Both the position numbers and the translations under genes were made by a program. Below, piece by piece: positions 1 to 64,000 of a stretch of 64,000 nucleotides of DNA. Under the pieces are notes generated by a model that saw nothing but the letters and a program-made list of their open reading frames with translations, did not search any database and was not told the DNA's origin. Positions within the stretch are counted from its first letter, which is position 1, and each line of letters opens with the position of its first letter. The stretch comes from a virus, in the IMG/VR virus record IMGVR_UViG_3300021963_000027, positions 64,001 to 128,000 of that record. One strand, 5' to 3'.

Positions 1-2
1 AT

Positions 3-140
3 AAAAATACAGGAGAAGGTGATATCAGAAACGAAAATCTTTCCATTATCATCATCAATCCTGATAGCGTGGTTGAATCTAAAATGGTCGAAGAGATCGA
101 TGGAGAGTATTTAACAGCAATGCAGGACGAATTATATTAA
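3..140 (+). CDS. 3' end of an upstream gene (partial, unknown function)
   Basis: Open frame from nt 3 (KNTGEGDIRNENLSIIIINPDSVVESKMVEEIDGEYLTAMQDELY) ending at TAA 138-140. Confidence 0.5.
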   Translation, partial: KNTGEGDIRNENLSIIIINPDSVVESKMVEEIDGEYLTAMQDELY

Positions 141-143
141 ATA
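138..143 (+). promoter_or_regulatory. gp55-type late promoter (representative of about 20 copies)
   Basis: TAA(A/G)TA exactly 5 nt before the start codon here and before starts at 5635, 7636, 9003, 14743, 15271, 17845, 18326, 19000, 23589, 24799, 25104, 32922, 44531, 46051, 46939, 49390, 56262, 56759, 60039, 60534, 63683. Confidence 0.75.
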
Positions 144-148
144 ATAAT

Positions 149-2179
149 ATGAATTTTCAAGTCCAAGAACTTTATGAATCTGTGTTGATCACGGAGATGA
201 ATCAAAAAGTTATTAATTATCTCGAACAACACACGGATGAATTACCTTTCGATCATATTTTCGGAGACAAAATGCGGGTAGCATTTCCTATTGGAACTGA
301 CATCACTGCGCAAAATATCATCGATGATCTACGTAGAATCAAAAATTTTGATAAGATCGATCTCAAAAAAGGAGAAGTCATCCGTAAACTCAAAATCGAC
401 CCAAAATATGGAAAGGGAGATTATCAAGAACAAAAAATTAATATAGGTAGAGCTATCTCAGCTTTGAAAATTGTAGAAGATAAAAAGAAAAAATATCTCG
501 ATTGGTTTGCTAGATATAAAGATAATCTCGAAGCAGCTTTTGAGAAACCTGAATATGTTGTAGTATTGTCTCGTTCTCCGATTGATGTTGTTCGTATGTC
601 CGACCATCGTAATATATCTTCATGCCATTCCCAAGGTGGTTCATATTTCTATTGTGCCATTCAAGAAGCGATAACTGGTGGGGCAGTTGCATATGTAGTA
701 AATTCTCAAGATTTTGACGAATTGACGGAGGAAGAATTTCAAAATGATGAAATTTTTGTCGATCCTGATCGTGGGGTGAGAGGAGCTGGTTATGGTTTAA
801 GACCACTTTCCAGATTGAGGGTTCGTCGATTAGAGGATGATGAGGGTAATGAAGTGGCAATACCCGATACTAAAATATATGGTAATCAATCGATTCCAAA
901 CTTTTACAACTCACTTAAAAATTACCTCCAGAATAAACAATCTATAACTGCTGGTGATTTCACAGGGCAATACGAAAAAAGAGGCGGGACTTATTACGAT
1001 GATCAAATCGAAGAATTGTTAAGTGATTACTTCAGCGATGAAGATAATAAATATTATCGCCAAGACTTCCCCCGTGTGAAGCATAATCGAGATGATGATA
1101 GAGGAGAAACCAGACACAATGCTTTGAGTATTGAAGATGATTTGAGAAATATTAAAGATCGATACGAGGGTCAAATGACTCATAGTAGTGCCGATTATTA
1201 TATATTCGACGATGATGATAGAAGTTATTTCGATATGTCAGGTTATTCACAGTTAGATATTTCCAAATTTAATTTACCTGATGATATTGATATAGAAATT
1301 GAAGATGAATATTCTATTAGAAAATGGGTGGAAGGAAATTATGACGATAATTACGAATACTCAGCACTAATTCAGTATTTAAAAGATGCTTCCGAAATTC
1401 AAATTTATAGAATTGAAATGGATAATCAGTCTATCAAAATAACATTTAATGATCAGGAAACATCATCTGATCCAGATAATTTTGATTATTTTTGTCGAAA
1501 TATGAAAAGATTTGATGATAAGATAGATGACATGCTTGATGATGAAGACGAATTGTTTGAAGTATTCCTCACTGCTGGATTTATAAAGCCAGCCGAAATT
1601 GATGATAAAAATTTCACTATGATCAAAAATTATATCGATTTAGAAGAGGAGCCATTTACTCATTTATCCATATCTGGTCATGATATTAGAAAATCATTCA
1701 CTGTGAAGTTTCCAAACAGGATTTTCGTTATGCAAGGTGATTATAATGCTATTAGAGATATTAAAGGATATATTGGAGAATCTCATGTTAAACGTGTATT
1801 AAACGATATTATCATTAATTTAGCAAGAGAAACTTTCAAACCCGAATCAGACGAATACGATACCGCACAATTACAGTTTGATAAATTTTTCGAATCTTAT
1901 ACAAATCCTTTAGATGGTATAGATTATTCATTATCGTGTAACCCACATGATAATTACGGTAATTTAGAAATTAGTAATATGAGATTAAATTTCCCAAAAA
2001 TGGATAACAGAAATTATCAATTCGTTGAATTTTTAGATGATATGTATCTACATATCATCAACACATTCAAAGTGTGGGTATTAAATATTTTAAAATTTAC
2101 TAATAATTCTAGTTTCGAGGCATTAGCAAATCAATATAACTATAAACAATTATACAAACTATATAATAAATACCTATGA
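149..2179 (+). CDS. Large acidic hypothetical protein, probable late/internal head protein
   Basis: 676-aa ORF; TAAATA 5 nt upstream; N-terminus ELYESVLITE; conserved-looking SRSPIDVVRMSD...SSCH block; ATGA overlap with cca. Confidence 0.6.
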   Translation: MNFQVQELYESVLITEMNQKVINYLEQHTDELPFDHIFGDKMRVAFPIGTDITAQNIIDDLRRIKNFDKIDLKKGEVIRKLKIDPKYGKGDYQEQKINIGRAISALKIVEDKKKKYLDWFARYKDNLEAAFEKPEYVVVLSRSPIDVVRMSDHRNISSCHSQGGSYFYCAIQEAITGGAVAYVVNSQDFDELTEEEFQNDEIFVDPDRGVRGAGYGLRPLSRLRVRRLEDDEGNEVAIPDTKIYGNQSIPNFYNSLKNYLQNKQSITAGDFTGQYEKRGGTYYDDQIEELLSDYFSDEDNKYYRQDFPRVKHNRDDDRGETRHNALSIEDDLRNIKDRYEGQMTHSSADYYIFDDDDRSYFDMSGYSQLDISKFNLPDDIDIEIEDEYSIRKWVEGNYDDNYEYSALIQYLKDASEIQIYRIEMDNQSIKITFNDQETSSDPDNFDYFCRNMKRFDDKIDDMLDDEDELFEVFLTAGFIKPAEIDDKNFTMIKNYIDLEEEPFTHLSISGHDIRKSFTVKFPNRIFVMQGDYNAIRDIKGYIGESHVKRVLNDIIINLARETFKPESDEYDTAQLQFDKFFESYTNPLDGIDYSLSCNPHDNYGNLEISNMRLNFPKMDNRNYQFVEFLDDMYLHIINTFKVWVLNILKFTNNSSFEALANQYNYKQLYKLYNKYL

Positions 2180-3696
2180 AAAAATTCCATAAATTATACC
2201 ACCAACTCATGCGCGAGTATGTGGAAGACTTCGATCAGAAATGGGACAAAGCTGTTTCCGAATCGGAGGAGCTTCAGGTAGCTCTTGATTTGATGAAAAA
2301 TATCAAAGCAAAATTAAAAGGTGAAATTTATATCGTCGGTGGTGTTCCTCGTGATTTGCTCATGGGTAACGCAATTGATGATGTGGATTTGGCTACCAAT
2401 ATTCCTGTAGAACAATTGGAGAAACATTTTGAATTGAGAAATATTTCCAAGAACGATTCTCAACCAGTCTATGCTATCCTATGGAAAGGATATGTTTATG
2501 ATTTGGCAAAATTCAGAACTGATTCTGGTGATATTGGTAGACAAGCAAATGTCTCAACTGAGACTGATTCCTTCCAAGCTGATACAGAACGCAGAGATTT
2601 AACAATCAATTCTTTCGGGTTGGATGAGAATGGTAAGATCGTAGATTATCAAGGTGGTCTGGATGATTTGAAAAACAAAATCGTTCGTGCTGTAGGAGAT
2701 GCCAAGAAGAGATTCATGGAAGATGCTACAAGGATTCTTCGCGTTTTCCGATTCGCTGCCAAGATGGATTTTGAAATTGAAGACGATACTAAAAAAGCAG
2801 CAATCGAATTGAAATATTTGCTTCAAGATCCGAAAGCTATTTCCAAAGAAAGTATCTCAAAAGAATTTTATAAGTCTGCCAAGACTGGTAGAACTCTTGC
2901 CAATTTCTTGAAAAAATTACAAGACACCAAAATTCTCCATGACATTCTTCCTGAATTTACAGAGATGGAAGGTTTCGATCACGATCCTCAACATCACCCT
3001 GAAGGAGATTCTCAAGTATTGGGACACATCTATGAGTGTCTCAACGCTTCTCCCTACAAAGATCCTATTATTAATCTTGCTGTATTATTCCATGACTTTG
3101 GAAAAGCTACGACTAGAGGGAAAAAAGATAATGGATTTAGTAGCTATCATGGTCACGAAGCTGCTGGTGTTCCCATTGTCGAAGGGATATTTGAGAGACT
3201 AAGATTCAATGAATTGTCTCAACAAGATAAAAAGAATATCTTAGCGGCAGTGGATAAACACATGCTCGTTCATAATCTAGACAAACTCAATATTAAAACA
3301 CTGACTAGACTGATCCAAAATCCTGCATGGGAAACCATTAAAGCAGTTGGTTATTGCGATGAAGCATCGAGAGGCTCTGGTCTTTTCAATGAAAAAGAAT
3401 TTTGGGATAAAGTTAAAAGAGCAGAAGAAAAAGTATCCAACATCGGTGGTTCGGAAGATGAAACAAGAAAACGTCTCAAGCAATATTTCAGTGGAAATAA
3501 ATTGATGGAATGGTTTCCAGTTCTCATCAAAGACAAATCCAAGTTCAAAGATATTACAGCAGCACTACAAGAATATACTCTTGAAGAGTTGAATGCTGGT
3601 AGAGAACCAGATGATTCGGAAATGAAGACAATCGTTGCTGGTATTCTAAAGAAGAATCAATTTAATGAATGGTATAATTATTACCAGAAAAATTAA
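2176..3696 (+). CDS. cca: tRNA nucleotidyltransferase (class II CCA-adding enzyme) with HD domain
   Basis: IYIVGGVPRDLLMG..DDVDLAT, RRDLTINS, EDATRILRVFRFAAK; HD domain GHI...AVLFHDFGKA...GHE. Confidence 0.92.
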   Translation: MKKFHKLYHQLMREYVEDFDQKWDKAVSESEELQVALDLMKNIKAKLKGEIYIVGGVPRDLLMGNAIDDVDLATNIPVEQLEKHFELRNISKNDSQPVYAILWKGYVYDLAKFRTDSGDIGRQANVSTETDSFQADTERRDLTINSFGLDENGKIVDYQGGLDDLKNKIVRAVGDAKKRFMEDATRILRVFRFAAKMDFEIEDDTKKAAIELKYLLQDPKAISKESISKEFYKSAKTGRTLANFLKKLQDTKILHDILPEFTEMEGFDHDPQHHPEGDSQVLGHIYECLNASPYKDPIINLAVLFHDFGKATTRGKKDNGFSSYHGHEAAGVPIVEGIFERLRFNELSQQDKKNILAAVDKHMLVHNLDKLNIKTLTRLIQNPAWETIKAVGYCDEASRGSGLFNEKEFWDKVKRAEEKVSNIGGSEDETRKRLKQYFSGNKLMEWFPVLIKDKSKFKDITAALQEYTLEELNAGREPDDSEMKTIVAGILKKNQFNEWYNYYQKN

Positions 3697-3917
3697 TCTT
3701 TGTGCCATTTCTCCATCTTGGAGTAATATTCTGGATCTTCTTCCACATGTTGTTTAGCAATCGTTTTTGCTAACTTCTTTCCTAACTTTGTTTTCCTCTT
3801 AGAAGGATTGACATGCTCTTGCTCTACTTCTTCCCCTTTGGAAACCTCTGGTTTAGGGAGATCTTTTTTCTTAACTTTTTTGAAGTAGTCATTAAAGAAA
3901 TCTTGGAATTTTTTCAT
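3693..3917 (-). CDS. Small DUF5661-like protein
   Basis: GEEVEQEH...AKTIAKQHVEEDPEYYSKM pattern; MKKFQDFF N-terminus. Confidence 0.6.
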   Translation of the reverse strand: MKKFQDFFNDYFKKVKKKDLPKPEVSKGEEVEQEHVNPSKRKTKLGKKLAKTIAKQHVEEDPEYYSKMEKWHKD

Positions 3918-3921
3918 ATTA

Positions 3922-4740
3922 TTAGTGTTCAGTGTTCTCGCTTAATTTTTTACGATATCCATATTCAGCAACAGATGGGTATCCACCTGTAACGTGTTTA
4001 ACTTCTAATGGATCAACTCCTCTAAATTCCCACACCACTTTTTTCTCAAATGGTGTCATGTTGAATCCAGTATGCGCTCTCATTAGAATATCAACAATCT
4101 CATCATGTGACAATTCTGGATAGATTCTACTCTTCAATTCTTTAATTTCACCAGAAGAAGAATCTCTATAGGTGTCTCCATCATAATTAAATTTGGAAGA
4201 ATCGGAAGCAACCCAAAAAAGATCAGTTGCTTTAAAACATTTTTTTAATTCTTGGATATATTCAGGGGTGATATCTTTTTCTCTACACCAGAAAGCGATG
4301 ACTGAGACATTTTTTTTAAGTGTTTTACTTTCAATACTTTTCCAGATTCTTCCTGATTGACTTTTGATTCTCGTTTCTCCCATCGCTTGAGAACGTTGGT
4401 TCTGATTGTAGAAATCTAAATCAGACTTATTCATTTTGCCACACACTTTAACATCATAAGACTTCAACACATTTTTAGTATTATCAGGATATTGAAGTGC
4501 TTCTTTCAACCCATTGAAAATGAATAAGTGAGTTGCTCCAGTGTATAGGATAACATTTCCAATTTTAGAAAAAGCATAACCATCGGAATGAGCATAAACA
4601 CCACCGTCAAATTTCAAAGAATCGGGATTGGATTTGTTCGATGGAATTGTGACATTTTCAAATAATACAACACCTCTGGTAGCTGCACGTTCTTCCAAAA
4701 TTTTATTATAAAGTTCTCTGATGTTTAATTCGTCTCTCAT
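3922..4740 (-). CDS. Hypothetical protein (probable paralog of 56759..57406)
   Basis: Long ORF; ATG 4740 overlaps the upstream TGA; PD..H..GRIWK..FW pattern. Confidence 0.6.
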   Translation of the reverse strand: MRDELNIRELYNKILEERAATRGVVLFENVTIPSNKSNPDSLKFDGGVYAHSDGYAFSKIGNVILYTGATHLFIFNGLKEALQYPDNTKNVLKSYDVKVCGKMNKSDLDFYNQNQRSQAMGETRIKSQSGRIWKSIESKTLKKNVSVIAFWCREKDITPEYIQELKKCFKATDLFWVASDSSKFNYDGDTYRDSSSGEIKELKSRIYPELSHDEIVDILMRAHTGFNMTPFEKKVVWEFRGVDPLEVKHVTGGYPSVAEYGYRKKLSENTEH

Positions 4741-5024
4741 GTCAACCAAATTTCTTCTGTTTGTTTAAATTTATCTATCAATAATTCCAAATTTTTAGAT
4801 TGAAAATTACAATCAATCATGGTCTTTACAGTGTGCCTATTGTTGTTATTACAGAATGATAATTTGTAATTCAAATCAGCCATTTTAGGCTCGTGTTCAA
4901 CGATCATCAGGAATGTATCATACATTCCTGATGGAAGGGGAATTGGATCGCCTGTAAAAATAACTTCCACTCCATCACTATTTGGAGCATTACTCATATA
5001 TTCTTTAGGATAAATTACTATCAT
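4737..5024 (-). CDS. Hypothetical protein
   Basis: 95-aa ORF coupled by ATGA overlaps on both sides. Confidence 0.6.
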   Translation of the reverse strand: MIVIYPKEYMSNAPNSDGVEVIFTGDPIPLPSGMYDTFLMIVEHEPKMADLNYKLSFCNNNNRHTVKTMIDCNFQSKNLELLIDKFKQTEEIWLT

Positions 5025-5635
5025 CGTGCTAATTTCATGTAAACAACCACTGTTTCAGCATTTCGGTCAATGTTGCCATCGTCGTCAAGAGAATAGGAAA
5101 TACCATTGAACACTGGATAAGGCATTGTATCATCGTTTTTATCTTTGTCAATAACAAAACCATTTCGACTGTAGAGTCTGAATAATTTTTTTGGTATGAT
5201 ATTGCCATCACCATCTTGTTCCGCAAAACAATCCAAACGTCTAGCACCATTTTTAATAGCACTTTTTACTGCCGCATCTCCCGAAGATTCTATGCCAGAA
5301 AAAACCGAAACCAATTCATCACCCTTTTTGATGCAATATCCGCTGGTATTGTTTGGTCCGATAAAACATTTCATCTCTGCGTATTCTTCGGGATCATAAA
5401 TGGTGATGTTATTTTTAATATCTTTAAACCATTCATGTTCTTTATGTTCGGGGTCAGCACGTTTAGTGTCCGATTCCATGTAAGCATTGATGATTTTATA
5501 AAATGATCTCCAATCAACTTTTTTAAATTTTTCAGAATCTTCAGGTGTTAGTTTTCTACTGATTTTTAATTGTTCAGGTGATAATTTCCCAAGATCTGAA
5601 AATGCTTCCCAAAAGAATTGATAAAATGACTTCAT
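5021..5635 (-). CDS. GNAT-like acetyltransferase with capsid-targeting-like N-terminus
   Basis: ELVSVFS..SGDAAVKSAIKNGARRLDCF...LFRLYSRNGF; start reassigned to ATG 5635 (MKSFYQFFWE), TAAATA 5 nt upstream. Confidence 0.6.
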   Translation of the reverse strand: MKSFYQFFWEAFSDLGKLSPEQLKISRKLTPEDSEKFKKVDWRSFYKIINAYMESDTKRADPEHKEHEWFKDIKNNITIYDPEEYAEMKCFIGPNNTSGYCIKKGDELVSVFSGIESSGDAAVKSAIKNGARRLDCFAEQDGDGNIIPKKLFRLYSRNGFVIDKDKNDDTMPYPVFNGISYSLDDDGNIDRNAETVVVYMKLAR

Positions 5636-5655
5636 TCTATTATTTAATAAAATTT

Positions 5656-5934
5656 TCAACTATCTAGGTATTTGTCAATAACCATCGTAAGATAGTCGGC
5701 AAACCAACAAATAGATGATGCGTAAAATCCCCAAAGAGGGATTAGGAAAGGTGTGCCTGACCAGAACATCCCGAAGAAACATCCTACCCAAAATCCGAGA
5801 CACATGCAGCACTTGAATAATTTTTCAAAGAATTTCATTTCAGTCAAACGATTTCGAATGGGATTTAGAATTGATCCGTATTTCAGGATCAGACAAGCAC
5901 CAATTAATACAAAAGATTGAAACCAAAGACTCAT
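5656..5934 (-). CDS. DUF1360-like small membrane protein
   Basis: Hydrophobic helices and LFKCCMCLGFWVG motif. Confidence 0.6.
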   Translation of the reverse strand: MSLWFQSFVLIGACLILKYGSILNPIRNRLTEMKFFEKLFKCCMCLGFWVGCFFGMFWSGTPFLIPLWGFYASSICWFADYLTMVIDKYLDS

Positions 5935-6128
5935 CCTAGAATAAGTTTTTGGTCATCAATCGTTTTCACACCATCTGAAATCAGGAGTGCTTCTTCTTTT
6001 CTCACGATAATTTTGTTACCAAAATCATCTGTGATTTCTACCATACCGTCTGTAAGTTCTGTGACTACTGGGCAACTTTTCCCTTTGCAGCACAACTTAA
6101 CACTATTATTATTCAGAATTTTAATCAT
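5931..6128 (-). CDS. Hypothetical Cys-containing protein
   Basis: 65 aa, LCCKGKSCPVV; overlaps the next gene by 4 nt. Confidence 0.55.
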   Translation of the reverse strand: MIKILNNNSVKLCCKGKSCPVVTELTDGMVEITDDFGNKIIVRKEEALLISDGVKTIDDQKLILG

Positions 6129-6139
6129 AACAAAATTAT

Positions 6140-6523
6140 TTATCCAAAGATTTGAGAAATCAATGATTTTCTCTCTTTCAAATTATAAACAAATACTTTC
6201 AATCCTTTATTTTTAGAATAATCAATCATGTGTTTAGTGCCTTTCGATCCCCCATCCCACACAGCTACAAGAGCATCTGCATAGTCACCCATTTCCTCAT
6301 TCCTACGTGGTCCTGCCGATTTTCCAAATTTTTTCCAATTAGCAGGAAATTTTTTAATAGGGATATTGTTTTCTTTAGCCCATTGTTCTCCCATGGTGTC
6401 AACACCACAAGCTTTGCCTGAAACCACTTCAGTTATTTCAGATGACCATGGACATTCTTCCATCGCTGAAAGAATGTCCTGATATTTATTCACATCGCGT
6501 GAACCAGCTATAATACAGCGCAT
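6140..6523 (-). CDS. SLOG-fold (YspA/DUF2493-like) protein
   Basis: IIAGSR...VVSGKACGVD...PANWKKFGKSAGPRRN...VWDGGSKGTKHMI. Confidence 0.85.
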   Translation of the reverse strand: MRCIIAGSRDVNKYQDILSAMEECPWSSEITEVVSGKACGVDTMGEQWAKENNIPIKKFPANWKKFGKSAGPRRNEEMGDYADALVAVWDGGSKGTKHMIDYSKNKGLKVFVYNLKERKSLISQIFG

Positions 6524-6524
6524 A

Positions 6525-7205
6525 TTAATAGCCCCATGCTTTGAGAGTGTGTTCGAATGGATTACCGTCGATGTTTTTCACAAGCTGTAGCATTTCGTCA
6601 GCAATATCGCGAATTTCTTTTTGAGCATGTTCGCTGCGACGAAGCTTGATGAAGTTGGCAAAAGAACGCATGTTGAACATAACGTCTCCTTCAATTTGAC
6701 TGTTGTAAGTCTTGAAGAAGCGAGCGGATTCTTTTGCGCGTTTGCGTCCAAGAACAGGCTCAAGGTCTTTTAGACAAGAATGATAGAGCTTATTACCTAA
6801 TTCAGTATACCCTTCGAGAATTTGCTTCCACGTTTCATAACCACCAATAAATTCTTCAACATCTTTAGGTTGAGATAGAGACGCATTGATACCAATCCAG
6901 TCATCAGGAAGATAAAATTTATCTTCTTTTAGTTCTTTGTATCGAGCGGACTCAGCATTGATGGATGCAATACGATGTTTAAGCAAATGAATGTGACTAG
7001 CGATTTCAGTATCAACTAGGAAGTGAACCACCCCCTTTTCAAACGGTGTCTCATGACCATTGCTCCATAGCATGTCAATTAGTTTTGGGATTCGAGATTT
7101 CTTATCCTCTGTCAAATCGCGACTCGTAGATGTCCATGCACTGCAAGCGATAATTTCGTCGCTTCCATAATACCCTAGTAAGGTTACTTTATTTTTATTA
7201 TTCAT
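6525..7205 (-). CDS. thyX: FAD-dependent thymidylate synthase
   Basis: GHETPFE, HLLKHR..SINAESARY, LRRSEHAQKEIR. Confidence 0.93.
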   Translation of the reverse strand: MNNKNKVTLLGYYGSDEIIACSAWTSTSRDLTEDKKSRIPKLIDMLWSNGHETPFEKGVVHFLVDTEIASHIHLLKHRIASINAESARYKELKEDKFYLPDDWIGINASLSQPKDVEEFIGGYETWKQILEGYTELGNKLYHSCLKDLEPVLGRKRAKESARFFKTYNSQIEGDVMFNMRSFANFIKLRRSEHAQKEIRDIADEMLQLVKNIDGNPFEHTLKAWGY

Positions 7206-7208
7206 ATT

Positions 7209-7586
7209 TTATTTTTTCTCAACAATAACTTTCATAAACATTGGATAATTCTTGATCCGTTGTTGTGCGATTTTTAAATTAGCACAAAAAACATCGATTA
7301 CAATATTATTTTTACCTAATTTTTTAGAAGCAGATCTAGCTTTCACTGCACTTCCAGTGTCAATAGCAGTCGTAGTTAGACCCATTTGTGGTATTTTTAC
7401 TTTACTACCATATGAAATAATTCTAGGATCAACTGCCACTGTTTTACCACAGATCGGTTTCTTCCCAGTAGAAGTTTGATAACCAACTTGACCACCATTG
7501 TTTGGCCAATAGTATGTAATTCTCGCCATATATTCTTCTGAATAGCAGAATGTGGTTAGTAATGATGCGATAATTATTTTCAACAT
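7209..7586 (-). CDS. 3D-domain (MltA-like) cell-wall protein with signal peptide
   Basis: TSTG...TVAVDPRIISYGSKVKI...AIDTGSAVK...IDVF; hydrophobic N-terminus MLKIIIASLLTTFCYS. Confidence 0.8.
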   Translation of the reverse strand: MLKIIIASLLTTFCYSEEYMARITYYWPNNGGQVGYQTSTGKKPICGKTVAVDPRIISYGSKVKIPQMGLTTTAIDTGSAVKARSASKKLGKNNIVIDVFCANLKIAQQRIKNYPMFMKVIVEKK

Positions 7587-7592
7587 GTTTCC

Positions 7593-7620
7593 AATTTAGC
7601 ACATTTTTTTAATTTGTCAA
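7593..7620 (-). promoter_or_regulatory. sigma70-type early promoter
   Basis: TTGACA-N16-TAAATT on the minus strand (TGTGC before the -10); ATG 6 nt after the -10. Confidence 0.75.
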
Positions 7621-7635
7621 GTACTAAATAATAAT

Positions 7636-8043
7636 ATGGGTGAATTAAATAAAAATGTTTTTCCAGATACCATTAAATTAGAAGATTTGGGCATCATTAA
7701 AGGAACGAGAAAATTTCGTCTGTTGGAGGATTTTCGTTGTTATTTTAAAGGTAAATTACTCACCATCCCCAAAGGGTTTATTACAGATGGAATTTCTGCT
7801 CCTAAATTTGCATGGCCTATTATCGGACCTTACGGACCTGCTTTCCCCGCTGCTTTGATTCACGATTGGTGTTTCTCTCCATTCAATAAAGAATATAATT
7901 GGAAAGAATCGAATTGGCTCTTTCTAGAATTGATGAAGGAAGCTGGTGTAGGTTTTACTATGAGATGGACTATCTATTCTGCTGTTGTGGCGGGATCATA
8001 TCCCATATGGAGAAAAAGAATTGAAAGTTACGGTGATAAGTAA
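7636..8043 (+). CDS. DUF1353-family protein
   Basis: FRLLEDF..IPKGFITDGISAP..AALIHDW; TAAATA 5 nt upstream. Confidence 0.8.
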   Translation: MGELNKNVFPDTIKLEDLGIIKGTRKFRLLEDFRCYFKGKLLTIPKGFITDGISAPKFAWPIIGPYGPAFPAALIHDWCFSPFNKEYNWKESNWLFLELMKEAGVGFTMRWTIYSAVVAGSYPIWRKRIESYGDK

Positions 8044-8047
8044 TAAT

Positions 8048-8626
8048 ATGAATAGCGAAGAAATTAAAAAAATGCAGAAAAAAATCGGTGTTGTTGCTGA
8101 TGGATTCTGGGGTCCGAAATCGCAAGATGCTTGTAAAAAATATTTGCGTTCATTGATGCCTAAAAACAATCCATGGCCAAAAAGCGATCAAGCATCTCTA
8201 AGAAAATTTTACGGAAATCCAGGAGATGAATCAAATCTTGTAACGGTCACTTTACCATATCCTATGTATTACGATGGCAAATTAGTCACCAAAACTCGCG
8301 TCAATAAAAAATGTGCTGATTCTTTATTGAGAATACTCACTAATATTAAAAATATAATCCCAAAATATCCTGATATTAAAAATGAAGCTGAAGATTATGG
8401 CGGCATTTATAATTTTCGTTTGAAGCGTGGTGGTTCTTCTTATTCCCTACATGCTTACGGTGCTGCCATCGATTTAGATGCTGATGAAAATACTTTTCGC
8501 GATAGTTGGCCGATGAAAGCGGATATGCCGCTGGAAATCATGGAAGAATTTGCAAAAGAAGGTTGGATATCTGCTGGTGCGTTTTGGGGATATGATGCTA
8601 TGCACCACGAAGCAGTAAATAGATAA
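8048..8626 (+). CDS. Endolysin, peptidase M15 type with short N-terminal peptidoglycan-binding segment
   Basis: MQKKIGVVADGFWGPKS; NFRLKRGGSSYSLHAYGAAIDLD...WGYDAMHHE; start taken at ATG 8048. Confidence 0.85.
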   Translation: MNSEEIKKMQKKIGVVADGFWGPKSQDACKKYLRSLMPKNNPWPKSDQASLRKFYGNPGDESNLVTVTLPYPMYYDGKLVTKTRVNKKCADSLLRILTNIKNIIPKYPDIKNEAEDYGGIYNFRLKRGGSSYSLHAYGAAIDLDADENTFRDSWPMKADMPLEIMEEFAKEGWISAGAFWGYDAMHHEAVNR

Positions 8627-8638
8627 ATTATAAAAAAT

Positions 8639-8677
8639 ACCCGCCAAAGTGTGCTTACAAGTAGAGGCATGGCGGGT
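8639..8677. terminator. Inverted repeat between convergent genes (possible bidirectional terminator)
   Basis: ACCCGCCA...TGGCGGGT stem with a long loop. Confidence 0.4.
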
Positions 8678-8685
8678 CTGCTAAA

Positions 8686-9003
8686 TTATTTATTTGGGTT
8701 TAATCTTTCCTTTAATTTTGCAAATGCGTTTCTTATCGCATTATCAATATTATCGGAATTTCCCGTGCATTCATCTTCAACATCTTGGATGATTTTTAAA
8801 ATTCCTTCCAATTCTTCTTCTTGTTCGCCATAAACATGAGCAGTCACCATTGGAGGTGCTATTCCAATTATTTGTTTATTATAAGATAATTTAGTACCAG
8901 CTTCTTGGGGGACTTCTTGCTTCGGAACTCTTTGAGGTGGATTGAAACCACTTTGATATTCCAGAATCAAATCAGCATAGACTTGTTGTAAAAATTTATC
9001 CAT
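8686..9003 (-). CDS. Hypothetical late protein
   Basis: Start ATG 9003 (MDKFLQQVYADLILE) with TAAATA 5 nt upstream. Confidence 0.55.
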   Translation of the reverse strand: MDKFLQQVYADLILEYQSGFNPPQRVPKQEVPQEAGTKLSYNKQIIGIAPPMVTAHVYGEQEEELEGILKIIQDVEDECTGNSDNIDNAIRNAFAKLKERLNPNK

Positions 9004-9051
9004 GATATTATTTAATTTGATAACATAGATTTCCATGTTAAATAATGATAT

Positions 9052-9690
9052 ATGAAAAGATGGGGATATCGAAACGAGGAGGAGAAAGAGGAAAACAACT
9101 CAAATATACCGAATATCATCATAACATCTGCGAATGAAGAGCAAACCGTTGTTAATAGTGGTATTCGAGTCATTAATAATAAAATTTTGTTTTACGCTGA
9201 TATTGATGAAGGGTCTGTTTTGGAATTGAACCGTGTTTTGCTTGAACTGGATTGTAAATTACAGAGCATTAAAAGCTTTGATGATAATTATGAACCTATT
9301 ATCCATCTCCACCTTAATACCTTTGGAGGTGTTATTTTTGCAGCATTTTCTACTGTCGATACAATCCGTAGATTGAAATCCAAAGTCTATACGTATGTTG
9401 ATGGTAATACCGCATCCGCAGGAACTCTGATTAGTCTGAGTGGTTCTAAAAGATATATGGGACAACATGCTCATTTCCTCATTCACCAATTAAGTTCTGG
9501 TGTCTATGGTAAGTTCTCGGAAATGGAGGATGAAATCGCCACATGTACCAAATTGATGAAAGTTCTGAAAGATTTTTATAAAAAACACACCAAAGTTCCA
9601 ATGAAAAAATTGGATGAGCTTATGAAGCGAGATATTTGGTTGGATGCTCAAGAATGTCTTGATTATGGAATCATCGATGAAATTCTCTAA
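9052..9690 (+). CDS. clpP: ClpP-like serine protease
   Basis: IHLHLNTFGG, NTASAGTLI, HFLIHQ, DIWLDAQECLDYGIIDEI. Confidence 0.88.
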   Translation: MKRWGYRNEEEKEENNSNIPNIIITSANEEQTVVNSGIRVINNKILFYADIDEGSVLELNRVLLELDCKLQSIKSFDDNYEPIIHLHLNTFGGVIFAAFSTVDTIRRLKSKVYTYVDGNTASAGTLISLSGSKRYMGQHAHFLIHQLSSGVYGKFSEMEDEIATCTKLMKVLKDFYKKHTKVPMKKLDELMKRDIWLDAQECLDYGIIDEIL

Positions 9691-9794
9691 AAAAGGGGGT
9701 TGATTTTTTATCGGCTCGTGGCATATTTAGCGAAACGAACGATAAAAAAATAAAAGAAAAACGAGGGAAAGTAGAGGATAAGTAATAGACGATT

Positions 9795-10769
9795 ATGAGC
9801 ATTTTTGACGAGCAAGTTAGTAGAAAACCGAACAAATATCCATGGACAACACAATTTATTGAGGCTATGCATCAAGGATTTTGGACTGATAAGGAATTTA
9901 GTTTTAAAGCAGATTACCATCAATTCAAAACGATTTTGGATGATAAAGAACGAGAAATTATTGTCCGCACACTGTCGGCAATCGGACAGATTGAAGTAGC
10001 AGTGAAAACATTCTGGTCAAAGCTTGGGGAGAATCTTCCCCATCCATCTTTGTCTGATTTGGGATTTGTCATGGCAAATGTTGAAGTGATCCACAATAAT
10101 GCCTATGAGCGTCTTTTGGATGAACTCAACATGGAAGATATTTTTGAAGAAAACCTTAAACTTGAGTGGATTCAGGGTCGTGTCAAATATCTTAAAAAGT
10201 ATACGCATCGTTTTTATAAAGATTCCAAGAAACAATATCTTTATGCTTTGATTCTTTTCACTTTATTTGTCGAGAATGTTTCCCTGTTTAGCCAATTTTA
10301 TGTGATCAATTGGTTTGCTAAAAATAAAAATGTTCTCAAAGACACTGATCAACAAGTCCGTTATACACGGAATGAAGAAGCAATTCATGCAATGGTCGGT
10401 ATGAAAATTATCGATACAATTCGCGAAGAGCATCCAGAATTATTTGACAAAGAGCTAGAAGAGCGTATACTACACGAAGCAGAACAAGCTTTCATTGCTG
10501 AAAGTAAGATCATTGACTGGATGGTTAATGGTATTGAAGAAAAAGGTCTGTCAGCACCAATTTTGAAAGAATTTATCAAGAACAGAATAAATGAATCTTT
10601 GGTTGGAATTGGATTCCCTAAAGTATTTGAAATTGATACTGATCTTCTCGATGAGACATTTTGGTTCGATGAGCAAGTTCTCGCTCCAAACATGACAGAC
10701 TTTTTCCACTCAAGACCTGTTGAATACGCTAAAAACACACAATCTTACGACGAAGACGATTTATTTTAA
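9795..10769 (+). CDS. nrdB: Class I ribonucleotide reductase beta subunit
   Basis: QIEVAVKTFW, EVIHNNAY, VENVSLFSQF, NEEAIH, DFFHSRPVEY. Confidence 0.95.
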   Translation: MSIFDEQVSRKPNKYPWTTQFIEAMHQGFWTDKEFSFKADYHQFKTILDDKEREIIVRTLSAIGQIEVAVKTFWSKLGENLPHPSLSDLGFVMANVEVIHNNAYERLLDELNMEDIFEENLKLEWIQGRVKYLKKYTHRFYKDSKKQYLYALILFTLFVENVSLFSQFYVINWFAKNKNVLKDTDQQVRYTRNEEAIHAMVGMKIIDTIREEHPELFDKELEERILHEAEQAFIAESKIIDWMVNGIEEKGLSAPILKEFIKNRINESLVGIGFPKVFEIDTDLLDETFWFDEQVLAPNMTDFFHSRPVEYAKNTQSYDEDDLF

Positions 10770-10772
10770 TAT

Positions 10773-12425
10773 ATGACAAGAGAAAAATACTACTGGTTAA
10801 ACGAGGATTCCATTAAATTCTTGGAACAAGGTTATCTCCGCGAGGGACAATCTCCATTTGAGAGAATTCAAGAAATTGCTAATACTGCACAAAAAATACT
10901 TGGTATTGACGGGTTCGCTGATAAATTTATTGATTACATGTCTCGTGGCTTTTATAGCCTTTCTACTCCTGTATGGATGAATTTTGGTAACGAAAGAGGC
11001 AATCCTATTTCTTGTTTCAATTCTCATATTGGTGATAGTGTTGAAGATTTCCTAATTAAACAAGCTGAAGTGGGAATGATGACTAAAGTTGGCGGTGGAA
11101 CGTCTGGATATTTTGGAGACATTCGCCCAAGAGGATCTAAAATTTCTACTGGTGGTGTTGCAGAGGGTTCAATCCGATGCATGGAACTATTTGATAATGT
11201 GGCTAAGATCATTAGCCAAGGGAGCGCACGTAGAGGCAGTTTTGCGGCATACTTGCCGATTGACCATGGAGACTTCGATGAGTTGATGAAGATTCGCTCT
11301 GAGGGGCATTCTATTCAAGAGATGTCTATTGGTGTCACAATTCCAGAAGGATGGATGCAATCCATGGTTGATGGTGATAAAGAGAAAAGACGCAGATGGG
11401 CTTCAGTAATTAAGAAGCGTTCTGAGACTGGTTATCCTTATGTGTTCTTCACTGATAATGCCAATAATCAAGCTCCACAGGTTTACAAAGATAAAAAATA
11501 TAAAATCAATGCAAGTAACCTTTGTTCAGAGATTTTTCTACCATCGACTAAAGACGAATCTTTTGTTTGTTGCCTTTCATCTTTGAATTTGCTGTGGTGG
11601 GATGAAATTGAAAAGACAGATGCTGTTGAAACAATGGTGATGTTTTTGGATGCCGTTATGACGGAATTCATTGAAAAAACAAAAGGCAATCGCTTGATGG
11701 AAGCTGCTCATAATTTCGCTAAGAATCATCGTGCATTGGGCATGGGTGTTTTGGGTTATCATAGCTATCTTCAATCTAAAATGATTGCATGGGAAAGTAT
11801 GGACGCTCATTTTGAGAATATCGACATCTTCCACAAAATCCGCTTACGTGCTGATGAAGCAACGAAAGAACTCGCTACGATGTTTGGTGAGCCTGAAGTA
11901 TTGAAAGGTTATGGTCGTCGTAATACAACGACTATCGCTATTGCTCCTACTACAAGCTCCAGCTTTATTCTTGGTCAAGTGAGTCCTAGTATTGAACCTC
12001 TTAACAGTAATTACTTCGTCAAGAATCTTGCCAAAGGTCAATTCACTTATCGCAATCCAAAACTCGAAGAATTATTGAAATCTAAAGGTAAAGATGATAA
12101 AGAAATTTGGAAGAGTATTTTGATTCATGGTGGTAGCGTTCAACATCTCGACTTCCTCACGGAACATGAAAAGGATGTTTTCAAAACATTTGCAGAACTT
12201 TCCCAGAAAGAAGTTGTAACCCATGCTGCTCAAAGACAACCACATATCGATCAAGGACAATCTCTCAATTTGATGATTCCTGCTGGCACAAAACCAAAAG
12301 AAATTAATGAGTTGATGATCTTCGCATGGGAGCAAGGAATCAAATCTTTGTATTACCAACGTTCATCAAATCCTTCACAGGAATTGTCTAGATCGATTAT
12401 GACATGTAAATCTTGCGAGGGTTAA
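10773..12425 (+). CDS. nrdA: Class I ribonucleotide reductase alpha subunit (short form, no ATP cone)
   Basis: PISCF, SNLCSEI, CCLSS, IAPTTSSS, C-terminal CKSCEG. Confidence 0.95.
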   Translation: MTREKYYWLNEDSIKFLEQGYLREGQSPFERIQEIANTAQKILGIDGFADKFIDYMSRGFYSLSTPVWMNFGNERGNPISCFNSHIGDSVEDFLIKQAEVGMMTKVGGGTSGYFGDIRPRGSKISTGGVAEGSIRCMELFDNVAKIISQGSARRGSFAAYLPIDHGDFDELMKIRSEGHSIQEMSIGVTIPEGWMQSMVDGDKEKRRRWASVIKKRSETGYPYVFFTDNANNQAPQVYKDKKYKINASNLCSEIFLPSTKDESFVCCLSSLNLLWWDEIEKTDAVETMVMFLDAVMTEFIEKTKGNRLMEAAHNFAKNHRALGMGVLGYHSYLQSKMIAWESMDAHFENIDIFHKIRLRADEATKELATMFGEPEVLKGYGRRNTTTIAIAPTTSSSFILGQVSPSIEPLNSNYFVKNLAKGQFTYRNPKLEELLKSKGKDDKEIWKSILIHGGSVQHLDFLTEHEKDVFKTFAELSQKEVVTHAAQRQPHIDQGQSLNLMIPAGTKPKEINELMIFAWEQGIKSLYYQRSSNPSQELSRSIMTCKSCEG

Positions 12426-14015
12426 TTAACCCTTGACAGGTGTTTTCTTCTCGTGTAATTGCGCATAGGACTGAGCAACAGTGTTATGCGCATTTATTTT
12501 ATTTTTATGAGCATCTTTACGAACGTCTTCGTTTGATTCCATGAGTTTAAGAGGAATATTATTGAAATGGTGACTATGTGGATAAGTCACGATCAAATCA
12601 TGAGTTGCTTTAGCATAGACTGGATAAAATTCTCCAGCGATGTTACATTCACCGATTACCAATTGTCTGTCTTGATCGATGGCAAATTTACCAAACACTA
12701 CTGTATTTTCAGTTTGCTGCACTTCTAATGGCGCAGTAACGTGTTGAAGGTATGTTTCACCCTCTACTGCCAGTCCACCCCCTACAATTAAATTATTTTT
12801 AATTCCCATGGAAGATTCGACATACACTTGTCTATTTGTCCGAAGAATGATTGTCTTGAGGGATTGTATCTCGACATTGCTCTCTGATCCGATATTAATC
12901 CCATGAGAAGCATTCAAATTAATTTGTTTGAAACCACCTCGTAAAACAGTTCCTCCCATTTCAAAAGAACCAGTGGTTTTCATAGAAATACCACCAGAAC
13001 CCACGATTCTATTGAAAGAATTTCCGACAATTACGTGATCCTTACCACAAGGAAAATTAGAAGAATTATCAACTTCTTCGACTAGAGGAACATAATCATG
13101 ATTTTTATAAATCCCTTTATCGGATACTAACATTTCAAATGGTTGACTTCTACCCTTTTCATCAATACGAACTGATGGGAAATCATTGAAGACTGCTCCA
13201 ATTGTTTCAAATTTATTTCTTTTGGTGATGAGATGTTCATCACCACCATCACCCATTTTTTCTTCAATCTTGGTTAATTGTTCCTGAGCATCTAAAAATT
13301 GTTTATCGATGTCCAATGCATCTTGATCTTTATCCCATTCACCATTTTCCGTTGCAGCAGATTTGGAAGCACCAAATTCTAAAACACCTGGAGCTTGAGA
13401 TCCAGCACCACCAGCACTTTTTTCAATATTTTCAAGAGTAATTGATTCTTCTTTGGCTGATTTTCCACTTCTCTCAGTAACAGGAACATACGTAGCCACT
13501 TCATCAAATTTTGATGTTCTATAAGGTGTTTTAGTATATCCTTTGAATTTATTTTCAACTACAAATACCTTGGAACCGATGACAGGGTTATCATCACGAC
13601 TTCCCGATGGTGAATTGGATACACCATTAGGCAATGATAAACCACCTCTTTTTATTTTAAATTTTGAATTGTTATCAGCAATAGGTTTAACCAAATCTTT
13701 CCACTCTTGGAATGCTTGAATTTCTGATTCATCTATAAATCCTTTGTAATTATAAACCGTGCCACCAACTCTTTCATTTTTTCCACCTACTACAAATTCA
13801 CTGGAATCTCCTTTTATAGTATCAAATTTATCATTCAATACTAAAGTTTGTTTATTATTTGTCGCAAATTCAGAATTCGATACATTGTTCAGTAGAATAT
13901 TACTACCTGATCTTTGAGAAATATGTAGAGATTCATTATCAGTTGTATTGTTGATAACAATCGCTCCACCTCTTTGGTTTAACACTGTGCGGTTTCTATA
14001 TTTCTTTTTAGACAT
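12426..14015 (-). CDS. Probable baseplate spike, gp5 C-terminal-like beta-repeat part
   Basis: GAIVINN..ESLHISQRSGSNILL start typical of gp5/VgrG C regions; lies directly after the gp5 OB-fold ORF. Confidence 0.6.
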   Translation of the reverse strand: MSKKKYRNRTVLNQRGGAIVINNTTDNESLHISQRSGSNILLNNVSNSEFATNNKQTLVLNDKFDTIKGDSSEFVVGGKNERVGGTVYNYKGFIDESEIQAFQEWKDLVKPIADNNSKFKIKRGGLSLPNGVSNSPSGSRDDNPVIGSKVFVVENKFKGYTKTPYRTSKFDEVATYVPVTERSGKSAKEESITLENIEKSAGGAGSQAPGVLEFGASKSAATENGEWDKDQDALDIDKQFLDAQEQLTKIEEKMGDGGDEHLITKRNKFETIGAVFNDFPSVRIDEKGRSQPFEMLVSDKGIYKNHDYVPLVEEVDNSSNFPCGKDHVIVGNSFNRIVGSGGISMKTTGSFEMGGTVLRGGFKQINLNASHGINIGSESNVEIQSLKTIILRTNRQVYVESSMGIKNNLIVGGGLAVEGETYLQHVTAPLEVQQTENTVVFGKFAIDQDRQLVIGECNIAGEFYPVYAKATHDLIVTYPHSHHFNNIPLKLMESNEDVRKDAHKNKINAHNTVAQSYAQLHEKKTPVKG

Positions 14016-14017
14016 AA

Positions 14018-14743
14018 TTAATTTTCAAAATCGGAAGGGTAGTAAGGGGAAATATTGGATTCGTTATCGGTTCTATTGATAAGTGTAAGGCTTCTATAAT
14101 CTTGAATAACTCCGAAATAAACGGGGAAATTCAAATCACCCATATAATGGAAAACCCATACTTTAGAACCAACTTCAGGAACGCCCATTAGTCCTTTTGT
14201 TTTATTACTAAATTTTTGTGATTTGTAACCAAATGAATATGTATTACACTTCACAGAGAATGCATCAATTGGTTTATTGAAAGCGTCTCCCATGATAGTA
14301 TCTTTGTTTTCATAGATAAATGCTGGTGAGAATGATCCTGTTTGTAATGTTGGGGGTTCTTCATCATTCACTCGAAACCCTTCTTCATAATTACAATCAG
14401 AAATAGTTGAAATACTATCTTCGTCATTTTGGTAATATCGAGCATTTCCCGATTCACCGATTATTGGATAACATGGTTCTGCCCATGGGATGGTATTGGC
14501 TATTTCTTTGAATATTGCAATGTCATTCCAATTATCAGTTGGATTATTAACACCTGCAATTTTAACATTAATCTCATCGTATTCTTCAAACCAATTATCA
14601 AAAGGTTGGTTGGATAATTCGGGAATGTAAATTTTTACTCTATTCAATTTCAAAGGGTCATCGTTCTTTACGACAATACCACTATAAAATGATTCATCAG
14701 TTCTTTTAGATTCTACACCAGAACCACTACCCCTATTAAACAT
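14018..14743 (-). CDS. gp5: Baseplate hub gp5 N-terminal OB-fold protein
   Basis: GIVVKNDDPLKLNRVKIYIP..WAEP..GVPEVGSKVWVF...PVYFG. Confidence 0.8.
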   Translation of the reverse strand: MFNRGSGSGVESKRTDESFYSGIVVKNDDPLKLNRVKIYIPELSNQPFDNWFEEYDEINVKIAGVNNPTDNWNDIAIFKEIANTIPWAEPCYPIIGESGNARYYQNDEDSISTISDCNYEEGFRVNDEEPPTLQTGSFSPAFIYENKDTIMGDAFNKPIDAFSVKCNTYSFGYKSQKFSNKTKGLMGVPEVGSKVWVFHYMGDLNFPVYFGVIQDYRSLTLINRTDNESNISPYYPSDFEN

Positions 14744-14759
14744 ATTATTATTTAAGAGA

Positions 14760-14786
14760 AAAGCACACGAATCAACCGTGTGCTTT
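14760..14786 (-). terminator. Intrinsic terminator
   Basis: 10-bp stem AAAGCACACG/CGTGTGCTTT downstream of 14819..15271. Confidence 0.7.
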
Positions 14787-14818
14787 CATATATAAATAAA
14801 GAATAAGAGTGCTTATTA

Positions 14819-15271
14819 TTAATATCCTAGCAATCTCTTTCTACGAGTATCAGGAGTAGATACAGAGAATGTTTCAGAGAATGCTGATGTTGGAACAGTT
14901 GCAACAGAACTCAGGAATGGGAACACGGAATATGAACCATCAGTATTCACGATAGCCATTTGAGTATTGTGAAGCGATGCTGGAATATTGAACACTGAAC
15001 CAAGAACATTCACTGTAACACTTGGATAAGCGGTGAGGGAGAATGCAGATGCAGTATTAACAGTGGAACCTACTGAAAATTGAACAGGATCGAATGCTAG
15101 ACCCACATCAGTAGTGGATAGAGAAACTACGCCTACTTGTCTAGTGGCGACGACCACATTAGCACCAGATAGGAATGTAACACCTGTTGCAGAGAGTGTT
15201 GTGTTGGTAAGATTAGGACTACCAGTTTTTTCAGCGGACAGAAGGTTTTGTTGGAACGTAAAAATGCTCAT
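14819..15271 (-). CDS. Probable capsid-associated (decoration-type) protein
   Basis: S/T/V-rich beta-like ORF right after gp23 with its own TAAATA 5 nt before ATG 15271. Confidence 0.5.
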   Translation of the reverse strand: MSIFTFQQNLLSAEKTGSPNLTNTTLSATGVTFLSGANVVVATRQVGVVSLSTTDVGLAFDPVQFSVGSTVNTASAFSLTAYPSVTVNVLGSVFNIPASLHNTQMAIVNTDGSYSVFPFLSSVATVPTSAFSETFSVSTPDTRRKRLLGY

Positions 15272-15343
15272 GTTATTATTTAGCAAAATTGATCAAATTT
15301 TAGAAATTACGAAAAAGATATTATGGATACATATAAAAACGAG

Positions 15344-15375
15344 GAAACCCGATGCTCTTCGGTGCATCGGGTTTC
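15344..15375 (-). terminator. Intrinsic terminator after gp23
   Basis: 12-bp stem GAAACCCGATGC/GCATCGGGTTTC, T-tract follows on the minus strand. Confidence 0.85.
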
Positions 15376-15410
15376 ATAAATTTGATTAGCGTGTCTGCTA
15401 AGAGTTAGAC

Positions 15411-16898
15411 TTACAGGTAAGTGCTAACAGAACCAGGAGTAAACGCAGTACCAAGACCTTTGACAATGATCAGGTGATAATAAAGATTAGCACCGAAGAT
15501 ATTGTTTACGATACCATAACGGGTCATGAGTCCAACGCGAGGAGCGAAATCATTCGGTCCAATTGTGCGTTGCACCATAATCGGGATGTATGGGCAGTAA
15601 ATAATACCTGTGTCATAGTATTCAGAACCTTTGTAACCCAACAGAGCATACTCAACACCGCCACTGGTTTGACCAGTGTAGGGAGTGCCATAAAGGTTAG
15701 TGTTCTGAACTTCAGTCCGAGTATCACGATAAACCGTCCAGCGGCTACCAACCGTACCAACTTTAGCAATACCTACACCAGCCGTGGAAACAGTTCCATT
15801 AACTTCAAAAACTTTGAAGTCAGGAAGCATTTCAAGGATGCTGCAAACACGAGGAGTTGCGATAACAAAGTTAGCAGCACCTCTACGGTTACGAGCAGCC
15901 ATACGACCACTTTCGATAAGCAAACGTTGATAGAAGGTAAGGTTTCTTTCAGCAGTCCAACGACCATCCGCACTAACAGGACTCCAGATGGAGAAACCTG
16001 CGCCAGCACCAGCATTGAAAGCGGTTTGGATCATACGCATCACAACTTCACGGTCGATCTCAGCTTGGATCTCATACGACATTGCATTCGTAAGTTCTCC
16101 ATCGATATCGATACCGTTCATGTTTTTGATGTCTTGTTCCAACTCTACACTCCAACGAGTTGCAAGTCTACGTGTTCCAGCTTCAACAGCAGTTTTGTCA
16201 AACTTGAGTTCGATTTGAGGGATTTTACCCGTCAATTCGTAGTTGCTCAAGAGTTCAGCAATACCACGGTCTTGATCTGCGAATGTCCAGTGTTCGGTGT
16301 TACCCGAAAGGAATGCAGCAGATGTGCCAGTGAAACGTGTGTCCAGAAGTTGATAACCAAGTTCGTCGGAGGTATTAGAACCAATGGTTCCAAGACCAGC
16401 ACTACCAGTGTAAGCAGCTTTAAGCTGACTACCAAAGGAAGAACCAGTTCCGCCTTGAGAAGCGTATCCATCGATACCACCATCGCTCAGAGTATCACCT
16501 TGATAGGCATAACGGAGAGCGAAAGCAAGACCAACAGGTCCGCCCATAGGCTGAACGCCAACAATTTCGTTGGAAATCAATTCAGGGAAAGTGCGTCGAA
16601 TCATAGGAATCAGAATCTTTGGCAAACGAGCATCACCTGAAGCATAGGAGTCGCTGTTAGCGATACCTGGAACTCCAGTTGGTTGCAAAGTTGCACCAAA
16701 AACGCCGTTACTACCAGCGTTATTCGATTCTTGAAAGCACCACTGTTCTTGGTTCTCAAGCAGCATAGCGGTAGTCTTGTAAACGTGTTCGTTCTGGATA
16801 GCAGGAATCGAGTTCGAGCTATAGTCCAGCACTTTACGCCATTTAGCGACTGCGCGTTGCATTTTTGAGCCATTTAAATCAGTTTGTGGGATATTCAT
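15411..16898 (-). CDS. gp23: Major capsid protein
   Basis: LIPMIRRTFPELISNEIVGVQPMGGPVGLAFALRY, RRLATRWSVELEQD, YCPYIP, PRVGLMTRYG. Confidence 0.97.
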   Translation of the reverse strand: MNIPQTDLNGSKMQRAVAKWRKVLDYSSNSIPAIQNEHVYKTTAMLLENQEQWCFQESNNAGSNGVFGATLQPTGVPGIANSDSYASGDARLPKILIPMIRRTFPELISNEIVGVQPMGGPVGLAFALRYAYQGDTLSDGGIDGYASQGGTGSSFGSQLKAAYTGSAGLGTIGSNTSDELGYQLLDTRFTGTSAAFLSGNTEHWTFADQDRGIAELLSNYELTGKIPQIELKFDKTAVEAGTRRLATRWSVELEQDIKNMNGIDIDGELTNAMSYEIQAEIDREVVMRMIQTAFNAGAGAGFSIWSPVSADGRWTAERNLTFYQRLLIESGRMAARNRRGAANFVIATPRVCSILEMLPDFKVFEVNGTVSTAGVGIAKVGTVGSRWTVYRDTRTEVQNTNLYGTPYTGQTSGGVEYALLGYKGSEYYDTGIIYCPYIPIMVQRTIGPNDFAPRVGLMTRYGIVNNIFGANLYYHLIIVKGLGTAFTPGSVSTYL

Positions 16899-16960
16899 AT
16901 ATATTTGACTTTCTATTCACATTTGTTCAGGAATTAATTCCTCATAGTGCGGGGTGGAAA

Positions 16961-17845
16961 TTATCTTCTGAATTCCATCGTTTGAAGGACACTCAGATAA
17001 GGATTATTTTCCTCTACATCATTACTTACCTTTTCCGTGATAATTTTTTGATTTTTCACGAAATCTGGCTTATGTTTACGATTTTGTAGAGCTTCTTCCT
17101 TGATTACTTCAAGTTGTTTCTTCTCTTGTTTTTCAAAAAGACGCACTGTGTAATCGAAATTTTCTTTGATAAAGGTAAGAGACTTGTCACCAAGAGCTTT
17201 CTTAATGAAGTTCTTTTTAGATTCAGGATACTTGGAAGTCTTACCTTCGAGGAAGAGTTTAACTTGTGTGTTATTTTTCTCTTCAGTGATAACTTTGAGA
17301 TTGCTCTTCAAAGAAGCGTTCTCATTACGAAGTTTATCCAATTCAGTTTTACCTTGTAGAATTGCATCGGAAACAGATTCTTTCATGACAGCAGAATCAA
17401 TTGCAAACACTCTGCGAAGATTTTCCAGAACACTCATGGCAGTTTTATTCTTAACTGCTTGCTCAATATCTTTAGCAGGAATGGATTCACTCAAAAATTC
17501 TTCCAAATAAGCACTAACAGATTCAGTGAGTTGTTTTTTGAATCTGATCAGATCACTTTGTTGTTCTCTTTCGTATTTCTTAACAACTTTAACCAATTTG
17601 GCAGTCTTATCTCTATCGAAAGCTTCCATCAATTTTTTCATTTTGATGGTGCGATCTTTATCGAGAGATTCCATAACTGATCCCAATTTAGCAGCATACA
17701 CTTCATCCTGTTCAACCAATGCAGCTTCAACTGCAAGATCTACTTTAGCTTCCAAAGCTTTTTGGATAGCATTAACGGATTCGTCGGAAAGACCGAGACT
17801 TTTTTGAACGTCTTCAGAGAAAAGATTCTGTTTGTTTTTCTTCAT
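16961..17845 (-). CDS. gp22: Prohead core scaffold
   Basis: Coiled-coil ORF between gp21 and gp23; LTESVSAYLEE, ENFDYTVRLF. Confidence 0.85.
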   Translation of the reverse strand: MKKNKQNLFSEDVQKSLGLSDESVNAIQKALEAKVDLAVEAALVEQDEVYAAKLGSVMESLDKDRTIKMKKLMEAFDRDKTAKLVKVVKKYEREQQSDLIRFKKQLTESVSAYLEEFLSESIPAKDIEQAVKNKTAMSVLENLRRVFAIDSAVMKESVSDAILQGKTELDKLRNENASLKSNLKVITEEKNNTQVKLFLEGKTSKYPESKKNFIKKALGDKSLTFIKENFDYTVRLFEKQEKKQLEVIKEEALQNRKHKPDFVKNQKIITEKVSNDVEENNPYLSVLQTMEFRR

Positions 17846-17882
17846 AATATTATTTAGAGATTTGATATAACTTTTTTATGTT

Positions 17883-18326
17883 TTAGAACAAAGGTTTTTC
17901 AATTTCTTGAGAAATTTTCTCTTGAATCTTTTTATTGATGGTATCTTTCAAATATTTATGAGCTTTAGCATGGTCTTCAGTCATGATAGCTTCGATAAAT
18001 TTGATGATAGATGCTGACTCGTTGAGTTCTTTTTTAAGTGTTTTTTGGAGTCCTCCTTTTAATTTATTTTGTTTCGGAGGAGATAATTTTTTACCTTTAT
18101 TTTCTTCACGCATACGCTTCAGATCAGCTTTTTTTACTTCGCTTGTTTCATCTTTTTTAAATTCAGCATCTTCTTCAGGTGGCTTATTCTTACGATTATA
18201 AGAACCTTTACCTTTTTCGGCTTTATGCTTCTGTGTAGAAGGTGCGAAAGCTTTACGATCCTTCACTTTAGGACCATCTAAAGTAACCTTTCCTTCTTTT
18301 TTCATATCTTTAAATGTTTTACCCAT
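17883..18326 (-). CDS. Basic protein: ArfA-like motif plus C-terminal prohead-core (gp67-like) helix
   Basis: KGKGSYNRKNK at aa 38-48; C-terminus FIEAIMTEDHAKAHKYLKDTINKKIQEKISQEIEKPLF; TAAATA 5 nt upstream. Confidence 0.65.
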   Translation of the reverse strand: MGKTFKDMKKEGKVTLDGPKVKDRKAFAPSTQKHKAEKGKGSYNRKNKPPEEDAEFKKDETSEVKKADLKRMREENKGKKLSPPKQNKLKGGLQKTLKKELNESASIIKFIEAIMTEDHAKAHKYLKDTINKKIQEKISQEIEKPLF

Positions 18327-18334
18327 ATTATTAT

Positions 18335-19000
18335 TTAGATACTATTGATAAATTTTATGATTTGTTGACGAAGATACGAATCAACATCACGCCTTGGAAG
18401 GGTCTTAATCGTTTGTTCAAAATTTTCATAGACTTCTTCAAAAGAACCGTCTTGCTCAATAACGAATGTTTTACTTTCCAGAATACCATTAACAAATGCT
18501 TTTGGATAAGATGGATCAGCAACAGCATCGATAGCTACCAAGTGCATGTTCTGAACCAAATTATAATCACGATTTTCCATCAATTGTCCCAATGCACGAG
18601 TGGACATACCAACTTTAACGCCATCATTGATAAGCGCACGGAGGATCTGACCAGTAGGTGTTGACAATACTTTTGCTTTACCAACAAAATAATCATTAAC
18701 TTCAGTCAATTCTGTGACCAAATGGCAAGCTCTTTCCAGATTAACATCAGCACTGGTGGGGTGATTCAACTCACCCATCGCTCTACCTGGAAGAACCATC
18801 TCGTTGATATATCTTTGAACTTCAGTTCTTGTATCATCAAGTTTATACATTCTTTTATTTTTATTCACGCTATTGCAACCAATGAATGGTCCTTTAACGT
18901 AAAGATTGGATGTGCTATTTCGATTGGATTGTTCTTCGATAACTTCAAAGTTATCAAACACATCAGGATTCTCTGCGATTAATTTAAGTTTCAACGCCAT
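18335..19000 (-). CDS. gp21: Prohead protease
   Basis: AMGELNHP, VNLERACH, GKAKVLSTPTG, GMSTRALG, DAVADPS. Confidence 0.95.
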   Translation of the reverse strand: MALKLKLIAENPDVFDNFEVIEEQSNRNSTSNLYVKGPFIGCNSVNKNKRMYKLDDTRTEVQRYINEMVLPGRAMGELNHPTSADVNLERACHLVTELTEVNDYFVGKAKVLSTPTGQILRALINDGVKVGMSTRALGQLMENRDYNLVQNMHLVAIDAVADPSYPKAFVNGILESKTFVIEQDGSFEEVYENFEQTIKTLPRRDVDSYLRQQIIKFINSI

Positions 19001-19033
19001 AATATTATTTATGTTTAATGTTTGTAAATTCTA

Positions 19034-19498
19034 TCAATTTAATTCTTTTTCCGTAATAATAATAAAATCCATGCCATGCTTCTTCGCAAATTCTCTAGCA
19101 AACGACCATTTATCACAATTATTCTTCCATGTTACTTGCTCATAAAGCAGGTTAGATTTCTTTTTATTTTTAGTGGCTTTTGGTTCTTGGGTCTGTTTCC
19201 AAGGTTTAACCTCTATAAGATATTTTTTAATTTTATCACCTTCTTTTATTTTTACGTAAGCATCGATAAAATATTTACGATTTTTCTTTTGAACACTGTC
19301 AAAATAAGGAATAGCAACCTCTTCACTATTCCATTCCAGAACATTCGCATTATTATCAGCCCATCGAAATAATTTTAATTCTAAACCAGATCGATAAATT
19401 ATATTATCCAATTTGCCAATATATTTGGAAGGATTTTTGGGAGCATAAAATCCTTGATAAAATTTACTATTACGTTTTGATAAGCCGAGACTGCCCAT
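19034..19498 (-). CDS. gp4: Head completion protein
   Basis: FYQGFYAPKNPSKYIG..IIYRSGLE..WNSEEVAIPY..YFID..LIEVKP. Confidence 0.92.
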   Translation of the reverse strand: MGSLGLSKRNSKFYQGFYAPKNPSKYIGKLDNIIYRSGLELKLFRWADNNANVLEWNSEEVAIPYFDSVQKKNRKYFIDAYVKIKEGDKIKKYLIEVKPWKQTQEPKATKNKKKSNLLYEQVTWKNNCDKWSFAREFAKKHGMDFIIITEKELN

Positions 19499-19878
19499 TA
19501 CACTATATTAATAGGCTCTTCGACAATAACTTCTGGTTCTATTGTCGGTTTAGCAATTAGAGATAAAATCCCATCAATAATTTGAAATTCTCTTGTAGCA
19601 ACTGCAATCGCTGTGACTCCTTCGCTATTTGATCTATTCTTAATTTCATTTAATGCGGCAGCACTATATTCGTGATTAACGAACAATGGCATCAATTGAT
19701 CGTTGTCATATAGCTTTTGTAGAACTGCTGTCAATCTATCGTCAGGTAGACTCCAAAAAACTCGGTGTGAGTCATTAAGAGAATGTATAGCAGCATTGAC
19801 AGCATTCAAGAATGTGGTTGCTGATGCTTCTATACTGGCGATGTCAATATCTATTTGTTGTTTTGTTGTTAAGTTCAT
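19498..19878 (-). CDS. Hypothetical protein (possible fibre chaperone)
   Basis: 126-aa ORF immediately after the fibre-like gene. Confidence 0.5.
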   Translation of the reverse strand: MNLTTKQQIDIDIASIEASATTFLNAVNAAIHSLNDSHRVFWSLPDDRLTAVLQKLYDNDQLMPLFVNHEYSAAALNEIKNRSNSEGVTAIAVATREFQIIDGILSLIAKPTIEPEVIVEEPINIV

Positions 19879-19881
19879 ATC

Positions 19882-22839
19882 TTAAAATCTTAGTGAGTTC
19901 CAATTTGATGGTGCGGCAGAAGTTCCTGTTACTTTATAGTATAGATAATCTATGTGAAGTTGAGAACGAGATGTGTAAGTAAATTTACCGTTCTGTATGC
20001 CAATTTCATTACTTGCTCCTAAAACATATAAGTCAGCCCTTCTAGCCCATGTGCTAACTACTGGATCGGTAGCAATATTATAACTAGCTTGAAATAGAAT
20101 TACATTCTCTCTAACAATTATAATTGTTAGAACAGGTAATGCAGCAGAGCGGTCAAGCTTATAAGTTATATTCACCCATTTATCCAGTAGGTCGATAAAA
20201 TTAACGCCTGTGTCTAAGAAATCAACATTTGCTGATGTAGTTGTAAATGTGTATGGAGATGCAGTAGCGGCTTTATTAACTCCAAGAACTAAATTAGTTG
20301 CGTGTAAGTAGGGGTTAAAAATTAACCCTCCACGTAGAGATTGATCCGCGCCACCTGTCCCCCCTTTCGGTATTATTCCAATCTTGAAGTATCCTTGTGT
20401 CCTGAAATCATTACTACCTACAAATACTCGACAAGTAAATTCATCTATTCTATTTGTTAAATTATACGGTATTGTTGTTCTGTTTATACCAATATAAAAA
20501 GATTGGCTGCTTGCTGTTGGTCCTCTGACAAGAAAAATACCACGGTGAGTGTGAGCATCATTTCCATTGAAAGCAGTAACTCCTGCATTAGTAGTAGTCC
20601 ACACATCGCCAAACACCGCTGGAGACACAGCAAATGTCGTACCACCAGAAGCTGCGGCTAATGTTAGATCAGCATTATATTGATCATCAAAATCTAAAAA
20701 TTGCTCCCATGTGGTTTGAAGAAATGTGGTGTCATCTGTTATTCTTTCATTTCTGCTAGTGTATCTGGCATCAGCTAATCCTTTTGTAATTATATCAGAT
20801 GAAGCGACTGCTAATTGATTTGGTAATCTATTAGCAGTGCCATTACCAACAATATTATTAGAGAATGTCTTCACACCAGCGAGTGTTTGGTCGCCAGTCG
20901 TGTATACTAAATTGTTGGCAAATACACTACCACTAGCACTGATATTTCCTGATACAGTAAATCTTTCGTTAGGGGTAGAGGTATGTACTCCAACATTAGG
21001 AAAAGTTGAATTGACACCACCTACATGCAGTACTTCTATGTTTTGATCGATGTCGTAAAAGGATGCAATATCACCTGTTCCGTTATTACCTACCCACATA
21101 GCTGGCCCACCACCTACATGAACAACACTCAACGCGCTAGTTACAGAGAATATAGTGTTGCTAAAAGTAGTTGTTCCTAAAGCAGTTAGATTACCTTGAA
21201 TCGTAACGTTGTTGTTAAATGTTGTAGAACCTGTTACAGTTCCACCTGATAGTGGAAAAAACTTAGAATTTGTAAAATCTATAGTAGCGTAGGAAGCACT
21301 ATTAGATTGATATATAACACTTGTGTTATAAGCATCATCCCAGTTAGCACTATTAGATCTTACTAAAGTATTAACATAAGTATCATCACTACCGCCTGAA
21401 AATATTGTTAATAGATCTACTCCAGCGGACAAATACTGACCAGTTACATTCAAATCACCATTCATTGTACCGCCATCTTGGTATTGAGTGGCGTTTGTCC
21501 CCCCACCAGAAGCATAAACAGCTACATATTTTCTTAAATCAGTTTTATAATTTTCAAATTTATCGTGAATTTTTTTATTCCAATCCTTTTCGATGGAGTC
21601 CCAATCTTTAACAATTGGCTTCCCTTTTTTGGATTCTAAAATATATTCAACTGGCTTTTCATTTTTGATTTTACGGATCTCAGAAAGCAATCCATTTCTA
21701 CTTTCTTGAATAAGATCTTGAAAATATTTTCTCGCTTCATCTGTAATATCTAGAGTTTCTTCCTTTACTAAGGATAATTTTTCATCAAAATATTGCGTGA
21801 TTTCTTGTTCTGTTTCTGAGATTTTATTATCAAATTTCTCAGAAATCTCTAAAATTCTCTTATCAACATTTCCTACGCGAGAAAGAGCTTTCTGAACGCC
21901 TTTGTTTAGTGAATTATTAAGTTCAATATTGGCATCACGAATTGCATCCAATTCCCTATTAACACCTTCAATTAAAGAAACATCAGCTTTTTCATTCAAT
22001 TTATTGTTGAGATTTTTATCAATTTCTGATACTTTTTCAACAATTTCTTCAGCAATATCTTTTAATTCTTTATCGACTTTTGGGTTGATATTACTTTCAT
22101 ATAATTCTCTGACCAATTTTTTGACAGACTTATCAATCAGCTTGGAAGAATTTTGAAAATTCCCTCTGAGAGATTCATTTAGATTATCAGCAATGTCTTG
22201 AATTTTAAGATCAATGCTTTCACGAATCTCATCAAATTTATAATCATTATCTGAAATTAATTCATTTTTAATTTTTCCAGAAATGATGGTAAATTCGCCT
22301 ACAAGATTTTCTCTTGCCGATTCCAAATATTCCTTGAGAGCTTTTTCTTTTTTCCTACCCTCATTCTTAATATCTTGAATCTTTCTCGCTTTATTATGTT
22401 CTAAAATTTCAAGAGATTTCTTTATAGCATTTCTCTTTACTCTTTTTATTTCTTCGAGAATTTCTTGTTTTTTATCTTCTACAATTTCAGAATTATCGAA
22501 AGTTTCTTCGATGATCTCTCTGATCTCCAAATCTTTATCGTCATCATTCTCGATATTTGATTCAAAGATTTCAACTGGTTCGCTTTCCGAATTAAAATAA
22601 ATTTCTTGTTTTCCTTTCAGAAGTAAGAAAGGATATTGTACTTTTTCGTCTCCTTCTTCTACAAGAATAGATACAATTGGATTCCCGTTTTCTTCGGAAA
22701 TCTTCTCAGCCACATATTTATTTTCGTTTATCTGCACCTCAAAAACACCGAAAAAGACTTCTTGAAAATCTTTAACTTGAAGGATGTTTAGAGGAGAGTT
22801 AGACGAGGTAATTTTCACCTCTTCGCTAAACAGTCTCAT
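19882..22839 (-). CDS. Virion structural protein: N-terminal coiled coil plus C-terminal fibre-like beta domains
   Basis: ~440 aa charged coiled coil, SGGG linker, GGTMNGDLNV and GGTVTGS fibre motifs, TTGDQTLAGVKTF. Confidence 0.65.
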   Translation of the reverse strand: MRLFSEEVKITSSNSPLNILQVKDFQEVFFGVFEVQINENKYVAEKISEENGNPIVSILVEEGDEKVQYPFLLLKGKQEIYFNSESEPVEIFESNIENDDDKDLEIREIIEETFDNSEIVEDKKQEILEEIKRVKRNAIKKSLEILEHNKARKIQDIKNEGRKKEKALKEYLESARENLVGEFTIISGKIKNELISDNDYKFDEIRESIDLKIQDIADNLNESLRGNFQNSSKLIDKSVKKLVRELYESNINPKVDKELKDIAEEIVEKVSEIDKNLNNKLNEKADVSLIEGVNRELDAIRDANIELNNSLNKGVQKALSRVGNVDKRILEISEKFDNKISETEQEITQYFDEKLSLVKEETLDITDEARKYFQDLIQESRNGLLSEIRKIKNEKPVEYILESKKGKPIVKDWDSIEKDWNKKIHDKFENYKTDLRKYVAVYASGGGTNATQYQDGGTMNGDLNVTGQYLSAGVDLLTIFSGGSDDTYVNTLVRSNSANWDDAYNTSVIYQSNSASYATIDFTNSKFFPLSGGTVTGSTTFNNNVTIQGNLTALGTTTFSNTIFSVTSALSVVHVGGGPAMWVGNNGTGDIASFYDIDQNIEVLHVGGVNSTFPNVGVHTSTPNERFTVSGNISASGSVFANNLVYTTGDQTLAGVKTFSNNIVGNGTANRLPNQLAVASSDIITKGLADARYTSRNERITDDTTFLQTTWEQFLDFDDQYNADLTLAAASGGTTFAVSPAVFGDVWTTTNAGVTAFNGNDAHTHRGIFLVRGPTASSQSFYIGINRTTIPYNLTNRIDEFTCRVFVGSNDFRTQGYFKIGIIPKGGTGGADQSLRGGLIFNPYLHATNLVLGVNKAATASPYTFTTTSANVDFLDTGVNFIDLLDKWVNITYKLDRSAALPVLTIIIVRENVILFQASYNIATDPVVSTWARRADLYVLGASNEIGIQNGKFTYTSRSQLHIDYLYYKVTGTSAAPSNWNSLRF

Positions 22840-22863
22840 CTTTTATATTTAGTCAAATGGTTA

Positions 22864-23589
22864 TTATGTCAATGAATTTTTATATTCTTCGAAGGTAATT
22901 GCGAAATATTCCAAATAATCGTTATGATTAAATATGTGTATCGAATTTGATATTTTTTTGATAGTATGGTAGCCGATTATTTTTAATTTACACAGCATTG
23001 GCGATGTCAATTTTGTTCTTTGGATGAAATCACTTTCCGATGTAAAATATAATACATCTTTATTATTTATAATAATTTTAAATGGTTTCGATTTTGGTTC
23101 TACATATGTCTTTGGTTTGTATTCTTTGAGTTTTTTCCCTTTCCTTGGATGAACATAACCATCGCCATATATTTCATCTGCTGTTTTCCCCTTTCTCGGG
23201 TCTTCCCATTCAGAGTTGCTAATCCGTTCTTTCATGGATTTTCCTGTTTGACGGGCAGATATTTCAGGACATTTTTTACCCCTCCTGTAATGACCAGTGT
23301 TACTTAAATTTGCATCGTCACCACCGTCTAATATATTCGTCAAATATCCACTACAATCTATCAACTTACCACATTTCTTTATTATCTGTTTTTCTATTTG
23401 ATATGCTCTATATTCTGGGATATTCTTATAAATTACTATCCTTTTAAATTCTTTGTTTGGAAAAGTTTCCACTAATTCCGTATGTAATTTATTCCTTTTT
23501 ATATGTTGGACTCTTGCATTTGTGCCTATGCCAACATAGAAAGGTTTTTTAGTTATTGGATTGATATCTAAATATACATTAATTAACAT
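22864..23589 (-). mobile_element. Free-standing GIY-YIG-type homing endonuclease
   Basis: VYLD..KPFYVGIG..R..H...EKQIIKKCG..LTNILDGG; own late promoter. Confidence 0.75.
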
Positions 23590-23627
23590 ATATTTATTTA
23601 GTCCAAAGTTAAGGTAATTTAGAAATA

Positions 23628-24815
23628 TTACATGACTAAGAAGGATAGGGGATCGAAATCTCCGTATCCACCTTCGATTAAGAATTGTTCCAATTCTTTT
23701 TTCTCTGCAACACCTTCTGACAAAATGGAATCACCATTGATAGAACCACCACCAGGTAAATTCACACCATTAATTTTAGTGAGAATTCTACCCCACATAA
23801 CTTTGCATAAAGCAGTGGAGTATTCCAATACCCACTTTTCTTTCACCAAATCTTTGAGCGGTTTTTCCACATAACATTCCAACAAACCATAGAATGTGGT
23901 ATTTTTTGGTTGTGGTAACAAACGTAAATATTGTGTTCTAGGGTCGAAATGAATATCTCTTCTCGTGGCAAACATTTTTTCTCTGGTATCGATCCAATCT
24001 TTGACAGTATGCCAAGAAAGAATATCGAAACCATAATTCCCAAGAGAATATGCGTGGTAAGATTGTTGCGCCATGGTTTGTTCCACGGAGAACAATGTGT
24101 TCACACCAGTCGTAGAACCTTCTTCAAATGATATGACATCAACGACTTTTCGATAATCCATGATATCATAATCGAACATATTGTTGTAGGTGCGAACATC
24201 TTCTTTCGGTTCACATTGAACAGTGAAAGGTTTTTGATAAGATTGTTGGAACAACGAACTCAAAGAAGGATTGAATCCGACAAATAAGTCATAGGTAGCT
24301 TTATCAATAATTTGCATTTGTGTAATACCATCGGATGGAACTACAGCACTCAAAGACGACGAAGAAGCAAAATAAGAATTCGGTATGGTTGACAAAGAAA
24401 TATACAACGCATCGGTAATCTTCACTTCATAATCAGGATTAGGTCCGAGTTTCTTATCATTTAATTTTTCCGATGGAGTATATCCAGAATTTGCCACAGT
24501 GAAAAGAGTGTCCAGTCTGATCCCTTTACCACTTTCATATAATCCACTATTAAAAATTATATATTCTTTGGAATATCCAGCGTATTTCGTATAAAAATCC
24601 GTTGCCATCGAAATTGCTTCATAAAGTTGGTCATAATGCAACTCGACATTGATCATTGGATGTCCTAGTAATCTCAAGATTCTTTCTCCCAAACGTTGAT
24701 AACACTCGATCTTTGAATTGAGATTAGTGGACATGAAAGCTGAAATTGGTTCTACTTGACAAAGGCTCATAGAATTATTTAATACGCTAAATAATAATAT
24801 GTCATTTGAATCCAA
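23628..24815 (-). CDS. gp13: Neck protein
   Basis: ILRLLGHPMINVEL..DQL; WVLEYSTALCKVMWGRILTK..GVNLPGG..INGD. Confidence 0.9.
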   Translation of the reverse strand: MDSNDILLFSVLNNSMSLCQVEPISAFMSTNLNSKIECYQRLGERILRLLGHPMINVELHYDQLYEAISMATDFYTKYAGYSKEYIIFNSGLYESGKGIRLDTLFTVANSGYTPSEKLNDKKLGPNPDYEVKITDALYISLSTIPNSYFASSSSLSAVVPSDGITQMQIIDKATYDLFVGFNPSLSSLFQQSYQKPFTVQCEPKEDVRTYNNMFDYDIMDYRKVVDVISFEEGSTTGVNTLFSVEQTMAQQSYHAYSLGNYGFDILSWHTVKDWIDTREKMFATRRDIHFDPRTQYLRLLPQPKNTTFYGLLECYVEKPLKDLVKEKWVLEYSTALCKVMWGRILTKINGVNLPGGGSINGDSILSEGVAEKKELEQFLIEGGYGDFDPLSFLVM

Positions 24816-25095
24816 TAATGGTTCTGTTTATTATCAACTTTCTTGCGGCGTCCCTACTGTTTCAGGGTGGAATGCCAATACTAATAATGGTTCCAAATAT
24901 TATTACCTTTCTTCCAACGATTTCATACTTTGGGGGCAAAGCACCGTTTTCACTCATCCATCGGCTAATAATGGCAGTCAATATTATTTTTATGTGTGTG
25001 ACAAATCGACTGACACTGGGTGGTCTGCTTTATCCAATAACGGAACTAAATTCTATTATAACTCAGCATTCAATCGTGTAAGCTTTTGCGGATAA
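24799..25095 (+). CDS. Small protein with four NNG(S/T)x(Y/F)Y repeats
   Basis: Two copies of NNGSxYY-x3-C-x6-GW-x4-NNGxKxYY; TAAATA 5 nt upstream. Confidence 0.6.
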   Translation: MSFESNNGSVYYQLSCGVPTVSGWNANTNNGSKYYYLSSNDFILWGQSTVFTHPSANNGSQYYFYVCDKSTDTGWSALSNNGTKFYYNSAFNRVSFCG

Positions 25096-25103
25096 ATAAT
25101 ATC

Positions 25104-25778
25104 ATGGATTTATGGATTTTCTTAATGCAAAACGCGCAAACTATTTCAATTGTCATTGGATTGGTAAGCACCTTCTTGGTTTTTTTCAAAAAAATTAAAA
25201 AATTTATTATTAAAAAATATGAACAACATAAAATTTATAATAAATCCAAACATGAAATACCAGAAATTTTACAAGAAATTAAATCGGGAATTGGTAATTT
25301 AGACACTCGAATGAAGAATGTTGAATATGAAATCTCCCCTAATGGTGGTGGTTCAATGAAAGATTCTCTGAAAATTATCAAAGCAGAAATAGAAGCAATG
25401 TTTTGGTTGAATCCGAAACCATCTTTTCGCACTACTTCCAAAGCAATGAACATTCAAGTTAATGAAGCATATTGTCATTTGTGCGCAACATCATCGGAAG
25501 AATTACTTCGTTTGAATTGGAAAAATTTCATAGAAGATGAAAGTCAATTGGACGATTACATGCGTAGATGGGAAGAATCTACTGATGCCTTTTCGCAATT
25601 TTCTGGTAAATTAAAATTCAAAAATTCTCGTGGAGAATCTATGGGCGAATGGCTAGTGAAAGTTCGTCCTCTTGGATCAATAGAAGAAGGAAAAGATTAT
25701 TTGTGGAACGGGTCAATTTATCCGTTCGATCAAAAATCAAAAGAGTGTGCTAGGAATTTTAATATTCCTCTGAATTAA
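25104..25778 (+). CDS. Membrane-anchored (holin-like) protein with C-terminal PAS-like domain
   Basis: N-terminal TM helix plus basic stretch, PNGGGSMKD, then FRTT...VNEAYCHL..SSEELL..NWKNFI..D..Y..W PAS pattern. Confidence 0.6.
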   Translation: MDLWIFLMQNAQTISIVIGLVSTFLVFFKKIKKFIIKKYEQHKIYNKSKHEIPEILQEIKSGIGNLDTRMKNVEYEISPNGGGSMKDSLKIIKAEIEAMFWLNPKPSFRTTSKAMNIQVNEAYCHLCATSSEELLRLNWKNFIEDESQLDDYMRRWEESTDAFSQFSGKLKFKNSRGESMGEWLVKVRPLGSIEEGKDYLWNGSIYPFDQKSKECARNFNIPLN

Positions 25779-27601
25779 ACTGGAGGTGCTTCCTCTACTG
25801 GTGGTGCTTCCTCTGCTGGAGGTGATGCTTCTCCACCGCCCAAATCAGCTTCTTCGCCACCTCCTATAGCGGCTCCTCCACCTCCGAAGTCTGGAGGCAT
25901 ACCACCTCCGCCTCCACCACCGCCACCTAAGTCGCCGCCTTCTCCTCCCGCAGCACCTTCAGCTTGTTGTGCTGCAAGTTCTTTCCAGTTAGGTCCGTTG
26001 GCTTTAATTTGCTCAATTTCGTATAGGAACTCTGCTTCATTTCTCAGGAAATGGCGATTAGCAAGAATGTCTGAATCTTTCCAGTCCAAATATTTTTTCA
26101 TGGCAAAGGTTTTGGAGACAAATTCGCTGTTTGTAATACTGGTAAAGGTGTTAATTTTTAGTTCCAATTTTTGACTTTCTCTCATGTCATAGAAATTCGT
26201 CGGAACATTAAATTCCACTTGAATATTATCTTCGAAAAGATCGTATTCTTCGAACATTTCTTTGAATTTGAGATGAGTGACAAATGCTCTTTTGATACCT
26301 TGAGCAAATCTTTGTTGTTGACGGATGATCATCTTCGCGAATTTGAGTTCTTCACGAAGCATTTCTGTTCCGTCATTATAACCCGTTTCATTGTTAAGAC
26401 GAGAAGTTGGAGTCTTCAGAGAACGATAAAGTTTCTTAATGAACCAATCCAGTGGCTCCATGTTACCATCTGATTGTTGACCACCAAATGTTTCAACAGT
26501 TGTTGCTTCCTGTCCTTGTCTCTTAGCAAACCAGAAAGAATCTAGAGTAGATTGCGGTGCATATTTTTTAACAATATCACTTTGATCCAAATCGAAAGTC
26601 TTGGTAGACCAATATTGGGATTGCAATTTTCTCAGATATGCTTCAGCTTGAGGAACTGGCAATCTACCAACATCAACATTGAAAAGGAAACGAAGAGGGG
26701 CATGAACCATTCTATGGATAACCACAGAATCTTCGATCATCGAAAGCTGTCTATAAGCTCTACGGCAATTCTCAATGAAAGGAATAATAAAATCTTTTGT
26801 TTCATTATATTGTCCGCTATTCACATAAAGAACTTGGTTCTTTTCAAATGGAATATATTCATAGCGTTCGACTTTTTTATTATCGATGCTAGAAAAAATA
26901 GGCTTTTTATAAATGAATGCTTTGACCAACATCGTCTGGATGTTGTCATAAACGGGATCAAATTGATCAGCAGGAAGATTTTTAATAGCAACAACACCTT
27001 GTTTGATATAATCATCTTTCAGAATCAATTCAAAAAAGAGTTCACCTTCAACAAGAAATTGTCGGAAATAATGCCATCCATTGTCATCCAAGTCCAACAT
27101 GGAACAGAATTTAGAAAATTCTTTTTGTAATTCTTCTTTTTTATCTGATTCTAAATCAGCGTTACGGAAATTAAGAGTTACGATTTCTCCATCTTCATCG
27201 ACGTTAATGGTTTCGTCACAAATCTCGTCCAAAGCATCTGCCACTTCAGAGTAAGCAGCAATCATACGGTAGTCTCTAAGACGACCTGGTTTTTCTTCTG
27301 ATGCTTGGGAATACATCAAATCCGTAAAGGATTTGTCTTGGTAAATTGCTGAAAACGCTGTGTTATTCCAGTCGTTATTAAGAGCTACGGAGTTCTTAGC
27401 AATCGCTTCAGGTCTACGTAACCCGATTTTTTGGAAATATTTATATTTCGTATTCTTTGCTTCATCAGGAGTTTGTTGAATAAAATTCCCACGATTCTTC
27501 AAATAGGATTGCATATTCCTATCAAAAGTAGAGCCTTTTCCATCGCTACCTTGATACTGTTTATTTGAAGATGGTGTTGTTGAACTGCCGATACCCGCCA
27601 T
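25775..27601 (-). CDS. gp20: Portal vertex protein
   Basis: EVADALDEICDE, RRAYRQLSMIEDSVVIHR..AP.R.LF.VDVG.LP..AE.YL, ELKFAK; Gly/Pro-rich tail. Confidence 0.96.
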   Translation of the reverse strand: MAGIGSSTTPSSNKQYQGSDGKGSTFDRNMQSYLKNRGNFIQQTPDEAKNTKYKYFQKIGLRRPEAIAKNSVALNNDWNNTAFSAIYQDKSFTDLMYSQASEEKPGRLRDYRMIAAYSEVADALDEICDETINVDEDGEIVTLNFRNADLESDKKEELQKEFSKFCSMLDLDDNGWHYFRQFLVEGELFFELILKDDYIKQGVVAIKNLPADQFDPVYDNIQTMLVKAFIYKKPIFSSIDNKKVERYEYIPFEKNQVLYVNSGQYNETKDFIIPFIENCRRAYRQLSMIEDSVVIHRMVHAPLRFLFNVDVGRLPVPQAEAYLRKLQSQYWSTKTFDLDQSDIVKKYAPQSTLDSFWFAKRQGQEATTVETFGGQQSDGNMEPLDWFIKKLYRSLKTPTSRLNNETGYNDGTEMLREELKFAKMIIRQQQRFAQGIKRAFVTHLKFKEMFEEYDLFEDNIQVEFNVPTNFYDMRESQKLELKINTFTSITNSEFVSKTFAMKKYLDWKDSDILANRHFLRNEAEFLYEIEQIKANGPNWKELAAQQAEGAAGGEGGDLGGGGGGGGGMPPDFGGGGAAIGGGEEADLGGGEASPPAEEAPPVEEAPPV

Positions 27602-27631
27602 ACTTATTATTTAGGGGGATTTGTCAATTAT

Positions 27632-28711
27632 TCAATGAGAACTTATCCATCCTGCATCATTAGCTGTGATAAATACAGCATTTCCATTGAAATTATTAAA
27701 ATAATCAGAACTCAAAGAAATTGTCGCAATATTATCATTCACAACCTCGATCACATTCTCTGGTAACTGGTAAGCAGAAATGGTTGGGAACTTGGCAGTA
27801 TCAATCTCCTTATAAATTAATTCGGGAATATTTCTGTTTGCCGACAGATACCAAGTGTTATTGTAACCAAATCTCTTTCCATAGAATTGGAAATTTCTTT
27901 CGTTCAACTCAGTTACAATCAAAGAATCTCCTTGATGAATACCATTGATGAAATAATTGGTGAATTCGGGATATGCACTGATTGATATACTGTCTGTTTG
28001 AACACCCTCTGCACTGATAGCATCGAAGAGATTGTAATCACAAAATCTAGTGCTGACAGGGAGGGCATGGAAGTCTGCATTCACGACATAGATCGGTGAT
28101 TGAGTCTGGTTATAATCCTTGAACAACCAACCTTTGATCGTGAATGATGTGGATGCAGAAATTCTCCATTTTGTATCAGGTGATAAATCTTTGGGATTTT
28201 CATAGGAAATATCTCCTGACCATTGAATTTCTGAACGAATCTCATCGATAAATGGTAAATTAAATTTCTCAGGAATTTTCCAAGAAACGATAATATATGG
28301 ATTACAATTTACGACGAAATTCTGGATGATCTGATCTAGATCTTCTTTAAAATAACAAATGATGTTCACATCCAGAGTGAGATTTACTGGAATTGGTGTT
28401 GGAATTTTAGCAAGTCTATTGCTAGAATCCAACTGTTTTCTATACAGAAATTGATCTTTATTTGAAATCCTAGAAGGATCACGAGCTAAACTTGTCTGCT
28501 CAATCGTTACTACTGGCAGTGTCAGTGTCTTAGCTCTATCAGAAAGATCATGAAGGACACGGTGTTTAGGTCCGTTTACATACCGAACTTCAATTTTCTC
28601 CTTCGATTGTCTGGTTTTCGCATCGTAACGATACACGAAAGCATCGTCAAATGCTGCAACGAACATATTGAGGAGTTGGGAATTTTCGAAAAAGTAATTA
28701 TAGTCCTTCAC
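27632..28711 (-). CDS. gp15: Tail sheath stabiliser / terminator
   Basis: MFVAAFDD, VRYVNGPK, TLPVVTIE..RDPSR, PIPVNL..DQIIQNF. Confidence 0.85.
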   Translation of the reverse strand: MKDYNYFFENSQLLNMFVAAFDDAFVYRYDAKTRQSKEKIEVRYVNGPKHRVLHDLSDRAKTLTLPVVTIEQTSLARDPSRISNKDQFLYRKQLDSSNRLAKIPTPIPVNLTLDVNIICYFKEDLDQIIQNFVVNCNPYIIVSWKIPEKFNLPFIDEIRSEIQWSGDISYENPKDLSPDTKWRISASTSFTIKGWLFKDYNQTQSPIYVVNADFHALPVSTRFCDYNLFDAISAEGVQTDSISISAYPEFTNYFINGIHQGDSLIVTELNERNFQFYGKRFGYNNTWYLSANRNIPELIYKEIDTAKFPTISAYQLPENVIEVVNDNIATISLSSDYFNNFNGNAVFITANDAGWISSH

Positions 28712-28720
28712 TCATAATAC

Positions 28721-28945
28721 TTAATCAACATCAATGTATTTAGCTTTAATCACATTATCGGCAATATCAGATAAAAGTTCAGATGCATAGATTTGGGGGT
28801 CGTCTGATTGACAAATAATCTCTCCACTGAAACAATTATATTCTTTGAAAAAATCTATTACTTTATCAAAAACGATATTGCGAATTTCTTCGGAATCTTC
28901 ATATTCCACGATAGTATCTGTATATAGGTTGTATTGTTTTCTCAT
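28721..28945 (-). CDS. Hypothetical protein
   Basis: Short ORF in operon context; ATG 28945 chosen. Confidence 0.5.
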   Translation of the reverse strand: MRKQYNLYTDTIVEYEDSEEIRNIVFDKVIDFFKEYNCFSGEIICQSDDPQIYASELLSDIADNVIKAKYIDVD

Positions 28946-28949
28946 ATTA

Positions 28950-30092
28950 TTAAAAATTTCCAAATCCAATTGCTCTTTCTTGTTGCTTCAAAGGTGAGTC
29001 GAATTCTTCAACATTGAAGACATCACACAGAGCAATTTCATCATCAAAAATATGACTGATACCGCAATGTTCTCCCAAACGATTGGCATCTTTTGCTGAA
29101 AGTTTACCGAAATGGTGAGAGATGTGGAGTCTTCCTTTTCTCAATAAAGCTGAATCAATTGCTTTGATATCAGCATTCATCGTGGCAACCACTTTGATTT
29201 TCAGTGAGTCCTTGAGGAAACCATCAGTCAAGTTCAACAAATTTGTTGTTGCTGAATTTCTATCACCACAAAGAATTTGTTCTGCGTCTTCCACGATCAA
29301 AGTGCATCCTTGATTCTGCAACATGAAAGAAACGAAGCTTGGTTCTGAGATAATACTAACCATCGAAGGTGGAACATAGATAACATCATTCTCACATTTC
29401 GTAATCATGTTCTTAATGAAGTTCGTCTTACCACATCCAGGAGGTCCGTAAAATACCATGAGATTATTTGATTTATCGTCAAAGAATTTCATGATCTTTT
29501 CATATGGAAATTCATCTCCATAATACAAAGGATACTCACCGTCTTTAATTTCAATATTATTGAAAGTGGTCTTTTGTTTATACAAACCTTGAGCATTCTG
29601 AGCGATCATGTAAAAGTTCTTCTCCGAATCGGGAACGAAAAGAACGTTCATATCAATTAACTCCACCAACAATTGTTCGATAGCATTTTTATTTTTAAGA
29701 AGAGGGCAAAATGATATGGAAACAACACCGCTTTCCAAGCCAACAAATTCTACATCTTCATCATCCTCTTTATCAATTTTGTTTTCAGGTAAACCGAAAT
29801 TACAACGAACCATCAAATATAAAAATTCGTTGAAATAATATCCAGCTTTGAAATCATTGATTTTATATTGATGGGTGACATCAAATTTCCATTTTCTGAA
29901 AAGATCATGGATATCATTAAGTCTTCGAGCATCTACTAGATAATCATCGAGAATAATAGTGTTCAGAGAAATATTTCCGAACTTCTGTTCAAATTCTTGA
30001 GGATAGTCAGAAGGATTCTTAAATTCACCAACTGAATTCACCCAATAGGTTCTCTCCAGTGCTTTTTTGATTGTTTCTTTTAATTTGCTCAT
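28950..30092 (-). CDS. AAA+ ATPase
   Basis: GPPGCGKT, LIVEDAE, LLNLTDG, SALLRKGRL. Confidence 0.88.
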   Translation of the reverse strand: MSKLKETIKKALERTYWVNSVGEFKNPSDYPQEFEQKFGNISLNTIILDDYLVDARRLNDIHDLFRKWKFDVTHQYKINDFKAGYYFNEFLYLMVRCNFGLPENKIDKEDDEDVEFVGLESGVVSISFCPLLKNKNAIEQLLVELIDMNVLFVPDSEKNFYMIAQNAQGLYKQKTTFNNIEIKDGEYPLYYGDEFPYEKIMKFFDDKSNNLMVFYGPPGCGKTNFIKNMITKCENDVIYVPPSMVSIISEPSFVSFMLQNQGCTLIVEDAEQILCGDRNSATTNLLNLTDGFLKDSLKIKVVATMNADIKAIDSALLRKGRLHISHHFGKLSAKDANRLGEHCGISHIFDDEIALCDVFNVEEFDSPLKQQERAIGFGNF

Positions 30093-30093
30093 A

Positions 30094-31719
30094 TCAGTTA
30101 AATCTGTCTAGGAAGAACTTGGGAAGCTTCTTCTTGTTTCTATTAATAGCATCAAAAATGCTCCCGTCAAGTATATATGTTTCACACCAGTCATCATGGG
30201 CGCGAACACTACGACCACAAGCCTGAAGCAGAGTCTTGAGCATAGCATTACCATACCAATCCTTATCAATTTTCATCAGCTTCTCTACTCGAACATCCTT
30301 TGTCGGTAGCCATGGTGCTTTCAGAATGATTTGGAAGCGAGACAAATCACCTTTCAAATCCACGCCATATGTCATTGAAGGAGATACCAAAATGGTCGGT
30401 TCACTGGACGATTCATGGATTTCCAAAAGCTGTTCATTATTCACTCCTGCTTCTCTACAAAGCAAACGATCTGATTTTATATTTTCTCGAATATAATCTG
30501 CCAAATATTGAGTGTGCGTGTGGATGATACCTTTTTCATCTTTATGATGTTCCATAATACCTTTGATCTGTTTCACCAAAGTTGGAAGCATGGATTTTAG
30601 ATTTTGGAAATTTAATTTCTGTTTCGCCATGATGTGAATCGGTGACTTCTCTGGATTGAAGTCTGTTCCAATATGGATATATTCATGATCTTTAATACCA
30701 AGAGCTTTACAATAAGCATCAGGATCAATAATCGTCGCAGAAAGAATGACTACCTTTTCAGCATAATCAAACAAATATTTTGAAAGAACATCAACTTTCA
30801 AAGGAATAAATCGAATGGCATTTTCCAATCGTTCTACGATGTAGTCGCTATCATAGAAAGTATCAACCAACAATTGCAAGGAATTTTGAAGATTGGTGAG
30901 TTTGGTGTATTCCTGTTTCTTTTTATTGAAAGTGATGATATCCTTTTTATTACTATTCTCACCAAACCAACTTTTGTATTCTTCTACGGAATTTGTTACA
31001 CTGTCTGCAACCTTGCTAATCCATGCCAACACCTTGGTTTTGTTATTATCATCATTAGGGAATGGCGTGACGAGTGTTTGAGTCTTCATGAGAAATGGGA
31101 TATCCACTTCACATGTAAATTGACCAACTAACTGCTCTTCCAATTCCGAACCCTCATCACATACAATGATTTGTCTTTTCTTGAGATGGTTGGGGAGAGA
31201 GAAAAACATACTGTAATTCAAAGCAGAAAACTTTGATGTTAGCATGTTATTGCGAGAATTGTAATATGGGCAACGATTAGCTTTCCAACACTCATTCTTC
31301 TGATTGGCAACGTAAATACATGGTGCAACATCAACTGATAATGTATCATCCACATCACACTGGTAGTTACTCTTACCTTTCAGAACTCCCGTATCATCGA
31401 AAGTATTCTGGTATTGGTCTTGGAGTGATTTGGTAATCGTCAAAGAATAGCAACCAAATGAATCGATGTCTTTCATCAATTCTGCACCATTTTCAGCAAA
31501 TACGCTATAATTCTTTACGAGCCGTTCAAATTCAACGGGAACATCTTTAGATACATTCCCAAGGGTTTTAGCTAAGTGTGTCTTACCTACCCCCGTGTCT
31601 GCATGGACGATTATGAATTTTTTACCATTCTCAAATGCTTTTTCAATGGCATTGAGAGCTTTCGCTTGTTTATCACGAGGGTTAAATCCCTCTGGGAAGT
31701 TTAATATTAAGTTACGCAT
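30094..31719 (-). CDS. DinG/XPD-family helicase with Fe-S cysteines
   Basis: HADTGVGKT, four Cys (YQC..PC..EC..RCPYY), DEG, GVDLKGD, QACGRSVR..DD. Confidence 0.88.
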   Translation of the reverse strand: MRNLILNFPEGFNPRDKQAKALNAIEKAFENGKKFIIVHADTGVGKTHLAKTLGNVSKDVPVEFERLVKNYSVFAENGAELMKDIDSFGCYSLTITKSLQDQYQNTFDDTGVLKGKSNYQCDVDDTLSVDVAPCIYVANQKNECWKANRCPYYNSRNNMLTSKFSALNYSMFFSLPNHLKKRQIIVCDEGSELEEQLVGQFTCEVDIPFLMKTQTLVTPFPNDDNNKTKVLAWISKVADSVTNSVEEYKSWFGENSNKKDIITFNKKKQEYTKLTNLQNSLQLLVDTFYDSDYIVERLENAIRFIPLKVDVLSKYLFDYAEKVVILSATIIDPDAYCKALGIKDHEYIHIGTDFNPEKSPIHIMAKQKLNFQNLKSMLPTLVKQIKGIMEHHKDEKGIIHTHTQYLADYIRENIKSDRLLCREAGVNNEQLLEIHESSSEPTILVSPSMTYGVDLKGDLSRFQIILKAPWLPTKDVRVEKLMKIDKDWYGNAMLKTLLQACGRSVRAHDDWCETYILDGSIFDAINRNKKKLPKFFLDRFN

Positions 31720-31779
31720 TTTTTAAGATTTCAATTTCACATCAAAATACATTTGATATGGAAATCCTACCACGTAATT

Positions 31780-32109
31780 TTAAGATGTCAAGACGTAAAG
31801 ATAATTATCGAAAAATTTGGAAGCATCTGACTTGTTGATTGCTTTCATCTTCCAATAAACTTCTTCAGTTCTTGGACAGAATGCGCTCAGAGCATAATCA
31901 AAAATAAATCCATTTTCGATTTTTTTAATATCATAAGGATAAGAGATTTCCCATTCTTTGGTTTCATTATCTTCCTCAATTTTAAATCTTACAAAATTTT
32001 GTTTTGTGTTAAACATTTGTATTTTACCCCCTTTGATTGTTCGGGAATTCAAAACAAATTTCACATCACGGAAAATTAATTTTTTTAAATGTTCTTCGAT
32101 TCTGTTCAT
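31780..32109 (-). CDS. Hypothetical protein
   Basis: 109-aa ORF overlapping its neighbour by 4 nt. Confidence 0.55.
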   Translation of the reverse strand: MNRIEEHLKKLIFRDVKFVLNSRTIKGGKIQMFNTKQNFVRFKIEEDNETKEWEISYPYDIKKIENGFIFDYALSAFCPRTEEVYWKMKAINKSDASKFFDNYLYVLTS

Positions 32110-32519
32110 GGATAAGGGTCGAGATTGAGTTCGTTGTCCATGTATCGCAATTTCTCGTTTGGACTCATGGGGAATATATTTTCATTGAAAAACTTCCAAA
32201 AGTTATCATCTGCTGGGATTTTTTGGACGAGGTAGCACATGTCCATTGAGACATTTCTAAAGTCCTGCATGAAGATATCCCAAGTGACAACCAGATCATG
32301 TCTACGCTCATCAACTTTTTTGGGGTCGAAAGAACCTGAAAAGTTCAAAGTTGTCTTACCATTATAAGAATTGAGAATCTCCATACTGTTCGTACACAAC
32401 ATCTGACGAATATAAGGTCGTCCTGGTGAGCGTTCAGGTCGCCTACGAACAATTAATAAATCGCAAATATTACTTTTCAGCAATCTTTGCAATTCACTTC
32501 GTCTTAATTTTTTCAGCAT
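32106..32519 (-). CDS. Hypothetical protein (possible WYL_2/SH3-like)
   Basis: LQRLLKSNIC...RQMLCTN..VVTWDIFMQDFR pattern. Confidence 0.45.
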   Translation of the reverse strand: MLKKLRRSELQRLLKSNICDLLIVRRRPERSPGRPYIRQMLCTNSMEILNSYNGKTTLNFSGSFDPKKVDERRHDLVVTWDIFMQDFRNVSMDMCYLVQKIPADDNFWKFFNENIFPMSPNEKLRYMDNELNLDPYP

Positions 32520-32922
32520 TTACTTCACAAACGCCAAACATGCGCTGTTCATTCAAGAACAAACCGTTCTTCACTTTACCGTGACCTGTTACTTCCAAAT
32601 TGGTGATTGGAATACCCATATTATTGGGGAACACTACGATATCACCGACTTCAGTGTATCGCACGTTTGGTCCTTTGAGGATGACTTTACCTTTTCTCCA
32701 AGCATTATGAACTTGAGCAACAGGAATTGCAATTCCTCCACGTAGGATATAGTCACCTGTTTCTTCTCCTGTGACCAAATCACAATATTCAAGAAGCATC
32801 ACATCGTCAAAAAGTTTGGATAGACTATAATCATCCAAACCAAAATCACTTGGTAGTGCTTTATCACTAAGGTCAATGTGGGATTTTTGAGGGGCTAAAA
32901 CATCAATAGATACTTTCGACAT
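32494..32922 (-). CDS. groES: GroES-like co-chaperonin (gp31-like)
   Basis: DDVMLLE..GGIAIP..KGKVILKGP..VGDIVVFP..LNEQRMFGV. Confidence 0.8.
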   Translation of the reverse strand: MSKVSIDVLAPQKSHIDLSDKALPSDFGLDDYSLSKLFDDVMLLEYCDLVTGEETGDYILRGGIAIPVAQVHNAWRKGKVILKGPNVRYTEVGDIVVFPNNMGIPITNLEVTGHGKVKNGLFLNEQRMFGVCEVNAEKIKTK

Positions 32923-32944
32923 GAATATATTTATTCATATTACT

Positions 32945-33715
32945 TTATATGTCAAATATAATTTTTCCTTCTGATAAAGATTTAACAGAAATTGGTGTTT
33001 TACCTCTTTCAATAAAAAGATCTCTCATATTTATGAATTTTTGAAATTCTTCATAATCTGGTTTGATTTCAAAAATACCACCACAATTGAGAGATTTCAA
33101 TTGTTGCTCTGCAATAGCGGGAAGTTTTGATTCATCACCTATACAAGATAAATGATAATTTATAGCTCCAAAATTATAAACAAAATGTATATTTTCTTCA
33201 TCTTTGATCGCTATTTTTTTATCATTCGATATTTTACCATAAAAAACAGAATCGCCTCCCGAATTTTTTGAAAAATGTTGATAACCTTTAATATCAAAAT
33301 ACAAATCTGGTGTATAAGCTATCGCGTTCGGAGCATTCACGCCTTCTTCAAATTTTCCACCATACACAATATATGATCTGATATTTCTATACATTTGTAT
33401 ATGAGGATTTTCTTGAAATTTCCTAACGTGATATGATATTTGTTCAGGAAAAAATATATCATCGTCATCCAATGGCATGATCAAATCATAATCTTTACCC
33501 ATGACTGCACCGATATTTTTTTTAACATCTAATATCAATTTCTTATTGATGTTTAGGATGAATACCCTCTCATGATCAAATTTGATATTAACATTTGGAT
33601 CATCATTTATTATCACCAAATCTGAATTTTCATGTGTTTGTGATAAAAATGATGCTACCATTCTTCCCAAAAAAGGAAGTCTGCCATAAGTTGGAGTGAC
33701 TACTAATACTTTCAT
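32945..33715 (-). CDS. Glycosyltransferase family 2
   Basis: VVTPTYGR..L..SFLSQT..LVIIND..G.K.N..PLDDDD. Confidence 0.85.
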   Translation of the reverse strand: MKVLVVTPTYGRLPFLGRMVASFLSQTHENSDLVIINDDPNVNIKFDHERVFILNINKKLILDVKKNIGAVMGKDYDLIMPLDDDDIFFPEQISYHVRKFQENPHIQMYRNIRSYIVYGGKFEEGVNAPNAIAYTPDLYFDIKGYQHFSKNSGGDSVFYGKISNDKKIAIKDEENIHFVYNFGAINYHLSCIGDESKLPAIAEQQLKSLNCGGIFEIKPDYEEFQKFINMRDLFIERGKTPISVKSLSEGKIIFDI

Positions 33716-33972
33716 AAATTTTTTCTTTTAGATATATATTTGATATTTTTTCTTTTCAATTTGGGAATTACATTTTCAAAGAATCGAAATGTTTCTTCGT
33801 CGGTATCGAATATCTGTGAGTATCTATTTACTGTCTCGTTAGCATATTTCAACAGATCTTTATCATAGAAACTTAAGTAACGAGTGACCATGTATGGTGA
33901 AAATTCTTCCAACAATTCATTGGTCATCTCACTTTTCTTATCGAAAAGAATATGATTTATGGTGTTAAACAT
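33712..33972 (-). CDS. gp62: Clamp loader small subunit-like
   Basis: INHILFDKK..FSPYMVTRYLS..N..Y..FF...IPK.KRK.IKYI. Confidence 0.7.
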   Translation of the reverse strand: MFNTINHILFDKKSEMTNELLEEFSPYMVTRYLSFYDKDLLKYANETVNRYSQIFDTDEETFRFFENVIPKLKRKNIKYISKRKNL

Positions 33973-34736
33973 AAGCGATTATTGATGATGTTTAGATACT
34001 CCTCACTGATCTCACTACCTAAAAAGTTTCTATTATTTTTAATAGCCATTTTAGCAGTAGTCCCACTTCCCATAAATGGATCGTATACCAAATCGCCTTC
34101 ATTTGACCAGCTTAAAATATGATCTTCTGCTAATTTTTCAGGAAAGATTGCTGGATGTTTGTATGCAATTTTATCATCAGAACCATAACCACCTCCTTGG
34201 GTATACTTCCAAATATTACGTCGAATACCAAATTCAGGAGCGATCTTACTTTCATATTTCTCACCCATAGTCCCATCTGCTTTTCTACGCTGGCGAGTCT
34301 TACCCCAACGCTCTCTCCATTTATTTGGTCTGTCGCAAATAGGATTGAATGTTTTGACTTTATCTTTAGATAAAACAAACATATATTCAAATGCAGGGTA
34401 ATATCTATTTTTCACTGGCGAGACTCCGCTCTTTTCATAAATGATGACATCATGTAATTTGAAACCAATTTCTTTGAAGTAAAGAGCTTGTCGAAAACTC
34501 GTTCCAGATTTATCACCATCTTTAGTCTGATCACCAACTACCCAAACAACAACTCCACCTTTTTTAGTGACTTTAAAAAGTCCTTTGGCTACATTTTCAA
34601 AATCAAATGAATAACCATTATAAGTTCTCAAATCATCATATGGAGGACTGGTAACAGTTAAATCGATAGATTCTTCTGGCATCCTATTCATAGTATCCAG
34701 ACAATTTTCATTATATATTTTATTAATTTCAAACAT
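33957..34736 (-). CDS. DNA N4-C/N6-A methyltransferase (beta class)
   Basis: TSPPY, HPAIFPEKL, VYDPFMGSGTT; start ATG 34736. Confidence 0.92.
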   Translation of the reverse strand: MFEINKIYNENCLDTMNRMPEESIDLTVTSPPYDDLRTYNGYSFDFENVAKGLFKVTKKGGVVVWVVGDQTKDGDKSGTSFRQALYFKEIGFKLHDVIIYEKSGVSPVKNRYYPAFEYMFVLSKDKVKTFNPICDRPNKWRERWGKTRQRRKADGTMGEKYESKIAPEFGIRRNIWKYTQGGGYGSDDKIAYKHPAIFPEKLAEDHILSWSNEGDLVYDPFMGSGTTAKMAIKNNRNFLGSEISEEYLNIINNRLCLTP

Positions 34737-35496
34737 CAACTTTAAACATTTTATCGTGGTAAATATCAATCGCTTCTCTACCATTCGGGAACCACTTGGA
34801 AGGGAAATAAGATATCTTATTTCCAATCAAAGCTGCCCACCAAGAAAAAGTAGAGTTGCTCCCCACTACGATATCACACTTCGACATATATGCAAGCTCT
34901 TTAATATCAGATTCTGATTTCATTATAATAAATTCTTTACCTTTAAATTCTTCTAAAACAATTTCAGGTGAATCTGTGAATACAATAATTTTATTCCCCT
35001 TCACATCTTCAGGTGTGAAAGTATCGAATAATTTATTAAAGTATTCAGTTTTACATACATAATGTATAGGAGCATGAACGATATAATCACCTCTTCTTAT
35101 ATGAAATGCAACGTTCAGATTGTCTCCATATCTGGGAAGACTATCAACTTCTGGTAAGTTCAATAAAGAAATAAATTCATCTTTATATTCTTCAAAGTAT
35201 TTCAAAGATTGGAAATATCCGCTCAATGATACAGACCCCTCATGGAACGGTAATTCATCATAATTAAATCTTTTTTCACGGATACCAATCACATCTCTAG
35301 TGAGACGATTACCATATTCAAAATTCTTGAAGATCGTATCTTTATACACCAAAGGATTAGTTCCTTGACCAGCAAACCAATTATAAGGGTTGATGATCAA
35401 TTTCTTACCATGTTTCTTAGCATAAGCATAACCAGCAGCTATTTGAAATAACTGATTACCCACGCCACCAATAACATTTACATAACAATTAGACAT
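34729..35496 (-). CDS. Alpha-1,2-fucosyltransferase-like (GT11)
   Basis: GGVGNQLFQ, GYFQS.KYF, HIRRGDY, NSTFSWWAA. Confidence 0.92.
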   Translation of the reverse strand: MSNCYVNVIGGVGNQLFQIAAGYAYAKKHGKKLIINPYNWFAGQGTNPLVYKDTIFKNFEYGNRLTRDVIGIREKRFNYDELPFHEGSVSLSGYFQSLKYFEEYKDEFISLLNLPEVDSLPRYGDNLNVAFHIRRGDYIVHAPIHYVCKTEYFNKLFDTFTPEDVKGNKIIVFTDSPEIVLEEFKGKEFIIMKSESDIKELAYMSKCDIVVGSNSTFSWWAALIGNKISYFPSKWFPNGREAIDIYHDKMFKVDV

Positions 35497-36172
35497 ATTT
35501 AAAATCGTAATAATGATTTCTATTTCTTTCAACATCGATATCATCTACGTGATGAGAATATCCTATATGTTTAACATATCCATCCATTAATGTCACAAAT
35601 TTATGATTAAATTTGTTTTTTAAAAAGTGTCCTATTTTAGTTTCACCGCCAATTTTATAATAATTACCTAATTTATCATAATCTGATTTTCTAATCAAAG
35701 AAGGATTGAATGTGAACCCCGAATAAATACCTTCCCACATAGGGAGTAGTTCTTTAAATTCTACACCATCATATTCTTCAATTTCATTTAATGTGGGGTG
35801 ATTATGATCATTTCGATCTCTAATCCAACATTGGAAAATATTTGAATCGCTTTCCAATAACTTTAAACTTTTATTTAAATATCCAGATTTGAAAAATAAC
35901 CAATCATCTTCACAATGGAAGATGTATTCAGTATCAACATGTGAATACATTTTATCAATACTTTTTATCTGACCAATTCTTTCGTCATTTGTTATCAATT
36001 CTACAAATTGATATTTTTCTCTAATGTTTGAATGGCATTGACTATCAGTAGAATCATCAATTATAATGAATTTTTCGATATCGTAATCACATGTCTGTAA
36101 AAAAGATGATAAAGTTTGATCTAATAAATCAAATCTCCCGCAAGATGTCATACAAAATGTTATTTTTTTCAT
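35489..36172 (-). CDS. Glycosyltransferase family 2
   Basis: TSCGRFDLL..IIIDDS..IFHCEDDW..GFTFNP. Confidence 0.82.
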   Translation of the reverse strand: MKKITFCMTSCGRFDLLDQTLSSFLQTCDYDIEKFIIIDDSTDSQCHSNIREKYQFVELITNDERIGQIKSIDKMYSHVDTEYIFHCEDDWLFFKSGYLNKSLKLLESDSNIFQCWIRDRNDHNHPTLNEIEEYDGVEFKELLPMWEGIYSGFTFNPSLIRKSDYDKLGNYYKIGGETKIGHFLKNKFNHKFVTLMDGYVKHIGYSHHVDDIDVERNRNHYYDFKYV

Positions 36173-36178
36173 TTTTTT

Positions 36179-36772
36179 TTATTTTTTTCTTAGAATCAAT
36201 CTAATAGATTTGTAAACATTTGACCATCCTTCGTGAGTTGGGTTAATATCTTCGGACATTTTAATCACATCAAAATATTTTTTAAATTTATTAAGCAATT
36301 TGACATCATCTATTACAAGATGATCATCAGAAGACACTGTTCTCAAATCATAATAAATCCAGAATTCACCATTATCATTTAATGAATTAAAAATTTTATC
36401 AACAAAATTGTAATCAGGATCATTGAAATGATCTATCACATTCAAACAAATAATAAAATCGAATTTATCATCGATATTTGAATATAAAATATTATCACTC
36501 AATATTTTATATTTATTCAAAAATTCATATCGTTGAATTTTTGATAATTTGTTTAAAAGTGGATCTAGTAATACCAATCTTCCAGAAAGATCAATATCAT
36601 TGTATTCACTGATTGGACATCCACCACACCCAATTTCTAAAATATTCCCCGATGATATTTTTTCAAATGGGAAAAATTCTTTATAAAATTTTTCATGGTG
36701 AAAGGGCATTTTATGACCATTAATCCAATAATTTAATTCATGATTTTGTAAATATTCGTCACTGTAATTCAT
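36179..36772 (-). CDS. Class I SAM-dependent methyltransferase
   Basis: ILEIGCGG..LDPL..FDFIICLNVIDH. Confidence 0.8.
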   Translation of the reverse strand: MNYSDEYLQNHELNYWINGHKMPFHHEKFYKEFFPFEKISSGNILEIGCGGCPISEYNDIDLSGRLVLLDPLLNKLSKIQRYEFLNKYKILSDNILYSNIDDKFDFIICLNVIDHFNDPDYNFVDKIFNSLNDNGEFWIYYDLRTVSSDDHLVIDDVKLLNKFKKYFDVIKMSEDINPTHEGWSNVYKSIRLILRKK

Positions 36773-37556
36773 ATTTTTCGTTTTGTTCTTTTAATCTCGT
36801 GTCTATGATATCTCCAACTTCAAAAGCATTGAAATATCGCCAATTTCTAGCATCATCTGGATGCCAGTTATTGACATCACCTCTAGGCATTTTAACCTTT
36901 TGCCAAAATTCTTTAGATTGTGTCGGGTAATGATTGATAATCATATCATAATCATTTTCAGCATTTGTCAAGTTTATATTAGAAGAACTAGAAACTTTAT
37001 GAATTTCTAAATTTTTATTATTAAACTTTTTAGTGTTAAGTATATATTTCAAACTTGCAGCGTTTTGCTCAACCCATTCACCGTTTGGTAACGGGGCATA
37101 TATAGTTTGATTTTCATCCATTCTCTTAACACATGAAGAAACGATAGATTTTGGATGATCAACGTTGCCATTTGAATTAAAATTAAACCAATTATTATAC
37201 ACAACTTCATAATTATAATATCGATTTAATGTGTCACTTAATAATAGATTATTCGGGGAATATACAAATTCATCTAAATCGTTGATCATAAACCATTCCG
37301 ATTCACCGATCACTGGTGTTAAAAATTTATTATAAGCTATACTCTGTCTGTTTGGAATTTTGGGAATATCATTTTTAAAAATAGTTATTTTTCCTTCTTC
37401 TTGGAATGGTTGTATGATTTCTTGATAATCATCGTCGCTATTATCATCTATCATGTAAATATGCTCAACCCCTCTATTGAGATAATGGGTGACCCATTCT
37501 CTCATATTAAGAGATTCATTTTTAAATATGCAACCTAAAGTTAATTTATATTTCAT
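36759..37556 (-). CDS. Glycosyltransferase (GT92 / Glyco_tranf_2_4-like)
   Basis: CIFKNES..EWVTHY..GVEHIYMIDDNSDD..INDLDEF. Confidence 0.82.
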   Translation of the reverse strand: MKYKLTLGCIFKNESLNMREWVTHYLNRGVEHIYMIDDNSDDDYQEIIQPFQEEGKITIFKNDIPKIPNRQSIAYNKFLTPVIGESEWFMINDLDEFVYSPNNLLLSDTLNRYYNYEVVYNNWFNFNSNGNVDHPKSIVSSCVKRMDENQTIYAPLPNGEWVEQNAASLKYILNTKKFNNKNLEIHKVSSSSNINLTNAENDYDMIINHYPTQSKEFWQKVKMPRGDVNNWHPDDARNWRYFNAFEVGDIIDTRLKEQNEKYELQ

Positions 37557-38259
37557 GACCTGTTCCCTCAAATCTTGGATATTCTGACATATTTTTATCT
37601 TTATGAATTATTTTTTTTTCGACTTCCAATGACCATTTTTCAGGATATGCATACCCCGAATCTAAGACTGTAATTTCATCTATAGGAATACTTGAAAAGT
37701 ATTTATTCAAATGGGATTCATCATGCCAAACGGCAACGATATTATTTCGTAAATCGATATCAATATTTTTATTTAGATTATCAATTAAATTGCAAATATT
37801 TAATGATTTACCACCCCATAAACAACCTTGTATGTATGGTCTATCGGTTTTAAAAGGTAGATAAGCAGTGGATTTCGAATTCTTCTCAGTAGTCCAAAAA
37901 GAATTATCAAAAATATTAGCAGGATGGGATACGCCAAAAATAGATGTATTTGGCATTTCATCTATTTTCGAATTTATTATTAAATCACAATCCATATAAA
38001 TGATATAATCATATTGTGACAATTTTTCAATTTGAGAATTGAAAAATTTAAATCTCTGTAAAGTTATAAATGGCCAAGATTGATGCCCTATTTTATTAAA
38101 AATTATGTTATTTTTTTCACTATGGAAAATATTTTCATCCGAAAATGTGAAGATATCCTTTTCGTAATTAGTTAAAAAATATTCATCAATCGATTTGATC
38201 AAATCACATAAAAGTGATTTGTAATTATTAGTCGCTATTGTTAGTATTGCAATTTTCAT
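37546..38259 (-). CDS. GT6 (ABO blood-group-type) alpha-1,3-Gal/GalNAc transferase-like
   Basis: MKIAILTIATNNY, WPFITL.RF, YIQGCLWGG, WHDESHLNKY, YAYPE. Confidence 0.9.
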   Translation of the reverse strand: MKIAILTIATNNYKSLLCDLIKSIDEYFLTNYEKDIFTFSDENIFHSEKNNIIFNKIGHQSWPFITLQRFKFFNSQIEKLSQYDYIIYMDCDLIINSKIDEMPNTSIFGVSHPANIFDNSFWTTEKNSKSTAYLPFKTDRPYIQGCLWGGKSLNICNLIDNLNKNIDIDLRNNIVAVWHDESHLNKYFSSIPIDEITVLDSGYAYPEKWSLEVEKKIIHKDKNMSEYPRFEGTGHEI

Positions 38260-38260
38260 A

Positions 38261-39076
38261 TCAAATAATCCAACTTTTAGTATATTGTTCCAACTCCTCC
38301 CGCTTAGTATTACCACAAACAAAATCAGAATGTCTCCGATTATTATCGTAATACGGATGCTTTTCTCTTACAGTATTCTCGTGTGGTAAATGCCATGCGA
38401 TTGCATTTTTATCTTCAACTCTATCGATAAAACACCCCATTTTATTAAATCTAGCTAAAATCTCATCGTCTTCATAACCCCATCCTTTAAAATTTGGATT
38501 ATAACCATTGCAACGAATAAATGTTTCTTTGCTGAACATCACCATACCACCTTTGCTATGTGGATGCGCTACTAGGAAATTATCATCCTGATCATAAGGG
38601 ATCGGCTTCAATGATTGAGACTTTTCCAATAGATCAACCAAGGATTGATTTTCCGCAAATTTTTCAAACATTGGTTGCTTCAAATGGATAAACATTCCAT
38701 TATAAGGGTAAATGATTCTACCCTTACCGTACTTTTCGAATTTATATTTAGCTTCATGTAAAAATACTGGATCGACAATCACATCCGTATCACCAGCAAT
38801 CAGATAATCCACATCCAAAATTTTGGACATCTCATTGAATGCCTTGGTTCTCCAATAGACATCATGGTTTACCATGAACAGACCTTTACAGTCATATTGC
38901 TTACAAAGTCTCTTGAAGTCCTTATCCAATTCCTTGTCGTCATTTAGAATGGCGATCTGGAGATTTTCTGAGTTCTCTCGATAAAATTTCACAACCATTT
39001 CCAGATTGCGAAAGCGGTCATCCACATCCCTACGGAAATGGATCATCAAGCCAATGTTATTAAGGTCTGTTTTCAC
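38261..39076 (-). CDS. GT7C-type galactosyltransferase-like
   Basis: GDTDV, GGMV, GYNPNFKGWGYEDDE, WHLPH. Confidence 0.85.
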   Translation of the reverse strand: MKTDLNNIGLMIHFRRDVDDRFRNLEMVVKFYRENSENLQIAILNDDKELDKDFKRLCKQYDCKGLFMVNHDVYWRTKAFNEMSKILDVDYLIAGDTDVIVDPVFLHEAKYKFEKYGKGRIIYPYNGMFIHLKQPMFEKFAENQSLVDLLEKSQSLKPIPYDQDDNFLVAHPHSKGGMVMFSKETFIRCNGYNPNFKGWGYEDDEILARFNKMGCFIDRVEDKNAIAWHLPHENTVREKHPYYDNNRRHSDFVCGNTKREELEQYTKSWII

Positions 39077-39077
39077 T

Positions 39078-39899
39078 TCAATTATTTTTCTTATTTTTCA
39101 AAAAAGTCAATACTTCTTTTTCATCTGTATCAGAAACACCGTCTCTTCCAAATGGATAAATACCGAATTTTTCCTTGAAGTATTCCATGGAACTCCGAAT
39201 ATTACTCCCCCATTTCTGCATGGATTCTGGAGTCTTGATGGATGAATTTTCCTCTGAACACGCTTGCTCTTCAATGTAATTCGAAGAATTTGCCAGATCA
39301 GTCCACCACCAATAAGGAGTGGAATATCCTTTCAGGGCAAGCTCATAGCTATGGGAAACATGATCAAAAGCATTTCGGAATTGCTCATCAATCAGACCGA
39401 CATCTTCTAGACACTTGCGGGAATAGTAACAGAACGCTCCCACACAATGCTGGTTGAAAGCTAAGGAGAAATCTCCATAATCCACCACCAATCGGGGGGA
39501 TGGCTTGCCTTTGGAGATACCGTTCTTATTGGCTGGTCCGTGATAGCCGAACATCAGGTGTTGGATTCCGCTTTTCTTTGAAGCATTGATATATGCTCGA
39601 AAGATATTGGGGTCTTTGATGAGCATATCATCTTCAATTAGAAAGATGTGATCACATCCCTTATCTAAAAGATGTTGCAATGCTTGATTCTTTGAAATAG
39701 CAACGCCAGTATTGTCTGTATGCTGTATTAGATCCACAGTATTTGAATAAATTGTAGGAGTGACGGCATAAGGATTACCGTCATTCACTACAACATATTC
39801 ATCAATATGGTTAGAGCATAGCTCCAAAGATTTCCAACATTTCCAGAAAAAATCTTCTCTATCTTTGGTTATAACACCAACACCAATTTTCCCGCTCAT
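39078..39899 (-). CDS. Glycosyltransferase family 2
   Basis: IGVGVITKDR..VVNDG..GVAISKNQAL..FLIEDD..VGLIDE. Confidence 0.85.
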   Translation of the reverse strand: MSGKIGVGVITKDREDFFWKCWKSLELCSNHIDEYVVVNDGNPYAVTPTIYSNTVDLIQHTDNTGVAISKNQALQHLLDKGCDHIFLIEDDMLIKDPNIFRAYINASKKSGIQHLMFGYHGPANKNGISKGKPSPRLVVDYGDFSLAFNQHCVGAFCYYSRKCLEDVGLIDEQFRNAFDHVSHSYELALKGYSTPYWWWTDLANSSNYIEEQACSEENSSIKTPESMQKWGSNIRSSMEYFKEKFGIYPFGRDGVSDTDEKEVLTFLKNKKNN

Positions 39900-39900
39900 A

Positions 39901-41460
39901 TCAAAAATTATTAGATACTAATTCTCGGATTTCACTCAATGTCCAGTCTTTAATAAGCTCTCCATTCTTGAAAACATTCACGAATGCGCAATTTTTCACA
40001 TCATCCCAAGTCGCTTGATCTTTCATAGTGAAACCATTTTCAGTTTCATACACAGCGATCAAACCTTTGGCAGATTTTTTAAGTCCATCATCAGTTTTAG
40101 GATCTTTGAAGATTTCAATACCTTTGCGTTCACCGTTCACTAGAACTTCACCATAAGTAGATTTGACTGCAAATCCGTGAGTATCTCTAGTGATAATAGC
40201 ATCAGGATTTATAGCACCTTGATAGGTAAAGCTGCCAATACCAAAGACAATGTTAGTCGATGCAAAGCCTTTATCAGCGAGACGTTGGCAGATTTGCTCT
40301 GCGCGCTCAAGAGTAATGCTATCACCATAGATTGCTCCAATGTGAGAGTCGAGCATCTTATAGCCAGTCGAAGAGACTGTGCCACCAAAGATCTCCCAGA
40401 GGCAAACAATCAGGCCCTTACGCTCAAGTTCCGATGGCAATGTAACGCCACCGCTATAACTACGAGCATGTTCAAGGGCCGTCCATTCTTCATCAGTATA
40501 GCCAGTAACAATCTTCACTGGATCACCACTGTCAGGACGAATGACAACCTTGCCATCACGAGCCATGATCAAATCTTTAAGCTGAGCACAAATGCCGCCA
40601 TCAGGATTGACTACGTTCCAGAAGTCCCAGGTATCAGAGACGATACTGACAATGCCATTTGGATAAAGTTCGGTGATGAGACGTTTAAAAGTTCCGACTT
40701 CATCTTCAAGTCCACCCATGCACATCACACTGTGTTCCGTAGCTGAGACGCTACCACCAACGAGTTCTTTATCAGAATTTGCGTTGTAATACTCTTCAAG
40801 GTAGTCAATGGCAGGAACAGTGTCAGTTCCAGTAAATGCCAGCAAGTGACCAGCACCACTCATAACAGCGGCATCGAATCCAAAGTGTCCACGGAAACTG
40901 AAGTCATGACCTTGCCATGGCACGAAATCAATCATTTCGGGACTGGTTTTTTTGCACCACTCATTGAGAATTTTACGATACATAACTGCCGTAGTAGAAC
41001 TTGTGCATGGACCCCAAAGATTGGAACTGATGATAGTTTCGATTGCATTCGTCAACCAGAAAAAATTATCGTTAGTATTCCACATGACAAGCATGGGAAC
41101 TCTCAAATTAACAGCAGAACCTTCTGGCAATGCCCAAATTTCCAATGGGAGATGTCCAAGAGCATGAAGATCACGGATATGTTGCTCGCCAATACCATTC
41201 GGTCCGAGATAATTTTTCAGACGACGATTGTAATCAGCAACTACTTCTTCAACATCTTTTTGGAAGAATTCTTCATTCCATTCCTTAATAAGATGTTCTT
41301 TGATAAACGCTTGAAGTCCGAAGAAAATAACTTTATCAAGTCCTTTCACGCGACTACCACGAGCGGTCATATTGCTATAAACAAGCAAGCTATTTTCTGG
41401 ATATTGACGACGATGATCACATTTGTATCCATCGAAGCTGAGATGCGGTTTCTTTTTCAT
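39901..41460 (-). CDS. nadV: Nicotinamide phosphoribosyltransferase-like (Nampt/Namat)
   Basis: DGYKCDHRRQYP, HDFSFRG, SVSATEHSVM, SIVSDTWD, VIRPDSGDP, DGLKKSAKG. Confidence 0.93.
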   Translation of the reverse strand: MKKKPHLSFDGYKCDHRRQYPENSLLVYSNMTARGSRVKGLDKVIFFGLQAFIKEHLIKEWNEEFFQKDVEEVVADYNRRLKNYLGPNGIGEQHIRDLHALGHLPLEIWALPEGSAVNLRVPMLVMWNTNDNFFWLTNAIETIISSNLWGPCTSSTTAVMYRKILNEWCKKTSPEMIDFVPWQGHDFSFRGHFGFDAAVMSGAGHLLAFTGTDTVPAIDYLEEYYNANSDKELVGGSVSATEHSVMCMGGLEDEVGTFKRLITELYPNGIVSIVSDTWDFWNVVNPDGGICAQLKDLIMARDGKVVIRPDSGDPVKIVTGYTDEEWTALEHARSYSGGVTLPSELERKGLIVCLWEIFGGTVSSTGYKMLDSHIGAIYGDSITLERAEQICQRLADKGFASTNIVFGIGSFTYQGAINPDAIITRDTHGFAVKSTYGEVLVNGERKGIEIFKDPKTDDGLKKSAKGLIAVYETENGFTMKDQATWDDVKNCAFVNVFKNGELIKDWTLSEIRELVSNNF

Positions 41461-41462
41461 AT

Positions 41463-41873
41463 TTATTTTGTATTTTTGTTTATTTTTTCTAAGAGTATTT
41501 CTAAAGTTTCTAGAGCTTGTCCTAAACCCGCTCTATCACAAAGTAAAAGATTATAGTAAATCTTACCATCGTTTCCAATTTTGTCTAGTAAATTTTTGTT
41601 AAGTCCTTCAATTTTAATAAGGTTGTCTTCAAAAAATTGTTCAATTTTTTCAAATCTTTCTTTCTCCGAAGCAGTGAAAACAATTAATTTGAAATTATTT
41701 TCATTACATCTTTTCAAGATATTGATAACTTCTGAGGTATCATAATCGTCTTTATAAGGGCAAACTGTGTCATCAAAGTCTACTGCAATAATTAAAGAGT
41801 TATGCTCTTTCCATTGTTGGAATAATCTCTCTGCACAATTTTCAGATTTCGTAAAAGGATGATTATATCTCAT
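41463..41873 (-). CDS. HAD-superfamily hydrolase-like protein
   Basis: IIAVDFDDTV, LIVFTAS, KIYYNLLLCDR. Confidence 0.75.
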   Translation of the reverse strand: MRYNHPFTKSENCAERLFQQWKEHNSLIIAVDFDDTVCPYKDDYDTSEVINILKRCNENNFKLIVFTASEKERFEKIEQFFEDNLIKIEGLNKNLLDKIGNDGKIYYNLLLCDRAGLGQALETLEILLEKINKNTK

Positions 41874-42799
41874 CAGTATTTGATTTTATAAGTTGTCAAA
41901 TCAGCGAATTTTAAGATATCTGACCAATTTTGCTTACTATTGGTCGTGAAAACGAAGTCAAATTTACGTGAAACATTTTCAACCCCTTCTTGGCAATCAC
42001 TGTGCGTAGTGAACAATCCCAAAGAACCACATTTTTTCTCTCTCAATTTTTCAGCAAGACCTAAGAATGTCCCACCTTTACAATTGATATCATCGATTAT
42101 CAATGTCGGTGCGCCCTCAACAAGTCCTTCACCAACGTAAAATTCTTTCAAAGAACCATCTTTAACGTCTCGAATTTTTTCACATCGAACGAGATGATAA
42201 TGATGAGTTCTATCTTGATTGGATAGATATTCAATGATTTTCTGAACTCTTTTACCAGCACCAGCATCAGGACATACGATATTAACATCCTTACCATTCG
42301 ACATTTGCAAAACGCTTTGCAACATGAATTCACGTTCATCTAAAATATGAACATTGTTGATCAATGCTGGTGTGACATCACTATGCGGACACAGAATAGA
42401 TACCTTATCGAATCCACAAGAGTTGATCATATCTGCGAAGATTTTCAAAGTAAAGGCTTCTCCTGTATTGCAGATTCTATCTTGTCTTGCCGCTGGGAAA
42501 TAGGGTATAAACAATTCAATATTTTTAATTCCCATACGACGAACAGCATCATTGGCTATTACGATATCGATCAAATCGGACACCGAATTGATACGATGCG
42601 TGATCACCATATTACCATTATATAATGGTGATTCGATTTTAAAATTTGGTTCTCCTGCTGGAAAAAGTCCTTTGGAAAAATTAACTTTAAAAATTCCATT
42701 AAAATAATCCGCAAAAGGATCAAAATTTTGATCCAGATTGAGAACATAAAGCTCCTCACTTTCGTTTTTCCAAGTAATGTGATTTTGTTGTTTCGTCAT
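41873..42799 (-). CDS. prs: Ribose-phosphate pyrophosphokinase-like (Prs/Adps)
   Basis: FPAGE, IPYFPAARQDR, CPDAGAGKR, IIDDINCKGGTF. Confidence 0.9.
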   Translation of the reverse strand: MTKQQNHITWKNESEELYVLNLDQNFDPFADYFNGIFKVNFSKGLFPAGEPNFKIESPLYNGNMVITHRINSVSDLIDIVIANDAVRRMGIKNIELFIPYFPAARQDRICNTGEAFTLKIFADMINSCGFDKVSILCPHSDVTPALINNVHILDEREFMLQSVLQMSNGKDVNIVCPDAGAGKRVQKIIEYLSNQDRTHHYHLVRCEKIRDVKDGSLKEFYVGEGLVEGAPTLIIDDINCKGGTFLGLAEKLREKKCGSLGLFTTHSDCQEGVENVSRKFDFVFTTNSKQNWSDILKFADLTTYKIKY

Positions 42800-42820
42800 G
42801 TTGCGATTGTAATCTAGTTT

Positions 42821-43558
42821 TTAAATTTTGAAATTCTTGATCTGATTCGTCAGATTCTTGAATTGGTTATCTTTTTCCATCCATTGACTCTGTTCTCTCA
42901 GCATTTCTTCCATCATGTCTAGATTTTTAGGATCAAGGACACTTTCTTGTGTTTCAATCAATTCGCCTTTTTGGTCGATAAATTCTCCTACCCAAGCAAT
43001 TCGATCATCGAGATTCGGGATATTTTCAATGGGGATAATTGCTGGCATATCGTCAGCAATGAAGAATGGTGTGTTCTCCAGATGATCAGAATATTGCTCA
43101 TAAAGACCTGAAAAGATGTCGTCAATCTCCTTGATATAATTCAAATTAGTATCGCGTAATCCATCTTCCACGACTTTGATGGTGGGATCGTATTTAATCC
43201 AAAAAATAATATCAAGGTTCTTTAGAGAACGTCGAACAATATCTACAGTAATTCCGAGAACATCTTCCGACACCAAATCTTTTTCCGTGGCATGAAGCGT
43301 GTATGCCAAATTATCCAAAGGACAACGATCATACACGACATATTTCTCATCCTTATTAACTTCTAGGGTCTGTGTCATCCAATCCAAGATAAGCAATTGT
43401 GTCTCTGCCGTGGTATTGGAAGAATGTTTCAAATCTTTTTCTTTGATAATATCTCTGTATGTTTTCAACGGTGTTTTATACATCTGCCATTTCTGTAAAA
43501 ATGACTTGATTAATGTGCTTTTCCCGACATTACCGCTACCACTAAACGCAATTTTCAT
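42821..43558 (-). CDS. P-loop nucleotide kinase-like protein (AAA_28/NadR-type or dNMP kinase)
   Basis: MKIAFSGSGNVGKSTL, YDRCPLDNLAY. Confidence 0.75.
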   Translation of the reverse strand: MKIAFSGSGNVGKSTLIKSFLQKWQMYKTPLKTYRDIIKEKDLKHSSNTTAETQLLILDWMTQTLEVNKDEKYVVYDRCPLDNLAYTLHATEKDLVSEDVLGITVDIVRRSLKNLDIIFWIKYDPTIKVVEDGLRDTNLNYIKEIDDIFSGLYEQYSDHLENTPFFIADDMPAIIPIENIPNLDDRIAWVGEFIDQKGELIETQESVLDPKNLDMMEEMLREQSQWMEKDNQFKNLTNQIKNFKI

Positions 43559-43565
43559 ATTAATT

Positions 43566-43593
43566 AATTTACCACCATATTCTCAGAAATCAA
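43566..43593 (-). promoter_or_regulatory. sigma70-type promoter for the kinase-NAD-glycosyltransferase operon
   Basis: TTGATT-N16-TAAATT on the minus strand; ATG 7 nt after the -10. Confidence 0.65.
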
Positions 43594-43619
43594 GTGATTT
43601 TTGTTAAATAATAATACAT

Positions 43620-44360
43620 ATGTCAGTTAAAAAGACACCTCCTCGTAAGAGGAAAGAGCGGGATGTGACAGAGGAATTTACCGAACACATCAAAAAGGGG
43701 TTTGATCTATCAAATTTATATTTGAAAAATAATTATCCAATGACTGATAACCAACAGAAATTTTATTATATGTCGCAAAGTCCGAGGAATAATATGGTTT
43801 TTGTCAACGGACCAGCAGGGAGTGCAAAGACTCACTTAGCTGTATTTTCAGCACTAGAACTTCTAAGGAGTGGACATGTTGATAAAATCATCTACATTCG
43901 TTCCGTGGTAGAGAGTTCTTCACGTTCGATTGGATTTCTAAAAGGGGATGAGAATGAGAAGTTCTTACCTTATATTATGCCAATGTTGGATAAATTAAAT
44001 GAAATTTTATCTAAAGCAGATATTACTCATTTGATGGATAACGAATACATTAAAGCAATACCAGTGAACTTTGTAAGGGGTCTTACCTTCCATCGCTGTG
44101 CTGTCATTATTGACGAAGCACAAAACATGACAAGGGGAGAGCTAACCACCATCCTCACACGTTTTGGTAAACATTCTCGATACTTCGTGTTGGGTGATGC
44201 TGCTCAAGCAGATATCAAGGATTCAGGATTTATTTCCGTATATGAATCTTTTGATACCGATTTCTCAAGAAAAAATGAGATCCAATGTGTCGAATTCGAC
44301 ACGAGTGATATCGTGAGATCGCAAATACTCAAGCATATCACCGCAGTACTCAAGGTGTAA
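43620..44360 (+). CDS. phoH: PhoH-like ATPase
   Basis: GPAGSAKT, IGFLKGD, RGLTF, IIDEAQN, RFG, GD..Q.D, DIVRS. Confidence 0.95.
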   Translation: MSVKKTPPRKRKERDVTEEFTEHIKKGFDLSNLYLKNNYPMTDNQQKFYYMSQSPRNNMVFVNGPAGSAKTHLAVFSALELLRSGHVDKIIYIRSVVESSSRSIGFLKGDENEKFLPYIMPMLDKLNEILSKADITHLMDNEYIKAIPVNFVRGLTFHRCAVIIDEAQNMTRGELTTILTRFGKHSRYFVLGDAAQADIKDSGFISVYESFDTDFSRKNEIQCVEFDTSDIVRSQILKHITAVLKV

Positions 44361-44531
44361 TTACTTCGCCCCCCAAGAAGTTCCGTTAAACCACGAAAGA
44401 CCTTTTGGATTTTCCAAAGTTGGTTGTGGTTTTTCTTCTTTGATTGGTTGCTCGACAGCTTTCGGCGTTTCTTCTTCACCGTTTACGATCTTAAAATTCT
44501 CATCCTCTTTCACCACGATTTCTATGTTCAT
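44361..44531 (-). CDS. Small hypothetical late protein
   Basis: TATAAATA followed by ATG 44531 after 5 nt. Confidence 0.45.
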   Translation of the reverse strand: MNIEIVVKEDENFKIVNGEEETPKAVEQPIKEEKPQPTLENPKGLSWFNGTSWGAK

Positions 44532-44559
44532 GGTGATATTTATAGGCTTCAATTATTTG

Positions 44560-45117
44560 TCAAGGATTTCTTTGTTGAGAAGTTTGTTCTCCCTCTGGTC
44601 TAGCTGTTTCATCCCAATATTGATCCTGATTATTTAGTTTCATGAATACGTCCGTTCTAGGTTTGATAACCCATTCAAAGATATCTTTATCTTTATCAAA
44701 AAGAATAATTGCTTGAGGATATCTATATTTTTTACCAGCAACAGATTCACCTTCTGGTGTAACACCTTTTTGAGCCACTTTAACCAGATAGTGCTGCCCC
44801 TTTGGGGTATTTTTTCCAGTTTTAATTTTTTCATTAGGAATTGGCACTATACCTTGTTCATCCATCCAATCCAAAATTCTTTCTTCTATAGTTTGATAGG
44901 CTTGACCCACTCTTTGTATAATACCTCTACCTGCTGATCTTATATTAGCAAGTTTAGAGCTAGTATCAGGCGCGACAACTTTACCAAATTCTTTACCTAA
45001 TTGATAAGCTGATTTAGCAAATCTACCGATTTTAGAATTGGCGACTTTTGCTTTAGTTTTTTTAAAAGAATCCCAAAGTCCTTCTTCCAATAATTCTCTT
45101 TGTGATAACTTATACAT
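44560..45117 (-). CDS. Hypothetical basic protein
   Basis: 185 aa, LLEEGLWDSF N-terminal pattern. Confidence 0.6.
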   Translation of the reverse strand: MYKLSQRELLEEGLWDSFKKTKAKVANSKIGRFAKSAYQLGKEFGKVVAPDTSSKLANIRSAGRGIIQRVGQAYQTIEERILDWMDEQGIVPIPNEKIKTGKNTPKGQHYLVKVAQKGVTPEGESVAGKKYRYPQAIILFDKDKDIFEWVIKPRTDVFMKLNNQDQYWDETARPEGEQTSQQRNP

Positions 45118-45568
45118 CGACTGATAATTGTTTGTCTGCTACATTATTTAATGCCACATCAATTAGGGCATCCAATTCATTTTTAATAAAGTCTTTCCCG
45201 ATCAAAACCTTGTGATCATTTGTGGATCGATTACTAATAGAAAAGGGGATACTTTTAAATTTTTTACCCCCTATGACGCAATCGAAAAGACACACAGGTC
45301 TTTCAACAGTATTTCCTTCTCCGATATTAATTATAATTGTATCTTCTGTGGGTTTTTCTAATCTCATGGAATTGGTGGTTGTGAATCTTACTATCTTCTC
45401 GCCTGTTTTCTTATCCTTGCCAAATTCAACATCTTCTCCATGTAATACATTGTAAGCACCGTTACCAGTATCCAATTTAGCGGAAATAGTCCCGACACCA
45501 TCAACAATGATATCTTCTACTAGACCGAAGATATTTTTTTCCACAAAGAATTGTTTGAAACTTGTCAT
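45110..45568 (-). CDS. Retropepsin-like (RimK-associated / putative ATP-dependent zinc protease family) protease
   Basis: AKLDTGNG..LH...ERPV..F..SNR..HKVLIGKDFI; N-terminus MTSFKQFFVE. Confidence 0.8.
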   Translation of the reverse strand: MTSFKQFFVEKNIFGLVEDIIVDGVGTISAKLDTGNGAYNVLHGEDVEFGKDKKTGEKIVRFTTTNSMRLEKPTEDTIIINIGEGNTVERPVCLFDCVIGGKKFKSIPFSISNRSTNDHKVLIGKDFIKNELDALIDVALNNVADKQLSVDV

Positions 45569-45583
45569 TCATTTATAAAATTA

Positions 45584-46051
45584 TTAATAATCACGGGACT
45601 GATCGAAACCAGTATTCGCAAAATCAGCTTTAGCATCAAGACGATGCCAAACATCGGAAACATAAGTCGAAGAAATAGTAATCGCTGAAACCATCCAATC
45701 TTCAAATTCACAATCGTTTCTCATTTCATACAAACGATTAGCATATTCAGCGAGTTTTTTCAACTCAGATACAAGAACCTCATTGACTTCATGTTTTTCC
45801 ACAGGACTAATTGGATCAAATTCCATAACCATCCCATGTGCTTCAGGCTCATCGTCGTCACCGAAGTCATCACCCTCACTATCAAATCCACCCTCACCGA
45901 AATCTGGATCATCGTCCATCATTCCATAATCATCATCATCACCCATGTCATCACCAAAGTCATCATCCATCTCGTCATCGAATCTTTCGTTCATAACTCC
46001 ACCACGGAAAGATTCCCAAATCACTTTATTTTCTTCTCCTTTGAATTTCAT
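45584..46051 (-). CDS. Acidic hypothetical protein
   Basis: DDDFGD-type low-complexity repeats; TAAATA 5 nt upstream. Confidence 0.6.
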   Translation of the reverse strand: MKFKGEENKVIWESFRGGVMNERFDDEMDDDFGDDMGDDDDYGMMDDDPDFGEGGFDSEGDDFGDDDEPEAHGMVMEFDPISPVEKHEVNEVLVSELKKLAEYANRLYEMRNDCEFEDWMVSAITISSTYVSDVWHRLDAKADFANTGFDQSRDY

Positions 46052-46059
46052 AATATTAT

Positions 46060-46473
46060 TTAGTCAATCGCGTTTAAATTCTGTGCTTCTTCTTTATCAT
46101 TCTGAATTGCGTTGATAATTGGTAGAATTTCTTCTTCATAAAATTCTTTACCAGTCTTTCCAGTCTGTTGTAGTAATTTTTGAGCCTCGTCATCATCCTG
46201 CAAAGCAACTTCAAGTTCTTTCAGATTTGATTTATCTGCTTCTGACACGTTAGTAGTTGTTGCGTATAACAATGCCATCACAACATGCTTAATGTAATTA
46301 ATTTCTGCTATGGAAGTCAGAGGAACAGGATTAGCTTCTTCCGCTGGTGGTGCTTCAGGTGCTGGTTGCCCCTCTTGAGGAGGTGCTTGTTCCATACCAG
46401 CATTAGGATCTTGCTCGTCTTGTTCAAGAAGACGACTATATTTTTCAATTAATTGTAATGTTTTTGATTTCAT
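46060..46473 (-). CDS. Hypothetical protein
   Basis: P/A/E linker (APPQEGQPAPEAPPAEE); ATG 46473 just after the upstream stop. Confidence 0.6.
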   Translation of the reverse strand: MKSKTLQLIEKYSRLLEQDEQDPNAGMEQAPPQEGQPAPEAPPAEEANPVPLTSIAEINYIKHVVMALLYATTTNVSEADKSNLKELEVALQDDDEAQKLLQQTGKTGKEFYEEEILPIINAIQNDKEEAQNLNAID

Positions 46474-46474
46474 A

Positions 46475-46939
46475 TTAATAAGTTCTTCCAACTGCGGATT
46501 GTTTTACTGCTTGTAATCCTTTTTTAATTCTCACGGAACCTTTTCTGTAAGCATCAACAGCTTGTCCAGCAAGATTTTGTCTTTCTTTAACTGCTGATTT
46601 TGCTTTTTGTGCGGAAGTGCCAAACAATTTACCTGCAAGACCTTTCAAGCCACTGGAAGCTTTACCTGCCAAACCTTCAACTTCTTTATCGACTTCATAC
46701 GTACCTGTTCCAGCATCAATAGATTCGTCTTCTTCAGCGTATTTTTTCTTTTTGAGACGTTTTTTCTTTTCATGCAAGAGCATTTTAGCTTTGAAAGCAT
46801 CTTCCCTTTTCTGCTCATTAGCTGGATCATATTGCTCCAGAATTTCTAAAAATTTGCTTTTTTTAGCTTTGGAAGAATCATCCATTTTACGCTTAGTAGC
46901 TGGATCATGTTCTTCGATAATTTTCAAAAATTTATTCAT
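46475..46939 (-). CDS. Hypothetical protein with duplicated N-terminus
   Basis: NKFLKIIEEHDPA..KAK / SKFLEILEQYDPA..KAK, 27-aa tandem. Confidence 0.6.
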   Translation of the reverse strand: MNKFLKIIEEHDPATKRKMDDSSKAKKSKFLEILEQYDPANEQKREDAFKAKMLLHEKKKRLKKKKYAEEDESIDAGTGTYEVDKEVEGLAGKASSGLKGLAGKLFGTSAQKAKSAVKERQNLAGQAVDAYRKGSVRIKKGLQAVKQSAVGRTY

Positions 46940-46943
46940 AGCA

Positions 46944-47441
46944 TTATTTAATCAAAATAGTCATCTTATTGACAACTTCTTGGAAATATTGCTCATTGAG
47001 AAAAGTCAGACCCTCTTTCTCCAAATATTTAGATATTTTTCGGAATGATGGTGTTTTTCTATTTTGAAATGCTGATTCAAATTCTGAGATAACTTCAGCA
47101 TTCCAAATTTTCAAAAGATATTCTAATTTTTCAAAGTCGAAATTCTTCTCGATGATATTGATTTTGAAAATTCTACGAACTTTTTTCAAAAGCTGATTGC
47201 GGAATTTATCCTTTGTCAGTGTATTGGAGAAAAATACAAAATCTTGTCGTGTATATTTCAAAAATTCGGTGAATGTCTTGATGAATTCATGAGTATACAA
47301 TTTCTGGTTATTTCTTTTAGAGAAATCAAAAGTTGTAGTCAATCCTAGACTTTCCAGAAGAGTTGCGAAATTTTCATTTGTTTCTTTGAAAACCTCATCA
47401 ATATCGATGATTTTCTTATTTTGAAAATAAATTCTACTCAC
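46944..47441 (-). CDS. Hypothetical protein
   Basis: 165-aa ORF overlapping the upstream gene by 4 nt. Confidence 0.55.
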   Translation of the reverse strand: MSRIYFQNKKIIDIDEVFKETNENFATLLESLGLTTTFDFSKRNNQKLYTHEFIKTFTEFLKYTRQDFVFFSNTLTKDKFRNQLLKKVRRIFKINIIEKNFDFEKLEYLLKIWNAEVISEFESAFQNRKTPSFRKISKYLEKEGLTFLNEQYFQEVVNKMTILIK

Positions 47442-47902
47442 AACCCAAGAGTAACAGGGTCACGTTCGATGTCAACATAATTTTTGGGAATGACACCTAA
47501 GCGGACATTTAGAATGCCATTGTAGTATTTTTGATCCATCAATGCATTGCATTTAATTTGCCAAATCAATTCTCCGTAGGTCATATGGAATTTTGATTGA
47601 CAGACTTCTATCACTTCTCTGGAAAAATGCTCAATACCGTATTTCTCAATGTCTGCAAGCAATTCCTTGGACGATCCCCAATACTTTTCAACATCGTTGT
47701 CCACATAAGAAATTCTATTGCGTGTCTTACCTTTCAATGGTTTCCTTTTTACTTTCTTGAGCAATTTCTTTTGCCCAATGTAGTATTTTTTCTTGGAATC
47801 TGGATGATTATTGCGAATGAGGTAAACAAATCCTACAACACCTTCCGTATCGGTTGGGAAATTTTTCCATGAGCTTTGGGGTTGACTTTCTGATTTTTGC
47901 AT
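47438..47902 (-). CDS. GIY-YIG-fold protein
   Basis: GFVYLIRN..KYYIGQK..YWGSS..I..G.E.F.REVI..YYNG. Confidence 0.75.
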   Translation of the reverse strand: MQKSESQPQSSWKNFPTDTEGVVGFVYLIRNNHPDSKKKYYIGQKKLLKKVKRKPLKGKTRNRISYVDNDVEKYWGSSKELLADIEKYGIEHFSREVIEVCQSKFHMTYGELIWQIKCNALMDQKYYNGILNVRLGVIPKNYVDIERDPVTLGL

Positions 47903-48140
47903 TTATATTTAATTATAATTGATTCTGATTTATTATATTTATTGTACATTAATCTTAATCAATAGATAATGATAAGAAGATTGATTTTAATTAATTTTTT
48001 TTCTTTTGTTTCTTTCTTTAGTTATCTTTAATCATAGTTAATATCTAATCTATATCTAATAATAAGATAATTAATTATAATAATAGAATAGCCATTGACA
48101 AATGAATATGGTGTGTATAATTAATGGGAGGGGGGTGGGA
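47903..48140. other. Very AT-rich strand-switch region with promoter and G-tract (candidate origin)
   Basis: ~190 nt almost only A/T between divergent blocks, TTGACA 48095-48100, TATAAT 48116-48121, GGGAGGGGGGTGGG 48126-48139. Confidence 0.45.
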
Positions 48141-48206
48141 ATAGATGTACAATATAATAAGGAAATTTAGTTAAATTTAATCGCCAGAAAATTGAAAAAC
48201 ATCCGT

Positions 48207-48234
48207 TTGACATCCAAAAAATTTGTGCTACATT
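48207..48234 (+). promoter_or_regulatory. sigma70-type early promoter
   Basis: TTGACA-N16-TACATT with TGTGC before the -10; ATG 48241 lies 6 nt downstream. Confidence 0.75.
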
Positions 48235-48240
48235 CCAAAC

Positions 48241-49167
48241 ATGGAACTGAATTACATCAAAAATATTGACGCAATGACTGGATTGAAGGAATTGCCCGAC
48301 AAATCGATCCATTGTTGTCTCACATCACCTCCTTACTACAACCTTCGTCAATACACAGATGATGAAAATGAATTTGGATTGGCAGAGACACCTGAAGAAT
48401 TTGTCAATGGATTATGTGATTACTACGATGAAGTTTACCGTGTAATGCGAGATGATGGTGTGGTATTTGTGAACTTGGGAGACACATATCTTGGAAGTGG
48501 TAAAGGTGTTTGGAAAAACAAAGAAGAACCTCAAAAAGAGTCATTCAAATTTCGAGAAAAACCCAAAGAAAAATTGGGTGGTTGGAGAAAACCCAAACAA
48601 TTGGCACTAATTCCTTTCCGTTTTGCCATTGAGATGCAGAACAGAGGTTGGATTTTGAGAAATAATATCGTGTGGCATAAAGGAAATGCCCTTCCACAGA
48701 GCGTTACAGATCGTTTCGTCGTTGATTTTGAATCGGTGTTCATGTTTGTGAAAAGTAAATCGTATTATTTCAAACAACAAATTGAACCATTTGCCAATTC
48801 TTCCAATCCTGATGAAGTATATACAGGAGAGGCTACGAAGGATTATGAGTCTCAGAAGGCTCAGAACCCAAGTGATACGAAGAGAAGGATTCTGGACGCA
48901 ATGCGTAAGCGAGGAGGACGCTCCATGAGAGCAGTTTGGAAAATTAATACCAAACCCAACAAGTCCGTTCACACGGCTACATTTCCTGAAGAATTGGTGG
49001 AACGTATGTTGAAGAGTGGATGTCCTGAAAACGGTATCGTATTGGACTTCTTCATGGGTTCAGGAACAACAGGAGCAGTTGCCAAACAATTAGGTATGAA
49101 TTATATCGGCTTCGATTTGAATTCCGAATATTGTGAAGTAGCGAGAAAGAGAATTAATTCTTTTTAA
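48241..49167 (+). CDS. DNA N4-C/N6-A methyltransferase (beta class)
   Basis: TSPPYY, H.ATFPEEL, VLDFFMGSGTT. Confidence 0.93.
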   Translation: MELNYIKNIDAMTGLKELPDKSIHCCLTSPPYYNLRQYTDDENEFGLAETPEEFVNGLCDYYDEVYRVMRDDGVVFVNLGDTYLGSGKGVWKNKEEPQKESFKFREKPKEKLGGWRKPKQLALIPFRFAIEMQNRGWILRNNIVWHKGNALPQSVTDRFVVDFESVFMFVKSKSYYFKQQIEPFANSSNPDEVYTGEATKDYESQKAQNPSDTKRRILDAMRKRGGRSMRAVWKINTKPNKSVHTATFPEELVERMLKSGCPENGIVLDFFMGSGTTGAVAKQLGMNYIGFDLNSEYCEVARKRINSF

Positions 49168-49390
49168 TTTTCTTCTTACGTTTTCTATTTTTCAATTTAC
49201 CTCTTCTGGTGGTGACACCCATCCCATAAGGATTCCTTGCATCTCCTGGCGCAAACCAATCGGTATTTTCAATACCAGCATGTCCAGCAACATCCCCCCC
49301 ATATACATCACCAGCAGTCATATCTTCGTTCAACATTTGTTGATAAATGTTGGCGATTTCATTTTTATCGTTGACAAAGGGTTGGTTCAT
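49154..49390 (-). CDS. Small hypothetical late protein
   Basis: TAAATA 5 nt upstream; IANIYQQMLNE; DWFAPGDARNP; basic tail. Confidence 0.6.
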   Translation of the reverse strand: MNQPFVNDKNEIANIYQQMLNEDMTAGDVYGGDVAGHAGIENTDWFAPGDARNPYGMGVTTRRGKLKNRKRKKKIKKN

Positions 49391-49406
49391 GTTATTATTT
49401 AACTAA

Positions 49407-49763
49407 ATGATGCGAGTAGTGAATAAGTCAAAACATAAGCCAACTCCCGATGATTTTTATATTGGGCGTGGCTCTGTATTGGGCAACCCTTACCACTCTA
49501 AAGAATCCGATCATCCTCAAGCTCTCTATAAAGTGGAAACCACTGAAGAAGCTATTGAAGGGTATCAAGAATATTTTAGAAATAAATTTTCATCAACTGA
49601 TGAAGGATTTCGAAGACAGGTTCAAAATATTATTGAGAGAGAATTAAACGATAAGGATACGAATCTTGTTTGTTACTGCGCCCCTAATAAATGTCACGGT
49701 GACTTTATTAAAAAATTTGTCGAAGATGCAGCGAATCAAATCCGCTGGTCTTCTTTTATGTAA
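49407..49763 (+). CDS. DUF4326-family protein
   Basis: RVVN..FYIGRGSVLGNPY..LVCYCAPNKCHGD. Confidence 0.85.
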   Translation: MMRVVNKSKHKPTPDDFYIGRGSVLGNPYHSKESDHPQALYKVETTEEAIEGYQEYFRNKFSSTDEGFRRQVQNIIERELNDKDTNLVCYCAPNKCHGDFIKKFVEDAANQIRWSSFM

Positions 49764-49767
49764 AATT

Positions 49768-50166
49768 ATGAGTTACGAATTAATTAAAAAATATCAACAA
49801 CAATACGAAGAATTTGCCAAAATAAATGACTTCAATCTCGAAAATGTGACTCGCAGAGTTCCCTCCGAGAAGCACTTTTGGGTGTGCCGTCTCATTGATG
49901 CAAAGATCGATAAGGATAAACTTTACAAACTCAAAGCATCCACTAAGCACACTCTTCAAAAGAAGCTTATGGAAGAATCTCCTGTGGCACTCAATAAGCA
50001 ATATTTGGATGATCTGGATAAGACTCCATCATTGGAGGCAATCAATCAAAAAATTAAAGAGCAAGAGTATCTTATTGAATATCTGGAAAAATTGGTAAGT
50101 CAGATTACATTCATTGGTAACGACATTAAGAACATTTTGGAACTGCGGAAACTACAGGAATTATGA
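49768..50166 (+). CDS. uvsY: Recombination mediator UvsY-like
   Basis: Helical ~130 aa; EYLIEYLEKLVSQITFIGNDIKNILELRK; lies before uvsW. Confidence 0.7.
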   Translation: MSYELIKKYQQQYEEFAKINDFNLENVTRRVPSEKHFWVCRLIDAKIDKDKLYKLKASTKHTLQKKLMEESPVALNKQYLDDLDKTPSLEAINQKIKEQEYLIEYLEKLVSQITFIGNDIKNILELRKLQEL

Positions 50167-50369
50167 ATAAATACGAATTAAATCCAGAAGAATCTTTTTA
50201 CGAAAATATCATTCGCGTTTTTCATATGAAAATGGAACACCAAAAAATCAAATTCGATTATATTAATCCCAATATGATGGCAGAAATTCTTGAAAAATTG
50301 GAGAATTATGGTAGATTTGAGGCTGATGAAGAAATTTGGGAATGGATACAAGATATGTATGGAGCATGA
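50163..50369 (+). CDS. Hypothetical protein
   Basis: 68-aa ORF with ATGA overlaps on both sides. Confidence 0.55.
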   Translation: MNKYELNPEESFYENIIRVFHMKMEHQKIKFDYINPNMMAEILEKLENYGRFEADEEIWEWIQDMYGA

Positions 50370-51778
50370 TAACATTTGATTATAAACCAACTAAGCGACA
50401 GGCGCAATTGATTACGGATTCCGAAACACTCGGTATGATCCGTAATCATTTTTCTGTTAAGAATGACGGTGCTTCTTTCGCTAAGAAGAAAGGACATCGT
50501 TTTGTAAAAGACCGTAAGTATGCAATCACGCCCACTGGTTTGTTTGACTTCGGATTTTATGGGGAGATTCTAAAACATCTAAGAGATAACCAAATTACCG
50601 ATATCACATTCACTGATGAATTTCGTGATAGATTGAAATGTGGCATTGGGAAATTCGAGTTCAAAGATGAACTTAAATATGATGCTCGTTATTATCAAAA
50701 AGATTCTATCATAGCTGGACTAGAGAAAGGTTATGGTGTTTTTCTATTAGCAACAGGAGCAGGTAAATCTCTAGCTCAAGCATTACTGATAGAAAATTAT
50801 ATGGAAAACGTATCAAATGATACATTCAAATGTCTTATCGTAGTTCCAGGTCTTTCTCTTGTAAATCAGTTACAAAAAGATTTCGAGGACTACCAAGTCA
50901 CATTCTCATATTCAGGTTGGACTGGTGAAAGTCCTTTGCAAGATACTCAAGTTGTTATATGCAATACTCAGAATTTAGGTTCCAAATTTACTGATAATCC
51001 TTGGATACTTGATGTGAATTTATTGATAGTCGATGAGTGTCACGGTGTCAATAGTGATGCCAATTTGTCAAAAATTATTAATAAAATTAAAACACCAAAC
51101 AAGTTCGGTTTTACAGGGACATTATCTGATAAACCATTGAATCAATGGAAAACGCTTGGTGTCTTTGGACCAGTGATTTATGAGAAGAAATCCAAAGAAT
51201 TGAGAGATGAGAAATATCTATCAAATGTTAATATAAATGTTTTAAAATTGAAACATTCAAAAACATATAAATTAAATTATAAACAAGAATTAGAATACTT
51301 ATATAAAAATGAAAAACGGAATGATTTTATTTGTAAATTGGCTGGCAAACTTAATGGTAACGTTCTTATTATGGTTAATCACTTGGAACATGGCGATTCT
51401 TTACTATCTGTTTTGTCTAATAAATTGGATAGACATATATATTTTGTCAAAGGTGAAGTCGATGTTCAAGAAAGACAAAAAATAATTGACATGATGGAAA
51501 AGAATGATAATATCATTTGTATTGCGATGTCATCTATCTTTTCCACAGGTATCAACATTAAAAATCTTCCAAATATTATGTTTGTTGGATTGGGTAAGAG
51601 CTTTATTCGTGTTGTTCAGTCAATTGGTAGAGGACTTCGTTTGCATGAAAGTAAAGACAAATTGAGGATATTTGATGTTGTCGATGATACCAAATATTCA
51701 TCTTCCCATGCCGAATACAGACAAGAAATTTATGATAAAGAAGATATCCAATGGACGGAAAGAACAATTGAAATATGA
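50366..51778 (+). CDS. uvsW: UvsW DNA helicase
   Basis: LATGAGKS, VDECH, GFTGTL, FSTGINIKNL, QSIGRGLRLH. Confidence 0.95.
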   Translation: MITFDYKPTKRQAQLITDSETLGMIRNHFSVKNDGASFAKKKGHRFVKDRKYAITPTGLFDFGFYGEILKHLRDNQITDITFTDEFRDRLKCGIGKFEFKDELKYDARYYQKDSIIAGLEKGYGVFLLATGAGKSLAQALLIENYMENVSNDTFKCLIVVPGLSLVNQLQKDFEDYQVTFSYSGWTGESPLQDTQVVICNTQNLGSKFTDNPWILDVNLLIVDECHGVNSDANLSKIINKIKTPNKFGFTGTLSDKPLNQWKTLGVFGPVIYEKKSKELRDEKYLSNVNINVLKLKHSKTYKLNYKQELEYLYKNEKRNDFICKLAGKLNGNVLIMVNHLEHGDSLLSVLSNKLDRHIYFVKGEVDVQERQKIIDMMEKNDNIICIAMSSIFSTGINIKNLPNIMFVGLGKSFIRVVQSIGRGLRLHESKDKLRIFDVVDDTKYSSSHAEYRQEIYDKEDIQWTERTIEI

Positions 51779-52215
51779 GTAATAAAAATGAGTATTATGT
51801 AAACTCTAAAGAGTTTCGAGAACAATTAACATATTATTATGAGTCGGATAAGATGACTAATAATCTAGCATCTAACATTGTTAAAATAGCAGAGGGATTA
51901 TCATACAATCATCGATTTATTCGATATTCTCGAAGCTGGAAAGAAGAAATGGTGGGAGATGCGATTGTAAAAATGTATCATGCTTTGGAGAAAAAATTAT
52001 ATAATATTGAATCGGAATTCAACCCTTTCTCTTACTTTAATCGGATAGCATGGAACGCTTTTACGAACCGTATCAATAAGGAAAAAGGTCAACATGAAGG
52101 GTTGAACGAATATAAGGAGATGGTGTATATGGAAAACATGTCTGGTCCTGATGCAATGGGTCATGTGTATGTGAAACCAGTGATGGAGGGAGATGAATAC
52201 GATGATAATGATTAA
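51775..52215 (+). CDS. gp55: Late-transcription sigma factor
   Basis: YYVNSKEF, KIAEGLS..RF..Y..KEEMVGDAI, NPFSYF..IAWNAF..RI.KEK. Confidence 0.92.
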   Translation: MSNKNEYYVNSKEFREQLTYYYESDKMTNNLASNIVKIAEGLSYNHRFIRYSRSWKEEMVGDAIVKMYHALEKKLYNIESEFNPFSYFNRIAWNAFTNRINKEKGQHEGLNEYKEMVYMENMSGPDAMGHVYVKPVMEGDEYDDND

Positions 52216-53227
52216 GAAACCGAACGTAGCAATATTCTCTGACCTACACTTAGGTCTATATGGAAATTCGACAGAGTGGCACGAAATCGCTCTCAAGTGG
52301 GCAGATTGGATGGTTTCCGATTTGAAGAAAAAGAAAATCACAGACATTTTTTTCCTTGGTGACTTTTTCCATAACCGTTCAGAAATCTCTGTGCAGACAA
52401 TCCACGTTGCATCCGAATTGATTGCCAAATTCAAGAACTTTAATATGTTCATGGTGATTGGAAATCACGATGCTTTCTATAAAAATCGTAGTGATGTCCA
52501 TAGCTTGGGATTCCTCAAGGGTCATGACAATATCACTATTATTGATCAGAACTTGGAATTGGATGCGTTTGGTAAGAAGTTACTATTCGTCCCATGGAAT
52601 CACGAATTACCTGATGGTAAATTTGATCACATCTTTGGACACTTTGAAATCCAGACATTTCAGATGAACAATTACAAGGTCTGTGATCATGGATTCCAAG
52701 TTATGGATTTCCTCGCATCACGAACCACCAATGTTTGGTCTGGTCACTTCCATACTAAGAGTATCAAGAAATACAATGAAGGAACGATTCGATACATTGG
52801 TAATACTTTTCATCACGATTTCAACGATTGTGGAGATGACAAGGGTTATCACATTCTGAATCTGGAAGATGATTCCGTTGAATTTGTGAAGAATACGATG
52901 TCTCCTGAATTTATTAAAATTCCTCTGACTAAGATCAAGAATTATAAAGCAGAGGATATTGAAGGAAACATTATCAAGCTCATAGTTGACAAAGACATTG
53001 AAGATGATAAGGTGGAGAAGTTCAAAGTCTACCTGTCCAACTTCGCTCCTTTCCGTCTCACCACGGAATACAACGTGGCAACCAAGACAATCGGAGATGT
53101 TGAACAAGTCGATTCCATTGATATTGTTGGAATGTTTGATGAGTTCTACGAACAACTCAAGCTGGATGATGAGCAATTGGTAAGAGTGAAGAAAATAAAT
53201 GATGAGTTATACGAAAAGTGTAAATGA
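52208..53227 (+). CDS. gp47: Mre11/SbcD-like nuclease
   Basis: SDLHLG, GDFFH, GNHD, GHFE, SGHFH. Confidence 0.93.
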   Translation: MIKKPNVAIFSDLHLGLYGNSTEWHEIALKWADWMVSDLKKKKITDIFFLGDFFHNRSEISVQTIHVASELIAKFKNFNMFMVIGNHDAFYKNRSDVHSLGFLKGHDNITIIDQNLELDAFGKKLLFVPWNHELPDGKFDHIFGHFEIQTFQMNNYKVCDHGFQVMDFLASRTTNVWSGHFHTKSIKKYNEGTIRYIGNTFHHDFNDCGDDKGYHILNLEDDSVEFVKNTMSPEFIKIPLTKIKNYKAEDIEGNIIKLIVDKDIEDDKVEKFKVYLSNFAPFRLTTEYNVATKTIGDVEQVDSIDIVGMFDEFYEQLKLDDEQLVRVKKINDELYEKCK

Positions 53228-54141
53228 AAAAAATCTTATATAAAAATTTATCGGGTCAGAATTTCCTCAGTATTGGAAACGACCAGATTGTGATTGATTT
53301 CCAATCTGGTTTTAACCTGATTACTGGAAAGAATCTGGATAATCCAGATCGTGTAAACGGTATTGGGAAAAGCTGCATCGCAGAACTTTTCTACTATGCT
53401 CTGTTTGGTAAAACCATCCGTGATATCAAAAAAGAATTCATCATCAACAATATCACCAAAGGAAAGGGTGCTATTGAGCTTACGTTCGACGTAGAGACTG
53501 ACAATGACACTCAGACATATACAATCAAGCGACAACTCAAACCAAGCTCTGTGACGCTCCTGAGAGGCGAAGAAGACATTACCAAGGACTCCATTGCCAA
53601 CACTGATAAATTCATCTGTGATTTGATTGGTTCCAATCCTGTGATTTGCCGTAGCTGTGATATTTTGTCATTGTCTGATAATGTCCCATTCATGGCAAAG
53701 AAGCCTGAAGAGAAGCGCAAATTCATCAATGATATTTTCTCTCTGGAAGTCTTTGGTAAGATGAGCAACGAATTGAAGAATCTGATCCGCGAAAACAAAT
53801 CGGACATGAATATTTCTTCTGCTAAATTGGAGGAAATTGATAACACTCTGGAAACCCTGAACAGACAACAGGAGGATTACCAAAAGAAAGTCCAAGAGCG
53901 AGAAGAAATTCTTGAACAAAAACGCAAGGAGATCCAAGAGAAGATCGACGAAACAGTGGAAAAGATTGCTAAAATATCCATAACAGATGTCTCATCAATA
54001 CAATTGGAGCAAGAGAAGTATCATGAAGCTTGGAGAAAATTGGATGGAAAGATCGGTCATGTGAACGATGCGATTTCATCCAAGGAGACTTTGAGAAAAT
54101 TGAAGGTGAAAGAAATTGAACAAATTGAGAAAGTTATATGA
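53224..54141 (+). CDS. gp46: Rad50/SbcC-like ATPase, N-terminal half
   Basis: NFLSIGN, TGKNLD..NGIGKS, YALFGKT, rising coiled coil; ends at TGA before the hook. Confidence 0.9.
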   Translation: MKKILYKNLSGQNFLSIGNDQIVIDFQSGFNLITGKNLDNPDRVNGIGKSCIAELFYYALFGKTIRDIKKEFIINNITKGKGAIELTFDVETDNDTQTYTIKRQLKPSSVTLLRGEEDITKDSIANTDKFICDLIGSNPVICRSCDILSLSDNVPFMAKKPEEKRKFINDIFSLEVFGKMSNELKNLIRENKSDMNISSAKLEEIDNTLETLNRQQEDYQKKVQEREEILEQKRKEIQEKIDETVEKIAKISITDVSSIQLEQEKYHEAWRKLDGKIGHVNDAISSKETLRKLKVKEIEQIEKVI

Positions 54142-55214
54142 TAAGATTTGTTAAAAGAGATATAGGGAAATGGAGAAATCACGAAGGAAAAATACCTGAT
54201 AAAATTATGGAATTTGATAATGAAGATTCATTGTTAAAATACATAAAAACACTTTTCCCGAAAATGGAAAACGATGAAAAATTCCCACTTCATATCAAAG
54301 ACAATATGGTAATTCAATGGACAGTTATAGGATATATAAAAAAAATTATGATTAAATGTGATAAGTGCCTCCAAGATGTTCCCCATACTCATGTGGAACA
54401 TCTGGAGAAGATGAAAGAACAATATCAATCGGAATTGGATGATATTGTCAAGGAAATTGATGAATTGAAAGAACAAAAATCTCAATTCCATTCGAAAAAA
54501 GAAAAGGTTCAAGCTAAGGTAGCTGAGTTTCAGGATCAAATCAATGAATCGAAAGTCACCAAACAAAAATTGGAAGGTTTGGAAAATAGTCTCAAGCAAT
54601 ACAAAGATTCTTTGAACAACTTGAAGCTGGAAGAATTACCTAAACCAAATTTTGAGGAAAGTATTCAAAATACTTGGGTGAGACAAAATACTGAGAATGA
54701 TAATTTCCGAATGCTTAAACAGAAATCAGATGATTATGAAATCTGTAAATTTGTTCTTGGTGAAGAAGGTGTTCGTAGCTTTGTGGTGAAGAGACTTCTT
54801 TCCATGATGAACGCAAGCATTCAGCAATACATCAACGATCTTGGTATGTCCATCCGTTGCAAATTTGACGAATACTTTGATGAGCAGCTTTCCAATGACA
54901 AAGGTAAGGAGATTTCCTACTGGAACTTGAGCGGTGGTGAACGTAGAACAGTTGACCTCGCGTGTGCGTGGGCGTTCAAGGACTTGAAGAGAAAGATTTC
55001 TGGAGTGTCGTCTAATGTGGAATTTTTCGATGAATACCTTGATTCCACTTTAGATTCCATGGGAATTGATAAGTTAATCGAACAAATCAAACAACGAATT
55101 GATAGATTTGATCTTTCTGTTTATGTGATTTCTCATAGAACAGAAACCGCCAAACATGTTACTGGTGAAATTGTTGAACTTTCGAAAGAAAATGGTATAA
55201 CATCGAGAAAATAA
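54138..55214 (+). CDS. gp46: Rad50/SbcC-like ATPase, C-terminal half with ~70-aa foreign leader
   Basis: CDKC zinc hook after MIK (ATG 54348), LSGGE, FFDE, ISH. Confidence 0.9.
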   Translation: MIRFVKRDIGKWRNHEGKIPDKIMEFDNEDSLLKYIKTLFPKMENDEKFPLHIKDNMVIQWTVIGYIKKIMIKCDKCLQDVPHTHVEHLEKMKEQYQSELDDIVKEIDELKEQKSQFHSKKEKVQAKVAEFQDQINESKVTKQKLEGLENSLKQYKDSLNNLKLEELPKPNFEESIQNTWVRQNTENDNFRMLKQKSDDYEICKFVLGEEGVRSFVVKRLLSMMNASIQQYINDLGMSIRCKFDEYFDEQLSNDKGKEISYWNLSGGERRTVDLACAWAFKDLKRKISGVSSNVEFFDEYLDSTLDSMGIDKLIEQIKQRIDRFDLSVYVISHRTETAKHVTGEIVELSKENGITSRK

Positions 55215-55239
55215 CCAGCATTTGATTAAGTAGGATTAT

Positions 55240-56253
55240 ATGGAATATGTAATTACTAAAAAAATCAACGGTGGTAGGTTGGTCGGGGAAGAACAAAATA
55301 TTTTGAAAATGTATTATGATGATGGTCTATCTTTTCCTAAAATATCCGAAATTTATAATTATAAAGATTCCAAATTTATAAGAAAATTTTTTAAAGATAA
55401 TGGGTATAAATCAAGATCATCGGGAGAATATCATATACACGATATATGTATTAATCACAAAGATGATATTATAGAAATGTATTTGAATAACGAATCAAGT
55501 GTTGATATCGCTAATAAATATGATATTGATGTCGGAACGGTTTTAAATTGTTTACGAAGAAATAATATTAAAATAAGAAATTTTATCGAAGCTAGAAACA
55601 CTGAAAAGGTTAGGGGGTTGTGTAATAAGTTTAAAATTTCAGATGACGAAAGTATAAATTATATTGTAGAATCTTATAAAAGTGGTAAGACTGTTGATGA
55701 TTTGGCTAAAGAATTTTCTTGTGATAATATAACACTTAAAAAAATATTATTGAGAAATAACGCGACAATCAGAGGACTTGATAAATGTCAAACCGATGAA
55801 TCTAATAATAAAAGACAAAAAACTCTACAATGTAGATACGGTGTAAACGGTGTAATGCAAAATGAAGATTTTTTTGTAAAACAGCAAAAATCAGCCAAAA
55901 AATATAAAAAAGCTATAATCGATGGGGTTGAAATTGTTTATCAGGGATATGAATTAAAGGCTATTTACAGGCTGATCGATGAAGGTTATAACATAAGGGA
56001 AATTGAAAACGGGAAATATAAAGTTCCGAAATTTGAATATTCGTGGAATGGTAAAAAAAGAGTGTATTACCCAGATATATACATACCTAAAGATAATAGA
56101 ATTGTGGAGGTAAAGTCTTCTTATTTTTACGAAAAAGAGATGGAGAGGAATCTTGCAAAACGAGATTCAGTGTTAAAAGCTGGTTACAAATTCGATTTTT
56201 ATATTATGGATACATATGAGAAAGAAAATGGGATAACTAGAAGAGTGAATTAA
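55240..56253 (+). mobile_element. Free-standing homing endonuclease (HTH repeats plus PD-(D/E)xK domain)
   Basis: Three HTH-like repeats; YYPDIYIP..NRIVEVKS. Confidence 0.8.
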
Positions 56254-56261
56254 ATATTATA

Positions 56262-56636
56262 ATGAATGATATTATGAATATAGGTTTGATTTATGAGTCG
56301 ATAAATCAAAATTTTTTATACCACGCTACCTACAAACCATTAATTAAAAATATTAAAAAATTTGGATTGGGTGGTAATCCGAAAAAAAGAAAAAATTGGG
56401 AGGATTCCAAAGATGTTGTGTATTTGGCGAATGATCCTGATGTTGCGGAATCATATGCAGAAGAATCAGAATTGGTTAATGAAGATTGGTTGGATGAAAT
56501 TGTTATTTTCAAAATTGATACCAATAATTTAGATATTAATTTGTTAAAAAATGATGAAAACGTTAGAAATGATGATCAAGATACGTTCGAGTATTATGGA
56601 ATAATACCGTATGATTTTTTATTGAGGATTAAATAA
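56262..56636 (+). CDS. ART/Tpt1-fold (ADP-ribosyltransferase-like) protein
   Basis: FLYHAT..IKKFGL..VVYLANDPDVAESYAE..IVIFKID. Confidence 0.65.
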   Translation: MNDIMNIGLIYESINQNFLYHATYKPLIKNIKKFGLGGNPKKRKNWEDSKDVVYLANDPDVAESYAEESELVNEDWLDEIVIFKIDTNNLDINLLKNDENVRNDDQDTFEYYGIIPYDFLLRIK

Positions 56637-56758
56637 TTGATAAAAATTCGTTATCCGTCTATGCCATCTCTCATAGAAAGGAAATGGAGAAGCATGTTAC
56701 TGGTGAAATTGTCTTCCTTGAAAAAGAAATGGGAGTTACTAGAAGACTAAATATATAA
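56636..56758 (+). pseudogene. Orphan duplicate of the gp46 3' end
   Basis: Reads IDKNSLSVYAISHRKEMEKHVTGEIVFLEKEMGVTRRLNI*; shares 20 identical bp (CATGTTACTGGTGAAATTGT) with 55155-55174. Confidence 0.85.
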
Positions 56759-57406
56759 GTGAAAAGTAAAAATTATTTCTCAGATATTGCAAACATTTAT
56801 TCGAGGATTATAAACGAATCTCCCGATAATATTACAATTATCGATGATAATGGTCATCGTAAATATCTTTCGTATGATAGCACTCCAAATGCTTATACAG
56901 GTCTTATCGGTAGAGATGGTGAATATGTCTTGTCTAAAGACATTGTGGGGCATAGTAATTTGATTGCTGCTATTAATAGTAGTGATGACGATATTATTCA
57001 AAAATTAATAACTAATGCTGATGATGTCGAAGATTTGAAAAGATTGGCAAGAGAAAGAATAAAAATAAGAATCTGGAAAAATCAAAAAGTTTATAGCATG
57101 TGGGATAAATATGATCCTTCATATGAAGATGCTATTAAAGATTCTCTGAAAGCAATAGGCGAAAATTATCAAGATTATAAATATGATAATGAATATGAAG
57201 AGTATGCAAATTTTCGTGACGCTGATACTTTTTTTGTAAACACTTTAACAGATGAACAAAAAGAAGAGAAAATGAAAGCTGAAATGGAAAAACGTGCAGC
57301 CGATAGAGCTTTAGCAGATAGAATAGCTGGTGTCAGACGAAAAGCTTCGAGTGATTATGACGCTCCTTATAAAAAACCTTCTTGGATGAATAGAGAAGGG
57401 GATTGA
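56759..57406 (+). CDS. Hypothetical late protein
   Basis: GTG start 5 nt after TAAATA; IYSRIINESPD. Confidence 0.6.
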   Translation: MKSKNYFSDIANIYSRIINESPDNITIIDDNGHRKYLSYDSTPNAYTGLIGRDGEYVLSKDIVGHSNLIAAINSSDDDIIQKLITNADDVEDLKRLARERIKIRIWKNQKVYSMWDKYDPSYEDAIKDSLKAIGENYQDYKYDNEYEEYANFRDADTFFVNTLTDEQKEEKMKAEMEKRAADRALADRIAGVRRKASSDYDAPYKKPSWMNREGD

Positions 57407-57434
57407 CATTTCAGATTAATACATAATTAATATT

Positions 57435-58622
57435 ATGTTTAATAATCAACCATTCGCATCTCCTTTCCCAACGACTCCTTTTCAAACACCAAATAAAAAT
57501 AAAGAAGAACCCAAAAAAGGTAATGTTTATTTAAATTTTGTAGCGGATCGTCAGGGATGTGGACAATGGCGAGTAGGTTGGCCTGAACATCACATCAATA
57601 TGAATAATCTTGGTGAGTCTACATCACTCACTAAGATGATTTTCGATAAAAATTGGTTTCGAGATATTAAAACTGTCAAATTGCAAAGACAAGCATCTAC
57701 CCCTCAAAAACAATATTTTGAATTTCTCAAGAGCATTCAAGCAGAAATGGGATTCAAGATTATCTATGAAGTGGATGATGTTGTATTTCGTGAAGAGATT
57801 CCTGATTATAATTCAGGAAAACCATCGTTCGATAATGACGAAATCCGTCAAAATTGCGTTGACATGATGCGAATGGCAGATGAAGTCACAGTCACATGCA
57901 AGTTCATGCGTGATCTGTTTATCGAGAAAACAGGTCAAGGAAAAATCTCTGTGATTCCAAATTTTCCACCTGAATGGTGGATTGGACATTATTACGATTC
58001 TTATAAAATTGCTAAAAATTATGATAAAAATCGTAAAAAACCAAGAATCTTGTATTCTGGTTCAGGAGCGCACTTCGATGTGAAGAATGGTGGACAAGAT
58101 GATTTTTCTCATGTGTTGAAATTTATTATCGATAATAGATATAAATATCAATTCATTTTCATCGGCGCATTCCCTCCACAATTGCATCCATACATTCAAA
58201 ATGGAGAAATTGAATTCCATCATTGGCAGACATTGACGAATTATCCGAAATTTATTTCCGAATTAAACGTGCAGTTGACTCTTGCACCTTTGATGGATAA
58301 TAATTTCAATAAATCGAAGTCAGATATCAAATATATTGAAGGTGCTGTTTTGGGTATCCCTTGCATGTGTCAGGATTTAGTGACTTATGCAGATGTTCCT
58401 GATTTTCTGAAATTTAAAAATTCAGAGGACTTAGCTCTAAAAGTAGAGCAATTACTGAATTATAAAAATCGTGATCGTTATCACAATTTATCCAAAGAAT
58501 TGAGAAAACTTGGTGAAACGAGATTCCTCGAAAGACCTGAAAATATTGGAGCGTTTCTAGAATCAATGAATACACCATTTGGTGATCCATCTCGAAGATT
58601 TATGAAATACTGGAATGATTGA
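57435..58622 (+). CDS. GT-B fold glycosyltransferase (GT4-like)
   Basis: GCGQWRV, IIYEVDD, ADEVTVT, LAPL.DN.FN.SKSDIKYIEG. Confidence 0.8.
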   Translation: MFNNQPFASPFPTTPFQTPNKNKEEPKKGNVYLNFVADRQGCGQWRVGWPEHHINMNNLGESTSLTKMIFDKNWFRDIKTVKLQRQASTPQKQYFEFLKSIQAEMGFKIIYEVDDVVFREEIPDYNSGKPSFDNDEIRQNCVDMMRMADEVTVTCKFMRDLFIEKTGQGKISVIPNFPPEWWIGHYYDSYKIAKNYDKNRKKPRILYSGSGAHFDVKNGGQDDFSHVLKFIIDNRYKYQFIFIGAFPPQLHPYIQNGEIEFHHWQTLTNYPKFISELNVQLTLAPLMDNNFNKSKSDIKYIEGAVLGIPCMCQDLVTYADVPDFLKFKNSEDLALKVEQLLNYKNRDRYHNLSKELRKLGETRFLERPENIGAFLESMNTPFGDPSRRFMKYWND

Positions 58623-58623
58623 T

Positions 58624-60039
58624 TTATCGGCTTATTTCCTCCCAGTCCATAGAAGCATATAACCCCGTAGTTCCGCTAGAACTATTAACACCAGCAACCA
58701 ATGTTAGCTCATAAGGAGTATTGGTAAATGAATTTCTCTCTAATTGAAATTTAAATAATGCTTCTTTTAGAATATCTACACCTGAAGAGCTTTGATTGTT
58801 AGAAGATATATACCCGCTAGCTAATACTCTACCACCAGCAAAACTTGTACCACTGATGTTGTATTCTACGGAACTATTTATTCCTGCACTTAACCAAGAT
58901 CCTCCTGTTGTTGTTCCACTGGCTACAACTCTCCAATTATAGACTTTATTATCTCCTGCACCTAAAATAGATAATGCAGTTAAAATAACAATAGCATCTA
59001 ATCTATCTGGAGAAGATCTTAGTTTAATAGAAACAATTGGATAATATGTATTTGCAGCCGCAAAGGTTCTTGGGGTATCAATTGGGATAGATGCTGCTTG
59101 TTGTAAGCCTCTTAACTCGTAACCACCTTCAGATATAGCAGTGCTACAAACTTGTTTTAATTTACTCGGTCCTGAAGTTGCAGCTTTATTTTCAATTTCA
59201 TATCTAAGCGGTAGTGATGCTGTTGTAATGTATGTTGAGTCAATTAAGTTAGCATGGTGAAAGTAATGGCAAGCTACAAACTGACCATTGATAACAAATC
59301 CTGTTCTCACAGTACCTAGACCGAGCCATTCAATGTCAGCCCATAGAATCTGCGCTTTTGTGATGTCTAGAGTAATTCCAGATTTTCCTGATCCGTCTAA
59401 GCGATCTACATTCCATTGTGATTGAGGGATACGGTTGGATGAAAGCGATCCAGAAGTAATGCTACGTTCAACCATGTAAAGAGTGCTATCGTCTAACTCT
59501 AAGTAGATACCATTATCAACACCAAAATAACCAACACGTTGTCTAAGATTTGTCTTGGCTTGGTTGAAGGTGAATGTATTTAACAGCTGTAAGCTCTTAC
59601 CAGGTTGATATGCAAATACTTTAGTAGTTTCGCGGTACACTTTAGAGCCGCTTAGAGCGTCAACTTTCAATTCTACAAGACCTTGATTTTGAACGAATTC
59701 CGCAGAAGCAGAGGTTGTTGTAGTTCCACCTGTTAATGTTGCCCAAAGGTTGTTATCCGCATATCTATGAGACGAGTCAAAAAGAGTCAAAGGACTTGAT
59801 GTTCTCGTTCTTCCGAATGCGTCACTTGCCATGTTGAAATTGCCACTAAAGTTGCTTGTCGTGTCATCAATATTTTTTACCAAAACAGCATATTTTGGAT
59901 ATTCGACTATTTGGGGAGAACCGAAAGATGGATCTGCCATTGCCGATGTTGCTGGAAATCTGACATCATTTACAATCTCAACAAATTTACCGCTTTCGGT
60001 ATTTGCAGCGTTTGTCCATACTTTAGTATTAATTGGCAT
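58624..60039 (-). CDS. Probable virion structural protein (DAFGR family)
   Basis: DAFGR.R.S.P.TLFD, YQPGKS, RVGYF, DIEWLG.G.VR.GF; late promoter 5 nt upstream. Confidence 0.6.
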   Translation of the reverse strand: MPINTKVWTNAANTESGKFVEIVNDVRFPATSAMADPSFGSPQIVEYPKYAVLVKNIDDTTSNFSGNFNMASDAFGRTRTSSPLTLFDSSHRYADNNLWATLTGGTTTTSASAEFVQNQGLVELKVDALSGSKVYRETTKVFAYQPGKSLQLLNTFTFNQAKTNLRQRVGYFGVDNGIYLELDDSTLYMVERSITSGSLSSNRIPQSQWNVDRLDGSGKSGITLDITKAQILWADIEWLGLGTVRTGFVINGQFVACHYFHHANLIDSTYITTASLPLRYEIENKAATSGPSKLKQVCSTAISEGGYELRGLQQAASIPIDTPRTFAAANTYYPIVSIKLRSSPDRLDAIVILTALSILGAGDNKVYNWRVVASGTTTGGSWLSAGINSSVEYNISGTSFAGGRVLASGYISSNNQSSSGVDILKEALFKFQLERNSFTNTPYELTLVAGVNSSSGTTGLYASMDWEEISR

Positions 60040-60075
60040 ATTTTTATTTAATCATTTGATGAGGTTAATATCGTA

Positions 60076-60103
60076 TTGACTTTTGCATTTCGTGGTTTAT
60101 CAT
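60076..60103 (+). promoter_or_regulatory. sigma70-type promoter of the DNA polymerase
   Basis: TTGACT-N16-TATCAT; ATG 60110 lies 6 nt downstream. Confidence 0.7.
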
Positions 60104-60109
60104 TTTTTT

Positions 60110-60502
60110 ATGTATAGGAATTGTATTTACAACAACCGTGAGCGTAAGATTTTCTTATGGACATGGGATGAAAACGGAGAGCGTGTAAAAGAAGAACACG
60201 ACTTCAAACCATATATTCTTTTAGAGGATAAAGGTGGTAAAGAGAAATCCATCTATGGGACTCCTCTCAAAAAGAAAGAATTTGCTTCTTCGTATGACAG
60301 AAATAATTTCGTAAAAGATAGTAATATCAAGCGAATCTACGAAAACCTTCCCCCATATCAACAATTTTTGATTGATAATTATTGGTCAGTTTGTGAGGAT
60401 GACAATTTCTCCCAATATCCTTTGAAGGTTGCTTATCTAGACATCGAGTGTCCATGTTCTAATTATACAAGTGATCATGAAGTTAAAATACGTAAAAAAT
60501 AG
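60110..60502 (+). CDS. gp43: Family B DNA polymerase, N-terminal fragment (to ExoI DIE)
   Basis: MYRNC.Y..FKPYI..GTPLKK..LPPYQQFLID.Y..LKVAYLDIECP, then stop. Confidence 0.85.
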   Translation: MYRNCIYNNRERKIFLWTWDENGERVKEEHDFKPYILLEDKGGKEKSIYGTPLKKKEFASSYDRNNFVKDSNIKRIYENLPPYQQFLIDNYWSVCEDDNFSQYPLKVAYLDIECPCSNYTSDHEVKIRKK

Positions 60503-60533
60503 AATTTAGATATCGAATGTCCTAAATAGTAAT

Positions 60534-61406
60534 ATGGACTATCAATATCAATACGATAATTTAATCAAAACATATAAAAATCGCGAATCAGAAGTAATTA
60601 AAGATTATTATGAGACACATCATATAACTCCTATCTGTAAGGGTGGGAATAATGATATTACTAATTTAGTGAAATTATCTGCTAAAGCACATTATGTCGC
60701 ACACCATTTATTATGTATGATATATCCCAACGACTACCAGTTAGCATGTGCGTTCAACGGTATGTGCGCTAAAAATACAAAAAATAGTAAAAGGGAATAT
60801 TCTGCAAGAATGTACCAAACAGCGAGAAAACATTTTTCTAAAAATCACCCGTGTAAACGACCTGAAATTAAACAGAAATCTGCTGAAACTCGTAACAAAA
60901 ACTATGAGATAAATAAGAAAAAAAGATCAGAAAAGACGATTATTAGCTTAATCAATAAATATAATGAATCGGGTATTAATCATGATGGGGGATATTTGAG
61001 GTGTGAAAATTGTAATAATAAAATACCTCATGATCATAAAAGATTTTGTGGTAAGCTGTGTCACGATATTTTTCAAACTAAAAACTTTCATAGAAGTGAT
61101 ATCCAACACCAAAAGATGGTTGAAAACATTAATAAATATTTCACCAATCTACCAGAAGATAAATTGAAAAAACATCTTGAAAATTCTATTCACTCTGATA
61201 AAGTTGATCATGTTAAACGAGGTTTAGAAATTTCAAAAGCTAAAAAAGGTAAATCGACAAATCAAAATGAAATTATGGGTAAGAGATTTGCCGTAATGAG
61301 TGATTCAGAATTCGACAAACATTTAGAAACATTATCACCTTGGGTACATACTAGATTTAAAAAATTGAGAGAAAAATGGAAAAACATATTACAGTCGGAG
61401 AGTTGA
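60534..61406 (+). mobile_element. HNH homing endonuclease splitting gp43
   Basis: ETHHITPICKGGNND..NLVKLSAKAHYVAHHLL; CxxC..CxxxC finger; TAAATA 5 nt upstream. Confidence 0.88.
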
Positions 61407-63664
61407 GGTCATATATTGGCGAATATGAGGTTTGGGATGAAGAACGTGGTAGATGGGTTGATATCACTGATTCGTGTTACTTGAAAAAAGGTGGTTTTCC
61501 AGAACCAGAAACAGCAGAAGCAGTGATAAATCTGATCACTGTGTTCGATTCATTTTCTAAAATGTATCATGTCTTCGGTCTGAAGAATTACCACACAACC
61601 AGAGATGATGTTCGATATTATTTTTGTAAATCAGAAGAAGATTTGCTCAAATCATTTATCAAGTATTTCAGAAAAGAGGGATTTGATGTGATTAGTGGAT
61701 GGAACATAGCAGGATTCGATATCCCATACTTGATCAACAGAATCACATTTGAATTGGGAGAAGAATGGGCGAAGAAATTGTCACCAATTGAAAGGATTTA
61801 CGAAAAGACAAATCCAAATGGTAAATTTGGAATGCCTACCAAGGAGTATGTGATCGAAGGAATTTCTATTTTGGATTATTATGTGATGTATATGAAATTC
61901 AGCTTAGAGAAGCAAGAATCATACAAGTTGGATAATATCGGAGAAGTTGAATTAGGTATCAATAAAATTCAGCATGAAGGTAATCTATGGGAATTGGCTA
62001 AAAAAGATTGGTATACCTACACTGATTACAACATTCGCGATGTGGAAATTTGTGTTAAATTAGACGAGAAAAAGGGATACATCAATCTTCTTCGATTCCT
62101 CGCATACACGGGACTATGTGATTTGGAAAATGCTATCAAAACAGTCCCACCAATGAACGGTGCTATCGCTATTCGTGCGCGTATGCGCGGAGAGTATATC
62201 CCCACGTTTATTCGTCCTGTGACCGATTTCAAAGCACCTGGAGGTTATGTGGCAGAACCAAGAGTAGGGTTCGCTGAGAATATCGTGTCATTTGATGCCA
62301 ACTCTCTGTATCCATCAGTCATGATTTCGCTCAATCTCTCTCCTGAGACTAAAATCGGTAGAGTTGAAAAGGATGGTGATAAAGTGAAAATTCACCATGT
62401 GTCAGGAAGGCTTTTTGATATGACTAAAGAAAACTTTAAGAAGTTCATGGATGAAGAAAAGGCAGCTTTGACTAAAGCTGGATTTCTATTTTCTCAGAAG
62501 AAACGTGGTCTTGTTCCTGAGTTCTTGGATAACTTGTATTCCAAACGTAAGGAGATGAAGAACAAGATGTTGGAGTCTCGTAAGAAAGGAGATAAAGAAG
62601 GGGAACAGAAATTTGATAGTATTCAATACGCTTATAAAATCCACCTTAACTCTCTCTATGGTTACATGCTCAACAAATATGCTCCCCTTGGTGATGAGGA
62701 TATTGGAACATCTGTGACATTGACAGGTCAAGCAGTTATTAAGAAAAGTAATGATTTGTTCATGGAATACCTATCACAGTATTTCGATAATAAAGAAGAA
62801 ATCGAGAAATCTCTGATATACAATGATACTGATAGCTTCTACACTTCTTTGAAGATATTCGAAAAGATTGGATATGTCTTAAAAGATGGGGATAAAGTTT
62901 CTGATAAATTTTATGGTTTGTGTCAAGATGTTGAAGACTTCGTAAATGACGGAATCACAAAGTGGGCTAAACAGAATTTGAAAAGTATTGACCCAAGATT
63001 CGTGTTTAAGAGAGAAAGCATCTGCGATAGTGGTATTTTCATTGGTAAAAAATATTACGCTCTTCATAAATTGGATGAGGAGGGTGTCGTGATGAATAAA
63101 TTCAAATATATCGGAGTCGATGTAGTGAAAACCACGATGCCTAAGAAAGTGAAACCATATGTCAAGAAAGTCATTGAACACATGATCATGACTCAATCCT
63201 TAAAAGAAACCAACGATTTATTCAACGAAGCATATGAAGAATTTAAGAAATTACCCATCACAGATATTGCCAAGATTTCTGGTATGAATAATTACTCGGA
63301 ATATTCAGCAAGATGTAATGGTATGAATACTGTAAAGGGGATGCCGAGTCACTTGAAAGCTGCTTATTATCACGATTTGATCGTTGAACAGAATGGATGG
63401 ACATCCAAATATGATAAATTCAAATCAGGGGATAAAGTGAAAATGGTATATATCAAGAAACCAAACAAATATAATTTGGAGATGATTGGATTCAAAGGAG
63501 AATGGCAGACTGAATTTGATGATATCTTCACAGTTGATTATGAGAAAATGTTTGGTAAGGTATTCTACGCTGCAATTGAGAGATTCTACGAAGCAGTCGG
63601 ATGGAAACTTAGAAAACCATCAGAGAATCTCACGGTGGAATTGGAAGATTTGTTTGGAGAGTAA
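61376..63664 (+). CDS. gp43: Family B DNA polymerase, main fragment
   Basis: GGFPEP, GWNIAGFDIPY, YKLDNIG, SFDANSLYPS, KIHLNSLYG, YNDTDS, KKYY. Confidence 0.95.
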   Translation: MEKHITVGELRSYIGEYEVWDEERGRWVDITDSCYLKKGGFPEPETAEAVINLITVFDSFSKMYHVFGLKNYHTTRDDVRYYFCKSEEDLLKSFIKYFRKEGFDVISGWNIAGFDIPYLINRITFELGEEWAKKLSPIERIYEKTNPNGKFGMPTKEYVIEGISILDYYVMYMKFSLEKQESYKLDNIGEVELGINKIQHEGNLWELAKKDWYTYTDYNIRDVEICVKLDEKKGYINLLRFLAYTGLCDLENAIKTVPPMNGAIAIRARMRGEYIPTFIRPVTDFKAPGGYVAEPRVGFAENIVSFDANSLYPSVMISLNLSPETKIGRVEKDGDKVKIHHVSGRLFDMTKENFKKFMDEEKAALTKAGFLFSQKKRGLVPEFLDNLYSKRKEMKNKMLESRKKGDKEGEQKFDSIQYAYKIHLNSLYGYMLNKYAPLGDEDIGTSVTLTGQAVIKKSNDLFMEYLSQYFDNKEEIEKSLIYNDTDSFYTSLKIFEKIGYVLKDGDKVSDKFYGLCQDVEDFVNDGITKWAKQNLKSIDPRFVFKRESICDSGIFIGKKYYALHKLDEEGVVMNKFKYIGVDVVKTTMPKKVKPYVKKVIEHMIMTQSLKETNDLFNEAYEEFKKLPITDIAKISGMNNYSEYSARCNGMNTVKGMPSHLKAAYYHDLIVEQNGWTSKYDKFKSGDKVKMVYIKKPNKYNLEMIGFKGEWQTEFDDIFTVDYEKMFGKVFYAAIERFYEAVGWKLRKPSENLTVELEDLFGE

Positions 63665-63682
63665 TATCTATTAAGTAATAAT

Positions 63683-64000
63683 ATGCAATTTACAATTTTA
63701 TTCGAAAAACTTTTAAACGAACTTGTTGATACTCTTTTTCCCACCTTTGTCACTAAAAGAGCAGAGGGAGCAAAGAAAATAGAAGAATCTGCGAGAAAAA
63801 AAGGTTCTTTCGCCATCTTAACAGCTTACCACTTCGCTGGTAAGGTGAAACCATATGCTGATGCTTTGCGAAAAGCTAAGAAAGATGACAAAGAATCCCA
63901 TTTCAAAGCGAAATATAAAGAAGCCTATGCCAAACTCAAAGATCTGGATTCTCTTTCGCAAAAAGAATTTCAAATGATCACGGGAACTCTTGAAGCATAC
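63683..64000 (+). CDS. Hypothetical late protein (5' part, runs off the window)
   Basis: TAAGTA 5 nt before ATG; MQFTILFEKLLNE, open to the window end. Confidence 0.6.
   Translation, partial: MQFTILFEKLLNELVDTLFPTFVTKRAEGAKKIEESARKKGSFAILTAYHFAGKVKPYADALRKAKKDDKESHFKAKYKEAYAKLKDLDSLSQKEFQMITGTLEAY

What the first reader, a model, noticed from the sequence alone, without database searches (positions are those of the whole stretch)
17883..18326. ArfA-like ribosome-rescue motif fused to a prohead-core-like helix inside the head operon
Seen: aa 38-48 (nt 18183-18215) read KGKGSYNRKNK, preceded by FAPSTQKHKAE. The C-terminal ~45 aa (IIKFIEAIMTEDHAKAHKYLKDTINKKIQEKISQEIEKPLF) look like a gp67-type core protein, with ELNE|S just before it, and the gene lies between gp21 and gp22. 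Established: E. coli ArfA has KKGKGSYMRKGK, the segment that binds the empty mRNA channel and decoding centre of non-stop ribosomes to recruit RF2, and gp21 cleaves core proteins after Glu. Inference: the basic ArfA-like peptide is carried into the prohead by the core domain, released by gp21 and injected, or acts late in the cytoplasm, to rescue or commandeer stalled ribosomes. With the CCA/HD enzyme this would form a phage translation-repair system that I do not know to be described.
Basis: partly seen in the sequence, partly recalled or inferred. Interest (0 to 1): 0.82.

Follow-up and report, generated by a model that had tools for sequence, protein, structure and literature searches.

The report
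Phage head-core protein with ArfA-like arm
A distant T4-like phage has, between its head protease and scaffold genes, a small late protein that joins a likely head-core docking helix to a disordered basic arm; the arm carries a conserved copy of the segment that the bacterial rescue factor ArfA threads into the ribosome, but it lacks the part of ArfA that activates release factor RF2, so ribosome rescue is unproven and unlikely in its classical form.

Summary
ORF 17883-18326 (minus strand, 147 aa) lies between gp21 and gp22 and reads KGKGSYNRKNK at aa 38-48. After LNE|S it ends in a conserved helix-turn-helix.

The ArfA likeness is more than chance. A profile of the phage N-domain matches an ArfA alignment at 95% probability (P 3e-8). 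It also ranks all seven independent ArfA genes above about 2,000 decoy ORFs. The match covers only ArfA Q27-K44, the A-site strand plus the mRNA-tunnel segment. The hydrophobic N-terminal minidomain that opens RF2 is absent, and the window protein scores below Pfam's cut-off (21.2 against 25.5 bits).

The C-terminal module is a widespread unit, found on 139 of the 162 sequences examined. It follows a [LVI]-x-E|[SN] junction and carries very different basic arms; one other-armed member checked occupies the same slot. Its likeness to T4 gp67 is weak (no PF17634 hit; hhalign P 0.004).

The best reading is a prohead core or internal protein whose arm is freed by gp21. Ribosome binding is inferred, and RF2-dependent rescue is unlikely. 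Small stand-alone ArfA genes are already annotated in cultured phages.

This scan has noted the same fusion in other genomes (e1-5706199, e1-5833134, e1-5828659).

The parts
17883..18326 (-). ORF147, the whole coding sequence (147 aa, stop TAA at 17883-17885)
   Evidence: ORF list and sequence. 34 homologues at E<=1e-3 and 131 representative clusters.
18324..18337 (-). Start-proximal element TAAATAATAATATG, ending in the ORF147 start codon and overlapping the gp21 stop
   Evidence: The same element abuts the gp21 and gp22 starts. There are 17 copies in the window against 0.5 expected; those I checked against the ORF map end in an ORF's ATG.
18234..18326 (-). N-domain front half (aa 1-31, MGKTFKDMKK.GKVTLDGPKVKDRK.FAP.T): conserved, with no ArfA counterpart
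   Evidence: 74% mean identity across the family. It is never aligned to ArfA profile positions 1-24. It is predicted to be disordered.
18183..18233 (-). ArfA-like core (aa 32-48, QKHKAEKGKGSYNRKNK), equivalent to ArfA residues about 28-44
   Evidence: Pfam ArfA profile 26-42/44, E 2e-4, 21.2 bits. hhalign gives 95% probability, P 3e-8. Decoy test.
18027..18182 (-). Variable Lys/Glu-rich linker (aa 49-100)
   Evidence: 41% identity and 32% gaps; its length ranges from 3 to 109 aa in the family.
18015..18026 (-). Junction L-N-E|S (aa 101-104), candidate prohead-protease site
   Evidence: E103 is invariant in the close family. Over 122 proteins P3 is hydrophobic in 75%, P1 is Glu in 88% and P1' is S/N in 74%. 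It matches the T4 gp21 rule L/I-x-E (PMC9026906) and the site pattern of this phage's own gp22 and gp23.
17886..18014 (-). C-terminal helix-turn-helix module (aa 105-147, ends EKPLF), inferred core-docking unit
   Evidence: 85% identity in the family. Helices at 105-115 and 119-143, block-mean pLDDT 66-85. It is found as a C-terminal unit on 139 sequences with unrelated arms.
18335..19000 (-). gp21-type prohead protease, immediately upstream in the same transcription direction
   Evidence: Peptidase_S77 E 6e-28 and phrog_207 E 1e-52.
16961..17845 (-). gp22-position scaffold protein, immediately downstream
   Evidence: Assigned by position and synteny. It has the highest density of phi-x-E-[SAG] sites among 76 ORFs: 6 against 1.3 expected, P 0.003.
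15411..16898 (-). gp23 major capsid protein; the operon ends at the terminator 15344-15375
   Evidence: Pfam Gp23 E 3.5e-84. FQE|S at aa 55-58. Terminator.

Best explanation
ORF147 is a late head-operon protein built of three parts.

1. A C-terminal helix-turn-helix ending in PLF, which docks the protein into the scaffolding core of the prohead. This is the job done in T4 by gp67/gp68-type core proteins and by the capsid-targeting sequences of internal proteins.
2. A prohead-protease site, LNE|S, directly in front of that module, with further phi-x-E sites inside it.
3. A disordered basic arm of 103 aa (pI about 10, about 11.8 kDa) that has no such site in its first 71 residues.

During head maturation gp21 would cut at Glu103 and degrade the docking module. 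The arm would stay in the head with the DNA and could leave with it at infection.

Residues 31-48 of the arm are a diverged copy of the ArfA core, the stretch that lies in the A site and the empty mRNA tunnel of the 30S subunit. This core was probably taken from the small ArfA-like genes that many phages carry. The arm would therefore bind ribosomes whose tunnel is empty. Because it lacks ArfA's RF2-activating minidomain, it is not expected to trigger peptide release the way ArfA does.

Shown: the anatomy, the conservation, the synteny and the sequence relation to the ArfA core. Inferred: docking, cleavage, retention or ejection, and ribosome binding.
For: Gene and context:
- The gene sits between Peptidase_S77 and the gp22-position protein, then Gp23.
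- The same order is seen in relatives L003, L005 and L102.
- There is no terminator inside gp21-ORF147-gp22-gp23.
- ORF147 has its own copy of the start element shared with gp21 and gp22.

Docking module:
- 139 of the 162 sequences examined carry the C-terminal helix, on arms that are ArfA-like, DUF3008-like, CWxGY...NCV, RGKR..WDD or long low-complexity.
- P0133, 549 aa with an unrelated arm, occupies the identical slot.

Protease site:
- The junction consensus is [LVIFM]-x-E|[SN] over 122 proteins.
- gp22 is the ORF richest in such sites (P 0.003), and gp23 has FQE|S where a propeptide should end.
- Candidate sites in ORF147 lie at 72, 101, 110, 115 and 134, with none in aa 1-71.

ArfA core:
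- Pfam E 2e-4; 27 of 34 homologues hit ArfA; relatives P0052, P0160 and P0044 pass the gathering score.
- hhalign gives 95% probability, P 3e-8, over ArfA Q27-K44.
- The N-domain HMM ranks seven independent ArfA ORFs above 2,009 decoys.
- Relatives read TKVEKPKKGKGSY, against phage ArfAs QKVEKPKKGKGSY (Arash) and SKTEKPKKGKGSY (pf16).
- The same N-domain occurs alone on other phage contigs, away from head genes, so it is a unit in its own right.
- The arm is predicted to be disordered, as the tails of rescue factors are off the ribosome (PMC8012679).
Against: - There is no direct evidence that the protein is in proheads or virions, is cleaved, or touches ribosomes.
- The helix is not a recognisable gp67. 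PF17634 gives no hit in the protein or the genome, and the C-helix HMM scores gp67 among the decoys.
- In T4 the targeting sequence of ejected proteins is a 10-residue N-terminal peptide, not a 44-residue C-terminal module, and most fragments of core proteins leave the head.
- GKGS is replaced or deleted in 13 N-domain-bearing members, including a whole syntenic lineage (P0032, L003), and 70 helix proteins have no ArfA-like part. The motif is therefore dispensable for whatever the slot does.
- In the window's own lineage the A-site strand reads QKHK, not RVEK or TKVE.
- Acidic residues (PPEEDAE) begin six residues after the motif.
- The shared stretch is short (17-18 residues) and lysine-rich.
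Confidence: 0.45

Rival explanations
1. A purely structural core or internal peptide. The basic arm neutralises or organises packaged DNA, or acts as a spacer in core assembly. Its ArfA-like stretch is just one of several interchangeable lysine-rich, backbone-binding segments and has no ribosomal role.
For: - The arms of the family are interchangeable and nearly all basic.
- Linker length ranges from 3 to 109 aa.
- GKGS is lost in a syntenic lineage.
- 70 helix proteins have no ArfA-like part.
- T4 heads keep some processed core fragments (gp22*) and internal proteins (PMC9026906).
Against: - The N-domain is conserved at 63-74% identity while the linker drifts.
- It occurs alone, as a 38-68 aa protein, in early-type regions of unrelated phage contigs, which a DNA-packing filler would not.
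- Its match to ArfA is specific and is not shared by T4 gp68's basic tail (E 1).
Confidence: 0.3
2. One reading: a true ArfA-type rescue factor that recruits and activates RF2 on non-stop ribosomes, either after ejection or late in the cytoplasm.
For: - The family shares the ArfA tunnel segment and, in relatives, the TKVE strand that in ArfA pairs with RF2 (PMC8012679).
- Phages do carry full mini-ArfAs with the N-terminal minidomain: Arash, pf16, J2-1 and RXM.
Against: - No member aligns to ArfA profile positions 1-24.
- That region holds Ala18, Leu19, Leu24 and Phe25, which are needed to open RF2; ArfA A18T still binds but does not release (PMC5378476).
- The window protein is below Pfam's cut-off.
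- The protein is a 147-aa fusion with its own stop codon, not a small protein made from a truncated mRNA.
Confidence: 0.08
3. A cytoplasmic late protein that is not packaged. The C-terminal helices oligomerise or tether it to the assembly site, and the arm acts on ribosomes or RNA in the infected cell while head proteins are being made.
For: - It is co-expressed with the head genes.
- Stand-alone N-domain proteins in other phages must act in the cytoplasm.
Against: - The invariant Glu junction and the clustering of phi-x-E sites in the C-module would then have no explanation.
- Neither would the strict slot between protease and scaffold for members with quite different arms.
Confidence: 0.1

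Closest known systems
ArfA (YhdL; Pfam PF03889) of Gamma- and Betaproteobacteria
   Same: It shares an 18-column stretch equal to ArfA Q27-K44: K-x-K-K-G-K-G-S-Y-x-R-K plus the preceding strand. In ArfA this lies in the A site and the empty mRNA tunnel (PMC5378476, PMC8012679). Both are disordered off the ribosome.
   Different: It has no N-terminal hydrophobic minidomain for RF2 activation. It is a 147-aa fusion with its own stop codon inside a head operon. The window protein is below Pfam's gathering score. There is no hydrophobic C-terminal tail or non-stop mRNA control.
Small ArfA-like genes of cultured phages (Citromicrobium phage RXM g10 and Pseudoalteromonas phage J2-1, both annotated ArfA; Salmonella phage Arash gp99c; unannotated ORFs in pf16, RsoM2USA and CRP-212; XM05_102)
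   Same: They have the same core, near-identical in some relatives (KVEKPKKGKGSY). J2-1 lacks GKGS, as the P0009/P0032-type members of this family do.
   Different: They are stand-alone proteins of about 40-75 aa that keep the ArfA N-terminal minidomain pattern. They sit among early or tRNA genes, not in the head operon, and have no C-terminal helix.
T4 gp67 (PIP, prehead core component; Pfam PF17634, phrog_1064) and gp68
   Same: All are small proteins encoded beside gp21 and gp22. A helix of the type ..IEAI...D..A.K.. aligns over 32 columns (hhalign P 0.004; only 1 of 150 shuffles scores as high). L/I-x-E sites are present.
   Different: There is no PF17634 or phrog_1064 hit. The gene order differs: T4 has 20-67-68-21-22-23, while here it is 21-ORF-22-23. 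In gp67 the helix is N-terminal with an acidic tail; here it is C-terminal with a basic arm.
T4 internal proteins IPI-III and Alt with their capsid targeting sequence
   Same: [quoted passage not shown]
   Different: The T4 targeting sequence is a 10-residue N-terminal peptide. Here the candidate is a 44-residue C-terminal helix-turn-helix. There is no sequence similarity, and packaging is not shown.

Membership tests
ArfA (PF03889) | Basic segment with K-KGKGS-Y-x-R-K that occupies the empty mRNA tunnel (ArfA aa 31-48) | tested here: met
   Pfam profile 26-42/44 aligned. hhalign 95%, P 3e-8, 18 columns. Reciprocal HMM and decoy test.
ArfA (PF03889) | Whole-protein score at or above Pfam's gathering cut-off (25.5 bits) | tested here: not met
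   21.2 bits for the protein and 23.1 bits in the six-frame search. Relatives P0052 (28.7), P0160 (27.1) and P0044 (26.1) do pass.
ArfA (PF03889) | A-site strand Q27-E30 that extends the RF2 beta-sheet | tested here: inconclusive
   The columns align, but the window reads TQKH where ArfA reads QRVE. Many relatives read TKVE or TKTE. Pairing with RF2 cannot be tested here.
ArfA (PF03889) | Hydrophobic N-terminal minidomain (Ile11, Ala18, Leu19, Leu24, Phe25) that opens RF2 | tested here: not met
   No member aligns to profile positions 1-24, and hhalign stops at Q27. The role of these residues is taken from PMC5378476.
ArfA (PF03889) | Small stand-alone protein made from a truncated, non-stop mRNA under tmRNA control | tested here: not met
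   It is a 147-aa fusion with its own TAA stop, in a head operon.
ArfA (PF03889) | RF2-dependent peptide release on non-stop ribosomes | not testable with these tools
   This needs biochemistry.
T4 gp67 / PIP (PF17634) | Sequence match to the GP67 family model | tested here: not met
   No PF17634 hit at E<=10 in the protein or in the whole phage genome. No phrog_1064 hit (compare).
T4 gp67 / PIP (PF17634) | Helix homologous to the gp67 N-terminal helix | tested here: inconclusive
   hhalign over 32 columns gives P 0.004 and probability 8%. The score of 17.2 compares with shuffles at 8.7 +/- 2.2, and 1 of 150 shuffles reached it. HMM against gp67 gives E 2.2, among the decoys.
T4 gp67 / PIP (PF17634) | Encoded in the head operon next to the prohead protease and scaffold, with L/I-x-E sites | tested here: met
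   The order differs from T4 (21-ORF-22 against 67-68-21-22).
T4 gp67 / PIP (PF17634) | Component of the prohead core, processed by gp21 | not testable with these tools
   This needs prohead or virion proteomics.
T4 internal proteins with capsid targeting sequence | Short N-terminal targeting peptide removed at L/I-x-E | tested here: not met
   The conserved module and the Glu junction are C-terminal. No phi-x-E site lies in aa 1-71.
T4 internal proteins with capsid targeting sequence | Packaged in the head and ejected into the host | not testable with these tools
   This needs experiments.

The most novel reading that the evidence does not exclude
The phage packages many copies of an ArfA-core peptide in its head, by way of a cleavable C-terminal docking helix, and delivers them with the DNA. 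There the peptide occupies the empty mRNA tunnels of host ribosomes at the very start of infection. Because it keeps ArfA's ribosome-binding part but not its RF2-activating part, it could act as a blocker of host rescue or initiation, or as a primer of ribosomes for phage messages, rather than as a rescue factor. The other arms on the same helix (DUF3008-like, CWxGY..NCV, RGKR..WDD) would then be a wider, undescribed set of virion-delivered peptides.
Probability: 0.2. Interest if true: 0.85.

Novelty: new variant of a known kind. Interest (0 to 1): 0.6.

Why it matters
Ejected head proteins are known to attack host restriction enzymes and RNA polymerase, but I found no report of a virion-carried peptide aimed at the ribosome. 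The papers I could search hold no functional study of any phage ArfA-like gene, only annotations. This family gives a sharply testable case. It has a defined 17-residue ribosome-tunnel motif, a defined protease site and a defined docking module. These recur in many uncultured T4-like phages, alongside stand-alone versions in other phages. Even if the ribosome idea fails, the C-terminal PLF helix with its Glu junction looks like a general capsid-loading tag that carries diverse cargo. That would be useful for annotating head operons and possibly as a packaging handle.

Tried and rejected
- tblastn of ORF147 against 50,697 cultured phage records found nothing at 1e-3. A relative (P0052) gave only weak hits to its other N-terminal module. 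The family therefore has no cultured member in that collection.
- PDB sequence search gave no hit at E<=10.
- PHROGs gave nothing below E 0.2.
- Comparison with T4 gp68 gave no similarity.
- The JGI label 'ribosomal protein S21' on relative P0021 was not borne out by Pfam, and there is no bS21 gene in this phage.
- The CRP-212 tblastn hit was first rejected because it is out of frame with the annotated gp38. It was then recognised as a separate small ORF in another frame.
- Attempts to collect diverse cellular ArfAs returned almost only Enterobacteriaceae, and two set-up calls failed. The ArfA alignment used is therefore small: 5 cellular and 7 phage sequences.
- The gp67 relatives found were nearly all Tequatrovirus, so the gp67 profile is shallow.
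- The canonical T4 late promoter TATAAATA is not enriched and does not lie next to the gene.
It was redone from files.
- The atlas look-up scored only 0.84, so it is a lead only.
- No fold search was made, because the model is low-confidence and mostly disordered.

Full report
**1. The observation**

The window has 35% G+C. It is part of a 184-kb IMG/VR virus record estimated to be 89% complete. On the minus strand, 17883-18326 encodes a 147-aa protein.

Residues 38-48 read KGKGSYNRKNK and residues 27-37 read FAPSTQKHKAE. ELNE|S stands at 100-104, and the last 44 residues end in EKPLF. *E. coli* K-12 ArfA, translated from the genome record, reads KKGKGSYMRKGK at residues 33-44.

Directly upstream lies a Peptidase_S77 prohead protease (E 6e-28). 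Downstream lie a 294-aa protein in the gp22 position and then Gp23 (E 3.5e-84). The major capsid protein is only about 33% identical to those of T4-like cyanophages, so this is a distant T4-like lineage.

**2. Family and anatomy**

A word-indexed search found 34 homologues. Their alignment shows five regions:

| Region | Residues | Identity to window | Notes |
|---|---|---|---|
| N-domain front | 1-31 | 74% | no ArfA counterpart |
| ArfA-like core | 32-48 | 63% | |
| Linker | 49-100 | 41% | 32% gaps, length 3-109 aa |
| Junction | 101-104 | 69% | Glu103 invariant |
| C-terminal module | 105-147 | 85% | helix-turn-helix |

AlphaFold2 run on this alignment predicts no secondary structure in residues 1-60. 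It places helices at 62-75, 91-101, 105-115 and 119-143. The last two form a helix-turn-helix with block-mean pLDDT of 66-85, and the overall pLDDT is 64.

The gene order gp4-like / protease / this gene / gp22-like / Gp23 recurs in relatives with the GKGS motif (L005) and without it (L003).

**3. Two separable units**

An exhaustive profile search of 1.84 billion representative proteins gave 131 clusters. Reading the sequences shows two separable units.

The C-terminal helix, consensus ES.I..FI.AI..KNYA.A.KYL......K.Q.RI......PLF, is present on 139 of the 162 sequences. It is always at the C-terminus. Of these:
- 56 carry G[KR]G[SAG][YF].
- 13 keep the N-domain frame (GP.VK.RK.FAP.T...K...Y.RK) but have GKGS replaced or deleted.
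- 70 have quite different arms: DUF3008-like (PF11450), CWxGY...NCV, RGKR..WDD, DYDxDGK, or long low-complexity sequence.

P0133, 549 aa with an unrelated arm, sits in the very same slot between protease and scaffold.

Conversely, the N-domain occurs alone in proteins of 38-68 aa. Three of these (P0145, P0160, P0152) lie on phage contigs among small early-type ORFs, HNH, ParB, terminase or RNR genes, not in head modules.

**4. Relation to ArfA**

- Pfam ArfA matches the window protein at E 2e-4 and 21.2 bits, below the 25.5-bit cut-off, over residues 32-48 (profile 26-42 of 44).
- 27 of 34 homologues match, the best at E 5.4e-6. Relatives P0052, P0160 and P0044 pass the cut-off.
- Every match covers only profile positions 25-43.
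- A six-frame search of the phage's own genome finds this as its one match, at E 1.2e-5.

Cultured phages encode true mini-ArfAs. These are *Salmonella* phage Arash gp99c (mislabelled 'ribosomal protein L2'), an unannotated ORF in *Pseudomonas* phage pf16, *Pseudoalteromonas* phage J2-1 and *Citromicrobium* phage RXM g10 (both annotated ArfA; PMC8953757), *Erythrobacter* phage XM05_102, and unannotated ORFs in *Ralstonia* phage RsoM2USA and *Roseobacter* phage CRP-212.

An HMM built from 75 phage N-domains ranks all seven of these, plus *E. coli* ArfA, above every one of 2,009 decoy ORF fragments. The ArfA E-values run from 5e-6 to 0.15, and the first decoy is at 0.24.

Profile-profile comparison with a 12-sequence ArfA alignment gives 95% probability and P 3e-8 over 18 columns, ArfA Q27-K44, and stops there.

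Relatives read TKVEKPKKGKGSY, next to QKVEKPKKGKGSY in Arash and SKTEKPKKGKGSY in pf16. J2-1 lacks GKGS exactly as the P0009/P0032 type does. I conclude that the core shares ancestry with ArfA, most likely through phage mini-ArfAs.

**5. What is missing**

According to Demo et al. (PMC5378476):
- ArfA His21-Glu30 lies in the A site.
- Residues 31-48 lie in the mRNA tunnel.
- A hydrophobic N-terminal minidomain (Ala18 in its core; Leu19, Leu24 and Phe25 contacting RF2) is what opens RF2. A18T binds but does not release.

The review PMC8012679 adds that Q27-E30 extend the RF2 beta-sheet and that the tunnel contacts are redundant. Goralski et al. (bioRxiv 10.1101/465609) note that no single KGKGS residue is essential.

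All true ArfAs in my alignment, phage ones included, keep the pattern N.[AV]...L..P.[FY]R.R. The ORF147 family has GK.TF.GP.VK.RK.FAP.T instead. The family thus has the ribosome-sensing part of ArfA but not its RF2-activating part.

In the window's own lineage the strand reads QKHK rather than RVEK. Acidic residues begin at position 51. By the ArfA register this is about where the chain would reach the solvent end of the tunnel (ArfA 44-48). That is my inference.

**6. Head-core reading**

T4 gp21 cuts after Glu in L/I-x-E. The T4 core holds gp21, gp22, gp67, gp68, Alt and IPI-III. Core proteins are cut into fragments that mostly leave the head. [quoted passage not shown]

- Over 122 helix-bearing proteins, the junction has a hydrophobic residue at P3 in 75%, Glu at P1 in 88% and Ser/Asn at P1' in 74%.
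- In this window, gp22 has the highest density of phi-x-E-[SAG] among 76 ORFs: 6 against 1.3 expected, P 0.003.
- gp23 has FQE|S at 55-58, about where T4 gp23 is matured.
- In ORF147 such sites lie at 72, 101, 110, 115 and 134, and none lies in residues 1-71.
- The freed arm (aa 1-103) would be 11.8 kDa with pI 10.0.

Expression evidence points the same way. No terminator separates gp21, ORF147, gp22 and gp23, and a strong one follows gp23. ORF147, gp21 and gp22 each have the element TAAATAATAWTATG ending in their start codon. That element occurs 17 times in the window against 0.5 expected.

**7. Relation to gp67**

T4 gp67 and gp68 were read from the T4 record. The results are mixed:
- Pfam GP67 (PF17634) hits neither the protein nor the genome, and phrog_1064 is not hit.
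- The helix HMM scores gp67 at E 2.2, among the decoys.
- hhalign with the 122-sequence helix alignment against 120 gp67 sequences aligns 32 columns at P 0.004 and probability 8%.
- Column shuffles give 8.7 +/- 2.2 against the observed 17.2, reached by 1 of 150 shuffles. The reversed control scores 9.3.

This is suggestive of a distant relation, or of a similar amphipathic helix, and no more. The layout is also inverted: in gp67 the helix is N-terminal with an acidic tail.

**8. Verdict**

Its anatomy-based inference, a core-docking helix plus protease site plus payload, is the best-supported model, although every step after the sequence is inferred. Its functional claim of RF2-dependent rescue is unlikely as stated. 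The proposed partnership with the CCA/HD enzyme (2176-3696; PolyA_pol head plus HD) has no support beyond the two genes sharing a genome.

Phage ArfA-like genes are already annotated in public records but, as far as the searchable literature shows, have never been tested. I found no description of the fusion to a head-core module. Notes from this scan report the same fusion in other genomes. I used them only as leads and tested the gp67 and ArfA claims myself.

Noticed in passing
window, 17 sites, e.g. 138-151 (+), 7625-7638 (+), 14741-14754 (-), 17843-17856 (-), 18324-18337 (-), 18998-19011 (-), 24788-24801 (+), 46049-46062 (-): The element TAAATAATAWTATG, ending in the ATG of an ORF in the cases checked, occurs 17 times against 0.5 expected. 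It looks like a combined late-promoter or short-leader start signal of this phage. The canonical T4 late box TATAAATA is not enriched.
   Followed up: partly
L102:1416-1619 (relative contig, JGI 3300015375): A relative of this phage carries a ribosomal protein bS21 gene (PF01165, weak) inside its head module, between the gp13-like and gp4-like genes. It lies two genes upstream of the same-slot protein P0133. The window's phage has no bS21.
   Followed up: partly
proteins P0038-P0164: The C-terminal PLF helix carries several other recurring basic modules of unknown function: DUF3008-like MPSKTEKQKKFFGAV (21 sequences), CWxGY...NCV (16), RHPK...RGKR..L..WDD (9) and DYDxDGK (4). They are often combined in one protein, sometimes together with the ArfA-like domain.
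   Followed up: partly
L016:2917-3141 (Salmonella phage Arash gp99c): This gene is annotated 'ribosomal protein L2', but it is an ArfA homologue, 63% identical to E. coli ArfA over residues 4-41. It sits just downstream of a run of tRNA genes.
   Followed up: partly
L014:2986-3135 (pf16), L101 about 1500-1650 (RsoM2USA), L099 about 2480-2600 (CRP-212): These are unannotated small ArfA-like ORFs in cultured phages. The CRP-212 one lies in another frame inside the annotated 3' end of the large gene gp38, two genes upstream of the coat protein.
   Followed up: partly
L015:2983-3138 (Pseudoalteromonas phage J2-1): A gene annotated ArfA keeps the N-terminal minidomain pattern but lacks GKGS (RVERDKT-KYRRKKKH). 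The motif is therefore not obligatory even among clear ArfA homologues.
   Followed up: no
window 19034-19498 (-): The gene upstream of the protease is a head-closure (gp4-type) protein with a TnsA-like endonuclease N-terminal fold (PF08722 E 9e-21; phrog_218). It is conserved at this place in relatives.
   Followed up: no
I found no link to ORF147.
   Followed up: partly
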